A model generated the notes under the pieces. It was not told the DNA's origin. It was given only the letters and a program-made list of their open reading frames with translations, and did not search any database. Below, in pieces: positions 1 through 64,000 of a DNA stretch of 64,000 nt. Origin of the DNA: Candidatus Latescibacterota bacterium (GTDB lineage: Bacteria > Latescibacterota > UBA2968 > UBA8231); the NCBI GenBank assembly GCA_965248355.1, contig OZ252098.1, forward strand, positions 1,504,001-1,568,000. Reading direction: 5' to 3'. The translations under genes and the position numbers were made by a program. Numbering within the stretch: the first letter of the stretch is position 1; every line of letters begins with the position of its first letter.

Positions 1-121
1 GGTAGAAGACGTGGGCCGCCCCGAAGGGCAGGGGAAACGACTGGCAGCGGGCCGGGTTCTTCACCAGCAGGTACCCGAGATCGGTCGCCGGCCGCCAGGT
101 CGTGGCGATCGTCAGCAGCAT
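1..121 (-). CDS. hen1: 5' part of bacterial Hen1 3'-terminal RNA ribose 2'-O-methyltransferase (runs off window edge)
   Basis: Not in the ORF track. Reverse strand from ATG at 121 (upstream AAGGGGAG RBS) reads MLLTIATTWRPATDLGYLLVKNPARCQSFPLPFGAAHVFY, matching the typical Hen1 N-terminus (MLLTITTT..PATDLGYLLHKHP...F.L.FG.AHVFYP). Confidence 0.85.
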   Translation of the reverse strand, partial: MLLTIATTWRPATDLGYLLVKNPARCQSFPLPFGAAHVFY

Positions 122-303
122 CGGTCAGGACTCCCCTTGAAGAGCGCCGGCAAGGCCCGCCTCCAGCTGGCTCCCGGCACTCGATCCGGTAGAAACTAAG
201 GGCGATTGTCCGTCAGAGGCTCGGACCGTCGCCAGGCGCCCGCCGGAACCGCACGTAGCCGCTGGGCTGCTCCACCGTCACCCGGGAAGCGGCTTCGCCC
301 CTC

Positions 304-1755
304 TCAGGCTTCGGGGGCCCGGGCGTCGACTCCCCCGGCCTTGACCTGCTGCAGCAGCCGGGACAGCTCGGCCACCACCTCCGGACGCTCGGCGTAGAGG
401 TTGGTCCGCTCCTCCAGATCGCTGGCCAGGTGGAAGAGCTCCCCCGGCTCGTCGTGCGGCGCGTACCCGCGCCGTTGCCGGTACCACTCCGGCTCGCCGA
501 CATCGCCGCCGGTGGCGTCGTCGACGAAGACCCACTCCCCCCGGCGGATGGCGAAGCGGCGGTTCATGCTGTGATGGACGGTGAAGGCGCGCACGCCCCG
601 GTCCCGGCCCGGCCGGCGCAGGAGGGGCAGCATGCTGACGCTGTCCTCGCCCTGCCCCGGGGCCAGGCGGGCTCCCGTCATCTCGGCGCAGGTGGACATG
701 AGGTCGCCGAGCATGACGGTGTGGGAGCACTCGGCGCCCGCCGGGGTCACGCCCGGCCAGCGCGCCAGGAAGGGGACGCGGTGGCCGCCCTCCCAGACAT
801 CGCGCTTGAGGCCCCTCAGGCAGGCCGAGGAGGAATGGCCGAACTGGCGGATGCGGTCGTAGGCGGGCCTCTCCGGGCCGTTGTCGCTGGTGAAGATCAG
901 CAGCGTGTTGCCGGCGATGCCCCGCCGCTCGAGGGCCTCCATGACGCGGCCCACGCACCAGTCGACCTCGCACACGTAGTCGCCGTACTCGCCGGCCCGG
1001 CTCATGCCGCGGAACTCGTCCAGGGGCACGATGGGCGTGTGCGGCGCCGTCAGCGGCAGGTAGAGGAAGAAGGGCTCCTCCCCGGCCTCCTCGATGACGC
1101 CCTCGGCGCGCCGGGTGAGGGTGGGCATGACCTGCTCCAGCGACCAGCCGGGGACCATCGGCCCCGGCGTGCCGAACATCACCTCCGGCTTGGGAACGGA
1201 GGGGGCCTCGAGGACGCGGTCCTGCTCGAACCAGGTGTAAGGCGGGAAGTTGGGGACATCGTCGCCGAAGTAGGTGTCGAAGCCGCGGTCCACGGGACCG
1301 CCCGTGATGGGCCGTCCGTAGTCGATGCGTTCGTTCAGGGCCAGGCGCGCGGGGTCGTTGCCGCGGGTCCCGAACTCGACGTGGTCCGCCGCCGGGGAGC
1401 CGTCGTCGAGGGTCCAGTCCCAGCCCAGGTGCCACTTGCCGACGCAGTGGGTGCGGTACCCCTGCCGCCGCAGCAGCTCGGCCACGGTGAGGCGGTCGGG
1501 CTCGACGAGAGCGCTCTCCCACTGCCAGAGGACGCCCCCCTTCAGCCGCGAGCGCCAGCAGTAGCGCCCGGTGAGCACGGCGTAGCGGCTGGGCGTGCAC
1601 ACGCTGGAGGGAGCGTGGGCGTCTGTGAAGCGCACGCCCCGGGCGGCGAGGCGGTCCAGGTTCGGCGTGGGGATCCTCGATTCGGGGTTGTAGCAGCCCG
1701 CGTCCCCGTAGCCGAGGTCGTCGGCCAGGATGAAGACGATGTTCGGCTTTTTCAA
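304..1755 (-). CDS. Arylsulfatase (formylglycine-dependent sulfatase)
   Basis: PNIVFILADDLGYGD N-terminus, CTPSRYAVLTGRY (CxPxR) motif, GKWHLG, FTSDNG, EGGHRVP; TTG start. Confidence 0.95.
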   Translation of the reverse strand: MKKPNIVFILADDLGYGDAGCYNPESRIPTPNLDRLAARGVRFTDAHAPSSVCTPSRYAVLTGRYCWRSRLKGGVLWQWESALVEPDRLTVAELLRRQGYRTHCVGKWHLGWDWTLDDGSPAADHVEFGTRGNDPARLALNERIDYGRPITGGPVDRGFDTYFGDDVPNFPPYTWFEQDRVLEAPSVPKPEVMFGTPGPMVPGWSLEQVMPTLTRRAEGVIEEAGEEPFFLYLPLTAPHTPIVPLDEFRGMSRAGEYGDYVCEVDWCVGRVMEALERRGIAGNTLLIFTSDNGPERPAYDRIRQFGHSSSACLRGLKRDVWEGGHRVPFLARWPGVTPAGAECSHTVMLGDLMSTCAEMTGARLAPGQGEDSVSMLPLLRRPGRDRGVRAFTVHHSMNRRFAIRRGEWVFVDDATGGDVGEPEWYRQRRGYAPHDEPGELFHLASDLEERTNLYAERPEVVAELSRLLQQVKAGGVDARAPEA

Positions 1756-1882
1756 GGCGGCTCCTGTCGAGGGCTTGCCGGACCGGGCCGGAGGCGGCTC
1801 ATTTCGCCCCGGAAAGGAAGCGGATGATGATCACGGATGTAAAGACGACAGGGCCCCGACGCGGGGCGGGAGGGACAGCCTG

Positions 1883-2728
1883 ATGTTTCAATCTCTGCGG
1901 GTGGCGGCGATTTCCTTCGTGCCCGGGAAGTTCGAGCTGGCCGACAACTGCGACCGCCTCGAGGAGAGCTTCCGGCGGGCGGCCCGGGACGGGGCCGAGC
2001 TGGCCGTGGCCCCCGAGGGGGTCATCGAGGGCTACGTGACCAACGAGATCATCTCCGGCGAGGCGCCGGCGGCGCGGATCCGCGAGGTGGCGGTGAACAT
2101 GAGGGGCGCCGTGATCTCCCGCTTCCGGGCCCTGGCCCGCGAGCTGGGCATGAGCCTGGCCTTCGGCTGCGCCGAGAAGGTGGGACGCAACGTGCACAAC
2201 TGCGCCGTCTTCATCGATCCCTCCGGGCGGCTGTGCGGCAAGTACCACAAGATGCAGCTGGCCGAGGGCACCCACCCGGCCTGGTGGTTCAACCGCCTGG
2301 GCCGGCAGTCGCGCGCCTTCCCCACCCCCCACGGCCGCTGCGGCTTCATGATCTGCGCCGACCGCTGGAACGCCGACATCGCCCGCCTGCCCGTGCTCGA
2401 CGGCGCCCGCTACCTGCTGATCCCGTCCTTCGGCAGCCGCTCGAAGCGGCAGGACCAGGCGGTCCTGGCCCGGGCCCGGGAGAACGGCGTGCCCATCGTC
2501 GAGGCCAACGTGGGCGTCACCCTGATCATCAGCCAGGGCGAGGTCGTCGCCCTGTCGCGCCGGGAGCGGCAGATCCTGCACGCCACCATCGAGATCCCCG
2601 CCGAGCCTTCCCGAGGAAACCGGGATCAGCACGAACGCGCCTTCCTGCGCTGGCGCCGCAAGGAGATGCCCGCCTGGTTCGAGAAGCGCACCAAGGACAC
2701 CTGGCTCAACCGGCCGCGCTCCTCCTGA
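1883..2728 (+). CDS. Carbon-nitrogen hydrolase (nitrilase superfamily)
   Basis: Glu-Lys-Cys triad motifs VAPEG, KYHKMQL, FMICADR; ATG at 1883 after GGAGGGA. Confidence 0.85.
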   Translation: MFQSLRVAAISFVPGKFELADNCDRLEESFRRAARDGAELAVAPEGVIEGYVTNEIISGEAPAARIREVAVNMRGAVISRFRALARELGMSLAFGCAEKVGRNVHNCAVFIDPSGRLCGKYHKMQLAEGTHPAWWFNRLGRQSRAFPTPHGRCGFMICADRWNADIARLPVLDGARYLLIPSFGSRSKRQDQAVLARARENGVPIVEANVGVTLIISQGEVVALSRRERQILHATIEIPAEPSRGNRDQHERAFLRWRRKEMPAWFEKRTKDTWLNRPRSS

Positions 2729-2791
2729 GCCGCGGTGACGGTTCCCGCCGGCCCCCGGAAGTCCGCAACTCCGTCTGTCAAGGAGGGACCC

Positions 2792-3469
2792 ATGCCTCAC
2801 GAAGAGACCGAGGGCCGGTTCACGGCCACGCCTGAGAAGGGGGAGGTCTCCTCCGTCGCCATCCGCCCCGGGGACGCGCGGCTGATGCTGGTCCTCGGCC
2901 ACGGGGCGGGCACCGACTGCCGCCATCGCAACCTGCGCACCATCGCCGGCCACTGCGCCGACGCCGGCGCGGCCACCTTCCGCTACAACTTCCCCTACAT
3001 GGAGAGGGGCGGCGGCGGCACCGAGTCGAAGCCGGTGACCTGCGAGACCGTGCGCTCCGCCGCGGCGGCCGCTCACGAGGCCGCGCCCGATCTGCCCCTG
3101 CTCGTCGGCGGCCATTCCTTCGGCGGACGCATGGCCTCGCACGCGGCGGCCGAGGCGCCGATCCCGCAGGTGCGGGGGCTGGTGTTCTTCGCCTTCCCCC
3201 TGCACCCGCCGGGCCGGCCCTCGGTGGACCGGGCCGCGCACCTGCCGGAGGTGACCGTGCCCATGCTCTTCCTCGCCGGCACGCGGGACAAGCTGGCCGA
3301 CCTCGAGTTGCTCGAGCCGGTGGTGGAGGGCCTGGCGCAGGCCACCCTGCACCTGCTGGACACGGCCGACCACGGCTTCAAGGTGCTGAAGCGTTCGCGG
3401 AAGTCCGACGAGGATGTCTACGCCGAGATGGCGCGGGCGCTGAAGGCCTGGGCCCTGGAGCAGGTCTGA
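2792..3469 (+). CDS. Alpha/beta hydrolase
   Basis: LGHGAG, GGHSFGGR nucleophile elbow, AFPLHPPG, GTRD, ADHGF; AGGAGG RBS before ATG 2792. Confidence 0.9.
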   Translation: MPHEETEGRFTATPEKGEVSSVAIRPGDARLMLVLGHGAGTDCRHRNLRTIAGHCADAGAATFRYNFPYMERGGGGTESKPVTCETVRSAAAAAHEAAPDLPLLVGGHSFGGRMASHAAAEAPIPQVRGLVFFAFPLHPPGRPSVDRAAHLPEVTVPMLFLAGTRDKLADLELLEPVVEGLAQATLHLLDTADHGFKVLKRSRKSDEDVYAEMARALKAWALEQV

Positions 3470-3483
3470 CCGCCGGCGAGGCC

Positions 3484-3785
3484 TCAGGCGGACAGGTCGA
3501 CGACGAGCAGCTCCTCGGCCAGGGGTTCGGCCGCGGCCACGTGGATCCCGTTCTCCACGGCGCGTTCGGCCTGCGCCCTGTGGGCCCGGGGGACCACGTC
3601 CGCCTTCTCCGGGGGAGACCGTTGTTGGTGGGCGCGAAGTCCGCCAGCCCCCCGAGGATGGCCTCCGGACAACAGAGGATCTCCACGCCCCGCCGCTCGC
3701 ACTCGGCGACGCGGGCCCGGATCAGGGGCAGGGCCTCCATCGATCCCACGGGCAGCAGGGGGGCCTGGTAGGCGGCGACCTTCAT
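3484..3785 (-). pseudogene. Internally deleted, frameshifted carbon-nitrogen hydrolase remnant
   Basis: N-terminus MKVAAYQAPL...ILCCPEAILGGLADF joins directly to the late motif PTNNGLP, then shifts frame in a C-run (~3612) to KADVV...RAVENGI...EELLVVDL. The catalytic Lys/Cys region is absent. Confidence 0.7.
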
Positions 3786-3834
3786 GCTGAACCGCCGTTG
3801 CCGGGCCGGTCCGGCGGCGCTTTCCCTGGCCGCC

Positions 3835-4869
3835 TCACCCGCTGGTGTGGTCGATGCCGAGCTTGATGGAGCGCTCGGGGTGGGCCTCGATCTCGTGGTA
3901 GGCCTCGGCCGCCCGGGCCAAGGGGACCACCGGATCGATGAGGTCGTCGGCCCGCAGCCGCCCCTCCACCAGCAGCGCCAGGGACTCGCTGCGGATGCGG
4001 GAGAAGGTCCATCCCGGCTGGGGCAGGGGCTCGCTGTTGGCGCGGCTGGAGACCACCCGGATGCGGTTGCGGTGCCACTCGCCGGCCAGCTTCAGGCCCT
4101 GGTCGCCGTGGTAGTAGGCGGTGGAGACCACGGTGCCGGCGTAGCAGGCGGCGCGCAGGGCGTCCTCGAAGGCGGGGTAGGCCCCGCTGGTCTCGACGAC
4201 GACGTCGGCGCCGGCGCCCCCGGTGCGCTCCTTGATCTCCACGCCGGCGTCGGTCCGGCGCGGGTCGATCACCAGGTCGGCGCCATGGCGCCGGGCCGCC
4301 TCCCGCCGGCGCTCGATGGGATCCGCAACGGCTACCCAGCGGGCGCCGCACAGGCGGGCGCACTGGGCCACCATCAGGCCGATGGCCCCGAGGCCGAAGA
4401 CGGCCACGCGGTCGCCGAGCCGCACCGGGCCGTCGCGCACGCCGCCGAGGGCGACGTCGGCCGGATCCCAGTACATCAGGCCCTGCGGAGAGAGGCCGTC
4501 GGGGGCGATGCGCAGGCGGCCGGCCTCGACGGTGTGGGTCTCGCGCACGGGCAGGTGGGCGAAGACCCGGTCGCCTACCTTCAGGTCCTCCACGTCGCCG
4601 GCGGCCTCGACGACCTCGCCGAGGCACATGTTGCCCAGGGCTCGCGGGAAGCGGGGTGCGGCCGGCTCGCCGCGCAGATGCAGGCGCAGCCGCCCGTCCC
4701 AGCGGTCGCTGGCGTCGGGCGTGTCGGCTCGGAACCCCCTCAGCTCGGTGCCGTGCTTGACGGCGCTGAAGAGGCTGCGCACGCGCACCTGGCCGGGCTC
4801 CAGGGGCGGCTCCTCGTAGCTCCGGAGGAGGGCGTGTCGGGGGCGGTCGGCGATGAGCTCGAGGGGCAT
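3835..4869 (-). CDS. Medium-chain (zinc-type) dehydrogenase family protein
   Basis: SAVKHGTE GroES-like start, VAVFGLGAIG Rossmann motif, ADVVVETSG. Confidence 0.85.
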   Translation of the reverse strand: MPLELIADRPRHALLRSYEEPPLEPGQVRVRSLFSAVKHGTELRGFRADTPDASDRWDGRLRLHLRGEPAAPRFPRALGNMCLGEVVEAAGDVEDLKVGDRVFAHLPVRETHTVEAGRLRIAPDGLSPQGLMYWDPADVALGGVRDGPVRLGDRVAVFGLGAIGLMVAQCARLCGARWVAVADPIERRREAARRHGADLVIDPRRTDAGVEIKERTGGAGADVVVETSGAYPAFEDALRAACYAGTVVSTAYYHGDQGLKLAGEWHRNRIRVVSSRANSEPLPQPGWTFSRIRSESLALLVEGRLRADDLIDPVVPLARAAEAYHEIEAHPERSIKLGIDHTSG

Positions 4870-4926
4870 GGGCGTCTCCGGGATTCGGGGCGGGGCGGGC
4901 GCATCAAGATAGGACAGGGAGAAGGG

Positions 4927-6222
4927 GTGGAGATCGACGAGCAGAGGTTCTTCGAGGAGGGATACCTGATCATCCGGGAGGCGGTTCCGCCCGACCGGCT
5001 CGCGGAGTTGCGGCTCATGGCCGAGGTCCTGGTGGACCGCTGCAAGTCGCGCTCGGAGGCGGGGCGCGGGGCCGGCGGACCCTTGGGCGGCGAGTGGTAC
5101 GCCTCCATCCAGCCGCGGGTCAACGTGGACGAGGTGGTGGACGAGGAGACGGCGGGTCTGGTGGACTTCCTGCTGGGGCCCACCGTGCACGGTGTCAGCC
5201 ACCGTATCCTGGGGGCGCCGGAGTCCAGCATCACGAGCATGCAGATCAACTGCAGCGGCCTCATCGACTACGGGCACACCGACTGGCACCGCGACTCCAG
5301 CGCCAGCGAGCAGGCGCCGCTGTGCGGCCTGCAGCGGGACCTGGCGGCCAACCGCCCCGGGTACGTGCAGTGGAACATCGCCCTCTACGACGACGACGTG
5401 TTCTGGGTGCTGCCGCGCAGCCACGACCGGCCCACGGACGAGGAGCAGCGCCGGCAGCTCCTGCTCGACCCAACCAGCCGGCTGAAGGGCGGGATCCCCG
5501 TCGAGCTGGCCGCCGGCGACGGCGTCGTCTACCCGAACCTGATCATGCACTGGGGCAGCTGGTACTCGAGCCGGCTGCGGCGCACCCTCCATCTCGGCTT
5601 CCGCTCCCACGGCGGCGACATCTTCCCCTACGCCCACTACCCGGAGTGGGACGTGGGTCTGGGCTTCACCCGCCACCTGTCGGAGGGGGCCCGGGCCCAC
5701 TTCGAGCGCGCCGTGGAGCTGCTCGACCAGGAGCGCGACGATATCGAGACCGCCCTGCGCGCCGCCATCGCAGGGGACGGGGAGGCTTTTCGCGAGCGGA
5801 TCGCCCGCATGCACCCCGGCCGCGAGGAGCGCATGACCGCGGTGGTCCTGCTGTGCCGCATCGCGGCCAAGGTGGGACTCCTGCACACGCCCGAGGTGCA
5901 GCGCATGGGCCCGGCGGAGCGCCACCGGGCCCTGGCCGGCCCCCAGAAGGGCGAGTACTTCGAGTCCATCGGCCGCCGCGTCAGCGCCCCCGAGGCCGAG
6001 ACCCTGGCGCGGCGGTTCGCCCCCCTGGAGCAGCGCCTGGCGGCCGATGCCGCCCGCGTGCACCGGCGTTACACTGCCATCCACGCCGGGCTGAAGCCGG
6101 AGGCCGACGGCCCTCCCGACTTCGAGTCCCGGCCCCTGCGCCAGTTCCACTGCGAAATGCCCGCCGGGTTCGGCATCGACGAGCTCGCCGGCGGCTGGAG
6201 AGAGAAGGATGCTCGAGGCTGA
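4927..6222 (+). CDS. Phytanoyl-CoA dioxygenase (PhyH)-like Fe/2OG oxygenase with C-terminal extension
   Basis: FFEEGYLIIREAV start, WHRD (HxD), VLPRSH, LAAGDGVV...MHWGS...RRTLH; GTG start inferred. Confidence 0.75.
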   Translation: MEIDEQRFFEEGYLIIREAVPPDRLAELRLMAEVLVDRCKSRSEAGRGAGGPLGGEWYASIQPRVNVDEVVDEETAGLVDFLLGPTVHGVSHRILGAPESSITSMQINCSGLIDYGHTDWHRDSSASEQAPLCGLQRDLAANRPGYVQWNIALYDDDVFWVLPRSHDRPTDEEQRRQLLLDPTSRLKGGIPVELAAGDGVVYPNLIMHWGSWYSSRLRRTLHLGFRSHGGDIFPYAHYPEWDVGLGFTRHLSEGARAHFERAVELLDQERDDIETALRAAIAGDGEAFRERIARMHPGREERMTAVVLLCRIAAKVGLLHTPEVQRMGPAERHRALAGPQKGEYFESIGRRVSAPEAETLARRFAPLEQRLAADAARVHRRYTAIHAGLKPEADGPPDFESRPLRQFHCEMPAGFGIDELAGGWREKDARG

Positions 6223-7513
6223 AGACCCCATTCTGACCGCTCTGCGCATGAGCGCCGAAGAGCTCACCCCCTTCGACGAGGGCCGCGGCGCCAAGGAGGC
6301 CCGGGACCGCCTGTCGCAGGTGGCCGCCTGGGTGACCTCGGTGACCACCCAGAACCACGATGGCGTCACCCTGACGCCGACCCTGGTCCGCTACCTGGCC
6401 GCCGGCGACCTGGCCGAGCGCCTCCCCCAGCTGGACCGGCTGCGGGATGAGACCCGGCGGGGGCGCTTCGACGCCGGCCGCGAGCTGCAGCGGGAGCTGG
6501 AGTTCCGCCGCTTCGCATCCGAGTCGCGGCGGCAGCGGGACTGGCCCGAGGATCCGGAGCAGGTGCGGCTCGCCTTCGATTCCCTCACGAGGCTCCCGCC
6601 CCCCGTGCGGCCGGGGCCCTTCGAGCTCGACGAGACCGACCGCCTCGAGGCCCGGCGCACGGCGTACGAGGCCCACGGTCTCCTGCGCTTCCTGCGCCGT
6701 TTCCGCGCCGGCACGCGGCGCCCCGTGATCGTCTTCGGCAACGACCGCTACGGACGGATCTTCGTGGTCGAGCCGCTGGAGCCATACCTCGAGGGCTGCG
6801 AGATCCACTATGAGCGGGTCCCCTCCCACGGGTCGATGCGGCTCACCGTCCCCTACCACATCGACCGGTTCTGGCGCAACGCCTTCGCCCCCGACTTCGT
6901 CCGCCGTCTGAGCGCCGAGGCCCCCCACCTGGTGCTGGTCGACGTCTGCAGCCCCCGGGCCACGGAGGACTACACCAAGATCCCCCGGGGCCTGCGCGAC
7001 CTGGTGAACTGGTTCATGGTCTTCAACCACCTGCGCACCGGCGGCGACCGGTCCCGCTACGAGGCGGTCAGCTCGCTGCCTCCCCATCAGCTCGACGAGC
7101 TGCAGCTCTGGCACGAATTCGAGGTCGTGGCCCGCCAGATCGAGCCCTGGGTCGATCCCGGCGAGCCCTACGCCGTGACCCACTGGGCGCCGGAGTTGGA
7201 GGCGGAGGTGCTCATGGGCGACCTCGTGATCCCGGCGCGCCCGGCCGCGCCCACCGAGGAGCCCCAGGTGGTGGTCACCAACCCGGGCTTCTACCGCACA
7301 GAAGGGCCGGACCTGCCCGATTTCCTGCGCCGCACCCAGGCCTATCACTTCAACGACCCGGAAAAGCGAGTGAAGGCGCGGATCGTGGGCGGATGGGGCG
7401 ACCACGGCTTCGAGACCAGGGTCGAGGGCCACACGACCGACGAGTACGTCCTCGCCATCCAGCGCCAGGTCGGCGAGGAGCTGGCGGCCATGGAGGCCGC
7501 CGGCAAGGACTGA
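6209..7513 (+). CDS. Hypothetical protein (434 aa)
   Basis: Long ORF with host-like codon usage that overlaps the upstream stop; no confidently recognised family. Confidence 0.75.
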   Translation: MLEAEDPILTALRMSAEELTPFDEGRGAKEARDRLSQVAAWVTSVTTQNHDGVTLTPTLVRYLAAGDLAERLPQLDRLRDETRRGRFDAGRELQRELEFRRFASESRRQRDWPEDPEQVRLAFDSLTRLPPPVRPGPFELDETDRLEARRTAYEAHGLLRFLRRFRAGTRRPVIVFGNDRYGRIFVVEPLEPYLEGCEIHYERVPSHGSMRLTVPYHIDRFWRNAFAPDFVRRLSAEAPHLVLVDVCSPRATEDYTKIPRGLRDLVNWFMVFNHLRTGGDRSRYEAVSSLPPHQLDELQLWHEFEVVARQIEPWVDPGEPYAVTHWAPELEAEVLMGDLVIPARPAAPTEEPQVVVTNPGFYRTEGPDLPDFLRRTQAYHFNDPEKRVKARIVGGWGDHGFETRVEGHTTDEYVLAIQRQVGEELAAMEAAGKD

Positions 7514-7538
7514 ACCGGCGGAGGCGATCCGCCGCGGG

Positions 7539-8594
7539 GTGGCATACGTGACCGATCCCGTGCACCTGACCTGTGACGCCCTCCGGGGCCTGATGGGCGA
7601 GATCTTCGCCCGCGTTGGGGTCCCCGCCGAGGAGCGGGTGATCGTCGCCGAGGTGCTGCTGGAGGCGACGATGGCCGGCTATCTCTCCCACGGGATCATG
7701 CGCGTGCCCCTCTACGTCGAGGCGATCCGCAGGGGCCGCATCCATCCGGGGGTCCGGACGCGGGTCCTGCGCCGGAGTGCCTCGGCCCTGCACCTGGACG
7801 CCGGCCACGGCCTGGGGCCGGTGAGCGCCACCGAGGCCGTGGGCCGCGCCACCGGGATGGCGGCGCAGAGCGGGGTGGGCTGCGTCAGCGTCGTGCGCGC
7901 CGCCGACGTGGCCCGCCTCGGCAGCTACGTCATCGAGCCGGCGCGGGCCGGGTTCGTCTGCCTGCTGCTGGTCAACGACGCCGGCGGCAACCCGAACGTG
8001 GCGCCCTGGGGCTCGACCGAGCCCTTCCTCAGCACCAACCCCCTCGCCGCCGGGATCCCGCGGCGGGGCGCGGCGCCGATCGTCATCGACATGTCCACCA
8101 GCGTCGCTGCCGCGGGCCGGCTGAAGATGCTGGCCGCCGAGGGACGGGAGGCGCCGGAGGGCTGGCTCATCGACGAGACCGGGCAGCCCTGCACCGACCC
8201 GGCCGCCGCCCTCGACCTGCCGCCGCGGGCGGCGCTGCTGCCCCTGGGCGGTTTGCTGGCCGGGCACAAGGGATTCGCCCTGAGCCTGCTCGTGGACGTG
8301 CTGGCCGGGGCCCTGAGCGGGGCCGGCTGCAGCGCCGGCGACCTGGACTCGAGCGACCGCAACGGGCTGTTCGTGCTCGCCGTCGACCCGGAGCACTTCC
8401 TCGGGCGCGAGGGGTTCCTCGACCGCGTGGAGGAGTACGTGCAGCGGCTGAAGGGGCTGCGGACCGCGCCGGGGGTGGAGGAGGTCCTGGTGCCCGGAGA
8501 GCGGGCCCACCGCGAGCGCGAGCGGGCCCTGGCCGAGGGGCTGCGCCTCGACCCGGGGATCTGGGGCCCGGTGCAGGCCCTGATGGAGCGATGA
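7539..8594 (+). CDS. Ldh_2 family (malate/L-lactate/ureidoglycolate-type) oxidoreductase
   Basis: SHGIMRV, STNPLAAGIP, IDMSTS, LLPLGG...HKGFALSL, VLVPGE. Confidence 0.9.
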   Translation: MAYVTDPVHLTCDALRGLMGEIFARVGVPAEERVIVAEVLLEATMAGYLSHGIMRVPLYVEAIRRGRIHPGVRTRVLRRSASALHLDAGHGLGPVSATEAVGRATGMAAQSGVGCVSVVRAADVARLGSYVIEPARAGFVCLLLVNDAGGNPNVAPWGSTEPFLSTNPLAAGIPRRGAAPIVIDMSTSVAAAGRLKMLAAEGREAPEGWLIDETGQPCTDPAAALDLPPRAALLPLGGLLAGHKGFALSLLVDVLAGALSGAGCSAGDLDSSDRNGLFVLAVDPEHFLGREGFLDRVEEYVQRLKGLRTAPGVEEVLVPGERAHRERERALAEGLRLDPGIWGPVQALMER

Positions 8595-8764
8595 ACGGAG
8601 CGAGCTGGCGGGAGCATCCCCGGACGGGGGTCTTCCCGCGGGGGACCGCTCCCTCGGCCTGCGCTACGTGCCGGTGAAGCTGTCCACCACCGCCGGACAG
8701 CTCGCCGGCGAACCGGGAGTTGATCTCGCCCGAGCCCACGTTGAAGTGCCAGCGACTGGTTCCG

Positions 8765-9601
8765 CTAGAGCCGCCGACCCTCCGGTCCCTGCTCCAGGCC
8801 GGCCAGGAAGTCGAGCAGTCTCGCGTTGAACAGCCCCGGCTGCTCCTGGTGGATGTAGTGCCCGCTCTCGGTGACCACCTCCAGCCGTGCGCGACGGGCG
8901 GGCAACCGCCGCGCCAGATCCGCCGCCTCGGGATCGGAGGACCGCACGCGGCCCCTTCCCGCGGCGAAGACGAGCAGGGGCACCTCGCACCAGCGGCCCT
9001 CGGGGACAGGGACATCGTCCGGATCGGAGCGGCCCCTGGCCGCCTCCCAGCGGTCGGGGCAGGCCCGCCGCCAGCGCATGAGGCGGGTGAGGCGGTCGAG
9101 GTTGAACTCACTCGGGTAGTCCCACTCGCGGCCCATGGCCGCCAGGGCCTCTCGGTGCCTGGCATGGAGGGCGGCCGTGGCCTCGTCGAAGCGCTCCGGA
9201 CCGAAGGTACCTGACTGGAAGTCGAACTTGCCGAAGGCACCGCTGTCCACGCTCACGATCGCCTCCACCTCGTCCGGCCGGCTCAGGTACATCTGGCGCG
9301 CGACCCCGGCGCCGGCACTGTGCCCGATCAACACCGCCCGGTCCAGGCCCAGGTGGTCGAGGAGGGCCCAGGCGTCGCGGGCGTCCTTAGCCACGGTCAC
9401 CGCGCCGTCGGGATCGCTGCCCCCGCGGCCGGCGCGGAGCGGGAAGACCACGCGGTACCCGGCCGCGGCCAGCACCTGGAGCTGGGCGTCCCACTCACCG
9501 GCGTCGTCCTCCGAGGAGGCGCCGTGAAGCAGCAGGAGGGTCCGGCCGCTCCCCTCGTCGGAGTAGAGGAGCCGCCGCCGGCCGAGGCGGAACTCCTTCA
9601 T
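8765..9601 (-). CDS. Alpha/beta hydrolase
   Basis: LLLLHGA, LIGHSAGA, SGHYIHQEQP. Confidence 0.85.
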   Translation of the reverse strand: MKEFRLGRRRLLYSDEGSGRTLLLLHGASSEDDAGEWDAQLQVLAAAGYRVVFPLRAGRGGSDPDGAVTVAKDARDAWALLDHLGLDRAVLIGHSAGAGVARQMYLSRPDEVEAIVSVDSGAFGKFDFQSGTFGPERFDEATAALHARHREALAAMGREWDYPSEFNLDRLTRLMRWRRACPDRWEAARGRSDPDDVPVPEGRWCEVPLLVFAAGRGRVRSSDPEAADLARRLPARRARLEVVTESGHYIHQEQPGLFNARLLDFLAGLEQGPEGRRL

Positions 9602-9816
9602 GGCCCGGAGCCCGGGGACGGCCGGTCCCCGGACGGCGCGACGCCCTCCGAAGGACGCGGTGTCGATGTTCGAGGACCGAGTCCAGCGGCGCCAGTCAAT
9701 TGTCCGTCAATTTGATAAATACAGGAAAATCAGTGGTTTACGGAATTGCAGGGGCAGTCCGGCGGTTCTCCGTCAACTACCCGTCGATCAGGTTCCGAGA
9801 CTCCGGACGCGGGTGG

Positions 9817-10670
9817 TCAGGCCCAGAATGGCACGTATTTCATGAATCTCGGTCCGGCGTCCTCGTCAAAGGGTTTGATCATGCCCGCGTCCACGGCCTC
9901 ACGAATGCGGCGAGAAGCGACCGCCTTGTTGTTCTCCTTGATGCCGAACCTCTCTCGAAGTGAGGCGTTGGTCAGAAAGTCCCGCATCACGTACCTCAGG
10001 CAGGCGTGCAGGTAACAGGCCCGCAGCCGCTCGGCTCCATCCATGTCGGCCAGATCCTTGTAGGCAAACAGGACAACGCGGGTAAACCCCGGCGGAACCT
10101 CGAAGAGCGGGGCCGGCAGTGGAGCAACTCAACTTCCAGGACAACCTTGTCGATCCCGCTGCCTCGTTCCTCACAGATGCGAGCTCGGCGCATCAGGGAA
10201 GCCAGCGCCTCGTTCCGAGACCTGGGCGGCGTGTCCAGGAAGCGTTGGGTATCCACGAGCGGCTCACCGGGGTTGGTGATGTCGATGCGGTCGTCGAAGA
10301 TCTCCACCGTCGGTCCCGCGCCGGTGACGGAGAAATCCTGGTGGATGAGCGCGTTGGCCACGAGCTCGCGGATGGCGAGTTCGGGAAACATCGGCACCGT
10401 CCTGCGCAAGGCCTTCCCAATCATCTCGTCCGGTCGGAAGTATCCCGTCCATGTATGCGATCAAGCCCTCGAAACCGCAGGCGTATCCTTTGCCACCTTC
10501 CTGTTCCCTGATGGTCTCCGTCCGCCCCTTGCCGCGGTACTGGATGACCCGTACTGCCTTGCGCTTCAGGTGCGGATAGTCAGCGAGGTTCCTGGCGAAG
10601 AGGATGGCGCCCAGGTTCGTGATGTCGAAGCCTCCGGCTCTGCTCGAGGAGATGAGCAGGTCGCTCTGCG
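9817..10670 (-). pseudogene. 5'-truncated, multiply frameshifted ATP-binding protein (AlbA_2/HATPase_c_4, RecG-C-like HTH regulator)
   Basis: Fragments in different frames: ITNLGAILFA...KAVRVIQY / EGGKGYACGFEGLI / MFPELAIRELVANALIHQDF...ITNPG...RNEALASLMRRARICEERGSGIDK / RACYLHACL...TNASLRERFGI...KYVPFWA. GC visibly lower than flanks; left/right limits approximate. Confidence 0.8.
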
Positions 10671-10723
10671 CCCTGGATGAATTCGAGATGCTTGAGCCTG
10701 GCTTTCATCCAACGGCCTGATGT

Positions 10724-10800
10724 TGGTGGGCGATCCCCGGCTCGAACGGGGGACCTCCTGCTTGTAAGGCAGGCGCTCTGACCAACTGAGCTAATCGCCC
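10724..10800 (-). tRNA. tRNA-Val (anticodon UAC)
   Basis: Reverse complement GGGCGATTAGCTCAGTTGGTCAGAGCG-CCTGC-CT-TAC-AA-GCAGG-AGGTCCCCCGTTCGAGCCGGGGATCGCCCACCA; cloverleaf with encoded CCA. Confidence 0.97.
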
Positions 10801-10843
10801 TCGCGGCGAATGTAACCCCGGCTCCGCACCTCGACCAGATGGC

Positions 10844-11695
10844 TCAGGCGGCCAGCTCGAAGATCGGCCGGCCGGCGGCCGCCTCGCGCCTCAGCCGGTC
10901 CACCTCCTCGTCCGTGACCGGCGTGAAGCTCTCGGCGATCTCCAGGGCCATGCGGAACAGGGCCGGCTCCCCGGGCGGGATCGCCGCCGTGACCGGCTGC
11001 GACAGGGTGAAGCGCAGGGCGAGGTCCGCCAGCTCCCGGTCCTCCAGCGGCTCGTACCAGCACTTGGACCACTTGCGGCCGCCGCCCGGAGTCAGCTTGC
11101 CGCGGGCCAGCGCCTTCAGCGCCAGACGCGCCGTCCCCCGGGCCTCGGCCGCGGCCACCACCGCGGGGCCGAAGTCGGCGCCGAGCCAGGTGCACCAGTT
11201 CACGGGGAAGAGCACCGAGTCGAAGTCCACCGCCTCGATGAGCCGCAGGGCCGTCTCCGAGGAGTGGGACGAGAACCCGAGGTAGCGCGTCATCCCCCGC
11301 TCCCTGGCCTCGCGGAACAGCTCCAGGGCCCCGCCCGGGCCCGTGACCTGGTCGAAGTCCTCCTCGGTGTTGACGGCGTGCAACTGGTAGAGGTCGACGT
11401 GGTCGGTGCGCAGCAGGCGCAGGGACTCCTCCAGCTCGCGGCGCGCCCCCGCCGCCGTGCGCTCGGTGGTCTTGCAGGCCAGGAAGACCTCCTTGCGGTA
11501 GGGCTCCAGGGCCGGGCCCAGCATCTCCTGGGCGTTGCCGTACGTGGGCGCCACGTCGAAGTAGTCGACGCCGCGATCCACGGCCTCGGCCACCAGGCCG
11601 CTCGCCTCGTCCGCATCGACCCCGCTCACCAGGATGCCGCCGAAGCCGACGATGGACAGCCTCTCCCCGGTGCTGCCGTACTCGCGCTTCTCCAT
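10844..11695 (-). CDS. Aldo/keto reductase
   Basis: LSIVGFGG, YFDVAPTYG, LACKT, DLYQLHAV, GFSSH. Confidence 0.92.
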   Translation of the reverse strand: MEKREYGSTGERLSIVGFGGILVSGVDADEASGLVAEAVDRGVDYFDVAPTYGNAQEMLGPALEPYRKEVFLACKTTERTAAGARRELEESLRLLRTDHVDLYQLHAVNTEEDFDQVTGPGGALELFREARERGMTRYLGFSSHSSETALRLIEAVDFDSVLFPVNWCTWLGADFGPAVVAAAEARGTARLALKALARGKLTPGGGRKWSKCWYEPLEDRELADLALRFTLSQPVTAAIPPGEPALFRMALEIAESFTPVTDEEVDRLRREAAAGRPIFELAA

Positions 11696-11708
11696 CTCTC
11701 GCCCCTCC

Positions 11709-12557
11709 TCAGCCCGCCGCTCGCGTCTCGGGCAGCCAGAACAGCTTGCCCTTGTCCCCGGCCGCCACCTGTCCCGCGACGTCGAAGAGCCGGCTCTCCT
11801 CGGCCGGGGTCAGCGGCGTGAAGGCCTCGGCCAGGGCCACGTTCTCCTCCACCTGCTCCACCGTGTCCATGCCGACGACGGCCACGTCGAGGTCGAGGCC
11901 CATGGAGTAACGCAGGAACAGCCCCCGGTCCTCCTCGGGCACCTGGCCGTAGGCCAGCACCTTCATGGCCATGATCCCCATGCCTCGGGAGCGGGCGGCA
12001 GGGATGGTGGTGGAGGAGAAGTCGTTCCAGACGCGGTTGGCGGCGCCCAGGGGGTTGAGGACGGTGTCGAAGTCGTACTCCCCGATCATGCGAACGAAGT
12101 GGGCCGGATGGGTGTGGCCGGTGAGACCGACGAAGCGGATCCGGCCCTGCCGCCGGTACTCCTCGATGACGCGCAGGGCGCCGTCGGGCCGCAGCACCTC
12201 CTCCAGGCCTCCGGCCTCGTCGATGGCGTGGAGCTGCATGAGGTCGATCTGCTCCACCCCGAGGTGCTCGAAGCTGGCGGCGATCTCCTGCCGCACCGCG
12301 GCCCCGGAGCGCTCCAGGCACTTGGTGGCCACGAACAGGCCGTCGCGGTCCCGGTCCTGCAGGGCCAGCCCGAGGCGGCGCTCACTCTCCTTGTACTTCG
12401 AGGCCGTGTCGAGGTAGGTGATGCCGAGGTCGATGGCGCGGTGGACGACGGCCACGGCGGCGGCGTCCTCGTCGGCGAGGTTCCAGCAGACGCCGCCCAG
12501 GCCGAGGGCGGTGACGGTCTGGCCGGTGCGGCCGAGGGTGCGGGTGGGAAGGGGCAC
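11709..12557 (-). CDS. Aldo/keto reductase (tandem paralogue)
   Basis: RTLGRTG..VTALGLGG, YLDTASKY, VATK, DLMQLHAI, GLTGH, AMKVL; GTG start after AGGAG. Confidence 0.9.
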   Translation of the reverse strand: MPLPTRTLGRTGQTVTALGLGGVCWNLADEDAAAVAVVHRAIDLGITYLDTASKYKESERRLGLALQDRDRDGLFVATKCLERSGAAVRQEIAASFEHLGVEQIDLMQLHAIDEAGGLEEVLRPDGALRVIEEYRRQGRIRFVGLTGHTHPAHFVRMIGEYDFDTVLNPLGAANRVWNDFSSTTIPAARSRGMGIMAMKVLAYGQVPEEDRGLFLRYSMGLDLDVAVVGMDTVEQVEENVALAEAFTPLTPAEESRLFDVAGQVAAGDKGKLFWLPETRAAG

Positions 12558-12630
12558 TTGTGCTCTCCTGTGGCGTGTGGGTGCGGCGCAAAGATAGCGC
12601 CGGCGAGCCAGTGACGCCCTGTGAGGAAGA

Positions 12631-12660
12631 TTGACGGATCCGGCCGGCGGCCCGTACATT
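12631..12660 (+). promoter_or_regulatory. Sigma70-type promoter of the tyrS leader
   Basis: TTGACG-N18-TACATT; the leader ATG lies 7 nt after the -10 box. Confidence 0.6.
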
Positions 12661-12667
12661 GGCCGCC

Positions 12668-12751
12668 ATGGAATCGCCTGCACCAACGACCGTCACCGAC
12701 CGCCGATACCGCCGGTCCGGGGCCATCCGCACCGGGGGAACCGAGCGTTAG
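12668..12751 (+). CDS. Putative tyrS leader peptide (27 aa, MESPAPTTVTDRRYRRSGAIRTGGTER)
   Basis: Short ORF between promoter and terminator, with a single Tyr codon at 12707 just before the antiterminator strand. Confidence 0.55.
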   Translation: MESPAPTTVTDRRYRRSGAIRTGGTER

Positions 12752-12775
12752 AAGCTGCGGTCCGTTCGACACACC

Positions 12776-12812
12776 ACCCCCGGTGACGGAAGCCCCGTCA
12801 TCGGGGGTTTTT
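12776..12812 (+). terminator. Intrinsic terminator (attenuator) upstream of tyrS
   Basis: Stem CCCCCGGTGACGG / CCGTCATCGGGGG followed by TTTTT, 21 nt before the tyrS ATG. Confidence 0.8.
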
Positions 12813-12833
12813 CTATGCGAGAAGGCAAGTGAG

Positions 12834-14084
12834 ATGAACGTCCTCGAAGATCTCAGGTACCGCGGCCTGCTGCACCAGGTCACCGACCTCGACGGCCTGA
12901 CGGAGCGGCTGGAGCAGGGGCCGATCACGCTCTACAACGGCTTCGACCCTACCGCCGACAGTCTCACCATCGGCAACCTCGTGCCGCTGCTGATGCTGCG
13001 CCGCTTCCAGCTGGCCGGGCATCACCCGATCTGCCTGGTGGGCGGCGGCACCGGCCTCATCGGCGATCCCGGCGGCAAGGAGCGGGAGCGGGCCCTCAAC
13101 CCGGCGGAGGTGGTGGAGACCTTCACCGAGAGGATCCGCGCCCAGGTGGAGCCCTTCCTCGACTTCGAGGTGAAGACCAATCCCGCCCGCCTGGTGAACA
13201 ACCTCGACTGGCTCTCCGGGGTCACCGCCATCGAGCTGATGCGCGACGTGGGCAAGCACTTCCCCGTGCCCTACATGCTCGCCAAGGAGTCGGTGGCCTC
13301 GCGCCTGAAGACCGGCATCTCGTACACCGAGTTCAGCTACATGGTGCTGCAGGCCTACGACTTCCTGGAACTGCATCGGCGCCTCGGCTGCCAGCTGCAG
13401 ACCGGCGGCAGCGACCAGTGGGGCAACATCACCGCCGGCTCCGACCTGATCCGCCGCGCCGACGGCGCCAAGGCTTTCGGCCTAACCTGCCCCCTCGTGA
13501 CCAGCGCCGGCGGCGCCAAGTTCGGCAAGACCGAGGCCGGCGCCCTGTGGCTCTCCGCGGAGCGGACGTCGCCCTACGAGTTCTACCAGTACTGGATCAA
13601 CACCGACGACCGCACCGTGGGCAGCTACCTGAGGATCTTCACCTTCCTCGACCCCGACGAGATCCGCCAGCTCGAGGAGTCGGTGGCCGCCGACCCCGGC
13701 GCCCGGGAGGCCCAGCGCACCCTCGCCCAGGAGGCCACGGCCGTCGTCCACGGCCCCAAAGCCGCAAGCCAGGCCGAGCGCATCTCGCGGGCCCTGTTCC
13801 AGGGGAAAGTGCGGGAACTGCGGGAAGAGGACCTGGAGCTGGCCTTCGACGGCGTGCCCTCCCACGACATGGAGGGCGAGGAGCAGGGCCTCGTGGAGCT
13901 GCTCGTCGACGCCGGCGTCTCCTCCTCCCGGCGGCAGGCCCGCCAGGACATCGGCGCCGGCGCCATCTACCTCAACGGCGAGCGCTGCACCGAGGAGTCC
14001 CGCCGCGTGGGCCGGGACGACCGCCTGCACGGCCGCTGCGTGGTGATCCGCCGGGGGAAGAGCCGGTACTACCTGGTGCGGTAG
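12834..14084 (+). CDS. tyrS: Tyrosine--tRNA ligase
   Basis: YNGFDPTADSL, GGGTGLIGDP, EFSYMVLQAYDF, QTGGSDQWGNI, KFGKT, C-terminal S4-like domain (IRRGK). Confidence 0.97.
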   Translation: MNVLEDLRYRGLLHQVTDLDGLTERLEQGPITLYNGFDPTADSLTIGNLVPLLMLRRFQLAGHHPICLVGGGTGLIGDPGGKERERALNPAEVVETFTERIRAQVEPFLDFEVKTNPARLVNNLDWLSGVTAIELMRDVGKHFPVPYMLAKESVASRLKTGISYTEFSYMVLQAYDFLELHRRLGCQLQTGGSDQWGNITAGSDLIRRADGAKAFGLTCPLVTSAGGAKFGKTEAGALWLSAERTSPYEFYQYWINTDDRTVGSYLRIFTFLDPDEIRQLEESVAADPGAREAQRTLAQEATAVVHGPKAASQAERISRALFQGKVRELREEDLELAFDGVPSHDMEGEEQGLVELLVDAGVSSSRRQARQDIGAGAIYLNGERCTEESRRVGRDDRLHGRCVVIRRGKSRYYLVR

Positions 14085-14086
14085 CC

Positions 14087-14116
14087 GGGACGGGACGGCG
14101 CCGGATGGCCCGTCCC
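14087..14116. terminator. Hairpin between convergent genes
   Basis: GGGACGGG...CCCGTCCC inverted repeat between the tyrS and NHL-gene stops; no U-tract. Confidence 0.4.
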
Positions 14117-14140
14117 TCAGTGCAGCAGGGTCAGCTTGTG
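14112..14140. repeat. 29-bp direct repeat, copy 1
   Basis: GTCCCTCAGTGCAGCAGGGTCAGCTTGTG; 27/29 identical to 15675-15703. Confidence 0.85.
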
Positions 14141-15667
14141 GCTCTCAGCCGTCCCATCGACCGAGACCACCAGGAAATACGTGCCCGAGGCCTGGAGCCG
14201 CCCGGCTTGGTCGAGCCCGTCCCAGACGAATTGGTAGGAGCCCACCGGGCGTTCCGCCTCCGCGGCCAGCACCCGCACCCGCTGCCCCAACTCGTCGTAG
14301 ATCCGCACCGATACGGAGGCCGAGTGGTCCAACTCGAAGGCGACGGTGACGGCGGCGTTGAAGGGATTCGGCCACAGGCGCACGGAGGGTAGTGCTTCTT
14401 CGGCGCCATTCGCCGGCACCTCCTCCTCGACCGCCTCCACCGCCGTGGCCACCATCCACTCGCGGACGCGGCAGATGCGGCGCAGCTGGGAGAACTCCTC
14501 TCCCCCCCAATAGAGGCCCCGAAAGCTGTTCAGCATCGAGACGAGGAGGTCACCTTCGGATGTCAGCAGCAGACGAAAGGGCCACCAGACCGGGGCCTCC
14601 AGCGCCGGACCGCCGTTTCCGATATTGTCCTGGCAGCGATGCTCCGACAGTCGCTTGCCAGCGACCGCCCGTTTCTCCACGGCAGCGCAGCCCCGTGCAA
14701 CGTAGTCCAGTCCGTTGCCGGCGACGGTCTCGATAACGCCGTCCGGCCAGACGCGATGAATGCGGTGAAAGCTCTGATCGAGAACGTACAGCACCCCCTG
14801 TTCGTCGATCACAATCTCCCATGGCATGTAGAGAGGAACTTCTGTCGCCAGGCGGCCCTCGCCGACAGAGTAACTCCTGTTGTCCTGCACGGAGGGCGGG
14901 CGGTCTTCGTACACCCGGGAGCCGGCCACGATCTCGATGACGCCGTCGGCAGACCGGCGGAAGACCTGATTTCCCTGCGAGTAATACACCACTCCTCGGT
15001 CATCCACGAGCAGCCCGGTTACCAGATCGGCTTCCACCAGCGTGGTGACCACGCCTTGGCCATCGATCTGCCGGATCCCGCCCGAGCCGGCGACGAGCAG
15101 GCGGCCTTCCCGATCGAACGCCAGCGCAGCCATCACGCCAAACCGGGCCTCCTTGGCCGGGCCGCCGTCGCCGCTGGAGCCATACTCGCCTCCCGCGACA
15201 GTAACCACCTGACCGTCCGGGTCCAGCCTGGCTATGCGGGACAGCTTCCGCCCCCAATCGGGCCACGATCGGTTGACATAATCCACAAAGTAGAGCCGGC
15301 CTTGCCGGTCAAAAGCCAACCCCTCCGGTCCGATGCGGGCATCCAAGGCCGCGACGCTGTCCCGCAAGACATTGGCCGCCCGTTCCTCGCGGGTCTGCGG
15401 CACCCCCACGATGCGCGTGGCCGAGCCGTCGGATTCGAGGCGATAGATGACGGAACCATCGGACACATGGACCTGCCCACCCGGGTCCAAGGCCAAGCCC
15501 AAGGGCAGGTAGCTCCTATACTCGCCGAAGGCGGCCAGGTAGTCTCCGCCGTCGGGGGCGGTCACGGTGCTGATCGTGCCCGGCTCCCCGCACGGCGGCA
15601 GCGCCCCCACCGGGGCCACCAGGGCAAGCCCTGACAAGGCAAGAAGGCCATGGAGACGGGTTGTCAT
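14117..15667 (-). CDS. Secreted NHL-repeat (beta-propeller) protein with FlgD-Ig/T9SS-like C-terminal domain
   Basis: Signal peptide; repeats GLALDPGG, GLAFDRQGRLY, TVAG..GDGGPA; tail WPNPFN...IYDELGQRVR...WDG...ASGTYF...KLTLLH. Confidence 0.88.
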   Translation of the reverse strand: MTTRLHGLLALSGLALVAPVGALPPCGEPGTISTVTAPDGGDYLAAFGEYRSYLPLGLALDPGGQVHVSDGSVIYRLESDGSATRIVGVPQTREERAANVLRDSVAALDARIGPEGLAFDRQGRLYFVDYVNRSWPDWGRKLSRIARLDPDGQVVTVAGGEYGSSGDGGPAKEARFGVMAALAFDREGRLLVAGSGGIRQIDGQGVVTTLVEADLVTGLLVDDRGVVYYSQGNQVFRRSADGVIEIVAGSRVYEDRPPSVQDNRSYSVGEGRLATEVPLYMPWEIVIDEQGVLYVLDQSFHRIHRVWPDGVIETVAGNGLDYVARGCAAVEKRAVAGKRLSEHRCQDNIGNGGPALEAPVWWPFRLLLTSEGDLLVSMLNSFRGLYWGGEEFSQLRRICRVREWMVATAVEAVEEEVPANGAEEALPSVRLWPNPFNAAVTVAFELDHSASVSVRIYDELGQRVRVLAAEAERPVGSYQFVWDGLDQAGRLQASGTYFLVVSVDGTAESHKLTLLH

Positions 15668-15674
15668 CTCTCCT

Positions 15675-15703
15675 GTCCCTCAGTGCAGCAACGTCAGCTT
15701 GTG
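15675..15703. repeat. 29-bp direct repeat, copy 2 (orphan HKLTLLH-stop remnant)
   Basis: GTCCCTCAGTGCAGCAACGTCAGCTTGTG; the minus strand reads HKLTLLH*. Confidence 0.85.
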
Positions 15704-15722
15704 TGCGCGACGGTCGCGGCCA

Positions 15723-17534
15723 TCACTCCCACTCCACCGTGCCCGGCGGCTTGTGGGTCACGTCGTAGTAGACCGCCTCCACCCCTTCCAACTCCAGCAG
15801 CCGCGCGGTGACCTCGCGCAGGAAGTCCGCCGGCAGGCGGCCGAAGCGGGCGGTCATGAAGTCCTCGGTGGTCACCGGCCGCAGCACGATGCTCTCGCTC
15901 ACGCCGTCGGAGGAGAGGGGCACCAGCACCGTGGGCATCTGCGTCAGCCGGGGCATGAGGCCGTGGCGGTCCAGGGCCTCCATGACGATGGCGTCGGCCT
16001 CGCGCAGCAGGTCCAGGCGCTGCTCCGTCAGGTAGGCCTCCCGCGGGCTCTGGCGCAGGCGCCGCCCCGGCCCCAGCTGGAAGAGGACGCGGTTGACGCG
16101 GTCGGTGGAGTTGGTCAGCTCCGTGGAGGCGCGCTCCAGGTCGTCCCAGGAGGGCCCGCCCTCCTCCCCCGGCAGGATCGCGGCTCCGGCGGCGGTGAGC
16201 AGGGCCGGATGGGCATAGGTGCGCCCGTCCCCCTGCACGCCGACGCTGCGCAGGGGCAGCAACTCGGCGTCCAGGTTGGAACCGTCCAGCGTGCCCAGCG
16301 GCTCCGCGGCATCGTGGCCGGCTCCGGGCCCCGCGCACAGGCAGCGGACCGCCAGGCCCGGGCCCGGAAAGGGATGCCGCCAGACGAGGTGGTGGGGCAC
16401 CCCCAACTTCTCGCCCAGCTCCCGCACCTCGTCCTTGTAGAGCTGGCTCAGGGGCTCCACCACCTTGCCCTCGGCCAGCAGACGCTCGATCACGCCGACG
16501 CGGTTGTGGTGGGTCTTGATGACCTCGGCGTGGTCGGTGCCCCCCGACTCGATCGTGTCGGTGTACAGGGTGCCCTGACCCAGCAGCCACTGGTCCGGGT
16601 CGAGGTCCAACTCGGCCAGGACCCGGTCACGGACCTCGATGAACTCCTCGCCGATGGCCAGGCGCTTGGCCTCCGGGTCGGCGACCCCGGCGACGCGGGC
16701 CAGGAAGGCGGCGCTGGCGTCGACCACCTTCAGGTTCGTAAACCCCGACCCCTTGAGCAGGCTCTCCACGGCGGCGGTCTCGCCCTTGCGCATGAAGCCG
16801 TTGTCGATGTGCAGGCCGAGGACGCGGTCGGTGCCGAGGGCGCGGTTGAGGAGCAGGAAGCAGACGGTGGAGTCGACGCCGCCGGAGACGAGGAGGAAGA
16901 GCTTGCGCCCGCGGGCCTGGCGCTTCAGTCCCTCCATGGAGCGGTCGATGAAGCCCTCCATGGTCCAGTCGCGCTCGCAGCCGCACAGGTCGAGGAAGTT
17001 GTCGAGGATGCGCATCCCCGACTCGGTGTGGGTCACCTCGGGGTGGAACTGGAGGCCGTAGATCCGGCGGCTGTCGTCGCCCATGGCGGCCACCGGGCAG
17101 TCCCCGGTGCGGCCGAGGACCTCGAACCCCGGGGGGATCTCCTCAACGAGATCGCGGTGGCTCATCCAGATCGGCTCTCGCGGGTTCAGGCCGGCGAGGA
17201 CGCCGGTGGCCGCGGTCACCTCCAGGGAGGCGGCGCCGTACTCCATGCGCTGGCCGCGCTCGACGCGGCCTCCGAGGGCGTGGCACAGGAGCTGGTGCCC
17301 GTAGCACAGCCCGAGGATCGGCTTGCCGCTGGAGAGCAGCGCCTCCTCGAAGAGCGGACGATCCTCGGCGTAGACGCTGGAGGGCCCGCCGGAGAGGATC
17401 AGGCCGTCGGCCCGGGCCAGCTCTTCGAAAGGAGTGTCGGGGGGGCGGATCTCGGCCCAGACGTGGAGGCGGCGGATCCGGTTGGCGATGAGGTGGGCGT
17501 ACTGGCCGCCGAAGTCGAGGACGACGATTCCCAA
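15723..17534 (-). CDS. guaA: GMP synthase (glutamine-hydrolysing), long form
   Basis: VLDFGGQY, LSGGPSSV, GLCYGHQ, QFHPEV, SGGVDS, IKTHHN, RHPFPGPGLAVR, KPPGTVEWE. Confidence 0.96.
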   Translation of the reverse strand: MGIVVLDFGGQYAHLIANRIRRLHVWAEIRPPDTPFEELARADGLILSGGPSSVYAEDRPLFEEALLSSGKPILGLCYGHQLLCHALGGRVERGQRMEYGAASLEVTAATGVLAGLNPREPIWMSHRDLVEEIPPGFEVLGRTGDCPVAAMGDDSRRIYGLQFHPEVTHTESGMRILDNFLDLCGCERDWTMEGFIDRSMEGLKRQARGRKLFLLVSGGVDSTVCFLLLNRALGTDRVLGLHIDNGFMRKGETAAVESLLKGSGFTNLKVVDASAAFLARVAGVADPEAKRLAIGEEFIEVRDRVLAELDLDPDQWLLGQGTLYTDTIESGGTDHAEVIKTHHNRVGVIERLLAEGKVVEPLSQLYKDEVRELGEKLGVPHHLVWRHPFPGPGLAVRCLCAGPGAGHDAAEPLGTLDGSNLDAELLPLRSVGVQGDGRTYAHPALLTAAGAAILPGEEGGPSWDDLERASTELTNSTDRVNRVLFQLGPGRRLRQSPREAYLTEQRLDLLREADAIVMEALDRHGLMPRLTQMPTVLVPLSSDGVSESIVLRPVTTEDFMTARFGRLPADFLREVTARLLELEGVEAVYYDVTHKPPGTVEWE

Positions 17535-17642
17535 GGAGGCGGGACTCCCTGCGGGGAGGGGTGCGGGGAGAAGGAGTGGAATATAACGGCCGACCCGGGA
17601 GGGACAATCAGCGGGTCGGCCGCGGCCCGGGCATCCGCCTGT

Positions 17643-19193
17643 TCAGGGCTCCCGGCGCAGGAGGCTGACGCGGCCCCAACTCCGGTCGTCGCGCTCGGGG
17701 TGGTCCTCGTTGTAGTGGACTCCCCGGGTCTCGCGGCGCCGGCGCGCCGAGTGGGCAACCAGCCGCGCAACGGCCAGGCGGTTGCGCAGGTCCAGGGAGG
17801 CGGGATCGGTCGCGCCCTCCGGGGTCTCGCGGTCCATTTCGTCCAGGGCCTCGCAGGCCCGCCGCAGACCCGCGTCGGTGCGCGTGATGCCCACCTCCTC
17901 GAGCATGATGCGGCCCAGGCGGTCCACCGCGCAGGTGAGTCGGCCATCGCCTCCAGGGGGGACGCGGAAGGCCGGCAGGGGCGTGTTCGACAGGCACCTG
18001 TCCCCTTCCGCCGCCTGGACGGCGCGGCCTGCGAGGACCACCGCCTCCAACAGTGAATTGCTGGCCAACCTGTTGGCGCCGTGGAATCCCGTGTGTCCGA
18101 TCTCACCGATCGCATAGAGTCCCGGCAGGTCGGTGCGCCCGTCGATGTCGGTGTGCACGCCGCCGCACAGGTAGTGGGCGGCGGGGGCCACGGGGATGGG
18201 CTCGCGGGTGATGTCGATGCCCAGGCCGGCGCAGTAGCGGCTGATGTTGGGGAAGCGGCGGCGCGTCTCCTCCGGGTCCTTGCCGGTGGCGTCGAGGTAG
18301 ACGCAGTCCCGGCCGCTGCGCCGCATCTCGGCGACGATGGCGCGGGCCACCACGTCCCGGGTCGCCAGGGACCCGCCGGGAAGCTGCCGCTCCACGAAGG
18401 GATCGCCCTCGTGGTTGACGACCACGGCGCCGTACCCGCGCAGCGCCTCCGAGATCAGGAAGGTCCGTCCCTCGGGGTGGGCCAGGGCCGTGGGGTGGAA
18501 CTGGAAGAACTCCAGGTTGGCCACCGCGGCCCCGGCCCGGTACGCCATGGCGATGCCGTCCCCGGTGGCCACCGCCGGGTTGGTGGTGCAGGCGTAGATG
18601 CGGCCGGCGCCGCCCGTGGCCAGGACCGTGGCCGGCGCGGTGAAGGCTACGACCTCGCCCTCGGGGCGGTCCTGGGGGAGCGCCCAGACCCCGCGGCAGC
18701 GGCCCTGCCCGTCGACGATCAGATCGAGGGCGAGGTGTCCCGGAAAGGTGGTGACGCCCTCCTCGGCCTGCGCCGCCGCCAGCAGGGCCCGCACCAGCTC
18801 GCGGCCGGTCCAGTCGTCGGCGTGGGCCACCCGGTGGGCGGAGTGGCCGCCCTCGCGGCCGAGGCTGAGGCCGCCGTCCCCCGCCTTGGAGAACCGGACC
18901 CCCAGGTCGACGAGGTCCTCGACCCGGCCGGGCCCCTCCCGGACCACGGTCTCCACCACCTCGGGGTCGCACAGGCCGGCCCCGGCCTCCAGGGTGTCGC
19001 GGGCGTGGGTCTCGGGCGAGTCCCCCGGGCCGAGAGCGGCGGCGATGCCTCCCTGGGCCCAGCGCGTATTCGAGTCGTCCGCTTGCTTCTTGGTGACGAC
19101 GGCCACCCGCGCCCCGGACCGTGCCGCGAGGATGGCGAAGTAGAGGCCGGCGATGCCGCTGCCGACGACCAGGTAATCGGAGGAGACTCGCAT
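17643..19193 (-). CDS. nadB: L-aspartate oxidase
   Basis: VVGSGIAG, TRWAQGGIAA, REGGHS, QFHPT, LISEALRG, AAHYLCGG, HGANRLASNSLLEA, ETRGVHY. Confidence 0.96.
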   Translation of the reverse strand: MRVSSDYLVVGSGIAGLYFAILAARSGARVAVVTKKQADDSNTRWAQGGIAAALGPGDSPETHARDTLEAGAGLCDPEVVETVVREGPGRVEDLVDLGVRFSKAGDGGLSLGREGGHSAHRVAHADDWTGRELVRALLAAAQAEEGVTTFPGHLALDLIVDGQGRCRGVWALPQDRPEGEVVAFTAPATVLATGGAGRIYACTTNPAVATGDGIAMAYRAGAAVANLEFFQFHPTALAHPEGRTFLISEALRGYGAVVVNHEGDPFVERQLPGGSLATRDVVARAIVAEMRRSGRDCVYLDATGKDPEETRRRFPNISRYCAGLGIDITREPIPVAPAAHYLCGGVHTDIDGRTDLPGLYAIGEIGHTGFHGANRLASNSLLEAVVLAGRAVQAAEGDRCLSNTPLPAFRVPPGGDGRLTCAVDRLGRIMLEEVGITRTDAGLRRACEALDEMDRETPEGATDPASLDLRNRLAVARLVAHSARRRRETRGVHYNEDHPERDDRSWGRVSLLRREP

Positions 19194-19227
19194 GTCGGAT
19201 GGAAACTCCGTGAGCGCCGCCGGAGTG

Positions 19228-20817
19228 TCAACGCGGCTCGGCCAGCTCGATCTGCAGCCCCGCCTGCCTCCTCAGGGGCCGCACCTGGAGGCGGCCCCGC
19301 AGCCAGATCCGCAGCGGCCCGAGAGGCCCGTCGAGGCGGACCCCGGCCAGGGCGCAGACCCGCCAGCCGTCCCCGTAGAGGGGGCGGATGCTGACCGAGC
19401 CGGGCAGGTCGTGCTCGTACTCGTAGATGCGGGTGGCGTAGCCGCCGGTGCGGTAGCGGGTGGCCTGGATCGACCACTCCCGCCGGGGGGTGCGGCGGCG
19501 GCTCCCCAGACCCAGGGCCACCCCTCGCTCAGCGCCGCTGCGCACGCCCTCGAGGCGGGCCTCGAGCCGCAGGCTCCCCGGGGACCAGCGCCCCCGGACC
19601 CGGGCGCGCTCCGTGACCGGGAAGCTCTGCGCTCCACCGGACCAGTCGCTGCGCCGGCGCCGCTGCACGTCGGCGGTGACCTCGAGGTGCCGCACCGGCC
19701 GGCGCCTCCAGCTCAGGCCGAGACCGCTGCTGGCGCCGGGCACCGGCTCTGTCCAGCGGGCGGCGCGACGGCGCGTCTCGTCCAGCCACAGCCGCCAGCC
19801 GCGGCCCCGGATGCGCGCGGTCAGACCCCGGTGGCCGCTGCCGCCGCCGAGAACGGAGGCGCCGAAGGGACTGTAGAACCCGGCCGCCGAGTCGCGGGCG
19901 AGGACGTCGAAGCGGGCTCCGGCGGCGCGCACGCCGGTGATCCCCGCCACCCAGGCCGGGCGCCCGCCGGCGATGGCCGCCGAGAAGAACAGGCGCGCCC
20001 TTCCCAGACCGGCGAGGCCGTCGACGGCCGCGGCCGCCTGCGAGCGGCCGGCGAAGGCTTCGGGCACGCGGGCGGGGCGGCGCAGGTCCAGGGGCCGACT
20101 GAAGGCGAGGTGCTGCAAGGTGACCCCCATGCGGGCGCGCTCGCCGCCGGCGGTGGCGCGGGCGCCCAGGACCAGACCCGCAAGGCGGTCGCGCTGGTCG
20201 AGGCGGGTGCCGGTGTGAATTCCGTCCTCCGGCAGAGAGACGGCGACCCCGGTGGTGTCGAGGCGGGCGTCCCGGCGGAATCCCCCGGCCACGAGGCTGA
20301 AGCGGCCGGGGCGGCGGCGCCAGCGCAGGAAAAGCCCGCACAAGTCCCGGTTCTCGGCGGCGGAGCGGTAGCCCACGGCCTCGCCGTCGCGCCGGGGCGC
20401 GGGCACGGGCACCCCCATCGAGCGGCCCCGGCCGAAGAGCAGGCCCTGGCCGAAGGCCGGCCGCAGGCTCCCGAGGGCCACCTCCAGGCCGCCGCTGTCC
20501 GGCCGCCGGTGGGCATAGCCGACGGCGTGGTCGAACCAGCGCCGCTCCCCGGGGTCCCGTTCGCCCACGGCGGCCAGCTCCCAGGCGCCGATGCGGCCGG
20601 TGGCCCGCTGGTAGAGGCGGGCCTCTTCGAAGGAGAGGGCGTCGGTCCGCAGCCGCAGGCGGAGGGACCCCTCCACCACGGGCCGGGAGTCCGCCTGCGC
20701 CTGGGCGGCCGCCTGGTCTCCCTCCCCCGGCAGGGCCGGACCGGGATCGGCCGGGGCCGGGCAGGGAGCCAGGAGGCAACCGCACAGCAGGGCGGCGGCG
20801 GCGGGTCGCGGGAGCAT
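19228..20817 (-). CDS. Exported probable outer-membrane beta-barrel protein resembling the C-terminal part of FCB 'ComEA/HhH-domain' proteins
   Basis: Signal peptide; GERDPGE, LGSLRPAFGQGLLF, DGIHT, FYSPFG, RIYEYEHDLPGSVSIRPLYGDGWR; no HhH motif seen. Confidence 0.55.
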   Translation of the reverse strand: MLPRPAAAALLCGCLLAPCPAPADPGPALPGEGDQAAAQAQADSRPVVEGSLRLRLRTDALSFEEARLYQRATGRIGAWELAAVGERDPGERRWFDHAVGYAHRRPDSGGLEVALGSLRPAFGQGLLFGRGRSMGVPVPAPRRDGEAVGYRSAAENRDLCGLFLRWRRRPGRFSLVAGGFRRDARLDTTGVAVSLPEDGIHTGTRLDQRDRLAGLVLGARATAGGERARMGVTLQHLAFSRPLDLRRPARVPEAFAGRSQAAAAVDGLAGLGRARLFFSAAIAGGRPAWVAGITGVRAAGARFDVLARDSAAGFYSPFGASVLGGGSGHRGLTARIRGRGWRLWLDETRRRAARWTEPVPGASSGLGLSWRRRPVRHLEVTADVQRRRRSDWSGGAQSFPVTERARVRGRWSPGSLRLEARLEGVRSGAERGVALGLGSRRRTPRREWSIQATRYRTGGYATRIYEYEHDLPGSVSIRPLYGDGWRVCALAGVRLDGPLGPLRIWLRGRLQVRPLRRQAGLQIELAEPR

Positions 20818-20829
20818 GGGCAGCGGGGG

Positions 20830-20846
20830 TGCAAGCTCCGTGCCCG
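20830..20846 (-). promoter_or_regulatory. Sigma-54 (-24/-12) promoter
   Basis: Minus strand CGGGCACGGAGCTTGCA vs consensus TGGCACG-N4-TTGCW, about 12 nt before the ATG at 20817. Confidence 0.6.
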
Positions 20847-21197
20847 GCCGGCGTCCCCAGTCCTGGAGGCGGCAGTGCCCTCATCAGTGACGGTCGTGCC
20901 CTGGCTCACATCGGCGGGATCGGCGGAGAGCAAGACTGACGGCGCCCCCCGGGGCCAGCGGCCGATGGCGTGGTCCACCGGTGACGCCTCCGGAAGCTCC
21001 GGCTCACACCCGGTCCGGGGTGTCACGGCCCCGTTCCTCGGCAACGATCTGCGGGCGCGTCCCGGCTCACACCTCGGGCTCCGCCAAGCCCGCGAGTGGC
21101 ATGCAGAACGGAGGGTCGGGCTTTCCGCACGAGCGGGGCGGGCACTAACGTGTTGACGGCGCCCCCCCGAAGTTCAACCAACGACAGGAGAGATTCG

Positions 21198-21569
21198 ATG
21201 GTACGCAAGATCCACAAGATCGCCGTCATCACCGACGACGTCGAAGGAGCGGTGGAATTCTACACGCAGAAGCTGGGACTCACCGTGGTGGAGCGCTTTG
21301 CCACCGAGGACGACGAGGACTACGTCTTCCTCGACGCCGGCGGGATCCTGCTGGAGCTCATGCCGCAGAAGACCATGGGGCTGGCCCCCGGCTTCCATCA
21401 CATCTCCTTCGACGTGGAGAGCGTGGAGGAGAGCGCGCAGGCATTGAAAGAGAAGGGGGTGACCATCACCAAGGAGCCCTTCGACGTGGGCGGGGGCACC
21501 GGCATCACCCTGGGCTTCTTCGAGGGGCCGAACCAGCTGAACCTGCAGCTCTTCCACCGGGAGAAGTGA
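21198..21569 (+). CDS. VOC/glyoxalase family protein
   Basis: IHKIAVITDDVEGAVEFYTQKLGL, LELM, FHHISFDV; AGGAG RBS. Confidence 0.88.
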   Translation: MVRKIHKIAVITDDVEGAVEFYTQKLGLTVVERFATEDDEDYVFLDAGGILLELMPQKTMGLAPGFHHISFDVESVEESAQALKEKGVTITKEPFDVGGGTGITLGFFEGPNQLNLQLFHREK

Positions 21570-21576
21570 GGCCGTC

Positions 21577-22395
21577 ATGCGCGTGGCCAGAGCCGATCGT
21601 GCGAGCATGCAGGAGCTGGGCGACGTCCACGGCGGCGCCGGCCCCATCCTCTTCGGCAGACTGTGGGAGCGCGACGACTTCGAGACCCCCTTCGCCTTCG
21701 TCCACAGCGCGGTCCTGCTGCCCGGCGGCGGCATCGGCCTGCACCGCCACGACGACAGCGAGGAGATCTTCATCGCCGTCGACAACGCCTCCCAGTTCAC
21801 CCACAACGGGCGCACGGCCGTGGTCGAGGGCGGCGCCGCCGTGCCCCTGCGCTCGGGCGAGACCCACGCCATCTACAACCACACCGGCCGCGAGACGCGC
21901 TGGTTCAACGTCCATTGCGTGGTGCCCGGGGGCGATCCCAAATCGACCGATCTGGGCGACGACCGGGCCGGCGCCGATCTGGAATCCACCGACCGGCTGC
22001 CGGTAGGGAGGCTGGACCGCGCGGCGCTGAAGTACGGCCGGTCCCACGGCGGCAAGGGCGCCGTCGGCGCCCGGTTCATCTGGGGGCCGGAGGACTTCCG
22101 CAGCAACTTTCACTTCCTCGCCCACTGTCTGATGCCGCCGGACACCTCCCTCGGCTACCACCGCCACGAAGGCGTCGAGGAGGTCTATATCATCATCGAG
22201 GGCCGCGGGCGGATGACGGTGGACGACGAGACCCGGGAGGTCGCGCAGTGGGACGCGATACCCAGCCGGCTCGGGGGTCGCCACGGCCTCTACAACCACA
22301 CCCGGGAGAGCCTGGAGCTGCTGGTGGTCGCCGTCTGCGCCGAGAAGGGCCGGTTCGACTCGACGGACCTCGGCGACGATCTCAGCCAACGCTGA
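21577..22395 (+). CDS. Bicupin (two cupin domains)
   Basis: Internal duplication: HGGAG...GLHRH...EEIF...HAIYN and HGGKG...GYHRH...EEVY...HGLYN, each ending STDLGDD. Confidence 0.85.
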   Translation: MRVARADRASMQELGDVHGGAGPILFGRLWERDDFETPFAFVHSAVLLPGGGIGLHRHDDSEEIFIAVDNASQFTHNGRTAVVEGGAAVPLRSGETHAIYNHTGRETRWFNVHCVVPGGDPKSTDLGDDRAGADLESTDRLPVGRLDRAALKYGRSHGGKGAVGARFIWGPEDFRSNFHFLAHCLMPPDTSLGYHRHEGVEEVYIIIEGRGRMTVDDETREVAQWDAIPSRLGGRHGLYNHTRESLELLVVAVCAEKGRFDSTDLGDDLSQR

Positions 22396-22477
22396 CGCCG
22401 GCGGCGGGGGGGGCCTATCTTTCGCCGCCCCGAAGCGCCGTTCCGGGCGCCCCCATCGTCCACAGGGAGAGCATCGA

Positions 22478-23305
22478 ATGAAGTTCGGCACGTGCAACGA
22501 GTACTTCGAGGGTTGGCCGCTCGAAGAGGTCTTCGACTACGCGGCCGAGGTGGGATACGACGGCGTGGAGATCGCCCCCTTCACCCTCGCCGACTCGGTG
22601 GACGACATCCCGGACCGCCGCCGCCGCGAGATCCGCGCCGCCGCCCTGAGCGCCGGCGTCGAGATCGTCGGCCTCCACTGGCTGCTGATCCGCCCCGAGG
22701 GGTTGTACACCAACCACCTGGACGACGCCATCCGCAACCGCACCCGCGACTACTTCCAGTCCCTCATCCGCTTCTGCGGCGACCTCGGCGGCGAGGTCAT
22801 GATCATCGGCTCGCCGAAGCAGCGCAACGTCCAGGAGGGTTGGGACTTCGGCCAGACCTGGGAGCGCACGAAGTCCGTCTTCGAGGACTGCCTGCCCCTG
22901 GCCGAGGAGCAGGGGGTCTACCTGTGCATCGAGCCTCTCAGTCCCGAGCTGACCAACTTCATCACCACCGCCGAGGAGGCGCGGCGCATGGTGACCGAGA
23001 TCGGCCACCCGAACTTCCAGACGATGGTGGACGTCTGCTCCGGCTCGACGGAGTCGATCCCGGTGGCCCGGCAGGTGCGCGAGTCCGGCGAGCACCTCTA
23101 CCACGTGCACGTCAACGACGCCAACAAGCGCGGCCCCGGCTTCGGAGAGACCGACTTCGCCTCCGTCCTCACGGCCCTCGAGGAGACCGGCTACCAGCGC
23201 TACGTGTCGGTGGAGGTCTTCGACTTCGCGCCCGACCCGAGAACGATCGCGGCGGGCAGCCTCAAGTACCTGAAGGGGATCCTGGACGCTTCCGTCAGAG
23301 CCTAG
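22478..23305 (+). CDS. Sugar phosphate isomerase/epimerase (xylose isomerase-like TIM barrel)
   Basis: GYDGVEIAPF, GSPKQR, IEPL, HVHVND...GPGFG, VSVEVF. Confidence 0.9.
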   Translation: MKFGTCNEYFEGWPLEEVFDYAAEVGYDGVEIAPFTLADSVDDIPDRRRREIRAAALSAGVEIVGLHWLLIRPEGLYTNHLDDAIRNRTRDYFQSLIRFCGDLGGEVMIIGSPKQRNVQEGWDFGQTWERTKSVFEDCLPLAEEQGVYLCIEPLSPELTNFITTAEEARRMVTEIGHPNFQTMVDVCSGSTESIPVARQVRESGEHLYHVHVNDANKRGPGFGETDFASVLTALEETGYQRYVSVEVFDFAPDPRTIAAGSLKYLKGILDASVRA

Positions 23306-23861
23306 GGTCCAGGCCCTCGCCGGCGCCCTCGAAGGGCCGTCCCAAGGCCTGGAGGCGGGCGTAGTCCTCGTTGAGGGCGGCCGACATCTCCTCCCCCAGC
23401 CGCAGCAGGATCCGGCATCCCAGGCCGGGGTCGGTGGCGACGATGTCCATCAGGTCGGGGCGGAAGAATCCGGCCAGCTCGCTCCTCTCGGCGGCGATGA
23501 CGGAGGTGCCGCGCGGGCCGTCGTCGAGCAGGGCGAACCGGCCGAGGATCTCGGGGGGGCCGAGGGTGCCGGTGACCTCCCGGCCCCCGGGGCCTTCGCG
23601 AACGACGTGGACGGAGCCGCTGCGGATCAGGTAGAACCCCGACTGCGGGGCCCCCCGGCGGATCACCACCTGGCCGCGGGCAAAGGTGCGCAGGTGGACC
23701 TGCCGGGCCAGCGTGGCCAGGGCCTCGGCGTCCAGCCCGCTGAAGGCCGGAACCCGCGCCAGGGCCTCCTCGAGGGTCTCGGAGCGGCCTTCGCCGGGGG
23801 AGAAGTAGTTCTCCCACTCGGGGTCGGTGAGAGCGTCGCGGGTGGAGGCGGGAGGGCTCAT
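23295..23861 (-). CDS. Cyclic nucleotide-binding domain protein
   Basis: VPAFSGL, FYLIRSGSV, LGRFALLDDGPRGTSV (cNMP fold; the conserved GE is GR). Confidence 0.8.
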   Translation of the reverse strand: MSPPASTRDALTDPEWENYFSPGEGRSETLEEALARVPAFSGLDAEALATLARQVHLRTFARGQVVIRRGAPQSGFYLIRSGSVHVVREGPGGREVTGTLGPPEILGRFALLDDGPRGTSVIAAERSELAGFFRPDLMDIVATDPGLGCRILLRLGEEMSAALNEDYARLQALGRPFEGAGEGLDPRL

Positions 23862-23973
23862 CTTCCGCTAAGATAGCCCCGCCCCGAGGGACGGGCGAGC
23901 GGTTGCCGCCGCGCCGGCGATGGCCCTGGTTGTCCCCGGATTCCCATTCAGCCTCCCGCGAAAGGAGAGCACC

Positions 23974-24351
23974 GTGCCCCGATACACCTTCAACCACATT
24001 CACCACGAGGCCGAGGACGTGGCCGCGGCCGTCGACTTCTACCAGCGCGTCTTCGACGCCACCGCCGGTGAGCCCTTCGAGCGCGCCGGCGCCACCTGGG
24101 TCGAGGTTCGCGTCGGCGAGACCCAGATCACGGTCACCGACCGGGAGTTCGCCGGGATGGAGCTGGGGCGCTACCAGGGCGTCGATCACTTCGCCTTCAC
24201 CACCGACGACTTCGACGCCACCCTCGCCCACTGCGAAAAGGAGGGCGTCCACATCTGGTTCGGTCCCCTCAACGTCCCCGGAACGAGCCAGCGCATCGTC
24301 TTCATCGACGGACCCGACCATGTCAAGATCGAGCTGATGGAGAAGGTGTGA
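23974..24351 (+). CDS. VOC/glyoxalase family protein
   Basis: FNHIH...AAVDFYQRVF, VDHFAF, FIDGPDHVKIELME; GTG after AAGGAG. Confidence 0.88.
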   Translation: MPRYTFNHIHHEAEDVAAAVDFYQRVFDATAGEPFERAGATWVEVRVGETQITVTDREFAGMELGRYQGVDHFAFTTDDFDATLAHCEKEGVHIWFGPLNVPGTSQRIVFIDGPDHVKIELMEKV

Positions 24352-26261
24352 GCCGCGAGTCCCGGCCCTGCGGGCTGTGGGAGAGCCCCCTGTCGGTGGA
24401 GGACGCCGGCGGCGGCGTGGGGCTGGGCTCGCCCGCCTTCGACAGCGACGGCCGCACCCTGGCGTGGCTCGAGCGGCGCGGCGCCGAATCGGTGATCCTC
24501 TGCCGCCGCCGGGGGGAGGCCGCCGCCCGGGAGCTGACCCGGGGCCACACGGTGCGAGCGCGGGTGTTCTACGGCGGCGGCGAGTTCGCCCTGGGCCGCG
24601 GCCGGGTGATCTTCGTCGAGGACGGGGACCACCTGAGCGCCGTCCCCCTCGGCGGGGGCGGCGTGCGCCGGCTGACCCCCTGCTTCGGCCAGCCGGCGGA
24701 CCCCACGCCCTCCCCCGACGGCCGCTGGATCGTGTACGTGCACGGCGACGGGGCCGACGACCGCCTCGCCGTGGTCGACGCCGCCGGCCGCAACTGGCCC
24801 CAGTCCCTGGTGGACGGGGCCGACTTCTACATGCAGCCGGCCTGGCATCCCCGCGGGCGGCAACTGGCCTGGGTGGAGTACGACCTGCCCGGCATGCCCT
24901 GGGACTCGAGCCGCCTCGTCCTCGGGCGGCTGCGCTTCCCGGCGGGAGCGGCGCCGGTCCTGGCTGACCGCCGTCAACTCGCCGGCGGCGACGGCCGGGC
25001 GGTCTGCCAGCCCGAGTTCTCCCCCGACGGCCGCTGGCTCGCCTGGGCCAGCGACGAGGCCGGCTTCAGCCAGCTGTGGCTCCACGACCTGGCCTCCGGC
25101 GAGGCCGCCTGCCTGACGCCGGACGAGGCCGGCGACGTGGCTCTGCCGGCCTGGGTGCAGGGGGTGCGCGTCCTCGCCTTCTCCGGCGACGGCCGCCGCC
25201 TCTACTTCACGCGCTCCCATCTCGGCCGGCGGCGCCTGTTCGTCTGCGATCCGCCCGACGGACCGCCGCGCCTCTTCGAGCCCCTGGCCGACTGCGACAG
25301 CGTCACCCACCTGGCGGCCTCGCCCCGGGGCGACGAGATCGCCGTGGTGGCCTCCTCTCCGCACCAGCCGGAGCGCATCTGCAGCGTTCGCCGGCGCGGA
25401 TCGGTACGGAAGGTCACCGTTCAGGCGCGGACCTCCCCGGAGCGTCTTGAGGCGGCCGACCTGTCCACCCCGCGGGCGGTGCGCTGGACGGCCGCGGACG
25501 GCGCCGAGGTCCACGGCCTCTACTACCCGCCGGCGAGCCGGTGCTTTCACGGGCCCGACCGGCCGCCGCTGATCGTCGACGTCCACGGCGGACCGACCAG
25601 TCAGGCGGACTTCGGCCACGACCCCGAGGTCCAGTACTACGCCACGAGGGGCTGGGCGGTGCTGCTCCTCAACCACCGCGGCAGCACCGGGTACGGCCGC
25701 GCCTACATGGCCGCCCTGGGCGGCCACTGGGGCGTCCTCGACGTGGAGGAGGCCGTCGGCGGCGCAAGATACCTGGCCGACGAAGGGCTGGCCGATGCCC
25801 GGCGCCTCGCCATCTCAGGGGGCAGCGCCGGGGGCTACACCGTCCTGCGCGCCCTCACCCTCCACCCCGGCTTCTTCCGCGTCGGCGTCTGCCGCTACGG
25901 CATCTCCGACCTCCTGGCCCTGACGGAGGAGACCCACAAGTTCGAGTCCCGCTACACCGATTTCCTCCTCGGCCCCCTGCCGGAAGCCGCGGGCCTCTAC
26001 CGCGAGCGCTCCCCCCTGTTCGCCGCCGAGGCCCTTCGCGACCCCGTGATCCTGTTCCAGGGCGACGAGGACCGGGTCGTGCCCCGGACCCAGTCCGACG
26101 CCATCGTCGAGTCCCTGCGCCGGCGCCGCGTGCCCCACGAGTACCACGTCTACGCGGGCGAGGGCCACGGCTTCCGCCGGCCGGAGAACCGCCGACACTG
26201 CCTGCGGGCCACCGAGGCCTTCCTGCGGCGCCACGTGCTCTATTGCGGAGACGGACCGTGA
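24348..26261 (+). CDS. S9 family prolyl oligopeptidase / dipeptidyl aminopeptidase-like protein
   Basis: N-terminal propeller (SPDGRW repeats), VHGGPT, RGSTGYG, GGSAGG nucleophile, [13 protein letters not shown]. Confidence 0.93.
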
Positions 26262-27682
26262 GCTACGAGACGATCATCGGCATGGAGGTCCACGTGGAGC
26301 TGGGCACGGCGTCGAAGATGTTCTGCTCCTGCCCGGCCGATCACTTCCAGGTGGCCCCCAACCGGCACGTCTGCCCCGTGTGCAGCGCCCAGCCGGGCGC
26401 CCTGCCGGTGATCAACGGCCGCGCCGTGGAGCTCACGGTGATGACCGGCCTGGCCCTGAACGGCCGGATCCGCCCGCGCTCCGTCTTCGCCCGCAAGAAC
26501 TACACCTACCCCGACCTGCCGAAGGGCTACCAGATCTCCCAGTACGAGCGCCCCCTGTGCGAGGACGGGTGGGTCGACGTCGCCGCCGAAGGCGAGGTCC
26601 GGCGCGTGGCCATCCACCGCGTCCACCTGGAGGAGGACACGGGCAAGCTCGTCCACCAGGGCGGGGCCAGCCACGTCGACCTCAACCGCGCCGGCGTGCC
26701 CCTCATGGAGATCGTCAGCGACGCCTCGATCCGCTCCGCCGACGAGGCCGGCGCCTACGTGCAGAAGATCCGCCAGATCGTCCGCTACCTGGGCGCCTCC
26801 ACCGGCGACATGGAGAAGGGCGCCCTGCGCTGCGAGGCCAACATCTCGGTGCGGCCCCGGGGCTCGCAGGTCCTCGGCACCAAGGTGGAGGTGAAGAACC
26901 TGAACAGCTTCCGCTCGGTGCGGAACGCCATCGACTACGAGGTCGAGCGGCAGATCGAGGTGCTGCGGACGGGCGGCCAGGTGCGCCAGGTGACCATGGG
27001 GTGGGACGAGTCGGCCGAGGTGACGCGGGAGCAGCGCTCCAAGGAAGAGGCCGACGACTACCGCTACTTCCCGGAGCCCGACCTGCTCGAGGTCGACCTG
27101 GCCGAGGCCTGGATCGACGAGGTCCGGGGGAGCCTGCCGGAGCTGCCCGACGCCAAGGCGGCCGCCTTCGCCGGTCTCGGCCTGGGCCCCCGCGAGGCGG
27201 CGCAGCTGGCCGAGGACGGCGCCGTGGCCGCCTACTTCGAGGAGGTCGTCGCCGCCGGCGCCGAGGCCCGGAGCGCCGCCAACTGGGTCACGGGCGAGAT
27301 CTTCCGCCTTCTCAACGAGGGCGGCGGCGACATCGGCGCGCTCAAGGTGAGGCCGCAACAACTGGCCGAGCTGATCGCCCTGACCGCGGCCGGCACGGTG
27401 AGCGGCCCCGCCGCCCGGGAGGTCTTCGGCGCCATGGCCGAGAGCGGCGGCTCGCCGGCGCGGATCGTCGAGGAACGGGGCCTGCAGCAGGTCTCCGACT
27501 CGGGCGAGCTGGAATCCCGCGTCGACGCCGTGATCGCCGGGCAGCCCGACGCCGCCGACAAGGTGCGGGCGGGCGACCCGAAGCCGATCGGCTTCCTCGT
27601 GGGCCAGGTGATGCGCGCCACCCGGGGCCGCGCCAACCCGCAGCGGGTGCAGGAACTCCTGCGCGAGCGCCTGCGGTCCTGA
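26258..27682 (+). CDS. gatB: Asp/Glu-tRNA amidotransferase subunit B
   Basis: [79 protein letters not shown]. Confidence 0.97.
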
Positions 27683-27697
27683 GCCCCGGCCCCCCCC

Positions 27698-30600
27698 CTA
27701 CCGCAGCAGCACCAGGCGCCCCGTGGCCCGTTCCGGGCCGGCGGTCAGGCGAACGAGGTAGACCCCGCTGGCCGCCGGCCGTCCCTGGTCGTCGGCGCCC
27801 CTCCAGACCACCCGGAAGCGTCCGGGACCGGCCGACGCCTCGTCCCGCAGGGTGCGCACCCGGCGGCCGAGAACGTCGTAGACCACCAGCTGCAGCGGCG
27901 AGGCCGCGGGCAGGTCGAAGTCGATGGAGGCGGCGGCGTTGAAGGGATTGGGCCACGGGCTTCGCAGGGCGAACTCCAGCGGCGGCTCTGCCGCCCCCTC
28001 CGCGACCGAAGTGGCCGGCGGCTCCCCGGTCAGGAAGGGGGTCCACACCATGGCCCCGGACAACTGCGCGGCGATCTCGTCCGGGTCGGTGGAGCCCCAG
28101 TAGTTGCCTCGCGCGTCGAGCTCCACGTCGCTGCGGTTCTCCACGGCGAGACCGTTGCCGGTGAAGACGTTGTCCCCGATCGGGTCGGGCACCGCCGGCC
28201 CGTCGACGCGCAGGGCCGTGACGTTGCCGTCGAAGCGGTTGCCGACCACGGCGGGGGCCGAGTCGACCGAATGGAGGGCCACGGCGGCGTTGACGAACTC
28301 GCTGGTGCGGACCGCGGCGGCCCGGGTCCCGGTCAGGGTGGCGCCGTTGGCCGTGAAGTGGCTCATCTCCACCGCCACCGTGCCGCCTTCCACCCGCAGG
28401 CCGGCGCCGAGGTTGCGGTCGAAGTCCGTGGTCCACACCTCCGACGCCGTCGACGCGAGATAGGCCCCGGTGCCGCGGTTGCGATGCACCTCCACCTCCT
28501 CGAAGACCACCCTCTCGGCGCCGTCGACGCGCAGGCCGTCGCGGCGGTTGGCGGTGACGGTCGTGCCGTGGAGCTCGACCACGCCCCTCCAGTCGTCCAG
28601 CTCCAGCCCGTGCCCCTCGTTCTCCTCCACCCGGCTCCGCCACAGCTCGATGCGGCCGCCCACGCCACCCTCCGCGGCCAGCCCCGAGCGCGGATCGCCG
28701 CTGTCGAGGGCCCCATTGTCCATGATGCGCGTATCGATCAACTCGAGACCGGCGTTGCTGGTGACCACTCCCTCCCGGCCGTTCTCCTCCACGACGCTGC
28801 TGCGCATCCGCAGGCGGCCCGGCCCCCGCACCCAGACGGCTCGATCGAGGATGGAGCGGAAGGTGCTGCGGTCGATGCTCGCCAGGCCGAAGAGGCGCAG
28901 ATCGACGCCCCGAAACATCCGCTGCAGGCGGCCGTCGATCAGGCGGAAGCCGCCGTCGGCCGTCATCTCGCCGCCGATCCCGATGACGGCCTGATCCAGG
29001 CTGAGACCGGTGGCGTCGATGGCCCCCCCGGCGGCCAGCCGGAGGCCCGCCCACAGGTCCTCGGGCAGGGACGAGTCGACGGTGAGGACCGCCGGGCCGG
29101 CGGCGGTGCCGGAGACGGTCAGGCGGCCCTCCACGACCAGCTCGGTGTGGGCCGGCATCTGCCCCCGACGGGACCGGTCCGGCGTCGCGAACCGGGTCTC
29201 CGAGCCGGATGCGATGCGCAGCCGGGCCCCGGCGGGCACCAGCAGGTCCCAGGGGATCGTGCGCTTCCCCCTCCACTCCGTCGTCCCCTCCGGCAGGCGA
29301 TCCCGCGCGATGCCGAGGCGCGCGCCCTCCAGGACCAGGCCTCCGGCGTCGCGGGCCGGCTCCAGCCCGGCGCTGCCGCCGCCGAAGACCAGCACTCCCA
29401 GCCACCCGCTCCCGTCCGACTTCGTCAGGCGCACCGGCGCCGCGCTGCCGCCCTCGACCACCAGCTCCCCGTAGACGATGAGCTCGCAGCGGCCGGGGTC
29501 GAAGCCGGTGCCGCGGCTGTCGGCGGCGGCGAAGCTCACCCTCGTGCCGGCGGCCAGGGTCAGAGTCGCCCCCGGCTCGACGACGACGTCCCCCTCCACG
29601 GCCACCTCGCCCGACCACCGCCGGGATCCGCCGATATTGCCTTCCACGGGCTGCTGGAGCAGCACGTCCAGGCGCATGCGGCCGTCCTCGAGAGCGGTGA
29701 TCCGGTCGAGGACCAGGCCCAGGGGAACCCCGCGGCGGTGGCCGGCGTGGGCGCGCAGGCCGGGGTTGGTGTCGAGGGCGAGGCGCCGGTACCTCACCCC
29801 GTCGAAGGGGTCGGTGGCGTCGCCTTCGTTGCCGTTGTGGTCGCTCGCGTAGCCGGCGTCCTTGGCCCAGAAATCAAGGTTGTCGCCCCCCGCCACCGGG
29901 TCGGGCGGGCCGCCGGGGAAACCGCGGTCGGCATAGAGCCCGTCGGCGCACACCAGGTCGACCTGCTTGTGCCGCTCCTCGTCGTTGTCGGCGCGCTCGT
30001 CCACGTGCCAGATGAGGAGCCCGCCGGCCGGGATGTTGCGGTTGTAGTGGCCGTGGGCCTGGCGGTTCTCGATCAGGAAGTACTCGTCGGGCGTGAGGCT
30101 CACCTTGAGCACCCGTCCGCCGCGGTCCATCGACTCCAGCTCCACCCCCCGCAGCGACTCGGTCACCTCCACGAGGCGCTCGTTGCCCGGGCCGAGCCAG
30201 CCCAGCCGGGCCAGGGACCAGGCGGAGAACGCGTTCGGCCCGTCCTCGTGTCCCCAGCCGAGGATCCCCAGCCCCATGAGGCCCCACTTGCCGATGCCGG
30301 CCGATTCCTCCGCCGGGTCGAGCTCGCCGAGGGCCGTGACCGAGGACTGGTCGAAGAGGTCGGGCAGGCCGAGGAGGTGGGCGAACTCGTGGCACATGGT
30401 CCCCGCCGTCACCCCGAAGACGTGCCCCCGCTGGGTCGTTCCGGCGAACCTGGAGAACTGGTTGCGCACCCGGATGACGCCGCCGCCGGCGGCCGGGTCG
30501 TCGGATAGGAAGTCGGACTTCAGCCCCAGGCTGGCGATGCCCGTGGCCCTGGTGATGAAGAAGTTCTCGGGAGCCGTGAGCAGGTTGATGAACAGGATGT

Positions 30601-31087
30601 CCACGTAGCCGTCGTCGTCGCCGGAGTTCGGCACGCCATCGGGGCCGTCGTTGTCGAAGTCGCCCAGGTCGACCTCGGGGTCGGCCTGCTCCAGGATTTC
30701 GAGATTGAAGCGGCCGAAGTCACCAAGGGTGGCGGAGGTGTCGGCGAGGTAGGCGGAGGCCGGGCTGCGCGACTCGTAGCGGCGGGGCAACACCCTTCCG
30801 GAGACCCGCAGCTGCCCGCCGGACATCTCGTTGTAGAAGTGGGTGAAGCTGCCCGGCAGGCCCTCGTCGAAGAGGTCGTCCGCCCACGACGGCTTCTTGT
30901 CGACACCTGGGGCCTCGCCGGCGAACTTGGCGAACACCACGAGGGCGCTGTAGCTGCCCGTGGCGGCCCCGGGGGGAGCGTAGGCCGACGGTCGGGCCGA
31001 GGGGTCGCCGGGCTGCGAGGCGGCGACGGGGCCGGCCACAAGGCCCAGCAGGACCGGCCAGGCCGCCGCCAGCCGGCGGGCCGTCAC
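27698..31087 (-). CDS. Secreted immune inhibitor A (M6)-like metalloprotease with beta-helix repeats and FlgD-Ig/T9SS-like tail (~1129 aa)
   Basis: Signal peptide; DFDNDGPDG...DDDGYVD, HEFAHLLGLPDL, WGLMGLG, EYFLIENRQ, GLLIWHVDE; parallel beta-helix repeats; DARGNYWG; WPNPFN...ASGVYLVRL...LVLLR. GTG overlaps the pafA stop. Confidence 0.88.
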   Translation of the reverse strand: MTARRLAAAWPVLLGLVAGPVAASQPGDPSARPSAYAPPGAATGSYSALVVFAKFAGEAPGVDKKPSWADDLFDEGLPGSFTHFYNEMSGGQLRVSGRVLPRRYESRSPASAYLADTSATLGDFGRFNLEILEQADPEVDLGDFDNDGPDGVPNSGDDDGYVDILFINLLTAPENFFITRATGIASLGLKSDFLSDDPAAGGGVIRVRNQFSRFAGTTQRGHVFGVTAGTMCHEFAHLLGLPDLFDQSSVTALGELDPAEESAGIGKWGLMGLGILGWGHEDGPNAFSAWSLARLGWLGPGNERLVEVTESLRGVELESMDRGGRVLKVSLTPDEYFLIENRQAHGHYNRNIPAGGLLIWHVDERADNDEERHKQVDLVCADGLYADRGFPGGPPDPVAGGDNLDFWAKDAGYASDHNGNEGDATDPFDGVRYRRLALDTNPGLRAHAGHRRGVPLGLVLDRITALEDGRMRLDVLLQQPVEGNIGGSRRWSGEVAVEGDVVVEPGATLTLAAGTRVSFAAADSRGTGFDPGRCELIVYGELVVEGGSAAPVRLTKSDGSGWLGVLVFGGGSAGLEPARDAGGLVLEGARLGIARDRLPEGTTEWRGKRTIPWDLLVPAGARLRIASGSETRFATPDRSRRGQMPAHTELVVEGRLTVSGTAAGPAVLTVDSSLPEDLWAGLRLAAGGAIDATGLSLDQAVIGIGGEMTADGGFRLIDGRLQRMFRGVDLRLFGLASIDRSTFRSILDRAVWVRGPGRLRMRSSVVEENGREGVVTSNAGLELIDTRIMDNGALDSGDPRSGLAAEGGVGGRIELWRSRVEENEGHGLELDDWRGVVELHGTTVTANRRDGLRVDGAERVVFEEVEVHRNRGTGAYLASTASEVWTTDFDRNLGAGLRVEGGTVAVEMSHFTANGATLTGTRAAAVRTSEFVNAAVALHSVDSAPAVVGNRFDGNVTALRVDGPAVPDPIGDNVFTGNGLAVENRSDVELDARGNYWGSTDPDEIAAQLSGAMVWTPFLTGEPPATSVAEGAAEPPLEFALRSPWPNPFNAAASIDFDLPAASPLQLVVYDVLGRRVRTLRDEASAGPGRFRVVWRGADDQGRPAASGVYLVRLTAGPERATGRLVLLR

Positions 31088-32511
31088 ACCCCGGCGCCCC
31101 GCACGTCCGGCGCCCGGCCGCATTCCTTGATGAAGGCGTCGGTCTCCGCCTCGTAGGAGAGGAAGGGATCGTCGAGGTTGAGGTACTTCTCGTCCTCCAC
31201 GTAGATCGAGTCCCAGTCGATGACGTAGCGCGCCTTGTGGCCGGAAAGGGCGCGCATCACCTTCGACCGCGCCAGCGCCCGCGTGTCGCCGGGAGGTTTG
31301 ACGATCGCCAGGTTCACCTGCTCGTCGTCGACCACGGTGCGGAGCAGGCCTCGCTGCCGCAGATCGTGGTAGAGGCCGCGGGCCGGATTCAGGTTGTGGT
31401 ATTCCAGGTCCAGCGACTGGATCCAGGGGTCGTCCCAGTCCCGCCCTTCCGCCTCCATGAAGGTCTCCAGGAGCCACTTCTTCGTCACCCAGTCGAGCCG
31501 GTCCATCAGGGCCATGGGGTCGCAGGCCAGGGCGTCGAGGACGAAGCGCCACTCGTCGAGGACCCAGTCCCCCTCCGGATCCTTGCCGCGCAGGTAGGTC
31601 TCGGCCAGCTGCAGGTACTGGCGCTGCACCTCCAGGGCCGTCGTGTAGCGGCCGTCCTCGAGCTGCACCTCCCACTTGAAGGTCAGGTCGCGGGAGATGT
31701 CGCGGATCGCCTGCACCGGGTCGAGCATCTTCACGTCGGGCACAACCCGCTCCTCGAGCAGCTCGAGCATGAGGGCCGTGGTGCCCACCTTCAACGCCGT
31801 GGCGTACTCCGACATGTTGGAATCGCCCACGAGCAGGTGCAGCCGGCGGTAGAGGCCCCAGTCGGCCAGCGGCTCGTCGCGCGTGTTGATGATGGCGCGG
31901 CTGAACTGGATCCACTGGTAGATCTCGGTGACGATGTGGTCGGCCCGCTGCGAGATCTGGTACGGCACCTCCCCTTCCTCGCCGGTGCCGTACTCGAAGA
32001 TGTCGGTGTGGCAGCCCACGCGTCCGGCGCCCGCGTAGATCTGCCGGCTCACGAAGAAGGGCAGGATCGCCGGCAGCAGGACCTGCGAGAACGGCACGTC
32101 CCGGCGGACCAGGTAGTTCTCGTGGCAGCCGAAGGTGGCGCCCGTGTAGTGGTCGATGTTGTTCTTGAAGAACCCGGCCTCTTCCGCCAGTCCCAGCTGG
32201 TCGAGGGCGCGCTGCATGATCACCTCGCCGGCGCGGTCCGAGGCGACCAGGTCGAAGAGGCCGCGGCACTCGGGCGTGGCGTACTCCACGTGCCCCATGT
32301 CGATGTAGACGCGCCCGCCGTTGAACAGGAAGCCGCCGTTGCCCGGCGGCTCGTCGCGCCCCCGGTAGTGGATGTCGACGATGCCCAGCCGCTCCCGGTA
32401 GAACACGCAGTCCTTGGTCTTCAGGGAGATGTAGTCGGGGCTGAGGAAGGGATCGGAGTCCGGCGGCATGCAGCCGTACTCGATCTCGAGGCCGTAGAGG
32501 CGGTTGCGCAT
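31084..32511 (-). CDS. pafA: Pup/UBact--protein ligase (PafA family)
   Basis: YGLEIEYG, FLFNGGRVYIDMGHVEYATPEC, KNNID, GCHENY, ISQRADH, RAIINTRDEP, RRLHLLVGDSN, LDLEYH. Confidence 0.92.
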   Translation of the reverse strand: MRNRLYGLEIEYGCMPPDSDPFLSPDYISLKTKDCVFYRERLGIVDIHYRGRDEPPGNGGFLFNGGRVYIDMGHVEYATPECRGLFDLVASDRAGEVIMQRALDQLGLAEEAGFFKNNIDHYTGATFGCHENYLVRRDVPFSQVLLPAILPFFVSRQIYAGAGRVGCHTDIFEYGTGEEGEVPYQISQRADHIVTEIYQWIQFSRAIINTRDEPLADWGLYRRLHLLVGDSNMSEYATALKVGTTALMLELLEERVVPDVKMLDPVQAIRDISRDLTFKWEVQLEDGRYTTALEVQRQYLQLAETYLRGKDPEGDWVLDEWRFVLDALACDPMALMDRLDWVTKKWLLETFMEAEGRDWDDPWIQSLDLEYHNLNPARGLYHDLRQRGLLRTVVDDEQVNLAIVKPPGDTRALARSKVMRALSGHKARYVIDWDSIYVEDEKYLNLDDPFLSYEAETDAFIKECGRAPDVRGAGV

Positions 32512-32512
32512 G

Positions 32513-33280
32513 CTACTCGAAAGCGGCCAGGGAGGGCGCCAGCTCCCTCTGGCTCAACAGGCGGAACTTGGTCTTCGTCGGCCGGCTGCGCTGGAGCACG
32601 GCCGCCTCGATGCGGCCGCTGCCGAGGGCGCCGCCGATGGCTTGGCGCACCTCCGGCTCGCCCACCTCCCCCTCCCCCGGCCCTTCGGGGCCGGCCTCGG
32701 CCAGGGCCCGGCCCGCCCCCCAGGCGCCCAGGGCCCGCGCCAGGGCGCCCTCCAGGGAGTCGCTGCCGGCGCCGCCGCCCAGCCGCGCCAGGATGGCCTC
32801 GGCGCCCTTCCCGCTGCCGGCGATCACGGCCGCCTCCGCGGTGCTGCTGAAGGAGCCGTCGGGATCGATGGTGTAGAACGTCTCGGCCGGGTCCGCCGGG
32901 TCGAGCTCGGCCACGAGCACGCGGGCGATGTAGGGCGAGCGGAAGATCTCGTCGAAGGCGGACTTCATCTGGGGGCCCACGCCGAGGTTGACCAGCCGCT
33001 GCAGGGGGATGTCGCTGGCCGACAGGTTGAAGACCTCCACGTGGGCGATGTCGATGACCGCCTTGCGCAGCTTCTCGATGTCGGCGGGATGGCCGATGCC
33101 GGCGAAGGCCACCTGGTTGTAGACCTCGAAGAGCTTGCGCGGCCCCGGCGTCGAGGTGAGCAGCAGCAGGCCGTCGTCGTAGGCCAGGCCGACGACGGGG
33201 CTGGCGCCCTGGAGCTGGTCCTCGGTGTACTCGCGCCGGTTGCGGATCGCCTCGACCCAGCGATAGGGCTCGTCCAGCAT
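32513..33280 (-). CDS. prcA: 20S proteasome alpha subunit
   Basis: EPYRWVEAI.NRREY, SPVVGL, RKLFEVYNQVAFAGIGHPADIEKLR; lies between prcB and pafA with TGATG coupling. Confidence 0.88.
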   Translation of the reverse strand: MLDEPYRWVEAIRNRREYTEDQLQGASPVVGLAYDDGLLLLTSTPGPRKLFEVYNQVAFAGIGHPADIEKLRKAVIDIAHVEVFNLSASDIPLQRLVNLGVGPQMKSAFDEIFRSPYIARVLVAELDPADPAETFYTIDPDGSFSSTAEAAVIAGSGKGAEAILARLGGGAGSDSLEGALARALGAWGAGRALAEAGPEGPGEGEVGEPEVRQAIGGALGSGRIEAAVLQRSRPTKTKFRLLSQRELAPSLAAFE

Positions 33281-34053
33281 CAGGCGCCCAGGCCCGCGTA
33301 GACCTGGGACAGCTCCGCCTCGGTGACCGTGGAGATGCCCTCGCCGGTGACCCGCATCACCTGGGGATAGACGGCGGAAGCCGCCTTGAAGCCGCCCGTG
33401 GCCGTGTCGTACTCGGCCGCCGTCTCCAGCATCTTCACCACCAGCTGCAGGGCCTCGGCCCCGCTGCGGTCGGCGAAGGGCCGTTCCCAGCGGTTCAGGT
33501 AGTAGAGGGAGCCCCGGATGATGGGCGAGCCGGAGCCGGTGGTGCAGAAGTCGACCGACTCGAAGGTGGCCCCGAGCACGTCGTAGAAGAAGATCTTCCC
33601 CGGCGGACCGGAGCCCGCGTCCTCGCAGGTGGCGTAGATGGGGACCACGGCGCCGATCCCCTGCAGGGCCAGGGGCAGGTTCTCGCGCAGCAGCCGCGAC
33701 AGGGTGCGCAGCCGGCCATCGAGGCTCAGCTCCTGCAGCTGGGTGCGCCGGTAGTGCTGGAAGGAGATCTCCAGCATGCGGGCGATCTCGTAGGCGCTGG
33801 CCGGAGATCCGGACAGGGCCAGCACCGAGCGGTCGTCCACGGCGAGCACCTTGTCGGCGCGGTCGTGGATGACGGTGTGGCCCGCCGTGGCCCGGCGGTC
33901 GCCGGCGACGAGCACCCCCTCGGCGTAGCGCACGGCGAGGATGGTCGTGCCCTCGGCGGCCTCGCCGGCGGAGGCCACGGGACCCGGGACCCCGGGCGCG
34001 GGCGGCAGCTGCCCGCGCTCCTTGAGGATGTTGAGGAAGTCGGCGCTCTCCAT
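33280..34053 (-). CDS. prcB: 20S proteasome beta subunit
   Basis: Short propeptide then G|TTILA (Thr1 nucleophile), AGDRRATAG, DKV, TGSGS, DTATGG. Confidence 0.92.
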   Translation of the reverse strand: MESADFLNILKERGQLPPAPGVPGPVASAGEAAEGTTILAVRYAEGVLVAGDRRATAGHTVIHDRADKVLAVDDRSVLALSGSPASAYEIARMLEISFQHYRRTQLQELSLDGRLRTLSRLLRENLPLALQGIGAVVPIYATCEDAGSGPPGKIFFYDVLGATFESVDFCTTGSGSPIIRGSLYYLNRWERPFADRSGAEALQLVVKMLETAAEYDTATGGFKAASAVYPQVMRVTGEGISTVTEAELSQVYAGLGA

Positions 34054-34075
34054 GAGCCGCGGAGGCCCCGGTGAG

Positions 34076-34270
34076 CTACTGGCCTGTACGCTGGCGGTAT
34101 CGGCGCGCCTGGTTCGGATCGACCCGGCGCATGCGGCGCAGCAGGTCGTCGGTCTCGGGCCGCTCCACCTTGGGACGCCTCGGTCCCTGGTCGTCTCCGC
34201 CGTCGTCGCCCCCGTCCATCGGCCGCGGCGGCCGGGTGGCGCGCTCACCCATTTCGAATGCTCGCCTCAT
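34076..34270 (-). CDS. ubact: UBact prokaryotic ubiquitin-like protein (64 aa, C-terminal RTGQ)
   Basis: Small, disordered-looking ORF in the pup position with a GGAG RBS; ends LLRRMRRVDPNQARRYRQRTGQ, the R[T/S]G[E/Q] UBact signature rather than Pup GG[E/Q]. Confidence 0.9.
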   Translation of the reverse strand: MRRAFEMGERATRPPRPMDGGDDGGDDQGPRRPKVERPETDDLLRRMRRVDPNQARRYRQRTGQ

Positions 34271-34286
34271 GGAAAGCTCCCTCGTC

Positions 34287-35819
34287 TCACCGCTTGGGCG
34301 CCGCTTCGGACAGGGCCGCCAGCAACTCGGCCACAGACCCCGCCCGCTCGAGCTTCTCGTTGAAGATAGCCGCCGACTCGGCGTCGACACAACTCTTCAA
34401 ATCGACCGTGGCCAGCCCTCCGTCGACCTGGAATTCGATGCTGTCCCAGTTCAGCGAGCGCACGGCGGCCCCGAACTTCTCCACCGCCCTCCCCCGGAAC
34501 CGGGCCCGCGTGCGCTCCGGCGGTTCCACGAGGGCGCGCTCCACGCCGGCATCGTCGCTCAGGCGGAACACGCCTCCCCCTTCGGAGCGCTCCAGCAGCA
34601 GGAACAGCCCCTCCTCGGGATCGACGTTGTGGTACTCCAGGTCCTGGCTCTGCAGCCAGGCGCGGTGGCCGGGGTCGTTCCAGTCGAGTCCCTCGGCCTC
34701 GGCGAAGGTGTCGAGGAGCCACTTCTTCGTCACCCAGTCGCAGCGGCCGATCAGCGGCGCCGGGTCGCCGCCGAGGGCGTCGAGGGCGAAGCCCCACTCG
34801 CGAAGAGCCCAGTCGGTCTCGGCGTCCCGGCCGGAGGCCAGCTCCCGGGCCCGGTCGAGGAAGGCCCGCTGGATCTCGATCGCCGTCGTGGTCCGGCGGT
34901 CCTCCAGCTCCACCTCCCAGCGGCGGCTCGGATCTCGGCTGATCGACTTCACCGCCCCCACCGGGTCGGCGAGCACCAGCCCCGGGGCGTGTCCGGCCTC
35001 CAGCAGCTCCAGGACGAGGCGCAGGGCCCCCACCTTCAGCGCCGTGGCCCACTCGCACAGGTTGGCGTCGCCGACGATGATGTGCAGGCGCCGGTAGCGG
35101 GCGGCGTCGGCGTGGGGCTCGTCTCGGGTGTTGACCAGGGGCCGGCGGGTCATGGTGTCGACGCTGGCGATGACCTCGAAGAAGTCGGACCGCTGGGCCA
35201 GCTGGTAGAGACCCGGGTCGGCCCGGGAATCGGTCTCCACCCCGACCTTGCCGGCGCCGGCGTAGATCTGGCGGGTCACCAGGAAGGGCAGCAGGGCGGC
35301 GATCACGTCGTCGAAGGGGATCGACCGGGGCAGCAGGAAGTTCTCGTGGCAGCCGTAGCTGTGGCCCTCGAAGTCGGTGTTGTTCTTGTAGAGGCGCACC
35401 ACCCCCCGGCCGCGGCGGGCGCTGCGCCGGCGGGCGCAGTGCAGGAGGATGCGCTCGCCGGCCCGGTCCTGGGCCACCAGGTCGGCCAGGGTCAGGCACT
35501 CGGCGGTGCTGTACTCGGGATGGGTGTGGTCGTTGTAGAGGCGCGCGCCGTTGCCGAGGATCAGGTCGGACTTGAGGTCCTTCAGGGGGATCTTCCGGGC
35601 CCGGTCCTGCTGCAGGTGCTCGGTCTCGTCGAGGTCGTTCAGCAGCTGGTCGACCTCGAAGCCGCGCATGTCCCGGCGCGGGTTCTCCAGGCCGTAGTCC
35701 CAGCGCGCGACGAAGTCCTCCCGCAGGTAGCCGCGGATCAGCTCCATCGACTCGACGACGACGTCGAGGTCGTCCACGCCGTCGACCTGGATGCCGTACT
35801 CGGTCTCCAGGCCGAACAT
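34287..35819 (-). CDS. dop: Deamidase/depupylase (Dop family)
   Basis: FGLETEYG, WDYGLENPRRDMRGF, NGARLYNDHTHPEYSTAEC, KNNTDFEGHSYGCHEN, QRSDFFE, RPLVNTRDEPHAD. Confidence 0.92.
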   Translation of the reverse strand: MFGLETEYGIQVDGVDDLDVVVESMELIRGYLREDFVARWDYGLENPRRDMRGFEVDQLLNDLDETEHLQQDRARKIPLKDLKSDLILGNGARLYNDHTHPEYSTAECLTLADLVAQDRAGERILLHCARRRSARRGRGVVRLYKNNTDFEGHSYGCHENFLLPRSIPFDDVIAALLPFLVTRQIYAGAGKVGVETDSRADPGLYQLAQRSDFFEVIASVDTMTRRPLVNTRDEPHADAARYRRLHIIVGDANLCEWATALKVGALRLVLELLEAGHAPGLVLADPVGAVKSISRDPSRRWEVELEDRRTTTAIEIQRAFLDRARELASGRDAETDWALREWGFALDALGGDPAPLIGRCDWVTKKWLLDTFAEAEGLDWNDPGHRAWLQSQDLEYHNVDPEEGLFLLLERSEGGGVFRLSDDAGVERALVEPPERTRARFRGRAVEKFGAAVRSLNWDSIEFQVDGGLATVDLKSCVDAESAAIFNEKLERAGSVAELLAALSEAAPKR

Positions 35820-35833
35820 GCGGACAGGGCCCG

Positions 35834-37510
35834 TCAGATGACGCTTCCGGAGGGGCCGGGCGGCCGGGGGCGGTCGGGGACGGCGGACCGGGGGTTCACG
35901 CGCACCACGTTCTCGGGGTCGTAGTCGAGGAGCTTGAGCCAGTCCTCGACGCTGTCGCTTGGCGGGAAGACCTCGCTCTCGCGGTACTCGGCGCGCACGG
36001 CGTCGAGCAGGTCCTGCTCGCTCACACCGGCGCCGTCCGGACCTCCCGCGGCGATGGCCCGCTTGATGGCCGTCTCCTTGGCCCGCTGCACGATGTTGTC
36101 GATCAGGGCCCCGGAGGCCAGGTCTCCGAAGTGGAGGCTCTCGGTGCGGCCGCTGCGCAGCGCCACCTCGAGGACCCGGGTCTCCCCGGTGCGCGCGAAG
36201 AGGGCCTTGACCGCCGACGCGATCAGGAACTGCCGCGCCGCCTCGGTCCCGTCGTGATCCCGCACGGCCCCGGGGTCGAGGGGCAGTTGGGGACCGAGGT
36301 AGAGGCCGAAGATCTCCTCGGCGGCCTCCCGGTCGGGCCGGTCGACCTTGATCTTGCGGTCGATCCGCCCCGGGCGCAGGATCGCCGGGTCGATCAGATC
36401 GTGGCGGTTGGAGGCCAGGATGATGACCACGTCCTGCAGCGACTCGATGCCGTCCATCTCGGTACAGAACATGGGGACCACGGTGTTGGCGATGTGGTGG
36501 CTGCGCATCGACCGCCGGGTGCCCAGAATCGACTCGGCCTCGTCGATGAAGATGAAGGGCAGGAAGCCCTCCCCGCGCTTCTGCCGGGCCTGGGCGAAGA
36601 TCTCGCGGACCATGCGCTCGGTCTCGCCGAGCCACATGTTGAGGATCTCCGGCCCCTTGATGTGCATGAAGTACTCCTCCACCTGCAGGCCCTCCTCCTC
36701 GCGCAGATGCTGCACCAGGCTGTAGGCGGTGGCCTTGCCGATCAGGGTCTTGCCGCAGCCGGGGGGGCCGTAGAGCAGGAATCCCCTGGGCGTGGAGTAC
36801 TCGAACCTCTCGAACAGCTCCGGGTGCAGGGCGGGCAGCTCGATCGTGTCCCGGATCGCCCGGATCGCCTCTTCCTGGCCGCCGATGCGGCTCCAGGGCA
36901 CGGGCGGGATGTCCTCGAGGAAGTACTCCCGGCTCTGCTTCGAGGACAGGCGCTCCAGGGCGACCTTCATCGACGGGTCGGTGCGCACCTCGTCGCCCAC
37001 CTTCAGATTCACGTCGGCCAGGGCCTCGGCGCGCTCGAGGACGAGATCGGTGGTGCCGTGCTCGTTGCCGAGGCGCAGCCGGCCGTCGTCGAGCAGGTCG
37101 GAGACGCGGCCCACCGGCCCGGCCGGCGCGGCCCCCATGAGCCCGACGATGGCGTAGGCCTCGTTGATCAGCACCCGCCCGCCCACGGTGAGGTCGGCGG
37201 GGTTCACGCGGGGGTCGATGTTGGCGTAGTACTCGGAACCACCGACGAAGACGGTGGCCACCCCCTCCTTCGGAGAGCCCAGGAAGATGCCCACGCGGTT
37301 GGCCGGGGCCGTGACCTTCTCCAGCGCCGTCTCGAGCTCGACGAGGGCCCGCCGCGCCTCCTGGAAGGTGATCTCGCGCTCCAGCAACTGCCGGCGCAGC
37401 TGGTACACGAGAGGCCGCGCCGGGTCGCGCTCGGGCAGGCTCAGAAGGACCTGGTCGACGAGCCGCAGGGGCTCGTCGACGTGCTCCTCCTCCGGGTCGC
37501 CCCCTCGCAA
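35834..37510 (-). CDS. mpa: Proteasome-associated AAA ATPase (Mpa/ARC family); true start may be upstream (~37582)
   Basis: N-terminal coiled coil, OB-like region, IGG, ELPALHPELF, GPPGCGKT, IKGPEILNMWLGE, FIDEAE, DPAILRPGRIDRKI. Confidence 0.93.
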   Translation of the reverse strand: MRGGDPEEEHVDEPLRLVDQVLLSLPERDPARPLVYQLRRQLLEREITFQEARRALVELETALEKVTAPANRVGIFLGSPKEGVATVFVGGSEYYANIDPRVNPADLTVGGRVLINEAYAIVGLMGAAPAGPVGRVSDLLDDGRLRLGNEHGTTDLVLERAEALADVNLKVGDEVRTDPSMKVALERLSSKQSREYFLEDIPPVPWSRIGGQEEAIRAIRDTIELPALHPELFERFEYSTPRGFLLYGPPGCGKTLIGKATAYSLVQHLREEEGLQVEEYFMHIKGPEILNMWLGETERMVREIFAQARQKRGEGFLPFIFIDEAESILGTRRSMRSHHIANTVVPMFCTEMDGIESLQDVVIILASNRHDLIDPAILRPGRIDRKIKVDRPDREAAEEIFGLYLGPQLPLDPGAVRDHDGTEAARQFLIASAVKALFARTGETRVLEVALRSGRTESLHFGDLASGALIDNIVQRAKETAIKRAIAAGGPDGAGVSEQDLLDAVRAEYRESEVFPPSDSVEDWLKLLDYDPENVVRVNPRSAVPDRPRPPGPSGSVI

Positions 37511-37595
37511 GCGCTCGTCTTCGAAAGGATCGAACTCGTCGCCGCGGGAGCGGCGGCCGGGGCGTTCTCCATCCTCGGCGATCGGGGACCGGCTC

Positions 37596-38318
37596 CTAGT
37601 GAAGGACCGTGCCCAGTCTGGAGTAGCGGGACCGGAAGGGCAGGGTGGGAAGGTTCAGCAGGAAGTTGCCCGCGTCGAGCACCATCCTCGGCAGTCCGTG
37701 GATCAGGGGACCGTGCACCAGGGTCGAGGACCAGTAGATGATCATCGCCTTGCCCTTGACCCGCCCCCTGGGCACCGGACCGAAGATGCGGCTGTCCTTG
37801 CTGTTGTCGCGGTTGTCTCCCATCATGAAGAAGTGGCCCTCGGGGATGCGCAACGGTCCCAGGTTGTCCCGCGAGCTCATCGACCCCGGCAGGATCGCGC
37901 CCTCCGTGAACTTGCCGAGCGGCGGCAGGTGGTAAGGCTTGCCGTCCACGAGCAGTCCCTTCCCGCGGATCTCCACGATCTGGCCCCCCACGGCGACGCA
38001 GCGCTTGATGAGATCGCGCCCCGGCTCGGTGAGAGAGCGGAAGATTACGATGTCCCCCGCCCGCGGATCGCGCAGGGCGGGCAGCCGGAAGAGGGGGCCG
38101 TCCATTCCGGGCAGCTCGAGGGGAGCGCCGTAGATGAACTTGTTGGCGAGGAGGTAGTCGCCCTTGAGGAGGGTGTCCTCCATCGACGCGGAGGGGATGT
38201 AGAAGGCCTGCACCACGGAACTGCGGATGAGCAGGGCGAGGCCGACGGCGACGACGATGGACGACCCGTACTGGCGGGCGCCGCCGCCTCTGGGGGACGG
38301 GGAAGGCTGGCTCGGCAT
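37596..38318 (-). CDS. lepB: Signal peptidase I
   Basis: TM segment, AFYIPSASMEDTL..GD, LIKRCVA, FMMGDNRDNSKDSR.FG. Confidence 0.95.
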   Translation of the reverse strand: MPSQPSPSPRGGGARQYGSSIVVAVGLALLIRSSVVQAFYIPSASMEDTLLKGDYLLANKFIYGAPLELPGMDGPLFRLPALRDPRAGDIVIFRSLTEPGRDLIKRCVAVGGQIVEIRGKGLLVDGKPYHLPPLGKFTEGAILPGSMSSRDNLGPLRIPEGHFFMMGDNRDNSKDSRIFGPVPRGRVKGKAMIIYWSSTLVHGPLIHGLPRMVLDAGNFLLNLPTLPFRSRYSRLGTVLH

Positions 38319-38325
38319 GATTCCG

Positions 38326-38354
38326 AGTATAGCAAAGCGCCCTCTCCATGTAAA
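38326..38354 (-). promoter_or_regulatory. Sigma70 promoter for the lepB-proteasome operon (leaderless)
   Basis: TTTACA-N17-TATACT with an extended TG; ATG 7 nt after the -10 box; no SD. Confidence 0.7.
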
Positions 38355-38398
38355 CGCGGTTCGGCCGCCGGGCTTCCCTGTCGCCTGCTGCGGTCGGG

Positions 38399-39154
38399 TC
38401 AGCCCGGGAATCCCTCCGGCGGATGGCGAAATAGCCGGGGTCCCCGAAGGCCGGGAACATGCCGAACCCCCGCTCCAAGTCCCGCCGCTCCCACACGAGG
38501 CCGGTCTCGCAGTAGCTCAGCGACCCGTGTCCCGGGGGTGAGAACCGGGGCTGCGCCAGCAGGTCGGCGCGGGGCCAGAGGCTGCGGTGCCGGAAGCACA
38601 GACCCCTCTCGAGGTTCTGCTCGACGAACTCGATCATGTGCGGGAAGGTGCGCTGAAAGGCGGTGCCGGCTCCGTACTCGATGCGGGCCCCGACCGAGGC
38701 GCCCGCCGACTGGATCTCGGTCATCGACATGGGGGTCCCGCCCTGGACGAAGAGGGCGTCCAGGTTGGGATCGACGACGATCCACTTCTCCCACTCCGGG
38801 GCCCAGACCTCGGCCACGAAGTGGCCGTTGAAACCGTTCACCGCCTCGGTGAGCGCGGCGCAGCGGGCGGGGAGGCCCACGGACTGGCAGGCGCTGACGA
38901 AGCTGGCGGCGTAGTGCACGCACATCAGGATCGGCCGCTGGCCGTTGTGCCCCTGCCGCTCCGCCCCCCAGGAGAGAGCGGTCTCCGCGTCCCAGGGTCC
39001 GTAGAGGTGGGTACGGGCGCGCCAGCAGGAAGACCTCGGCCGGCGCCGCCGTGGCCGGCAGGTCGAGGATCTTGCGGGCCCGGCGGAACCGGGTCAGCTC
39101 CTCGCACAGGGAGGGGATGACGCGGCCCTCCTCCGTGTGGTAGAGGCGGCTCAC
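38399..39154 (-). pseudogene. Transglutaminase-like domain protein, frameshifted and probably internally deleted
   Basis: MCVHY...GHFVAEVW...KWIVVDP (Cys-His-Asp) core in one frame; the N-terminus and the last codons are in another frame (shifts near 39005 and 38426). Confidence 0.65.
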
Positions 39155-40274
39155 TGCGGGCCGGGATCGCGGTAGCGGGCGACCTGGTCCTCGTCCAGCT
39201 CGACGCCGAGGCCCGGTCCCTCCGGAGCCACGGCGTTCACGGGGCCCAGGACGAGGGGCTCGGTGATCATGTCGGCGTCGTGGTACAGGGGGCCGAGCAG
39301 GTCGGCCGGGTAGCGCTCGCTGTCGATGGCCGGACAGGCCACGGCCAGGTGCAGCATGGCCGCCGTGGCCACGCCGAGCTCGAGGTTGCTGCCCATGCAG
39401 CAGACGAGCCCCGCGGCGGCGGCGATCTCGGCCACGGCCAGCGACCCGAGGAGCCCCCCGTTCTTGCCGGGGTAGACGGCGAGGATGTCGGCGGCATCGG
39501 CCTGCACCAGCTGCAGCGCCTCCCGGGGGGTGAAGACGCTCTCGTCGGCCATCACCGGGATCGGCGTCGAGCGGCGCACCGCGGCCAGGGCCCGCGGGTC
39601 GTCGGTGCCCACGGGCTGCTCGGCGAAGGTGAGGTCGAAGGCCTCCAGGGCCGCCAGGGTCCGGCGCGCCGTCCCCAGGTCCCAGCCGCAGTTGGCGTCG
39701 ACGCCGTGGAGACGCCGGGACCGGCCAGCTCGCGCACGAGGCGCACGCGCTCGATGTCCTGCGCCGGGTCGAGGCCGACCTTCACCTTGAGGTGGCGCAC
39801 CCCCCGGTCGAGGAAGCGCTGCGCCAGGGCCGCCGCCCTCGGCGGCTCGAAGGCCCCCACCACCATCTTCATGGCAGCCGCGTCGCGCACCTTGCCGCCG
39901 AGCAGGCGGTACAGGGGCAGTCCGGCCGCCTTGCCGGCGATGTCCCAGCAGGCCATCTCCACCGCCGCCCGCGTGAAGGGGTTGAGGCGCAGGGCCTGCT
40001 CCATGCGCCGGGCGACGCGGCGCACGCCCCGGGGGTCGGCGCCCTTGACGGCCGGCTCCAGGACCTGGCGGATGGCGGCCACGCACCCCGGGCTGGTCTC
40101 GCCGCTCCAGCGCGGCGACAGGGTCGCCTCCCCCAGCCCGACGAGGCCCTCGTCGGTGTGGACCTTCACCAGGACGTACGGCGAGTCGATGTGCTCGCCG
40201 TGGGCGGTCTTCGTCGTCATTCCCTTGCTCAGGGGCACGAGAACCGGGATCGGCTCCAGGGAGGTGATCTTCAC
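39151..40274 (-). pseudogene. Mandelate racemase/muconate cycloisomerase (enolase superfamily) with a single frameshift (real or sequencing error)
   Basis: GLVGLGEA, EMACWDIAGK, KVKVG in one frame; VDANCGW, EQP, MADES, GSNLELG, GPGLGVELD in another; one base missing near 39706. Confidence 0.8.
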
Positions 40275-41905
40275 GGCGTCACCGCCGAGGGCGTGATCCG
40301 CGCCCGTTCCACCGTTCCGTCGAAGCGGGCCGTTCCTCCGCTCAGCTCCCCCACCGTCACCTCGGCGTCGCACTCGACCAGCCGGCCCTCGGCCTCGCGC
40401 CGGGCGGCCAGCTCGCCGTCGACGTAGAGCCGCAGGCTACGCCCGTCGTACACCCCGGCGAGGTGGTGGGCTCCCGGCGCCAGCCTCCGGTAGGCGGCGA
40501 CGCTGCGCACGCCTGTCTCGGTGTTGATCAGGAAGCTCGGACCCGGGGCCGCGGCGCACAGGCCGCCGTTGTGGCCGTAGTCCCCGTAGCGCAGGCTGAA
40601 GGCACCGCCGCGGCCCAGGGTATCGCAGCGCAGCACCCGGCCGTGGTAGGCCTCTCCCCGGCCGTCGTAGAGAGGGGCGGCGTAGAAGTAGCGGCCGTCG
40701 AAGGCGCCGGCGTTGTAGCCGACGGTGTGCAGACCGTCGGTGTGGGAGGCGTCGTAGGCCGACCAGCTGCCGGCCTCGGCGAAGGGGCGGGTCGTGTCAT
40801 AGCGCAGGAAGTTGCAGTGCTGGGGGATCCCGCCCGCGGCGACGGGCCGCGTCCAGGGGCAGTAGTAGACGTAGCGGCCGTCGAAGAAGCCGCCGTCGAA
40901 GCCGCCCGTCTCCAGACCATCGGTGCCGCCGGCCTCCCAGCTCTCCCAGGCGTCCCCGGCGGCGAAGGGCCGGGTGGTGTCGTAGCGGACCATGCGGCTG
41001 TGGTGGTAGGCGCAGAAGTAGAGATACCGGCCGTCGAAGACGGCGCCCACGTTCATCCCCAGGCCGTGGGGGCGCGCGTCGTGGACCTCCCAGGCACGCG
41101 GGTCGTCGAAGGGCCCCCGGGTGTCGTGGCGGGCGACGACGCCGTGGAGGAGGGGGACCAGGTAGATGTAACGGCCGTCGAAGGCCCCGCCGTCGAAGCA
41201 GACGGCGTGCGGCGAAAGGCGGGCGGTGTCGAAGACCTGGTAGCTCTCCGGATCGCGGAACCCGCCGCGCGTGTCCAGGCGCAGCACCCGGCCGCTGTGC
41301 CCACCTTCGTCGAAGGGCCGCCCCGGGACGCTCTCGTACCCCGGCGGGAAGTAGATGTGGCGGCCGTCGGTGGCCGCCCCCTGGCCCGACACGGCCAGCC
41401 CGGCGTCGTGGGCGCTCCACGAGGCGGGGTCGCCGAAGGGGCGGCTCACGTCGAAACGCAGGACGCGGCTGTGGTAGCTCTCCCGGTCCTCGCGGGGGGT
41501 GAAGACCACCTGCCCCCCGTCGAAGGCGGCCCCGTAGTAGCTGACCGTGTTCAGGCCGTCGGTGCTTCCGGCGTCGAAGGCCTCCCAGGCCGAGGAATCG
41601 TGGAAGTCGGCGTGGGTGTCGCAGCGCAGGACGTGGCCGTGGACGCTGTCCCGCCGGCGGAAGGGACGGATCGGACAGTAGTAGACGTGGCGGCCGTCGA
41701 AGACGGCCCCGTAGTGGCCGGCGCACAGCAGGCCGTCCGTGTGGGTCGCCTCCCAGGCCGAGAACACGGGCCTGTCCGCGGGCCTCCACTGCGACACGAG
41801 AGGCTGCATCGCCTCGGCCCGGTCGGCCGAGGTGCGCACCCACGCCTCCACCGTGATCTGTCCCTCCGGCCCCGGCCGGGGGTCGGTCTGCGCCATGTCC
41901 GTCAT
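40271..41905 (-). CDS. Seven-repeat (FDGRY) beta-propeller protein within a split LamG/ConA-like domain
   Basis: Seven GAxFDGRYxYxxP-like repeats; flanks ITVEAWVR...LVSQW and HHLAGVYDG..LRLYVDG...FDGTVERARI. Confidence 0.75.
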   Translation of the reverse strand: MTDMAQTDPRPGPEGQITVEAWVRTSADRAEAMQPLVSQWRPADRPVFSAWEATHTDGLLCAGHYGAVFDGRHVYYCPIRPFRRRDSVHGHVLRCDTHADFHDSSAWEAFDAGSTDGLNTVSYYGAAFDGGQVVFTPREDRESYHSRVLRFDVSRPFGDPASWSAHDAGLAVSGQGAATDGRHIYFPPGYESVPGRPFDEGGHSGRVLRLDTRGGFRDPESYQVFDTARLSPHAVCFDGGAFDGRYIYLVPLLHGVVARHDTRGPFDDPRAWEVHDARPHGLGMNVGAVFDGRYLYFCAYHHSRMVRYDTTRPFAAGDAWESWEAGGTDGLETGGFDGGFFDGRYVYYCPWTRPVAAGGIPQHCNFLRYDTTRPFAEAGSWSAYDASHTDGLHTVGYNAGAFDGRYFYAAPLYDGRGEAYHGRVLRCDTLGRGGAFSLRYGDYGHNGGLCAAAPGPSFLINTETGVRSVAAYRRLAPGAHHLAGVYDGRSLRLYVDGELAARREAEGRLVECDAEVTVGELSGGTARFDGTVERARITPSAVTP

Positions 41906-42030
41906 GCCGAGCGAGTCTAGCCGGGATCGACCGGCCGTCAACTCGCCGGCGGCTCCGCGTGCCGCATGTCGTCCGATTCCATATCGTAGGCACTCCCCAA
42001 AATCCAACCTTTTGCCGAGGACCGCCCAAG

Positions 42031-42798
42031 ATGAAGCTTGGCGAGATGACCTGGCCCGAGATCCGGGAGCTGGACCGCGAGCGCTTCGTGGCCGTCTACC
42101 CGATCGCATCCTTCGAGCAGCACGGCGACCACCTGCCCATGCTCACCGACACCCTGGAGTGCGAAGGCATCGCCGCCGCCATGGACGAGCGCGTGGGCGA
42201 CCGCATCGTCGTCCTGCCCACGCAGTGGCTGGGCTACTCCTTCCACCACATGCGCTTCGGCGGCAGCCTGACGGCCACCTCGCAGACCCACGTGGGGCTG
42301 CTCGTGGAGACGATCGGCGGCCTGGTGCGGGCCGGGTTCGACAAGGTCCTGATCGTCAACGGCCACGGCGGCAACCAGGCGGACATGCGCGTCGCCCTGC
42401 AGGACCTGCGCGAGCGCCACATGGAGGCCCGGGTATACGGCGCCTCCTGGTGGGAGGTGGCGCAGCCGGGGCTCGACGAGGTGCGCACCGCCGGACCCGA
42501 CGGCTCCGGCCACGCCGGGGAGACGGAGACCTCCTTGATGCTGCACCTGTATCCGCACCTGGTGCGCGGCGACCGCCGGGCCCGCGGCGGCGTGAGGGCT
42601 CCCTCCGCCCACCAGGGGCAGGTCCAGCGCTTCCACATGCTCGACGAGGTCAGCCCCCGGGGCCACTTCGGCGACCCCGGCGCGGCCAGCGCCGAGAAGG
42701 GCGAGCGCATGCTCGGAGCGATCGTCGACAGCCTCTGCGAGATCGTCGACGACATCCTCGCCGGACGCCTGGAGCCTCAGCCGACGAGGGAACCATGA
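42031..42798 (+). CDS. Creatininase/creatinine amidohydrolase family protein
   Basis: MTWPE, EQHGDHLPMLTD, SFHH, IVNGHGGN, HAGETETS, GDP..ASAEKG. Confidence 0.92.
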   Translation: MKLGEMTWPEIRELDRERFVAVYPIASFEQHGDHLPMLTDTLECEGIAAAMDERVGDRIVVLPTQWLGYSFHHMRFGGSLTATSQTHVGLLVETIGGLVRAGFDKVLIVNGHGGNQADMRVALQDLRERHMEARVYGASWWEVAQPGLDEVRTAGPDGSGHAGETETSLMLHLYPHLVRGDRRARGGVRAPSAHQGQVQRFHMLDEVSPRGHFGDPGAASAEKGERMLGAIVDSLCEIVDDILAGRLEPQPTREP

Positions 42799-43646
42799 CC
42801 CCGCAGACCCCGGACCAGATCGGCCTCTGCAGCTGGTCCATGCTGCCTCGCGACGCCGGCCACATGGCCGCCATCATGGAGCAACTGGGCGTGAAGAAGC
42901 TGCAGCTCGGCCTGGTTCCCCATCGCGACGACGCCGGCATCGTCGACGGCGTCCCCGAGGCCCTGGAGCGCGTCGGGGCCCGCGTCGTCTCGGGCATGTT
43001 CGGCACCGTCGGCGAGGACTACACGACGATGGGGACGATCCGGCGCACCGGCGGCATCGTCCCCGACGAGCACTGGGAGGCCAACCAGCAGGTGGCCCGC
43101 AATGCCGCGGCCAAGGCCCGGGCGTTCGGACTGCCCATGGTGATGTTCCACGCCGGCTTCCTGCCCCACGACATGGAGAGCGCCGAGTTCCGCAAGCTCG
43201 CCGAGCGCATCGAGATCGTGGCCGGGATCTTCGGCGGCCAGGGCATCGACCTGATCTTCGAGACCGGCCAGGAGACGGGCGACGACCTGTGGGCCTTCTT
43301 CGACCACCTCGAGGGCCGCGGGGTAACCAACGTGGGGGTGAACTTCGACCCGGCCAACATGATCCTCTACGACAAGGGCGACCCCATCGAGGCGTTGCGC
43401 AAGCTCCTGCCGCGGGTCCGGTCGATCCACATCAAGGACGCCATCCGCACCGGGACACCCGGCGAGTGGGGCGCCGAGGCCGTGGTCGGCGAGGGCCAGG
43501 TCGACTGGCCCGCCTTCGTCCGGATCCTGGCCGAAGGCGACTACAGCGGCGACCTGCACGTCGAGCGCGAGTGGGGGGACGACCGCGTGGGCGACGCGCG
43601 CATGGCCATCGACGAGATCACCCGGGTCATGAACGAGGCGGGATGA
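42795..43646 (+). CDS. Sugar phosphate isomerase/epimerase (TIM barrel)
   Basis: HAGFLP, FETGQE, NFDPANMILY, IHIKDA, GEGQVDW, VERE. Confidence 0.88.
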   Translation: MTPQTPDQIGLCSWSMLPRDAGHMAAIMEQLGVKKLQLGLVPHRDDAGIVDGVPEALERVGARVVSGMFGTVGEDYTTMGTIRRTGGIVPDEHWEANQQVARNAAAKARAFGLPMVMFHAGFLPHDMESAEFRKLAERIEIVAGIFGGQGIDLIFETGQETGDDLWAFFDHLEGRGVTNVGVNFDPANMILYDKGDPIEALRKLLPRVRSIHIKDAIRTGTPGEWGAEAVVGEGQVDWPAFVRILAEGDYSGDLHVEREWGDDRVGDARMAIDEITRVMNEAG

Positions 43647-45380
43647 CCAACGAGGAGAACTACTGCTTCGACGTGGGCGGCTACCTCGTCGTGAGGGCCG
43701 CCCTGCAGCCGGCGGAGGTGCTGGCCGTCAACGCCGCCCTCGACCGTGTGGGACGGCCGGAGGGGATGCTCGGCTGGACCGGAAAGGAGCGCGAACCCTT
43801 CCGCGACCTGCTCGTGCACCCGGTCCTGGTTCACTACCTCAACCAGATCTGCGGCAGCGGCTTCCGCCTGGAGAAGCTGCCGGGGCTGATCGCCGACGAT
43901 CCGGCCGGCGGCGGCTTCGACGGCACCCTCGCCGGTGGCGACGAGCCCCGCCACCCGGCCCTGGCCTATTACCACCAGAACAACCGCCGCCAGTGCCAGC
44001 TCGTGCGCGCCGTCTGGGCCCTGTCCGACGTCGACGAGGAAGCCGGCGGGCTGGTCTTCGTGCAGGCCAGCCACAAGACGAACGTGCCCCCGCCCCCCGG
44101 CTTGCTGGAGGGCGAGCGCGACCTGGGGCTGGTGCGCGGGATCCGGCTGCGTGCCGGCGACCTGCTGTTGCTCGCCGGCACCCTCATCCACGGCCTGCGC
44201 CCGTGGAAGGGCCGCGGCCCCCTGCGCCTGCTCGACTACGGATTCGCCGCCCGCGGCGTCTGCCTCGAGGCCGGCACCGGTCCGCAGGCCGGGGAGCCGG
44301 GCCCGCCCGAGTGGCACGCCGAGTTGACCCCCGAACAGCGCGCCGTGCTCTACCAGCCCGGCCGCCGCGCCGAGACCCCGGCGCCGGTGCTGGCCGCCGA
44401 CGGCGGCCACTGCCGGGTCTCGGAGTCCCCGGAACCCCGGCACCCGTCCTTTCTCGCCCCCGACCCGGCCAGCGGCATCGACCACGAGGAGCTGTTCTAC
44501 TGGGACCTGTGCGGCCACCTCGTCCTGCGCCAGGTGATGGACCCGGACGACTTGGCCCTGGCCAACGAGGCGATCGACCGCTTCGAGGAGCGCATCGTCG
44601 TCGGGGAGGAGCTGGCGCGCGGATCGACTTCCCTGGCCGGCACCGGCCGGCCCACCCTGGGCGGCCTCCTGCAGCTGCCGCCGCCCTGGTGCGACCCCTT
44701 CCGCCGCATGGTCGCCCATCCCGCCATCGTCCACCGCCTCACCTGGATGGGCGGCAGCGGCTTCCGCTGCAGCCCGCCGGCCGCCTTCTGCGCCGTGAAG
44801 GGCACTTCGGGCCACGCCCTGCACGACGCCAACGAGCCGCTGAACCCCAGCCGCTCGTACGCGTTACAAGAACGGGCGCAGCTACTGCGAGGCGGTCACC
44901 GTGACCTGGCAATTGCGCGACCTGAACGAGGAAGACGGCGGCTTCGCCTGCGTGCCGGGCAGCCACAAGGCCCAGTACCCCATGCCCCCCGGCGTGCGCT
45001 CCTGCGACGACCACATGGGGCTGGTGGTCCACCCCACCTTCCGGGCCGGGGACGTGCTGCTGTTCATGGACGGGGCCCAGACCCACGGCGCCCTGACCTG
45101 GCGCGCGGAGATCCCGCGCCGGGGGATCCTCGTCAAGTACTCCTCCCGGAACTTCAACCGCGCCGGGGGAGAGCTGGTGCACCCGTCAGCGCGCTGGGGG
45201 GATCTGGTGGAGGGGATGACCGACGCGCAACTGACCGTCATGCGGGGCCCCGACCGGGACAACCACAACGGCAACGTGCCGCGCCTGGTCGTGGACGGCG
45301 GGCGCGTCCACATCGACTACGAGCGCCGGGGCGGCCTCTACAGCGCCGAGACGCCCAAGGGGCCGGTGGCCGCCGGCTGA
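43643..45380 (+). pseudogene. Tandem two-domain PhyH-like dioxygenase with one +1 frameshift (real or sequencing error)
   Basis: Two PhyH units (FDVGGYLVVR..ASHK..AGD..HG and WDLCGHLVLR..LHD..VPGSHKA..AGD..THG). Removing one T at ~44864 joins them as SYAYKNGRSYCEAVTVTWQL. Confidence 0.75.
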
Positions 45381-45399
45381 GCCCTTCCCCGGGGCGCCC

Positions 45400-46401
45400 T
45401 CACCGTTGGGGCACCTTGACGACGCGGCCCTTCTGCCAGCTCTGGATGATGCTCTCGATGGCCAGCTGGACCTTGAGTGCGTCCTCGGCCTTGGCGTCGA
45501 CCTCGTCCGGGGGGGTGCCCTTGCGCAGATCGTCGATCCAGGCTCCGATCCGCGACGGGAAGGTGTCGGAGAACCCCATCATCCCGCCTAGGTGGTCGTA
45601 GCTCTCCACCTCGCTCGAGAACCGGGGGTAGAAGGTCAGCCGCTCGCAGGCCTCGTTGATGATCACGCGGCCCTCCGAGCCGACGAGTTCCAGGGTCTCC
45701 AGGCCATAGCTGCCACCGGCGTCGTACGAGCCCGTGAGATGGCCGATGACACCGTTGGCGAAGAGCAGGTTGGCCTGCACGTTGGACCAGGTCCTGCGGC
45801 CCTGGCCCTTCTTGAAGAAGGCCTGCACGCGCTCCAGGTCGCCGGCGAAGTAGCGCATCACGTCGAGGGAATGGGGATGCAGGGCGCGGATGTGGAACCA
45901 CGGGGAGGACTCGTTGGGGTTGTTGATCCACATCGTCATGTTGACCATGTGGAGCTCCCCCAGCCGGCCCTTCTGCAGCCAGTCCCTTGCCTTCACCGCC
46001 GCCGGCGTGAACCGGTGGTTCAGGTTGATGCCGTAGGGCAGGCCCATCTCCCTGGCGAGCTTCACCAGGCGCCGGGCCTTGGGAATCTCGTTGGAGATCG
46101 GCTTCTCCCCCAGCACCGGGATCCCCGCCTTCAGGAGCTGCATGGTCGGCGCGTAGTGGTCGCCGCCGTTCTCCACGCCCGCCGTGGCGACGCTGGCGGC
46201 GTCGATGCCGATGCCGCTGTTGAGCATGCGGCGCACGGTGTAGAAGGCCCGCGCCCCGTGGGCGGCGGCCCCTTGGTCGGCCCTCTCCGGGCTGATGTCA
46301 CAAACGGCCACCACCTCGGCGTGAGGGCTGGCCTGGTAGCAGCTGGCGTGGCGGTTGCCGATACCGCCCATGCCCACCACGGCGATACGAAGCTTGCCCA
46401 T
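45400..46401 (-). CDS. Gfo/Idh/MocA family oxidoreductase
   Basis: IAVVGMGGIG, VAVCD, GEKP, NHRF, HSLD. Confidence 0.92.
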   Translation of the reverse strand: MGKLRIAVVGMGGIGNRHASCYQASPHAEVVAVCDISPERADQGAAAHGARAFYTVRRMLNSGIGIDAASVATAGVENGGDHYAPTMQLLKAGIPVLGEKPISNEIPKARRLVKLAREMGLPYGINLNHRFTPAAVKARDWLQKGRLGELHMVNMTMWINNPNESSPWFHIRALHPHSLDVMRYFAGDLERVQAFFKKGQGRRTWSNVQANLLFANGVIGHLTGSYDAGGSYGLETLELVGSEGRVIINEACERLTFYPRFSSEVESYDHLGGMMGFSDTFPSRIGAWIDDLRKGTPPDEVDAKAEDALKVQLAIESIIQSWQKGRVVKVPQR

Positions 46402-46433
46402 TCTCTCTCCTCGTGCCGGGTCTCGCAGACCCG

Positions 46434-47504
46434 TCAGGCGCCGTCGACGGGCGCGGGGAGCGTCACCCCCAGTTCACCGGCCAGGGCCGCGATCTGTCCC
46501 CAGGCAGTGTCGTCCACCTCCATCCCCTCCCGCAGCCGCCGCTCATGGATGCGGTGCGAGTTCTCCCCCGGCAGCATGACCTCCTCGAAGCCCTCCATGG
46601 GCGGACAGGACTTGAGCCAGTCGATGAAGTCGTCCACCTCGCCGAGGAACTCGTCCAGGTCGCGGAAGGCGGAGATGTCGTACACCGTGAGGAACAGGGC
46701 GTTGCCCGTCTCCGGCGGATCGGCTTGGCTGCAGCCCGCGCCCGACAGACCGCCGGCCAGGATGTCGATGACGAGGGCCAGACCGAAGCCCTTGTGGCCC
46801 ACCACCGGGAACCCCAGGGGCAGCATCGCCCCCGGAGGGTTGCCGAAGTAGTCCTCCACGTCCGTCGTCAGCCGGCCGTGCCCGTCGATGAGGGAACCCT
46901 CGGGGGCGGGGGTCCCGCGGTTCCGGTAGTCGCGCAGGGCGCCCCCCGAGGTCATGCTCGTCGTCATGTCGAGGACGATGGGCCAGTCTCGACGGGTCGG
47001 GATGCCCACGGCCAGCGGATTCGTCGGCAGGCGCCGCTCGCGCCCGCCGTACGGAGCCACGGCCAGGTCGGAGCCGTGGCCGTTGGCGCACAGCACGCCG
47101 ATCAGGTGCCCCCGGCGGGCGATGAGGTCGACGAAGCGCCCGAGGCGCGCCACGTGGTTGCAGTCCTTGACCGTCACCGCCACGATGGGGTGGGAGGCCG
47201 CGCGCTCGATGGCCAGCTCGGCGGCGCGGGCGGCGGTCACGGGGCCGAAGTTCCAGCCGCCGCTGACCTGCACGACCCCGCCCCTGTCGTGCAGGATCTC
47301 GAGCTCGGCGCCGGGCTTGACCTGCCCCTTGCGGACCATGTCGGTGTACTGGGGAAAGCGCAGGACCGAGTGCGAGTCGTGGCCCAGCAGCCCGGACTCG
47401 ACCATGTGGCCGGAGACCAACTCGGCCTCCGAGGGGGGCACGCCGACGGTGGTGAACAGGTCCCGGCCGAGTCGCTTCAGGTCCTGGGCGCGGAATCGCG
47501 GCAC
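46434..47504 (-). CDS. Ldh_2 family oxidoreductase
   Basis: GHDSH, NHVARLG, TNPLAVGIP, LDMTTS, LPLG..GHKGFGL, MLPGE; GTG after GGAGG. Confidence 0.9.
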   Translation of the reverse strand: MPRFRAQDLKRLGRDLFTTVGVPPSEAELVSGHMVESGLLGHDSHSVLRFPQYTDMVRKGQVKPGAELEILHDRGGVVQVSGGWNFGPVTAARAAELAIERAASHPIVAVTVKDCNHVARLGRFVDLIARRGHLIGVLCANGHGSDLAVAPYGGRERRLPTNPLAVGIPTRRDWPIVLDMTTSMTSGGALRDYRNRGTPAPEGSLIDGHGRLTTDVEDYFGNPPGAMLPLGFPVVGHKGFGLALVIDILAGGLSGAGCSQADPPETGNALFLTVYDISAFRDLDEFLGEVDDFIDWLKSCPPMEGFEEVMLPGENSHRIHERRLREGMEVDDTAWGQIAALAGELGVTLPAPVDGA

Positions 47505-47568
47505 ATTCCCTCCCGGGGTCGCTCGGTGGAACGCCGTGGAACGGCGGATACTCTTTGGAGGGGGGCCG

Positions 47569-48774
47569 TCAGCCGGCGTCGGCCGGCGGCGGCGTGACCA
47601 CCAGCGCATTGGCCACCGGCCGCTCGCCGGTCTGATCGGACGGCCGGTTCACTACCTGCTCGCGCACGACCATGGTCGTCGACCCGCCTCCGTCGAGATT
47701 GATCGCCTGGTAGGCGTTGCGGCGGCTCTTCGTGAAGGGTGCCAGGTCGCTGGACATCAACTCGGCCAGCTCGGGCAGGCTCATGCCGACGCTGTGACCG
47801 GGCTGCCGGCCGTCGACGGTGACCAGGAACAGGTAGCGGCCCTCCCTCGAGAGTCCGATGGCCGTGCGCGGATGCCGGTCGTTGGCGAAGGACTCACCCA
47901 GGTGCTCGCGCTTGTGCTCGATGGAGATCCCGCCGTCCCGGATGATCCGCGGCCCCCCGCCGATGGCCAGGTCGAGGCTTCCGGTGGAGGGAGGCAGGGC
48001 GCAGTAGAGGTGCACCGTGTCGCCCGCGCTGATCACCGGATGGCGGGCGAAGTCCTCCCCGCCGGCCACCAGCCACTGCCCTTGCTGCAGGATCAGGGGC
48101 CAGGCTTGGCGGCGCATCTGCACGACTCGCACCGCGGCCGTGTCGTTGACCAGGGAGGTCGTGCCGTGAAGGCTCTGCAGGAAGAACCCGACCGGCGCCC
48201 GCACCGAGTCCTGTCGCCCCCGGGCGTGGCGGTTGTAGAGGGTGAGCTCGCCGTCGGTGCGGGGCTCCCGGTTGAGGCGGGAGAGACGCAGCACCTGACC
48301 CGACTTCGTGATCAGGCCGGCGTTCAGCTCGAAGACGCCCGTATGCGGGCGGCCGTCGGCGGCGAGAGCAAAGGCGGAGCGCGAACGGGGCTCCCCGATC
48401 AGCTCGCCATCGGTGATCTGCACGCCGAGGGGGCGTACGGACGTGCCGGCGTGGAAGAAGTCGCCGTTGATGGCGGCCAGGGCGTCGGCGGCCAGGGCGC
48501 TCGTCTTCACCAGGCCGAGTCCTTCGACCGGCGATCTCACCGTGCGCAGCCGGACCCCGGCCTGCCACGCCTCCTGCAGGTCGATCTCGACCACGTGGAT
48601 CGCCCACGGGCCGTCGATCAGGTCGATGGCGTGGTGCCAGACGCCGGGTGCCAGAGTCTCGGTGTCGGCCGGGCCCGTGGAGCCGCCGTAGGCGCCCGGG
48701 AGGCACAGCGTGGCGGCTACTGCGGCGAGACGCAGAATCCGAGGGGCGGAGATAGAATCGGGGAGTCGTGCCAC
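47569..48774 (-). CDS. Phosphodiester glycosidase (NAGPA-like) family exported protein; start uncertain
   Basis: AAINGDFF, AIGGGP, RHPRTAIG, VTVDGRQ..SVGM, AINLDGGGST, NRPSD..ERPVAN. Confidence 0.88.
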   Translation of the reverse strand: MARLPDSISAPRILRLAAVAATLCLPGAYGGSTGPADTETLAPGVWHHAIDLIDGPWAIHVVEIDLQEAWQAGVRLRTVRSPVEGLGLVKTSALAADALAAINGDFFHAGTSVRPLGVQITDGELIGEPRSRSAFALAADGRPHTGVFELNAGLITKSGQVLRLSRLNREPRTDGELTLYNRHARGRQDSVRAPVGFFLQSLHGTTSLVNDTAAVRVVQMRRQAWPLILQQGQWLVAGGEDFARHPVISAGDTVHLYCALPPSTGSLDLAIGGGPRIIRDGGISIEHKREHLGESFANDRHPRTAIGLSREGRYLFLVTVDGRQPGHSVGMSLPELAELMSSDLAPFTKSRRNAYQAINLDGGGSTTMVVREQVVNRPSDQTGERPVANALVVTPPPADAG

Positions 48775-48900
48775 GTCAGCTTGCAGGGCGTGAATCAGGG
48801 GACGCCGCCGGGCGGGGGAGACCGCGCGGCGGATCGCGAAGGGCGCCAACGCCCAGAGGCGCCCGAGCCCGCAAAAACTACCTAGCCAGACCAAGCTCCG

Positions 48901-50154
48901 TCAAGGAAACTCTTTGCCGGTGGCGGTCACCTCCAGCGCACCGGCCCCGACGACGGCGCCGAACCCCATGCGCGAACGGATGTCGGTGATCGCCGCCCCG
49001 AGGCACCGCCGGCGGCGGCCGGACTCGCCGTCGAACAGGTCCTGCTGGCCGCTGGCCGGACTGGTGCGCGACGGCACGGCCGCGATCGTCCGGACCGCGA
49101 CGCGGCGCGCGTGGATCTGGCGGAACAGCGCCTCGGCCGCCGCGCACAGGACCGGGAAGTCGTCGGTGGCGGCGGCGAGCCGCGACGTTCGCTGCGCCCG
49201 GCGGTCGTCGGTGTAGGTGATGCGCAGGGTCAGGGACCGCGCCGCCAGGCCGCGCGACCGCAGCTCGTGGCAGGCGCGATCGACGGTGAGCGCCACGGCC
49301 GCGCGCAGCAGGCCGTCGTCGTTGGCGTCCTCGCGGAGCACGGTCTCGGCCTCGATGACCCCGGGCGCGCCTGGAAGCGCCTCGGCCTCCAGACCGTGGA
49401 CCGCCCCGTAGAGACGCTCCCCGGCCAGGCGGCCGAAGCGCCGCCGCAGGGCCCGTCGGTCGAGGGACAGCACCTGGTCCACCCTGTGGATGCCGTAACG
49501 GGCGGCCCGCTCACGGCAGGCCGAGCCGAGGCCGGGCAGATCGGCCAGCTCGGTGCGCGCCAGCACGCGGTCCTCGTCGCCCGGGGCGCACAGGGCGACG
49601 CCGCCGGGCAGGGCCTCGCGCCCCAGGGTGCGCGCCACCAGGCGGGCCGTGGAGACGCCGACGGCGATCTCGGCCAGGCCGCCGGCGTCGACGAGCTGCC
49701 GCCGGAGCTCGGCGCCCGCCGAGCGCCAGCCTTGAGCGCGGGCCGCGGGGGTCCCGCCGAGGTCGAGCAGCGCCGACAGCCTAGCCCACCCGTGGCGCAC
49801 CTGGAACACCGGGGTCCACCCCTCGAGGACGGCCGTCACGGACTCGGCGGCGGCGTTCTCGGCGGACTCGTCCCGGTCGACGACGGCGACCCGGCCCCGG
49901 TGCGCGCGGCGCATGGCGAACAGGGGCGTGCCCGGCTCGACCCCGAGATCGCGCGCCCGGGCGGAGACGGCCTGCACCGCCGCCCGGTGGCTGTCCCGGC
50001 TCTGCTGGAGGACGACGAAGGCCGAACCCCGCAGACCGGGGCAGGCGCGCTCGAGGGCCTGGGCGGCGAACCGGTCGACCTCGACGGCCAGCCACAGCGG
50101 TTGCGGCCGCGGCCGCGGCGGGCGGGCCACGGGACCCCTCGACAGGCGGGTCAC
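48901..50154 (-). CDS. Catalytically degenerate Y-family polymerase (ImuB/DinB-like)
   Basis: DinB-like fold (VEVDRFAAQ, AVSARARDLGVEPG, LADLPGLG, ITYTD) without the SIDE catalytic motif; clamp-binding-like QQDLF; GTG overlaps the dnaE2 stop. Confidence 0.8.
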   Translation of the reverse strand: MTRLSRGPVARPPRPRPQPLWLAVEVDRFAAQALERACPGLRGSAFVVLQQSRDSHRAAVQAVSARARDLGVEPGTPLFAMRRAHRGRVAVVDRDESAENAAAESVTAVLEGWTPVFQVRHGWARLSALLDLGGTPAARAQGWRSAGAELRRQLVDAGGLAEIAVGVSTARLVARTLGREALPGGVALCAPGDEDRVLARTELADLPGLGSACRERAARYGIHRVDQVLSLDRRALRRRFGRLAGERLYGAVHGLEAEALPGAPGVIEAETVLREDANDDGLLRAAVALTVDRACHELRSRGLAARSLTLRITYTDDRRAQRTSRLAAATDDFPVLCAAAEALFRQIHARRVAVRTIAAVPSRTSPASGQQDLFDGESGRRRRCLGAAITDIRSRMGFGAVVGAGALEVTATGKEFP

Positions 50155-53100
50155 GCCGCCACGCCCACGTCGGCGTACCGGTACTCCCGGCCGAAGCTGG
50201 CGGCCAGCTTCTCGGAAGCCCGCTCCAGATCCACCAGGCCCGGCGACCACTCTACCGCCCGCACCTGCTCGGCCACCAGGGAGCACGCGCCCCAGTCCTC
50301 CTCGACCCGGCCGTGGACCTCGAAGGGTCCGCCGCCGAGAACGGCGTCGGTGTATCGCTGGAACACGTCCGGCCACAGGATCACGTCGGCCGTCCCGCTC
50401 CTGTCTTCGAGGGTGAGGAACATCATCGGCTCGCCCGTTCTCTGGACGCCGTGGATGCGCTCGGTGACCTGACGGCCGAAGAGCTTGACGCGCCGTCCCG
50501 TGCAGCGCGGCAGGTCCCCCATGGGCACGGCGCCCCGCGAGGCCGGATGCAGTTCGAGGATCTCGAGCAGATCGCCGGAGAGCATGTAGCCGAGAAGCTC
50601 GAGCTCGTTCAGGCACCGCTGGGCCAGGTTGTAGTCGCCCAGGACGCCCGTCGGGACCTGCCGCGCCGGCGGCTCCATGGCGCCCGTGGCCGCGAACAGG
50701 CCGGCGCTCTCCTCCGGCGCGCCCCGGACGGCATGGAAGGCGTCGTCGAGGAGCCACAGGCTCTCGGGTTGGGTGAGCCCGAAACGGTCGAAGGCGCCCA
50801 CGAGGATCAGCCTTTCGATCTCGGCCTTGTGCAGGCGGATGCGCGAGGCGGATCCGGCCATGCGCTCGACGAAGTCGGCCAGGTCGCGGAAGGCGCCGTG
50901 GCCGCCGCGCTCGGCCTCGATCGCTTCGAGGGCGCCGCCGCGGACGCCGCGCACGTGCATCAGCCCGGGGCGGATCCGGCCGTCGCGTCCGATGTATCTC
51001 AGGCGCGAGTCGCCGATGTCCATGGGCAGGATGCGGCAGCCCCAGCGCCGGGCCTCGTCGAGGTACACGTCGCGGCGGTAGAATCCGTGGCCGTTGCTGA
51101 TCACGGCGGCGAGGAACTGCGCCGGGTAGTGGGCCTTGAGATAGGTGCACTGGAAGGAGAGCTGGGCGTACGTGGCCGAGTGGCTCTTGCAGAAGCTGAA
51201 CCCGGTGAAGGAGCTGACGCGCTCCCAGAGCTCCCGCGCCTGGGGCGCGGTGAGTCCGCTGTGGCTCATGCAGCCAGCGAGGAAATCGCGCTCCGTGCGC
51301 CGCCACTGGGCCTCGGCCGGGGCGCCCTCGTGCAGGGAGTTCATCATCTTGCGGATGCGATCCGCCTGGGCGAAGCTCAGACCCGCCACCTGGTGGCAGA
51401 TCTTGGTCACGTCCTCCTGGAAGACGCACACGTCGTGGGTCCGGCCCAGGATCGCCTCCAGGGCGGGGTGCACGAAGTCCCAGTCCCTGATGCCGGCCTG
51501 GCGCTTGCGCTCCCGCTCGACGTAGGTGGCGGCGTACCGGGAGCCGGCGGGGCGCACGAGGCTGGAGGTGATGGTGATCTCCTCGAAGGTCCCGGCCCGG
51601 GCTTTCTTGTTCAGCCGCGTCTGGGCCGGGCTCTCTATGTAGAAGATCCCCCTCGTCCGGCCCTTGCGGATGACGTCCCGCACGGCGCCGTCGGCGCAGC
51701 ACTTGTCCACGTCGACCCCCGGGTCCTCCTCGCCCTGCTCGGCCAGCTGCGCCAGGGCGTCGCGCAGGACCGAGAGCGAGCCGTTGCCGAGGATGTCGAA
51801 CTTGATCAGCCCGAGCTCGTCGATGCCGTTGTGCATGTCGATCTGGGTGATGACGCGGTCTTTCTCGCCGCCGGAGCGCTCGCAGGCGACGTGGCGGCGC
51901 ATGGGCTGATCGGTGATCAGCACGCCGCCCGGGTGCTGGCCCAGGAACCGCGGCTTGCCCCGGATCGTGGCGGCGAGCTCCCACAGGCGGCGGATCCCGG
52001 CGTCGTCGATGCGCGCCTCCCGCGACTTGTGGCTGCGGAGGATGCGGGTGACCTCGTCGTCGGTGTAGCCGTGGACCTTGGCCGTCTCGCGGAAGGCGGC
52101 GCGCCCGCGGAAGTGGTGGGTGGTGCAGGTGACCGCCACGTGCTCCTCGCCCCAGCGCCGGGTGATGAACCTCTGCACCTCGTCGCGCTCGTCCCAGCCG
52201 AAGTCGAGATCGGCGTCGGGCGGCGAGGCGCGGTCCTCGTTGAGGAAGCGCTGGAAGTAGAGGTCGTGGCGGATCGGATCGAGGTCGGAGACGCCGATGT
52301 TGTAGAACGTGATGCTGTTGGCGGCGCTGCCGCGCAGGATCGTGCAGTCCGTGGGCCGGCGGTAGCCGGATGCGAAGCGGCCATTGGCCCAGTCGCGGAT
52401 CTCCTTGACGATCAGGAAGTACGACGGGTAGCCGAGCTTCTCGATCGTCTCCAGCTCCATGCGCTGGATGCGCCGGGCCCGGGCGCAGGTGCCGCGGCCC
52501 CCGTAGTTGCGCTCGAGCCCCGCCCAGGCCAGCCGCTTCAGGTGGCTGGCCGGCGTCTCGCCCGGGGGCACGTCGACGCGCGGCAGGATCCACTCGCCCA
52601 GGGGCAGCTCGATGGAGCCGCACTCCTCGGCGAGGCGCTCGGCGGTGGCCAGGGCCCGGCGGTGGGACGGAAAAGCGGCCGCCATCTGGTCGGCGCTGCG
52701 CAGACAGGCCTGGGGCGAGGCGCACTCCCCGGGCCGCAGGCGCGACAGCGTGGAGTTGAGGCCGATGGCCGTGAGGAGCTGGTGCGTGCGCCACTGCCCG
52801 GGGTCGAGGAAGTAGCAGTCGTTCTGGGCGACCAGGGGCAGGTCCAGGGCCCTGGCGACGGCCTCGAGCTCGCGGCTGCGGCGGCGGGTGGCGGCCGAGT
52901 GGCCGATCAGCTCGCCGTAGAGGCGGTCCCGGTTGGGGGTGCCGGCCAGGACGCCGAGCAGCCCGGGCGAGGCGGTGAGCAGAACGAAGTCGGGCCACTC
53001 GCGGGCGAAGACCTCCTCGAAGCGGAAGCGGTCGGCCTCGAGGTGGCGGCGGGTGACCACCTCGCACAGGTCGGCGTAGCCTTTTGCGTTGCGGGCCAGC

Positions 53101-53441
53101 ACGACGAGGCGCTCCCGCCCGTGCGAGCCGGCGCCGTCGGCCCGCGGCGACATCCCGGCGGCGGCCGGGCCCTCCTCTTTCGGGAGACCCCGCCGGGCGC
53201 GGGCGGCCAGGACCTCTCCGCGGCGCGGCTCGGTCAGCTCGACCCCGAGGACGGGCCGCAGGCCCTGCCGGCGGCACTCCTCGTAGTGGAGGACGAGCCC
53301 CGACATGCGGTCGGTGTCGGTCAGTCCCACGGCCGGCATCCCCAGCTCCCTCGCTCTCCCCACGATTTCGGGAATACCGGGGACGCCGGCGTGGAACGAA
53401 AACGACGAGTGGCAGTGCAGGTGGACGAAGCTCAACCCCAT
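50151..53441 (-). CDS. dnaE2: Error-prone DNA polymerase III alpha paralogue (DnaE2/ImuC)
   Basis: PHP HLHCHSSFS, RGSAANS, FQRFLN, PDADLD, GQHPGG, KFDILG, FCKSH, YLKAHYP, OB fold FLTLED; short C-terminus; coupled to the ImuB-like gene. Confidence 0.9.
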   Translation of the reverse strand: MGLSFVHLHCHSSFSFHAGVPGIPEIVGRARELGMPAVGLTDTDRMSGLVLHYEECRRQGLRPVLGVELTEPRRGEVLAARARRGLPKEEGPAAAGMSPRADGAGSHGRERLVVLARNAKGYADLCEVVTRRHLEADRFRFEEVFAREWPDFVLLTASPGLLGVLAGTPNRDRLYGELIGHSAATRRRSRELEAVARALDLPLVAQNDCYFLDPGQWRTHQLLTAIGLNSTLSRLRPGECASPQACLRSADQMAAAFPSHRRALATAERLAEECGSIELPLGEWILPRVDVPPGETPASHLKRLAWAGLERNYGGRGTCARARRIQRMELETIEKLGYPSYFLIVKEIRDWANGRFASGYRRPTDCTILRGSAANSITFYNIGVSDLDPIRHDLYFQRFLNEDRASPPDADLDFGWDERDEVQRFITRRWGEEHVAVTCTTHHFRGRAAFRETAKVHGYTDDEVTRILRSHKSREARIDDAGIRRLWELAATIRGKPRFLGQHPGGVLITDQPMRRHVACERSGGEKDRVITQIDMHNGIDELGLIKFDILGNGSLSVLRDALAQLAEQGEEDPGVDVDKCCADGAVRDVIRKGRTRGIFYIESPAQTRLNKKARAGTFEEITITSSLVRPAGSRYAATYVERERKRQAGIRDWDFVHPALEAILGRTHDVCVFQEDVTKICHQVAGLSFAQADRIRKMMNSLHEGAPAEAQWRRTERDFLAGCMSHSGLTAPQARELWERVSSFTGFSFCKSHSATYAQLSFQCTYLKAHYPAQFLAAVISNGHGFYRRDVYLDEARRWGCRILPMDIGDSRLRYIGRDGRIRPGLMHVRGVRGGALEAIEAERGGHGAFRDLADFVERMAGSASRIRLHKAEIERLILVGAFDRFGLTQPESLWLLDDAFHAVRGAPEESAGLFAATGAMEPPARQVPTGVLGDYNLAQRCLNELELLGYMLSGDLLEILELHPASRGAVPMGDLPRCTGRRVKLFGRQVTERIHGVQRTGEPMMFLTLEDRSGTADVILWPDVFQRYTDAVLGGGPFEVHGRVEEDWGACSLVAEQVRAVEWSPGLVDLERASEKLAASFGREYRYADVGVAA

Positions 53442-53453
53442 CTCCCGGATAAC

Positions 53454-53490
53454 TGCACATATGTATACCTGGCCTTTGCAACCGGGTCAA
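53454..53490 (-). promoter_or_regulatory. dnaE2 promoter with an overlapping palindromic operator (candidate SOS box)
   Basis: TTGACC-N17-TATACA; TATACATATGTGCA (core palindrome ACATATGT) overlaps the -10 box. Confidence 0.6.
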
Positions 53491-53609
53491 GGGAAAAGCA
53501 GCGGCGGGCACGGATGCGCCCGGTCCGCGAGACGGGGGTCCGCGAGAACGGGCGACTACGGGCGACTAACGGTAGGTGGGAGGGTGTCCGGCGGGGCCGG
53601 GCCGCGGGC

Positions 53610-54632
53610 TCAGCCGCCGCCCAGATCGAGGGCCAGGACCCAGATGGGACCGTTGCCCACTTGAAGGACATCCAGAGGAGCCAGATGTCCGGTCTCGTCG
53701 TCGATGCGGTAGGTGGCCAGCTTGCCGGAGCCCTCGCCGAGAGCCAGCAGGTAGGCGCCGTCGGGATCGAGGGTGAAGGAGCGCGGCGTCGGCTCCGTGG
53801 GCGTGTGGCTGATCGGCTCCAGCGCCCCCGTCGATCCGTCGACGGAGAAGGCGGCGATCGAATCGTGGCCGCGGTTGGAGGCGTAGAGGAACTCCCCGGT
53901 GGGAGTGATGCGGATCTCCGCGCCGGTGTTGTCGCCCTCGAAGCCGATGGGCAGAGTCGACACGTTCTGGAACCGCGTCAGCGTCCCCTCGCGGGTATCG
54001 AGCTCATAGGCCGAGACCGAGGAGCTCTGCTCGTTGACGAAGTAGACCACATCCATGGCCGGGTGAAAGCAGAAGTGCCGCGGCCCCTCCCCCGGAGGCG
54101 GCTCGAGCCGCCGCTCCGCCGGGTTCGAGGACAGGCGCCCCGTCTTGTCGTCGAAGCGCAGCTGGTAGATCAGGTTCGGACCGGCCGTGTGGGGCACGAA
54201 GGCGAAGCGGTTGCTGGCGTCGACCTGAATCGAGTGGGCGCGCTCGGCGGTCTTGATGTTCATCACCGCCGGGGTGCCCACGGAACCGTCGCGGCGAATG
54301 GGATGCACCGCGGCCATCCCGGCGCGGTAATACGAGGTGAGCAGGAAGCGGCCGCTGGCGTCGGTGGAGAGGTAGCACGGGTCCGACTCCAGCGGCGCGG
54401 CGCCGAGAGGCGCGAGCCGCCCGCTGCCCTTGTCCAGGCGAAAGGCGGCGGCCTGGCGGGCGCCCCGCAGGCCAGCGTACAAAAACCGCTGCTGCGGGTC
54501 GACGCACAGGGGGCCGGGGCCGGGGCCGGCGGCAACGATGGCGTACGAGTCGAGGGCTCCCGTCTCGGGGTCCATGGCGTAGACGTTGATGCGGTCCTCG
54601 GCGCTGAGCGATACGTATACGTAGTACGGCAT
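53610..54632 (-). CDS. pgl: 6-phosphogluconolactonase (lactonase 7-bladed propeller)
   Basis: PCYLSTD, AHSI, GPRHFCFHP, VNEQSS, AEIRITP.GEFLYASNRGHDSI, PRSF. Confidence 0.88.
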   Translation of the reverse strand: MPYYVYVSLSAEDRINVYAMDPETGALDSYAIVAAGPGPGPLCVDPQQRFLYAGLRGARQAAAFRLDKGSGRLAPLGAAPLESDPCYLSTDASGRFLLTSYYRAGMAAVHPIRRDGSVGTPAVMNIKTAERAHSIQVDASNRFAFVPHTAGPNLIYQLRFDDKTGRLSSNPAERRLEPPPGEGPRHFCFHPAMDVVYFVNEQSSSVSAYELDTREGTLTRFQNVSTLPIGFEGDNTGAEIRITPTGEFLYASNRGHDSIAAFSVDGSTGALEPISHTPTEPTPRSFTLDPDGAYLLALGEGSGKLATYRIDDETGHLAPLDVLQVGNGPIWVLALDLGGG

Positions 54633-54689
54633 TCCCTCTCCCTAGAGGTCGAAAAACGGCTTCGGGCGGAAGGCCCGGGTCGGGCCGGG

Positions 54690-54953
54690 CTACCGCCGTC
54701 TCCGACGGCGCTTGGGACGGAAGGGGCGCTTCCCCTGCTGAAACTCGCTGATGCCGAGCGAATGGCCCAGAAGCTCCTGGCCGTCGAGGTTCGTGATCGC
54801 CTCCTTGGCGGCCGACTTGCTCGGCATGTCCACGAGGCCCCGGCCCCGTTCCCTCTGGATCTCCACGGCCGCGACCTTCCCGAAGATCTCGAAGAGCGTG
54901 CGCAGGTCGTCCTCGGTGGCGGCGCTGGACAGGTTGTCGACGGCGAGTCTCAT
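54690..54953 (-). CDS. RRM RNA-binding protein
   Basis: LAVDNLS...EDDLRTLFEIFGKV, RGRGLVDM, AITNLDG, Arg-rich tail; AAGGA RBS. Confidence 0.85.
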   Translation of the reverse strand: MRLAVDNLSSAATEDDLRTLFEIFGKVAAVEIQRERGRGLVDMPSKSAAKEAITNLDGQELLGHSLGISEFQQGKRPFRPKRRRRRR

Positions 54954-55111
54954 TGAATTCCTTCTCCGGCGCCCGGCGTGCTGGCGGAATGGCGGGGGAA
55001 GCAGCAGGGGCGGCGGCGGATGACGGCCGCCTGGAAGCAGGCGGCCACAAGAACCTTACCAATATAAGGGCCGGGGCCGGGGCCTCCAAGGTCCGGGGCC
55101 GGCGGCGGGCC

Positions 55112-56437
55112 TCAACCCCCGCCGGCCCCGGCGATGCAGTAGAGGTGCGTGGCCGTGCGGATGAACAGCTGCGAGCCGGCCACCGCGGGCGAGGACAAGG
55201 TGAACGATCCGTCGAGGGCGTTGGTGGCCAGGTGCCCGTACTCGGCGGCGGCGGCCAGCACCGTGGTGACCCCGTCCTCGTTGAGCACGTAGAGCTTGCC
55301 GTCGGCCACCACCGGCGAGGCGCTGACCCGGCCCTGGGCGGTGCGCACCGGCCCCCACACCACCCGGCCGGTGCGCGCGTCGAGGGCGGTCACCAGGCCG
55401 CGGTCGTCGACCATGTAGAAGTGCGTTCCGTCGCAGGCGGCGGTGGGCACGTCGGGGGCGCCGGCCCCCTCCCAGCGCCAGGCCAGATCGCCCTGGGCGA
55501 TGCGCCCCCCCTCGCCGACGCGGAAGGCCAGCAGCGGCTTCCGGCGGCTCTGGGCGTAGACCATGCCGCCCACGGCGATCGGCGATCCGACGATGCGGAA
55601 GTTGCCCTCTTTCCCCGGGTTCAGACCGCCCACCCGCCACAGCTCGCGGCCCGAGCCCGGGTCGTGGCCGGTGAGGTAGTCGGCGCCGGCCACGACGATC
55701 TGCGCGCCGTCGCCGGTGCGCAGCACGGCCGGGGTCGTGTACGCGTCGGGCGACTCCCCTGGCGCGTCGGTGGGCCGCTCGACGCGCCAGGCCAGATCGC
55801 CGGAGGCACCGTCGAAGGCGGCGAGGTACGACGGCGCGTCGGTGCGCATCCCGTGCAGGACCTCGACGATGAGCCGTCCGTCGTGCAGGGCCGGCGAGGA
55901 GGCGTAGCCCCACATGAGACCGAAGGCCCCGAACTCGGCCTGCAGGTCCCGCCGCCAGACCGGCTTCCCCTCCACGGTGAAGGCGGCGACCACACCGGTG
56001 CCGGTGACGGCCCAGACGTGGCGCCCGTCGGTGACCGGCGAGGGCGAGGTGTTGTTGTGCTTGCGCCAAGTGCGGTTGCCCCCCGCGAGGACGGCGCGCC
56101 ACAGCTCCTTCCCGTCGGCCCGCGACAGGCACAGCAGCAGCAGGTCGTCGCCCCCGGGATGGCGCTTGCTGCGGCGGCCTTCCTCCGGGGGCGCCGCCCC
56201 GGCTTCCGGCTCGGAGGGAGAGGTGACGAAGACGCGGTCACCCCAGACGATGGGGGTGCCGCCGCTCCAGGAGGGCAGCGGGCTCTTCCACAGGATGCCC
56301 TCGGCGGCGCTCCACTGCGACGGCAGGCCGGTGGCCGCGCTGACCCCGTTCTGGAGAGGTCCGCGCCACTGGGGCCAGTTCTCGGAAGCGGCACCGACGG
56401 AGACGGCGGCCAGCAGGATGCAGGGGAGGGTTCGCAT
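55112..56437 (-). CDS. Exported PQQ-like (BamB-type) beta-propeller protein
   Basis: Signal peptide, NWPQWRGP, SPSPVTDG, ASSP, AYTTP, ASPVVADG, SSPAVAG.LFIRT. Confidence 0.9.
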   Translation of the reverse strand: MRTLPCILLAAVSVGAASENWPQWRGPLQNGVSAATGLPSQWSAAEGILWKSPLPSWSGGTPIVWGDRVFVTSPSEPEAGAAPPEEGRRSKRHPGGDDLLLLCLSRADGKELWRAVLAGGNRTWRKHNNTSPSPVTDGRHVWAVTGTGVVAAFTVEGKPVWRRDLQAEFGAFGLMWGYASSPALHDGRLIVEVLHGMRTDAPSYLAAFDGASGDLAWRVERPTDAPGESPDAYTTPAVLRTGDGAQIVVAGADYLTGHDPGSGRELWRVGGLNPGKEGNFRIVGSPIAVGGMVYAQSRRKPLLAFRVGEGGRIAQGDLAWRWEGAGAPDVPTAACDGTHFYMVDDRGLVTALDARTGRVVWGPVRTAQGRVSASPVVADGKLYVLNEDGVTTVLAAAAEYGHLATNALDGSFTLSSPAVAGSQLFIRTATHLYCIAGAGGG

Positions 56438-56650
56438 GGGAGGCCTTCTCTTCTGTTGGGGGCAGCTCTGCCCGAAAGGTAGGATACGGAGGTTCGCGAG
56501 ACCCGGCCGACCAACGAGGGCCCCTGCCCAGGGAGGAATCCCCGGCCTCGTTGCGGATCGTCCGAACGTATTCGGCAGGCGGGCTCGGCCGCGTCCCATC
56601 CGAATCGATCGCGTGGCAGGTTTCCTTCTCGGAGGGTATCTTCCAGCGCC

Positions 56651-58846
56651 ATGAAACTCACACCACCCGCGAAGCTTTTCGCCGTCCTTTGCCCGATCCT
56701 GCTGGCCGCCCCCGGCTGGGGCGCCTGGCCCGGGTGGCGCGGGCCCTTCCAGAACGGCACCGCCCGGGACACGGGCCTCGTCGATTCCTGGACGCCGGGC
56801 GGCCCCGGCCAGGCCTGGAGGGCCGACTTCACCGGCCGCTCCACCCCCGTCGTCGTCGATGGCCGGGTCTTCGTCATGGGCCGCGCCGGCCGAGGCGTCA
56901 CCGCCCAGGAGCGGGTCGCCGCCTTCGACGCGGCCACCGGGGAGCTGCTGTGGGAGGACCGCTTCAACGTCTTCCACACGACCATCCCCTTCAACCGCGT
57001 CGGCTGGGCCAGCCTGGCCGTCGATCCGCAGACCGGACGCCTCTACGCCCACGGCGTGCAGGGGCTGCTGCGCTGCTACAGCCGCGACGGCGAGCTGCTA
57101 TGGGAGCGCTCGCTCACCGAGGAGTTCGGCCGCATCTCCGGGTACGGCGGCCGGGTGCAGACGCCGGTCGTCGCCGACGGCTTGGTGATCGTCAACTTCC
57201 TCAGCAGCGGCTGGGGCGCCCACGGCGTCCCCCGCGACCGCTACTTCGCCTTCGACAAGGAGACGGGCCAGGTCGTCTGGGTCTCCGCCCCGGGCGGGCG
57301 CCCCCTCGACACGACCTACTCCACGCCCGTGGTCGCCGACATCGGGGGCCAGCGGCTCGTCGTCGCCGGCAACGCCGACGGCTCGGTCTACGCCATGCGC
57401 CTGGCCACGGGGGAGAAGGTCTGGGGCTTCCGGCTGAGCCGGCGCGGCCTCAACGCCGCCGTCGTGGTCGGCGGCGACCGTGTCTACGCCAGCCACGGCG
57501 AGGAGAACGTCGACGGCAACACCATGGGACGCGTGGTCTGCATCGACGGCCGCGGCCGCGGGGACGTGACCGCCACCCACGAGCTGTGGCGCTACGACGC
57601 CCTGTGCGGCTACGCCTCGCCGGCGCTGGCCGGCGGGGTCCTTTACCTGATCGACAACTCCGGGAACCTGCTCGCCCTCGACGCCGCCAGCGGACGCCGG
57701 CGCTGGCGGCACAATCTCGGCACCGTGGGCCGGGGGTCACCGGTGGTGGCCGACGGCAAGCTCTACGCCACCACGGTGAACGGACGGTTCCACATCGTGC
57801 GCCCCGGGGAGTCCGCCGGCGAGCTGCTCGACAGCGACCAGGTCCTGGCCGCCGACGGCGGCCCCTCGGAGATCTTCGGCTCCCCGGCCGTGGCCCACGG
57901 CCGCGTCTACTTCACCACCGACGAGGGCCTGTACTGCCTCGGCAACGGGGCCCGGCCCCTGGAGAGCGCGAGGCTGGATCCCCCGGCGGCGGAGGGTCCC
58001 CCGGGCGAGGCCGTGGGCCTGCGGCTGGTCCCGGCCGAAAGCACCGTCGAGCCGGGCGGCTCGGTGCGCTTCGAGGCCCGACTCGTGGACGCCATGGAGC
58101 GCTCGGCCGGAGCCGTCGAGGGGGGGACCTGGTCGACGGAGGGTCTGGCGGGCAGCCTCCGGGAGGGCGTGTTCACCGCCGACCCCGGCCCCGACCACGG
58201 CGGCGTGGTCACCCTTTCGGCGGGAGGCTTCACGGGCGGCGCCCGGGTGCGCGTCCTGACGCGGGAGTCGTGGAGGCTCGACTTCGAGGCGGCGGGCGCC
58301 CTCGACAGGGACCGTCCGGCGCCCGGGTACTGGATCGGCTCGGCGGGCGGCAAGTTCCTCATGCGGCGGGTGGAGGGCGGCAACCTGCTCCACAAGCCCC
58401 CGGCCCGCCGCGGCCTGCAGCGCTCCAACGTCTACCTCGGGCCCGCGGACCTGAGCGGCTACACCATCCAGGCTTCCATGATGGGCGCCCGGCACCGGCG
58501 CAACCTCCCCGACATGGGCCTCATCGCCCAGCGCTACACCCTCGATCTGATGGGCAACCACCAGCAGCTCCAGGTCCGTTCCTGGGCCTCCGACCTGCGC
58601 ATGGCCGCCAGCGTCCCCTTCGCCTGGGAGAGCGGCGTCTGGTACACCATGAAGATGCGCGTCGACCTCGGCCCCGAGGGGGCCGTGGTGAGGGGCAAGG
58701 TCTGGCCCCGGCGGGAGCCGGAGCCCGCCGCCTGGACGATCGAGGCCCCCGACCCGCTGCCGAACCGGCAGGGCGCGCCCGGCCTCTACGGGTATTCGGC
58801 CGCCGAGATCTACTACGACGACATCGAATTGGAGATCCATGAATAG
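56651..58846 (+). CDS. Exported PQQ-like beta-propeller protein with C-terminal Ig-like and lectin/jelly-roll-like domains
   Basis: Signal peptide, WPGWRGP, STPVV, YSTPVV, SPVVADGK; C-terminal WYTMKMRV...RGKVWPR..EP..WT...GLYG. Confidence 0.88.
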   Translation: MKLTPPAKLFAVLCPILLAAPGWGAWPGWRGPFQNGTARDTGLVDSWTPGGPGQAWRADFTGRSTPVVVDGRVFVMGRAGRGVTAQERVAAFDAATGELLWEDRFNVFHTTIPFNRVGWASLAVDPQTGRLYAHGVQGLLRCYSRDGELLWERSLTEEFGRISGYGGRVQTPVVADGLVIVNFLSSGWGAHGVPRDRYFAFDKETGQVVWVSAPGGRPLDTTYSTPVVADIGGQRLVVAGNADGSVYAMRLATGEKVWGFRLSRRGLNAAVVVGGDRVYASHGEENVDGNTMGRVVCIDGRGRGDVTATHELWRYDALCGYASPALAGGVLYLIDNSGNLLALDAASGRRRWRHNLGTVGRGSPVVADGKLYATTVNGRFHIVRPGESAGELLDSDQVLAADGGPSEIFGSPAVAHGRVYFTTDEGLYCLGNGARPLESARLDPPAAEGPPGEAVGLRLVPAESTVEPGGSVRFEARLVDAMERSAGAVEGGTWSTEGLAGSLREGVFTADPGPDHGGVVTLSAGGFTGGARVRVLTRESWRLDFEAAGALDRDRPAPGYWIGSAGGKFLMRRVEGGNLLHKPPARRGLQRSNVYLGPADLSGYTIQASMMGARHRRNLPDMGLIAQRYTLDLMGNHQQLQVRSWASDLRMAASVPFAWESGVWYTMKMRVDLGPEGAVVRGKVWPRREPEPAAWTIEAPDPLPNRQGAPGLYGYSAAEIYYDDIELEIHE

Positions 58847-60266
58847 ACGGAGCACCGTCCTGGCGGCGGCCGCCCTCGCCGCCGCCCTGCCCTCGGGCGC
58901 GCAGGAGGCCATGTGGGGGCACACGCCGGCCCGCAACATGGTCTCCGAGGCGTCCGGACTGCCGGTCGCGTGGGACGTGGCCACGGGCGAGGGCGTGCTC
59001 TGGTCGGCCCGCCTTGGGTCCCAGACCTACGGCGGCCCCCTGCTGGCCGGCGGCAAGGTCTTCCTGGGCACCAACAACCAGGGCCTGCGCAATCCCGATC
59101 TCACCGGCGACCGGGGCGTGATCATGGCCTTCGCCCGGTCCGGCGCCTTCCTGTGGCAGTCGACCCACACCAAGCTGCCCGCCGGCCGCGTCAACGACTG
59201 GCCGCAGCAGGGGATCTGCTCCACCCCCTACATCGACGGGGACCGCCTCTACTACGTCTCCAACCAGGCGCAGGTGGTCTGCGTCGACACCGAGGGCTTC
59301 GCCGACGCCGAGAACGACGGCCCCCTCACCGGCGAGGCCTCCACCGGCCCCGGCGACGCCGACCTCGTCTGGTCCTTCGACATGATGGAGGAGCTCGACA
59401 TCTTCCCCCACAACCTGGCCACCTGCTCCCCCGCCGGCCTCGGCGACCTGCTCTTCGTGGTCACCTCCAACGGCGTCGACGAGGGCCACGTGCACATCCC
59501 GTCGCCCTTCGCCCCCTCCTTCATCGCCCTGCGCAAGTCCACGGGCGAGCTGGTCTGGGAGGACGCCTCCCCCGGACTGGGGATCCTCCACGGCCAGTGG
59601 TCGAACCCGGCCATCGGGGTGCTCGGCGGACGACCCCAGGTCCTCTTCCCAGGCGGCGACGGCTGGCTCTACGCCTTCGAGCCGGAGACCGGCGAGCCGA
59701 TCTGGAAGTTCGACTGCAACCCCAAGGACTCGGTGTGGAAGCTCGGAGGCCGGGGCACGCGCAACAACCTGATCTCCACGCCGGTCATCGACGGCGACCG
59801 CGTCTACATCGGCGTGGGGCAAGACCCGGAGCACGGCGAGGGCAAGGGCAACCTGTGGTGCATCGACGGCACCGGCACGGGAGACGTGACCGGATCGCAC
59901 GCGGTCTGGCACCGGGGCGGCGAGGACTACAACCGCACCATGTCCACCGTGGCCGTCCGCGACGGCCTGTTGTACACCGCCGATCTGAGCGGCTTCGTCT
60001 ACTGCCTCGACGCCGCCACGGGCGAGAAGCGGTGGACCTACGACACCTTCGCCGCCATCTGGAGCTCTCCCCTCGTGGCCGACGGCAAGGTCTACATCGG
60101 CGACGAGGACGGCGACCTGACCATCTTCCAGGCGGGCTCCGAGCTGGAGGTGATCGCCGAGATCAACATGGGCAGCGCCGTGTACACCACCCCCGCGGCC
60201 TCCGATGGCGTCCTCTACGTGGCCTCGCGCAACACCCTCTTCGCGCTGGGCTCGCCTCGGCCGTGA
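58839..60266 (+). CDS. Exported PQQ-like beta-propeller protein
   Basis: Signal peptide, MWGHTPARNMVS, LGSQTYG, GICSTP, HGQWSNP, WSSPLVADGKVYIGDEDG; overlaps the upstream gene. Confidence 0.9.
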   Translation: MNRRSTVLAAAALAAALPSGAQEAMWGHTPARNMVSEASGLPVAWDVATGEGVLWSARLGSQTYGGPLLAGGKVFLGTNNQGLRNPDLTGDRGVIMAFARSGAFLWQSTHTKLPAGRVNDWPQQGICSTPYIDGDRLYYVSNQAQVVCVDTEGFADAENDGPLTGEASTGPGDADLVWSFDMMEELDIFPHNLATCSPAGLGDLLFVVTSNGVDEGHVHIPSPFAPSFIALRKSTGELVWEDASPGLGILHGQWSNPAIGVLGGRPQVLFPGGDGWLYAFEPETGEPIWKFDCNPKDSVWKLGGRGTRNNLISTPVIDGDRVYIGVGQDPEHGEGKGNLWCIDGTGTGDVTGSHAVWHRGGEDYNRTMSTVAVRDGLLYTADLSGFVYCLDAATGEKRWTYDTFAAIWSSPLVADGKVYIGDEDGDLTIFQAGSELEVIAEINMGSAVYTTPAASDGVLYVASRNTLFALGSPRP

Positions 60267-61348
60267 CGGAGTCCGGCGTCCTGGCCGACCGGGTCCGCGC
60301 CGCCCGCCAGGCCCTCGACGCCCACGTGCGCGAGATCGTGGCCTGGCACTTCGACCCGGCCACGGGCTGCCCCTTCTGGCTCGAGCGCGCCGCCGCCCTC
60401 GGCTTCGACCCCCGCGACCGCATCGGCGGCTACGCCGACCTCGAGGTCCTCGGCCTCTTCCGGGACGAGTGGCTGCGCGGCGGCCCCGTGCGCCGCTGGG
60501 TGCCCCGGGCCTACGCCGGCGAGCCGGTCTTCGTCTTCGAGACCGGCGGCTCCACCGGGGTGCCCAAGAGCCGCGTCAACATCCGCGACTTCCAGATCGA
60601 CTACGCCGCGTTCTCGGAGAGCCTGCCCGAGGAGGGGTTCCCCCGGGGCGGCGACTGGCTGATGCTGGGGCCCTCGGGGCCGCGCCGCCTGCGCCTGGCC
60701 GTGGAGCACCTGGCCCAGCTGCGCGGCGGCCTCTGCTTCCTCGTCGACCTCGACCCGCGCTGGGTGAACGTCCTCATCCGCCGGCAGGCCCACCAGGAGC
60801 TGGCCGCGTACAAAGCCCACGTCGTCGACCAGGCCCTGAAGATCCTGCGCGCCCACGACACCATCCGCTGCCTGTTCACCACGCCGCGCCTGCTGGAGGC
60901 CCTGTGCGAGAGGATCGACCCGGTGCGCATGGGCATCCGCGGCGTGTTCTGCGGTGGCACCGAGATGGACGCCCAGTTCCACCGCTTCGCCCGCGAGGAG
61001 CTGGTGCCGGGGGCGGCCTTCGTGCCCACCTACGGCAACACCCTCATGGGTCTGGCCCTGTGCAAGCCCTTCGACCCGGCCGACGAGTACGCCATCACCT
61101 ACTACGCGCCGCAGCCGCGGGCCGTCATCGACCTCGTCGACCCCGCCGACCCGGGGCGCCCCGTCGACTACGGGGAGACCGGCCGCGTGCTGCTGACGAC
61201 CCTGACCCGCGAGTTCTTCATGCCCCGCCTCCTGGAGCGCGACGAGGGCGAGCGGGCCGGGCCGACCGAGGCCTGTCCCTGGGACGGGGTGCGCGACCTG
61301 CGCCTGCTGGCCTCCCTGCAGGAGAGCGTCACCGTGGGGGTCTACTGA
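60263..61348 (+). CDS. Short ANL-type adenylating enzyme (GriC/EhpF/LuxE-like)
   Basis: WHFDP.TGCPFW, FETGGSTGVPK P-loop, GGTEM, PTYGNTLMG, TGRVLLTTL, LLERD; ~361 aa, apparently lacking the ANL C-terminal domain. Confidence 0.75.
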   Translation: MTESGVLADRVRAARQALDAHVREIVAWHFDPATGCPFWLERAAALGFDPRDRIGGYADLEVLGLFRDEWLRGGPVRRWVPRAYAGEPVFVFETGGSTGVPKSRVNIRDFQIDYAAFSESLPEEGFPRGGDWLMLGPSGPRRLRLAVEHLAQLRGGLCFLVDLDPRWVNVLIRRQAHQELAAYKAHVVDQALKILRAHDTIRCLFTTPRLLEALCERIDPVRMGIRGVFCGGTEMDAQFHRFAREELVPGAAFVPTYGNTLMGLALCKPFDPADEYAITYYAPQPRAVIDLVDPADPGRPVDYGETGRVLLTTLTREFFMPRLLERDEGERAGPTEACPWDGVRDLRLLASLQESVTVGVY

Positions 61349-61353
61349 GCCCG

Positions 61354-62793
61354 GTGGCGGGCCTGCCGCACGTCCCCGTCCTGCGCGCCGGCCGGGAGTA
61401 TGCCAGCCGCCGGCGGCGGCGCCTGACCGACGTGCGCACCGGCGATCCCGTGGCCGAGGTGAGCCAGGCCAACGGGGGCCTCATCGCCCGCGACCTGGCC
61501 GGGGCGGCTGCCAACCGCGCGGCACTCGAACGGATGCCGGCCGGAGAGCTGGCGGCCCTGTGCGCCGAAGCCTCCCGCCGCTTCCGCCGCGAGCGGCTGC
61601 CCCTGGACGAGGAGACAGGCCAGTCCTTCGAGGACTACCTGTCGCAACTGGCGGCCACGGCGGGCCTGCCCCCGAGCCTGGGGCGGCGCAACGCCGACAA
61701 GATCTGCGGGGTCCTGGAGTCCATGAACCAGGTGCTCGACGGCCTGACCCGGGGCCTGGACCTGGCCGTGGTCGACGCCGGCTGGGGAGAGGAGAAGGGC
61801 CGCACGATCAGCTACCGGCGCCAGACCGACGTCCTGGGCGCCGTGCTGCCCAACAACTCTCCGGGGGTGCACACCCTGTGGCTGCCCGCGGTTCCCCTGA
61901 AGATCCCCCTGGCCCTGCGCCCCGGCTCCCGGGAGCCGTGGACGCCGCTGCGCCTGGCCCGCGCCTTCATGGCCTCCGGCTGCCCGCCCGAGGCCTTCGG
62001 CTTCTACCCCTGCGGCCACGACGGCGCCGCCGAGATCCTGATGCGCTGCGGCCGCTCCCTGCTCTTCGGCGGCGACGACACCGTCGGCCCCTGGCGCGGC
62101 GATCCCCGCGTCGAGATCCACGGCGCCGGGCGCAGCAAGGTCCTGGTGGGCCCGGACGTGACCGACTGGCGCCCCCACCTCGACTTGGTGACAGCCTCCG
62201 TGGCCGACAACGGGGGCCGCTCCTGCCTCAACGCCTCCGGCGTGTGGACCACGGGCGAGGGCCTCGACCTCGCCCAGGCCCTCGCCGAGCGCCTGGCGCG
62301 CATCGAGCCGAGACCGCTTGACGACCCCGAGGCCGCCCTGGCCGCCTTCCCCGAGCCCGGGACGGCGCGAGCCGTCTCCGCCCACATCGATCGGCTCCTG
62401 GCCGGCGGCGGGGCCCGCGACCTGACGGCCGAGATCTCCTGCGGCGAGCGCCTGGTCGAGGTCGACGGCTGCACCTTCCTGCGGCCCACGGTCGTGCTCT
62501 GCGAGGACCCGTCCCACCCCCTGGCCAACACGGAATACCTCTTCCCCTTCGCCGCCGTCGTGGAGACCTCCGCGGAGACCATGCTCGAGGCCATCGGCCC
62601 CACCCTCGTGGCCACCGCCCTGACCGAGGACACCGGCCTGCAGGGCCGGCTCATGGACCACCCCGGCATCGACCGGCTGAACCTCGGGCCGGTGCCGACG
62701 ACGGCGATCTCCTGGGACCAGCCCCACGAGGGCAACCTCTTCGAGCACCTCTACCGACGCCGGTCCCTGGGGCGCGCCCGGCGCCGCGCCTGA
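61354..62793 (+). CDS. Aldehyde dehydrogenase-fold reductase (GriD/LuxC-like)
   Basis: VLPNNSPGVH, LFGG, HGAGRSK, NGGRSCLNAS (catalytic Cys), EYLFPFA; start approximate. Confidence 0.78.
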   Translation: MAGLPHVPVLRAGREYASRRRRRLTDVRTGDPVAEVSQANGGLIARDLAGAAANRAALERMPAGELAALCAEASRRFRRERLPLDEETGQSFEDYLSQLAATAGLPPSLGRRNADKICGVLESMNQVLDGLTRGLDLAVVDAGWGEEKGRTISYRRQTDVLGAVLPNNSPGVHTLWLPAVPLKIPLALRPGSREPWTPLRLARAFMASGCPPEAFGFYPCGHDGAAEILMRCGRSLLFGGDDTVGPWRGDPRVEIHGAGRSKVLVGPDVTDWRPHLDLVTASVADNGGRSCLNASGVWTTGEGLDLAQALAERLARIEPRPLDDPEAALAAFPEPGTARAVSAHIDRLLAGGGARDLTAEISCGERLVEVDGCTFLRPTVVLCEDPSHPLANTEYLFPFAAVVETSAETMLEAIGPTLVATALTEDTGLQGRLMDHPGIDRLNLGPVPTTAISWDQPHEGNLFEHLYRRRSLGRARRRA

Positions 62794-62798
62794 CGGCC

Positions 62799-63953
62799 GT
62801 GCGGCCCTTCGACCACGAGGGCGGACCTCGGGTCCTCTTCGGTGCCGGCCGCCTCGGCGAGCTGGGAGCCGAGGCCGCGCGGCTCACGGGGGGTCCGGTG
62901 CTGCTGGCCTCCGACCCCGGCGTGAGGGCCGCGGGGCACACCGGGCGGGCGGCCGACTCCCTGGCCGCGGCCGGACTCGAGGTGGTGGGCTTCGACGGGG
63001 TCTGCGAGAACCCCGCCACGGGGCAGGTGGAGGCCGGGGTCGAGACCGCCCGGCGCCACGGCCCCGTGGCCGCCATCGTCGGCCTCGGCGGGGGCAGCGC
63101 CATGGACTGCGCCAAGGGGATCAACTTCCTGCTCAGCAACGGCGGCCGCATGGAGGACTACGAGGGCGATGGCCGCGCCGGCGGACCCATGCTGCCCTCC
63201 ATCGGCGTGCCGACCACGGCGGGCACCGGCAGCGAGGCCCAGCGCTTCGCCCTGATCTCGCGCGAGTCCGATCACCGGAAGATGGCCTGCGGCGACCCCG
63301 GGGCCCGCTTCCGCACCGTGATCCTCGACCCGGAGCTGCCGCTCTCGGCGCCCCCCCGGGCCGTCGCGGCGGCCGCCATCGACGCCGTGGCCCACGCCGT
63401 GGAGAGCTTCACGGTCGCCAACGCCAACGCCGCCTCGCGCCTGTACGCGCGAGAGGCCGCCCGCCTCCTCTTCGGCGCCTTTGAGGACTGGGTCGCCGAC
63501 CCGGCTGCCGGGGACGGGGCTGGCGAGATGCTCCTCGGCGCCCACTGGGCCGGGGTCTCCATCGAGCACTCCATGCTCGGAGCCGCCCACGCCTGCGCCA
63601 ACCCGCTGACCAGGGGCTACGGCATCGCCCACGGCGTCGCCGTGGGCCTCATGCTCCCCCACGTGATCCGCTTCAACGCCGCCGCCCCAGGGGAACGGTA
63701 CGCCGAGTTGCTGGAGGCCGCGGGGGCGGGACGGGACGGGAGGACGGGCGCCGGTCCGGCCGAGGCCCTGGCCGCCCGCGTGGAGGAGCTTCTGGACGCG
63801 GCCGGACTGCCGAGGCGGTTGCGGGCGCTGGGGGTGCCGGAGGACCATCTGGAGGCGCTGGCCGTCGAAGCCGCGGAGCAGCACACGGCACGGTTCAACC
63901 CGCGGCCGGTGGGGGCGGCGGAGTGCGCGGGGCTCTACGGGGCCGCCTGCTGA
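62799..63953 (+). CDS. Iron-containing alcohol dehydrogenase
   Basis: GLGGGSAMDCAK, PTTAGTGSE, DAVAHAVES, AAHACA, HGVAVG. Confidence 0.93.
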   Translation: MRPFDHEGGPRVLFGAGRLGELGAEAARLTGGPVLLASDPGVRAAGHTGRAADSLAAAGLEVVGFDGVCENPATGQVEAGVETARRHGPVAAIVGLGGGSAMDCAKGINFLLSNGGRMEDYEGDGRAGGPMLPSIGVPTTAGTGSEAQRFALISRESDHRKMACGDPGARFRTVILDPELPLSAPPRAVAAAAIDAVAHAVESFTVANANAASRLYAREAARLLFGAFEDWVADPAAGDGAGEMLLGAHWAGVSIEHSMLGAAHACANPLTRGYGIAHGVAVGLMLPHVIRFNAAAPGERYAELLEAAGAGRDGRTGAGPAEALAARVEELLDAAGLPRRLRALGVPEDHLEALAVEAAEQHTARFNPRPVGAAECAGLYGAAC

Positions 63954-64000
63954 CGATTCGCCTGCTGTTCGAAGTGACATTTTGCATCTTGTGGAAGCAC

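What the first reader, a model, noticed from the sequence alone, without database searches (positions are those of the whole stretch)
31084..37582. Complete UBact-proteasome system (mpa-dop-ubact-prcB-prcA-pafA) in a diderm, FCB-like genome
Seen: six contiguous co-oriented genes in the actinobacterial Pup-proteasome order, but the 64-aa tag ends ...VDPNQARRYRQRTGQ. Known: Pup ends GG[E/Q], while R[T/S]G[E/Q] defines UBact, which was described mainly from genome context; to my knowledge its conjugation and substrates are little characterised. Inference: the terminal Gln must be deamidated by the Dop homologue before PafA ligation, and PrcB keeps its G|TT autoprocessing site, so the pathway looks intact.
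Basis: partly seen in the sequence, partly recalled or inferred. Interest (0 to 1): 0.8.

Follow-up and report, generated by a model that had tools for sequence, protein, structure and literature searches.

The report
Ordinary UBact-proteasome operon, already annotated
This is an intact six-gene operon for a bacterial ubiquitin-like tag (UBact), its two handling enzymes, an unfoldase and a 20S proteasome in an uncultured Latescibacterota/Gemmatimonadota-type bacterium; it is real, but it is a typical copy of a system that public databases already name in this lineage.

Summary
Six minus-strand genes, separated by 14, 16, 22, -1 and 1 bases, encode an Mpa-like ATPase, a Dop-like enzyme, a 64-residue UBact ending RTGQ, PrcB, PrcA and a loop-less PafA-like enzyme.

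- **The tag:** it passes the curated UBact models, and no Pup model reached E 0.01.
- **How common it is:** the UBact model hits 128 of 168 genomes of the phylum. The same gene order holds in 66 of 80 related loci.
- **Already annotated:** the window's exact tag sequence is in public collections, and a cluster mate is named 'ubiquitin-like protein UBact' in GenBank. This scan has noted such tagging loci 44 times, three of them complete UBact-proteasome operons in Latescibacterota.

So it is a known kind and of low interest.

- Relatives end in Glu (40) or Gln (33), and all keep the Dop-like gene.
- The 'PafA' is below NCBI's PafA cut-off. In a maximum-likelihood tree it is sister to its own Dop-like partner (support 97/96), but an AU test does not reject orthology with PafA (p 0.197).
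- The ATPase ends in Val-Ile, not the penultimate-Tyr motif of Mpa.

No biochemical study of UBact turned up in the library searched.

The parts
35834..37510 (-). Mpa/ARC-like proteasomal AAA+ ATPase (558 aa): N-terminal helix, two OB domains and an AAA module with Walker A GPPGCGKT and pore loop W293-L294-G295. It has a C-terminal tail ending S-V-I.
   Evidence: Pfam: Prot_ATP_ID_OB_N 52.7 bits, Prot_ATP_ID_OB_C 42.3 and AAA 108.3. TIGR03689 scores 458.7 bits, below its cut-off of 504.75. The best solved relatives are Mpa/ARC (5kwa, 7px9; E 1e-100). W293, L294 and G295 are invariant in 33 sequences. The tail ends in V/I-V/I in most of 77 relatives, and none has a penultimate Tyr.
34287..35819 (-). 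Dop-like deamidase/de-conjugase candidate (510 aa) with GLETE, a full Dop-loop insertion and the catalytic Asp97-His98.
   Evidence: TIGR03688 scores 425 bits against 346 for PafA, both below their cut-offs. It aligns end to end with Acidothermus Dop 4b0r, including the loop (E 3e-114). The motif Y-N-D-H-[TA]-H-P-E is present in 79 of 79 related loci.
34076..34270 (-). UBact, a 64-aa ubiquitin-like tag ending RTGQ.
   Evidence: PF20513 scores 78.0 bits (cut-off 27.8) and NF033388 scores 79.1 (cut-off 35); no Pup model reached E 0.01. The C-terminus VDPNQARRYRQRTG[EQ] is present in 73 of 73 related loci where the tag was found. Codon-position pattern of purifying selection. A GenBank cluster mate is named UBact.
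33280..34053 (-). 20S proteasome beta subunit PrcB (257 aa) with a 35-residue propeptide, cleavage site G35|T36, and Asp17 and Lys33 of the mature chain.
   Evidence: Pfam Proteasome 83.9 bits. TIGR03690 scores 160.9, below its cut-off of 191.9. The mature Rhodococcus beta chain 1q5q_H starts at query residue 36. Thr-Thr-Ile is present in 73 of 73 loci; residue -1 is Gly in 62 and Ala in 11.
32513..33280 (-). 20S proteasome alpha subunit PrcA (255 aa). Its start codon overlaps the prcB stop codon by one base.
   Evidence: Pfam Proteasome 26.9 bits (cut-off 22.4). TIGR03691 scores 63.7, below its cut-off of 139. The best solved relatives are the mycobacterial and Rhodococcus alpha subunits (E 6e-10). 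It holds this position in the 66 complete loci.
31084..32511 (-). Loop-less Pup-ligase-family enzyme (475 aa), the candidate UBact ligase ('PafA-like'), with GLEIE and the catalytic Asp71 followed by Met-Gly-His.
   Evidence: Pup_ligase 466.3 bits. TIGR03686 scores 366.6 and TIGR03688 scores 364.4, both below their cut-offs. Solved Dop scores 290 bits, above solved PafA at 262. It has no Dop loop, and Y-[IL]-D-M-G-H is present in 68 of 68 loci. GenBank names its relatives 'proteasome accessory factor PafA2 family protein'.

Best explanation
This is an intact, vertically inherited UBact-proteasome operon that most likely works like the actinobacterial Pup-proteasome system.

Proposed steps:
1. 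The disordered 64-residue UBact is made with a C-terminal Gln.
2. The loop-bearing Dop-like enzyme deamidates that Gln to Glu. It probably also removes the tag from proteins.
3. [quoted passage not shown]
4. The Mpa-like hexamer binds the tag and threads the tagged protein through its W-L-G pore loops into the PrcA/PrcB 20S particle. PrcB has first exposed Thr1 by self-cleavage after Gly35.

Shown here: gene identities, intact catalytic motifs, tight operon structure, purifying selection on the tag, conservation across the class, and presence of the locus in RNA libraries.

Inferred by analogy only: deamidation, ligation to lysine, which paralogue does which step, binding of the tag by the ATPase, and docking of the ATPase on the proteasome.
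For: - **Family assignments:** all six genes are assigned by curated models and by their nearest solved structures.
- **Only two such enzymes:** the whole genome holds two Pup_ligase genes, both in this operon.
- **Dop-like enzyme:** it has the Dop loop, Asp-His in 79 of 79 relatives, and the Dop-type QR[AS][DE]FFE start of the alpha-loop in 77 of 80 (3 not matched by the pattern).
- **Other enzyme:** it lacks the loop and has Asp-Met-Gly-His in 68 of 68 relatives. By my mapping it carries PafA-type residues at 6 of the positions that Hecht et al. found to separate PafA from Dop: Phe41, Phe54, Ala72, His188, Ser200 and Asp439 in C. glutamicum numbering (Table 1 of PMC7947786, read; mapped through).
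- **Tag ending:** among relatives the tag ends in Glu in 40 loci and Gln in 33, and the Dop-like gene is kept in all of them. That fits a de-conjugase role as well as deamidation.
- **Gene order:** it is kept in 66 of 80 loci.
- **Spread:** the UBact model hits 128 of 168 genomes of the phylum, and 125 of 131 in the four families of the window's class, G000 not counted.
- **RNA libraries:** metatranscriptome contigs from two runs of one study span dop-ubact-prcB at about 99% identity. X16 record 4 covers 33485-34914 with 11 differences, and X17 record 11 covers 32805-34250 with 21.
Against: - No biochemical evidence exists for any step, in this organism or, as far as my searches of the held library go, for any UBact system.
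- Five of the six proteins score below NCBI's equivalog cut-offs for the actinobacterial proteins: 458.7 against 504.75, 425 against 492.3, 366.6 against 551.3, 160.9 against 191.9, and 63.7 against 139.
- The presumed ligase has an alpha-loop unlike PafA's at 7 of the 9 mapped positions, and keeps Dop-type Ser27 and Pro103.
- The ATPase lacks the penultimate tyrosine that is described as the main determinant for docking to the 20S particle (PMC8755798, passages read).
- A profile of 33 UBact sequences finds no solved chain, Pup included, even at E 10. Binding of UBact in the way Pup binds therefore cannot be argued from sequence.
- RNA-library contigs may contain DNA and cannot show a single transcript.
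Confidence: 0.85

Rival explanations
1. The loop-less enzyme is not an orthologue of actinobacterial PafA. In this reading the ligase and hydrolase of this UBact clade arose by a separate duplication of a Dop-like ancestor, so the division of labour evolved in parallel with Actinobacteria. The roles could also be distributed differently, for example with both enzymes bifunctional.
For: In the careful tree (IQ-TREE, LG+C20+F+G4; 64 representatives plus the two window proteins), the window's PafA-like clade (8 rows, support 100/100) is sister to its Dop-like clade (8 rows, 100/96) with support 97/96. Proteins above NCBI's PafA and Dop cut-offs lie on the other side. Two quick trees gave the same split, with support 98 and 96. 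Solved Dop outscores solved PafA, 290 against 262 bits. In the whole-library search, Dop-like proteins of the sister clade (341-311 bits) outrank PafA proteins that pass NCBI's cut-off (258-268 bits). Most of the alpha-loop matches neither enzyme.
Against: The AU test does not reject a tree that holds the 8 PafA-like rows together with the 21-row PafA-side clade: the log-likelihood difference is 14.5 and p-AU is 0.197. The group was named after I had seen the tree. The protein shares rare characters with PafA: Asp before the conserved Trp, two extra residues at the same place before it, Gly after the catalytic Asp, and Phe54, Ala72, His188 and Ser200. Hecht et al. report that Nitrospirae PafA and Dop group with their actinobacterial namesakes (PMC7947786, section 5 passages). 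The tree is unrooted, and 14 rows have deviant composition.
Confidence: 0.25
2. The tag and the proteasome are encoded together but the coupling differs from Mpa-20S. In this reading the ATPase does not dock by its C-terminus, or docks in a different way, and tagging serves mainly for regulation or for unfolding without degradation.
For: No penultimate Tyr is found in the window or in 0 of 77 related ATPase C-termini; the penultimate residue is Val in 64, Ile in 9, Thr in 2, Ala in 1 and Ser in 1. In Mpa the penultimate Tyr of GQYL is called the main binding determinant (PMC8755798). Tagging modules without a proteasome exist in other phyla (PMC2588565, passages; unchecked scan notes).
Against: The ATPase tail is itself conserved: an aliphatic pair ends 73 of 77 relatives, which suggests a docking motif of different chemistry, not the loss of one. 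The six genes stay in one tight string in 66 of 80 loci. PrcB keeps Thr1, Asp17 and Lys33.
Confidence: 0.12
3. It is a canonical Pup system recently acquired from Actinobacteria, or a decaying remnant.
For: The gene order is the actinobacterial one. Hecht et al. proposed that the pathway spread horizontally from Actinobacteria to other phyla (PMC7947786).
Against: No Pup model reached E 0.01, and the tag ends RTGQ, not GG[EQ]. The G+C content of the operon (0.69-0.72) matches the rest of the window (0.68-0.76). The UBact model hits nearly every genome of the class, 125 of 131. All frames are open with catalytic motifs intact, and the tag is under purifying selection.
Confidence: 0.02

Closest known systems
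UBact conjugation/proteasome loci of Gram-negative phyla (Lehmann, Udasin, Livneh, Ciechanover 2017, BBRC 483:946; Pfam PF20513; NCBIfam NF033388)
   Same: The tag passes both curated UBact models and ends RTG[EQ]. The locus has the same six-gene content. GenBank already names cluster mates of this tag 'ubiquitin-like protein UBact' in Gemmatimonadaceae, Gemmatimonadota and Latescibacterota genomes.
   Different: Nothing essential. I could not open the 2017 paper (I saw only its reference), so I cannot say whether this phylum was on its list. From recall only, the paper named Nitrospirae, Verrucomicrobia, Armatimonadetes, Nitrospinae, Planctomycetes and some candidate phyla.
Actinobacterial Pup-proteasome system (Mycobacterium tuberculosis mpa, dop, pup, prcB, prcA, pafA)
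   Same: The gene order is the same, and so are the enzyme families: carboxylate-amine ligase fold with GhExE and a catalytic Asp, an AAA+ ATPase with two OB domains and an aromatic-hydrophobic-Gly pore loop, and a Thr1 proteasome. The C-terminal Gln/Glu dimorphism of the tag is also shared.
   Different: The tag is not recognised by Pup models and ends RTG[EQ]. All five partner proteins score below NCBI's equivalog cut-offs. The ligase candidate has Asp-Met-Gly-His in place of Asp-Val-Gly-Ser-His, its own alpha-loop, and a short conserved insert where the Dop loop would sit. The ATPase ends in Val-Ile, not GQYL. All six genes are contiguous.
Proteasome-less Pup-like tagging modules (Rhodopirellula, Plesiocystis; Iyer, Burroughs, Aravind 2008, PMC2588565)
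   Same: A small tag with a G[EQ] end lies next to a PafA-family enzyme outside Actinobacteria (passages read).
   Different: Those modules have no proteasome genes and carry membrane-inserted ligases. Here the full proteasome and the ATPase are present, and the two enzymes align with soluble Dop and PafA with no long insert after the Dop-loop region.

Membership tests
UBact (PF20513 / NF033388) | Scores above the curated cut-offs of the family models | tested here: met
   78.0 bits against 27.8, and 79.1 bits against 35. The match runs to the last residue of both profiles.
   The window ends RTGQ. Of 73 relatives, 40 end RTGE and 33 end RTGQ.
UBact (PF20513 / NF033388) | Encoded next to Pup-ligase-family enzymes, an Mpa-like ATPase and 20S subunits | tested here: met
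   Six contiguous genes. The same order holds in 66 of 80 loci.
UBact (PF20513 / NF033388) | Covalent attachment to lysines of target proteins | not testable with these tools
   This needs biochemistry or proteomics. I found no such study in the held library.
Pup (actinobacterial tag) | Recognised by Pup family models; ends GG[E/Q] | tested here: not met
   The Pfam and NCBIfam scans at E 0.01 or better returned only UBact. A 33-sequence UBact profile found no solved chain at E 10 or better, Pup chains included. The tag ends TGQ.
Dop (TIGR03688, depupylase/deamidase) | Score above the equivalog cut-off | tested here: not met
   425 bits against a cut-off of 492.3. Still, Dop scores above PafA (346) for this protein.
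Dop (TIGR03688, depupylase/deamidase) | Dop-loop insertion, His after the catalytic Asp, and a Dop-type alpha-loop (Hecht et al. 2020, Table 1) | tested here: met
   The loop aligns with 4b0r residues 5-97. Asp97-His98 is present, and the motif holds in 79 of 79 relatives. By my mapping, 11 of the Table 1 positions are Dop-type or conservative, 3 are PafA-type, 5 are neither and 1 could not be placed.
PafA (TIGR03686, Pup--protein ligase) | Score above the equivalog cut-off | tested here: not met
   366.6 bits against a cut-off of 551.3, and a tie with Dop at 364.4. Solved Dop scores 290, above solved PafA at 262.
PafA (TIGR03686, Pup--protein ligase) | No Dop loop, and PafA-type residues at the discriminating positions (Hecht et al. 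2020, Table 1) | tested here: inconclusive
   It has no Dop loop, only a short clade-specific insert. It is PafA-type at Phe41, Phe54, Ala72, His188, Ser200 and Asp439, and Dop-type at Ser27, Pro103 and Glu212. It matches neither at 11 positions, which include most of the alpha-loop (the mapping is my own).
PafA (TIGR03686, Pup--protein ligase) | Groups with PafA, apart from Dop, in a family tree | tested here: inconclusive
   The maximum-likelihood tree puts it beside its own Dop-like partner (97/96). The AU test does not reject a PafA clade (p 0.197).
Mpa/ARC (TIGR03689) | Coiled-coil/OB/OB/AAA architecture with an Ar-Hb-Gly pore loop | tested here: met
   Both OB domains and the AAA module are found. 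W293-L294-G295 is invariant in 33 sequences. The best solved relatives are Mpa/ARC. The coiled coil itself was not tested. The score of 458.7 is below the cut-off of 504.75.
Mpa/ARC (TIGR03689) | C-terminal docking motif with a penultimate Tyr (GQYL) | tested here: not met
   The window ends S-V-I, and 0 of 77 relatives have a penultimate Tyr. The motif definition comes from PMC8755798.
Bacterial 20S proteasome (TIGR03690 / TIGR03691) | Beta subunit with a propeptide, Thr1, Asp17 and Lys33; an alpha subunit as partner | tested here: met
   G35|T36, with D17 and K33 of the mature chain, read from the sequence; the mature start is fixed by 1q5q_H. Thr-Thr-Ile is present in 73 of 73 loci. The alpha subunit matches PrcA structures. 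Both subunits are below the equivalog cut-offs.

The most novel reading that the evidence does not exclude
In this large UBact clade (Latescibacterota/Gemmatimonadota-labelled genomes plus unnamed relatives), the tag ligase did not descend from the same duplication as actinobacterial PafA. It arose separately from a Dop-like ancestor. A hydrolase/ligase pair on one fold would then have evolved twice. The same clade also replaced the penultimate-Tyr docking tail of the ATPase with a conserved aliphatic Val-Ile tail.
Probability: 0.2. Interest if true: 0.55.

Novelty: already known. Interest (0 to 1): 0.2.

Why it matters
As a discovery it matters little. The system is catalogued in Pfam and NCBIfam, is named in GenBank for this very lineage, is present in most genomes of the phylum, and has been met repeatedly in this scan.

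Its residual value is as material for the open question of whether and how UBact is conjugated, since I found no biochemical study. This clade offers three things for that work:
- Natural Gln-ended and Glu-ended tags side by side.
- A ligase candidate whose discriminating residues are a mosaic of PafA and Dop. That makes it a natural test of the substitution paths mapped by Hecht et al.
- An ATPase tail without the tyrosine thought to be essential for docking.

The organism is uncultured, so any test must be heterologous.

Tried and rejected
- **Complex prediction:** Complex prediction (ATPase residues 20-135 in two copies, with UBact) was not available. Binding of the tag to the ATPase stays untested.
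- **The 2017 UBact paper:** it is not held. I saw only its reference.
- **UBact against solved structures:** the UBact profile found nothing at E 10 or better.
- **AU test:** it did not reject orthology of the PafA-like clade with PafA (p 0.197), so I do not claim an independent origin.
- **Recent gene conversion between the two paralogues:** I considered and rejected this. In related loci the PafA-like query matches the Dop gene at 43-50% identity, about the same as its identity to Dop-like proteins of other clusters, 45-48%.
- **LpxC:** the model found no match in the genome. I leave that as an observation and not as evidence against a diderm envelope, because BamA and SprA are present.
- **RNA runs X18 and X19:** they hold only small shares at 90-99% identity, probably from relatives. 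Parts of the operon without contig cover say nothing.
- **My own motif patterns:** the first ones for the catalytic-Asp region missed about half of the loci. They were replaced by a wider pattern whose misses I read by eye.
- **Literature:** searches for a proteasome or pupylation in Latescibacteria or Gemmatimonadetes gave nothing specific. I saw search listings only.
Full report
**What is there.** The ORF list and a check of start codons give six genes on the minus strand:
- mpa-like, 35834-37510
- dop-like, 34287-35819
- a 64-codon ORF, 34076-34270
- prcB, 33280-34053
- prcA, 32513-33280
- pafA-like, 31084-32511

The gaps between them are 14, 16, 22, -1 and 1 bases, so this is one tightly packed string. 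G+C across the operon (0.69-0.72) does not differ from the rest of the window (0.68-0.76).

**Gene identities.**
- **ATPase:** Pfam finds the two proteasomal-ATPase OB domains and an AAA module. Its best solved relatives are Mpa/ARC.
- **Enzymes:** both are Pup_ligase family members, at 466 and 501 bits. They are the only two in the 5.5-Mb genome.
- **Proteasome subunits:** PrcB and PrcA match the bacterial proteasome subunits and the mycobacterial and Rhodococcus structures. The mature Rhodococcus beta chain aligns from query residue 36, which fixes the cleavage site at G35|T36. Asp17 and Lys33 of the mature chain are present in the sequence.
- **Cut-offs:** all five proteins fall below NCBI's equivalog cut-offs for their actinobacterial namesakes. 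They are relatives of those proteins, not members of the narrow families.

**The tag.**
- **Family:** the small ORF scores 78.0 bits on Pfam UBact (cut-off 27.8) and 79.1 bits on NCBIfam UBact (cut-off 35). No Pup model reached E 0.01. A profile of 33 UBact sequences finds no solved chain at E 10 or better.
- **Conservation:** in 73 of 80 related loci a homologue was found, and all 73 carry VDPNQARRYRQRTG followed by Glu (40) or Gln (33).
- **Selection:** DNA differences in the last 35 codons fall mainly on third positions (0.158, 0.079 and 0.532 per site). The frame is therefore translated and under selection.
- **Dop-like gene:** it is kept in Glu-ended and Gln-ended lineages alike. That argues it does more than deamidate, most simply tag removal, as Dop does.

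**Which enzyme does what.**
- **The 510-residue protein.** It aligns with Acidothermus Dop from end to end, Dop loop included. It has Asp-His at the catalytic site, as do 79 of 79 relatives.
- **The 475-residue protein.** It lacks the loop and has Asp-Met-Gly-His, as do 68 of 68 relatives.
- **Mapping onto Hecht et al.** I mapped both onto the positions that Hecht et al. (PMC7947786; Table 1 and sections 5-7 read) found to separate Dop from PafA.
  - The Dop-like protein is Dop-type or conservative at 11 positions.
  - The loop-less protein is PafA-type at six (Phe41, Phe54, Ala72, His188, Ser200, Asp439) and Dop-type at three. It matches neither at eleven, including most of the alpha-loop. 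The mapping is mine, made by eye from the alignments.
- **Conclusion.** The ligase role of the loop-less protein is the best guess, but 'PafA' is not a tested membership. It ties on the two NCBI models (366.6 against 364.4), and solved Dop outscores solved PafA (290 against 262 bits).

**Family tree.**
- **Sampling:** I searched 1.84 billion representatives with the loop-less protein. From P0121-P0199 I took the 64 that are not fragments, out of 150 listed, and labelled them with NCBI's PafA and Dop models. I then built trees with the two window proteins added.
- **Result:** the careful tree (LG+C20+F+G4) places the window's loop-less clade (8 rows) as sister to its Dop-like clade (8 rows) with support 97/96. 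The four proteins that pass the PafA cut-off and the ten that pass the Dop cut-off sit on the other side. Two quick trees agree.
- **Test:** an AU test does not reject the alternative in which the loop-less clade joins the 21-row PafA-side clade (log-likelihood difference 14.5, p 0.197). I had defined that group after seeing the tree.
- **Reading:** given the shared rare characters with PafA, I treat a separate origin as possible and not shown.

**The ATPase tail.** In Mycobacterium, Mpa docks on the 20S particle by a C-terminal GQYL motif whose penultimate tyrosine is described as the main binding determinant (PMC8755798, passages). Here the protein extends about 20 residues beyond the end of the family profile and ends Ser-Val-Ile. 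None of 77 related tails has a penultimate Tyr, and 73 end in an aliphatic pair. The tail is conserved, so a docking role is still plausible, with different chemistry.

**Host and spread.**
- **Host:** relatives of the Dop-like gene lie in assemblies labelled Candidatus Latescibacterota, Gemmatimonadota and the like. Both phyla are in NCBI's FCB group. The genome encodes BamA (487 bits) and SprA, and the gene next to the operon carries a type IX sorting tail. An LpxC model found nothing.
- **Spread:** the UBact model hits 37 of 41 near relatives and 128 of 168 genomes of the phylum. Hits are concentrated in the four families of the window's class, 125 of 131, and none were found in most other families.
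- **Gene order:** all six genes are in the same order in 66 of 80 loci. Of the other 14, most are cut by contig ends, three Chthoniobacterales loci lack the tag and proteasome genes beside dop, and one locus (L041) shows only mpa and dop, a break I did not look into.

**Expression.** Five RNA libraries hold parts of the stretch. Contigs from two metatranscriptome runs of one study span dop-ubact-prcB and prcA-prcB-ubact at about 99% identity. This is compatible with transcription, but contigs cannot exclude DNA carry-over and cannot show one transcript.

**What is known.**
- **Published work:** Pup-like systems outside Actinobacteria were predicted in 2008 (PMC2588565, passages) and named UBact in 2017. 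I saw only the reference for that paper, because the paper itself is not held.
- **Database annotation:** the window's exact tag sequence is in public collections on 19 contigs. A mate in its 90% cluster is 'ubiquitin-like protein UBact [Gemmatimonadaceae bacterium]', and other clusters carry the same name in Latescibacterota and Gemmatimonadota. The enzymes are named 'proteasome accessory factor PafA2 family protein'.
- **This scan:** it has 44 earlier notes on such tagging loci, several without a proteasome; three describe complete UBact-proteasome operons in Latescibacterota, and all three were judged a known kind.
- **Biochemistry:** five full-text searches found no biochemical study of UBact.

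**Verdict.** The system is already known and common, so interest is low. The paralogue tree and the tyrosine-less ATPase tail are the only points that go beyond annotation, and neither is established as new.

Noticed in passing
window 35834-35900 (3' end of mpa-like): The ATPase ends S-V-I on a tail about 20 residues beyond the family profile. None of 77 relatives has the penultimate Tyr of the GQYL/HbYX docking motif; 73 end in an aliphatic pair.
   Followed up: partly
window 37596-38318 (-) and 27698-31000 (-): Signal peptidase I lies 85 bases upstream of mpa, and is in that position in 36 of 80 related loci. A large M6-like metalloprotease with a beta-helix and a FlgD_ig/type IX sorting tail follows the pafA-like gene; long matches are seen only in the closer sub-lineage. 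An earlier scan note (e1-4620324) reported the same neighbours.
   Followed up: partly
window 38336-39154 (-): A transglutaminase-like ORF matches only profile positions 54-108 of PF01841 from its second residue. The 75 codons upstream lie in another frame. This may be a frameshift, an assembly error or a split gene.
   Followed up: no
whole genome G000: The LpxC model (TIGR00325) finds no match in a genome that is 95.7% complete, although BamA and SprA are present.
   Followed up: no
protein P0166 (677 aa): This protein has an ECF sigma-70 region (residues 1-180) fused to a PafA-side Pup-ligase domain (residues 216-647). It may be a true fusion or a gene-calling artefact.
   Followed up: no
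G028:C69:7179-7576; also G102 and G125: One relative has two UBact-model matches about 150 bases apart on one contig, a possible tandem pair of tag genes. Two other genomes have two matches each, on separate contigs.
   Followed up: no
L041 (13.5 kb locus): This Latescibacterota relative has mpa and dop, but no detectable tag, proteasome or pafA-like gene in the 6 kb downstream.
   Followed up: no
related loci L011-L090, prcB: The residue before the proteasome's Thr1 is Ala, not Gly, in 11 of 73 loci (sequence ...PT[DEN]A|TTILA). Gly-1 is therefore not invariant in this clade.
   Followed up: no
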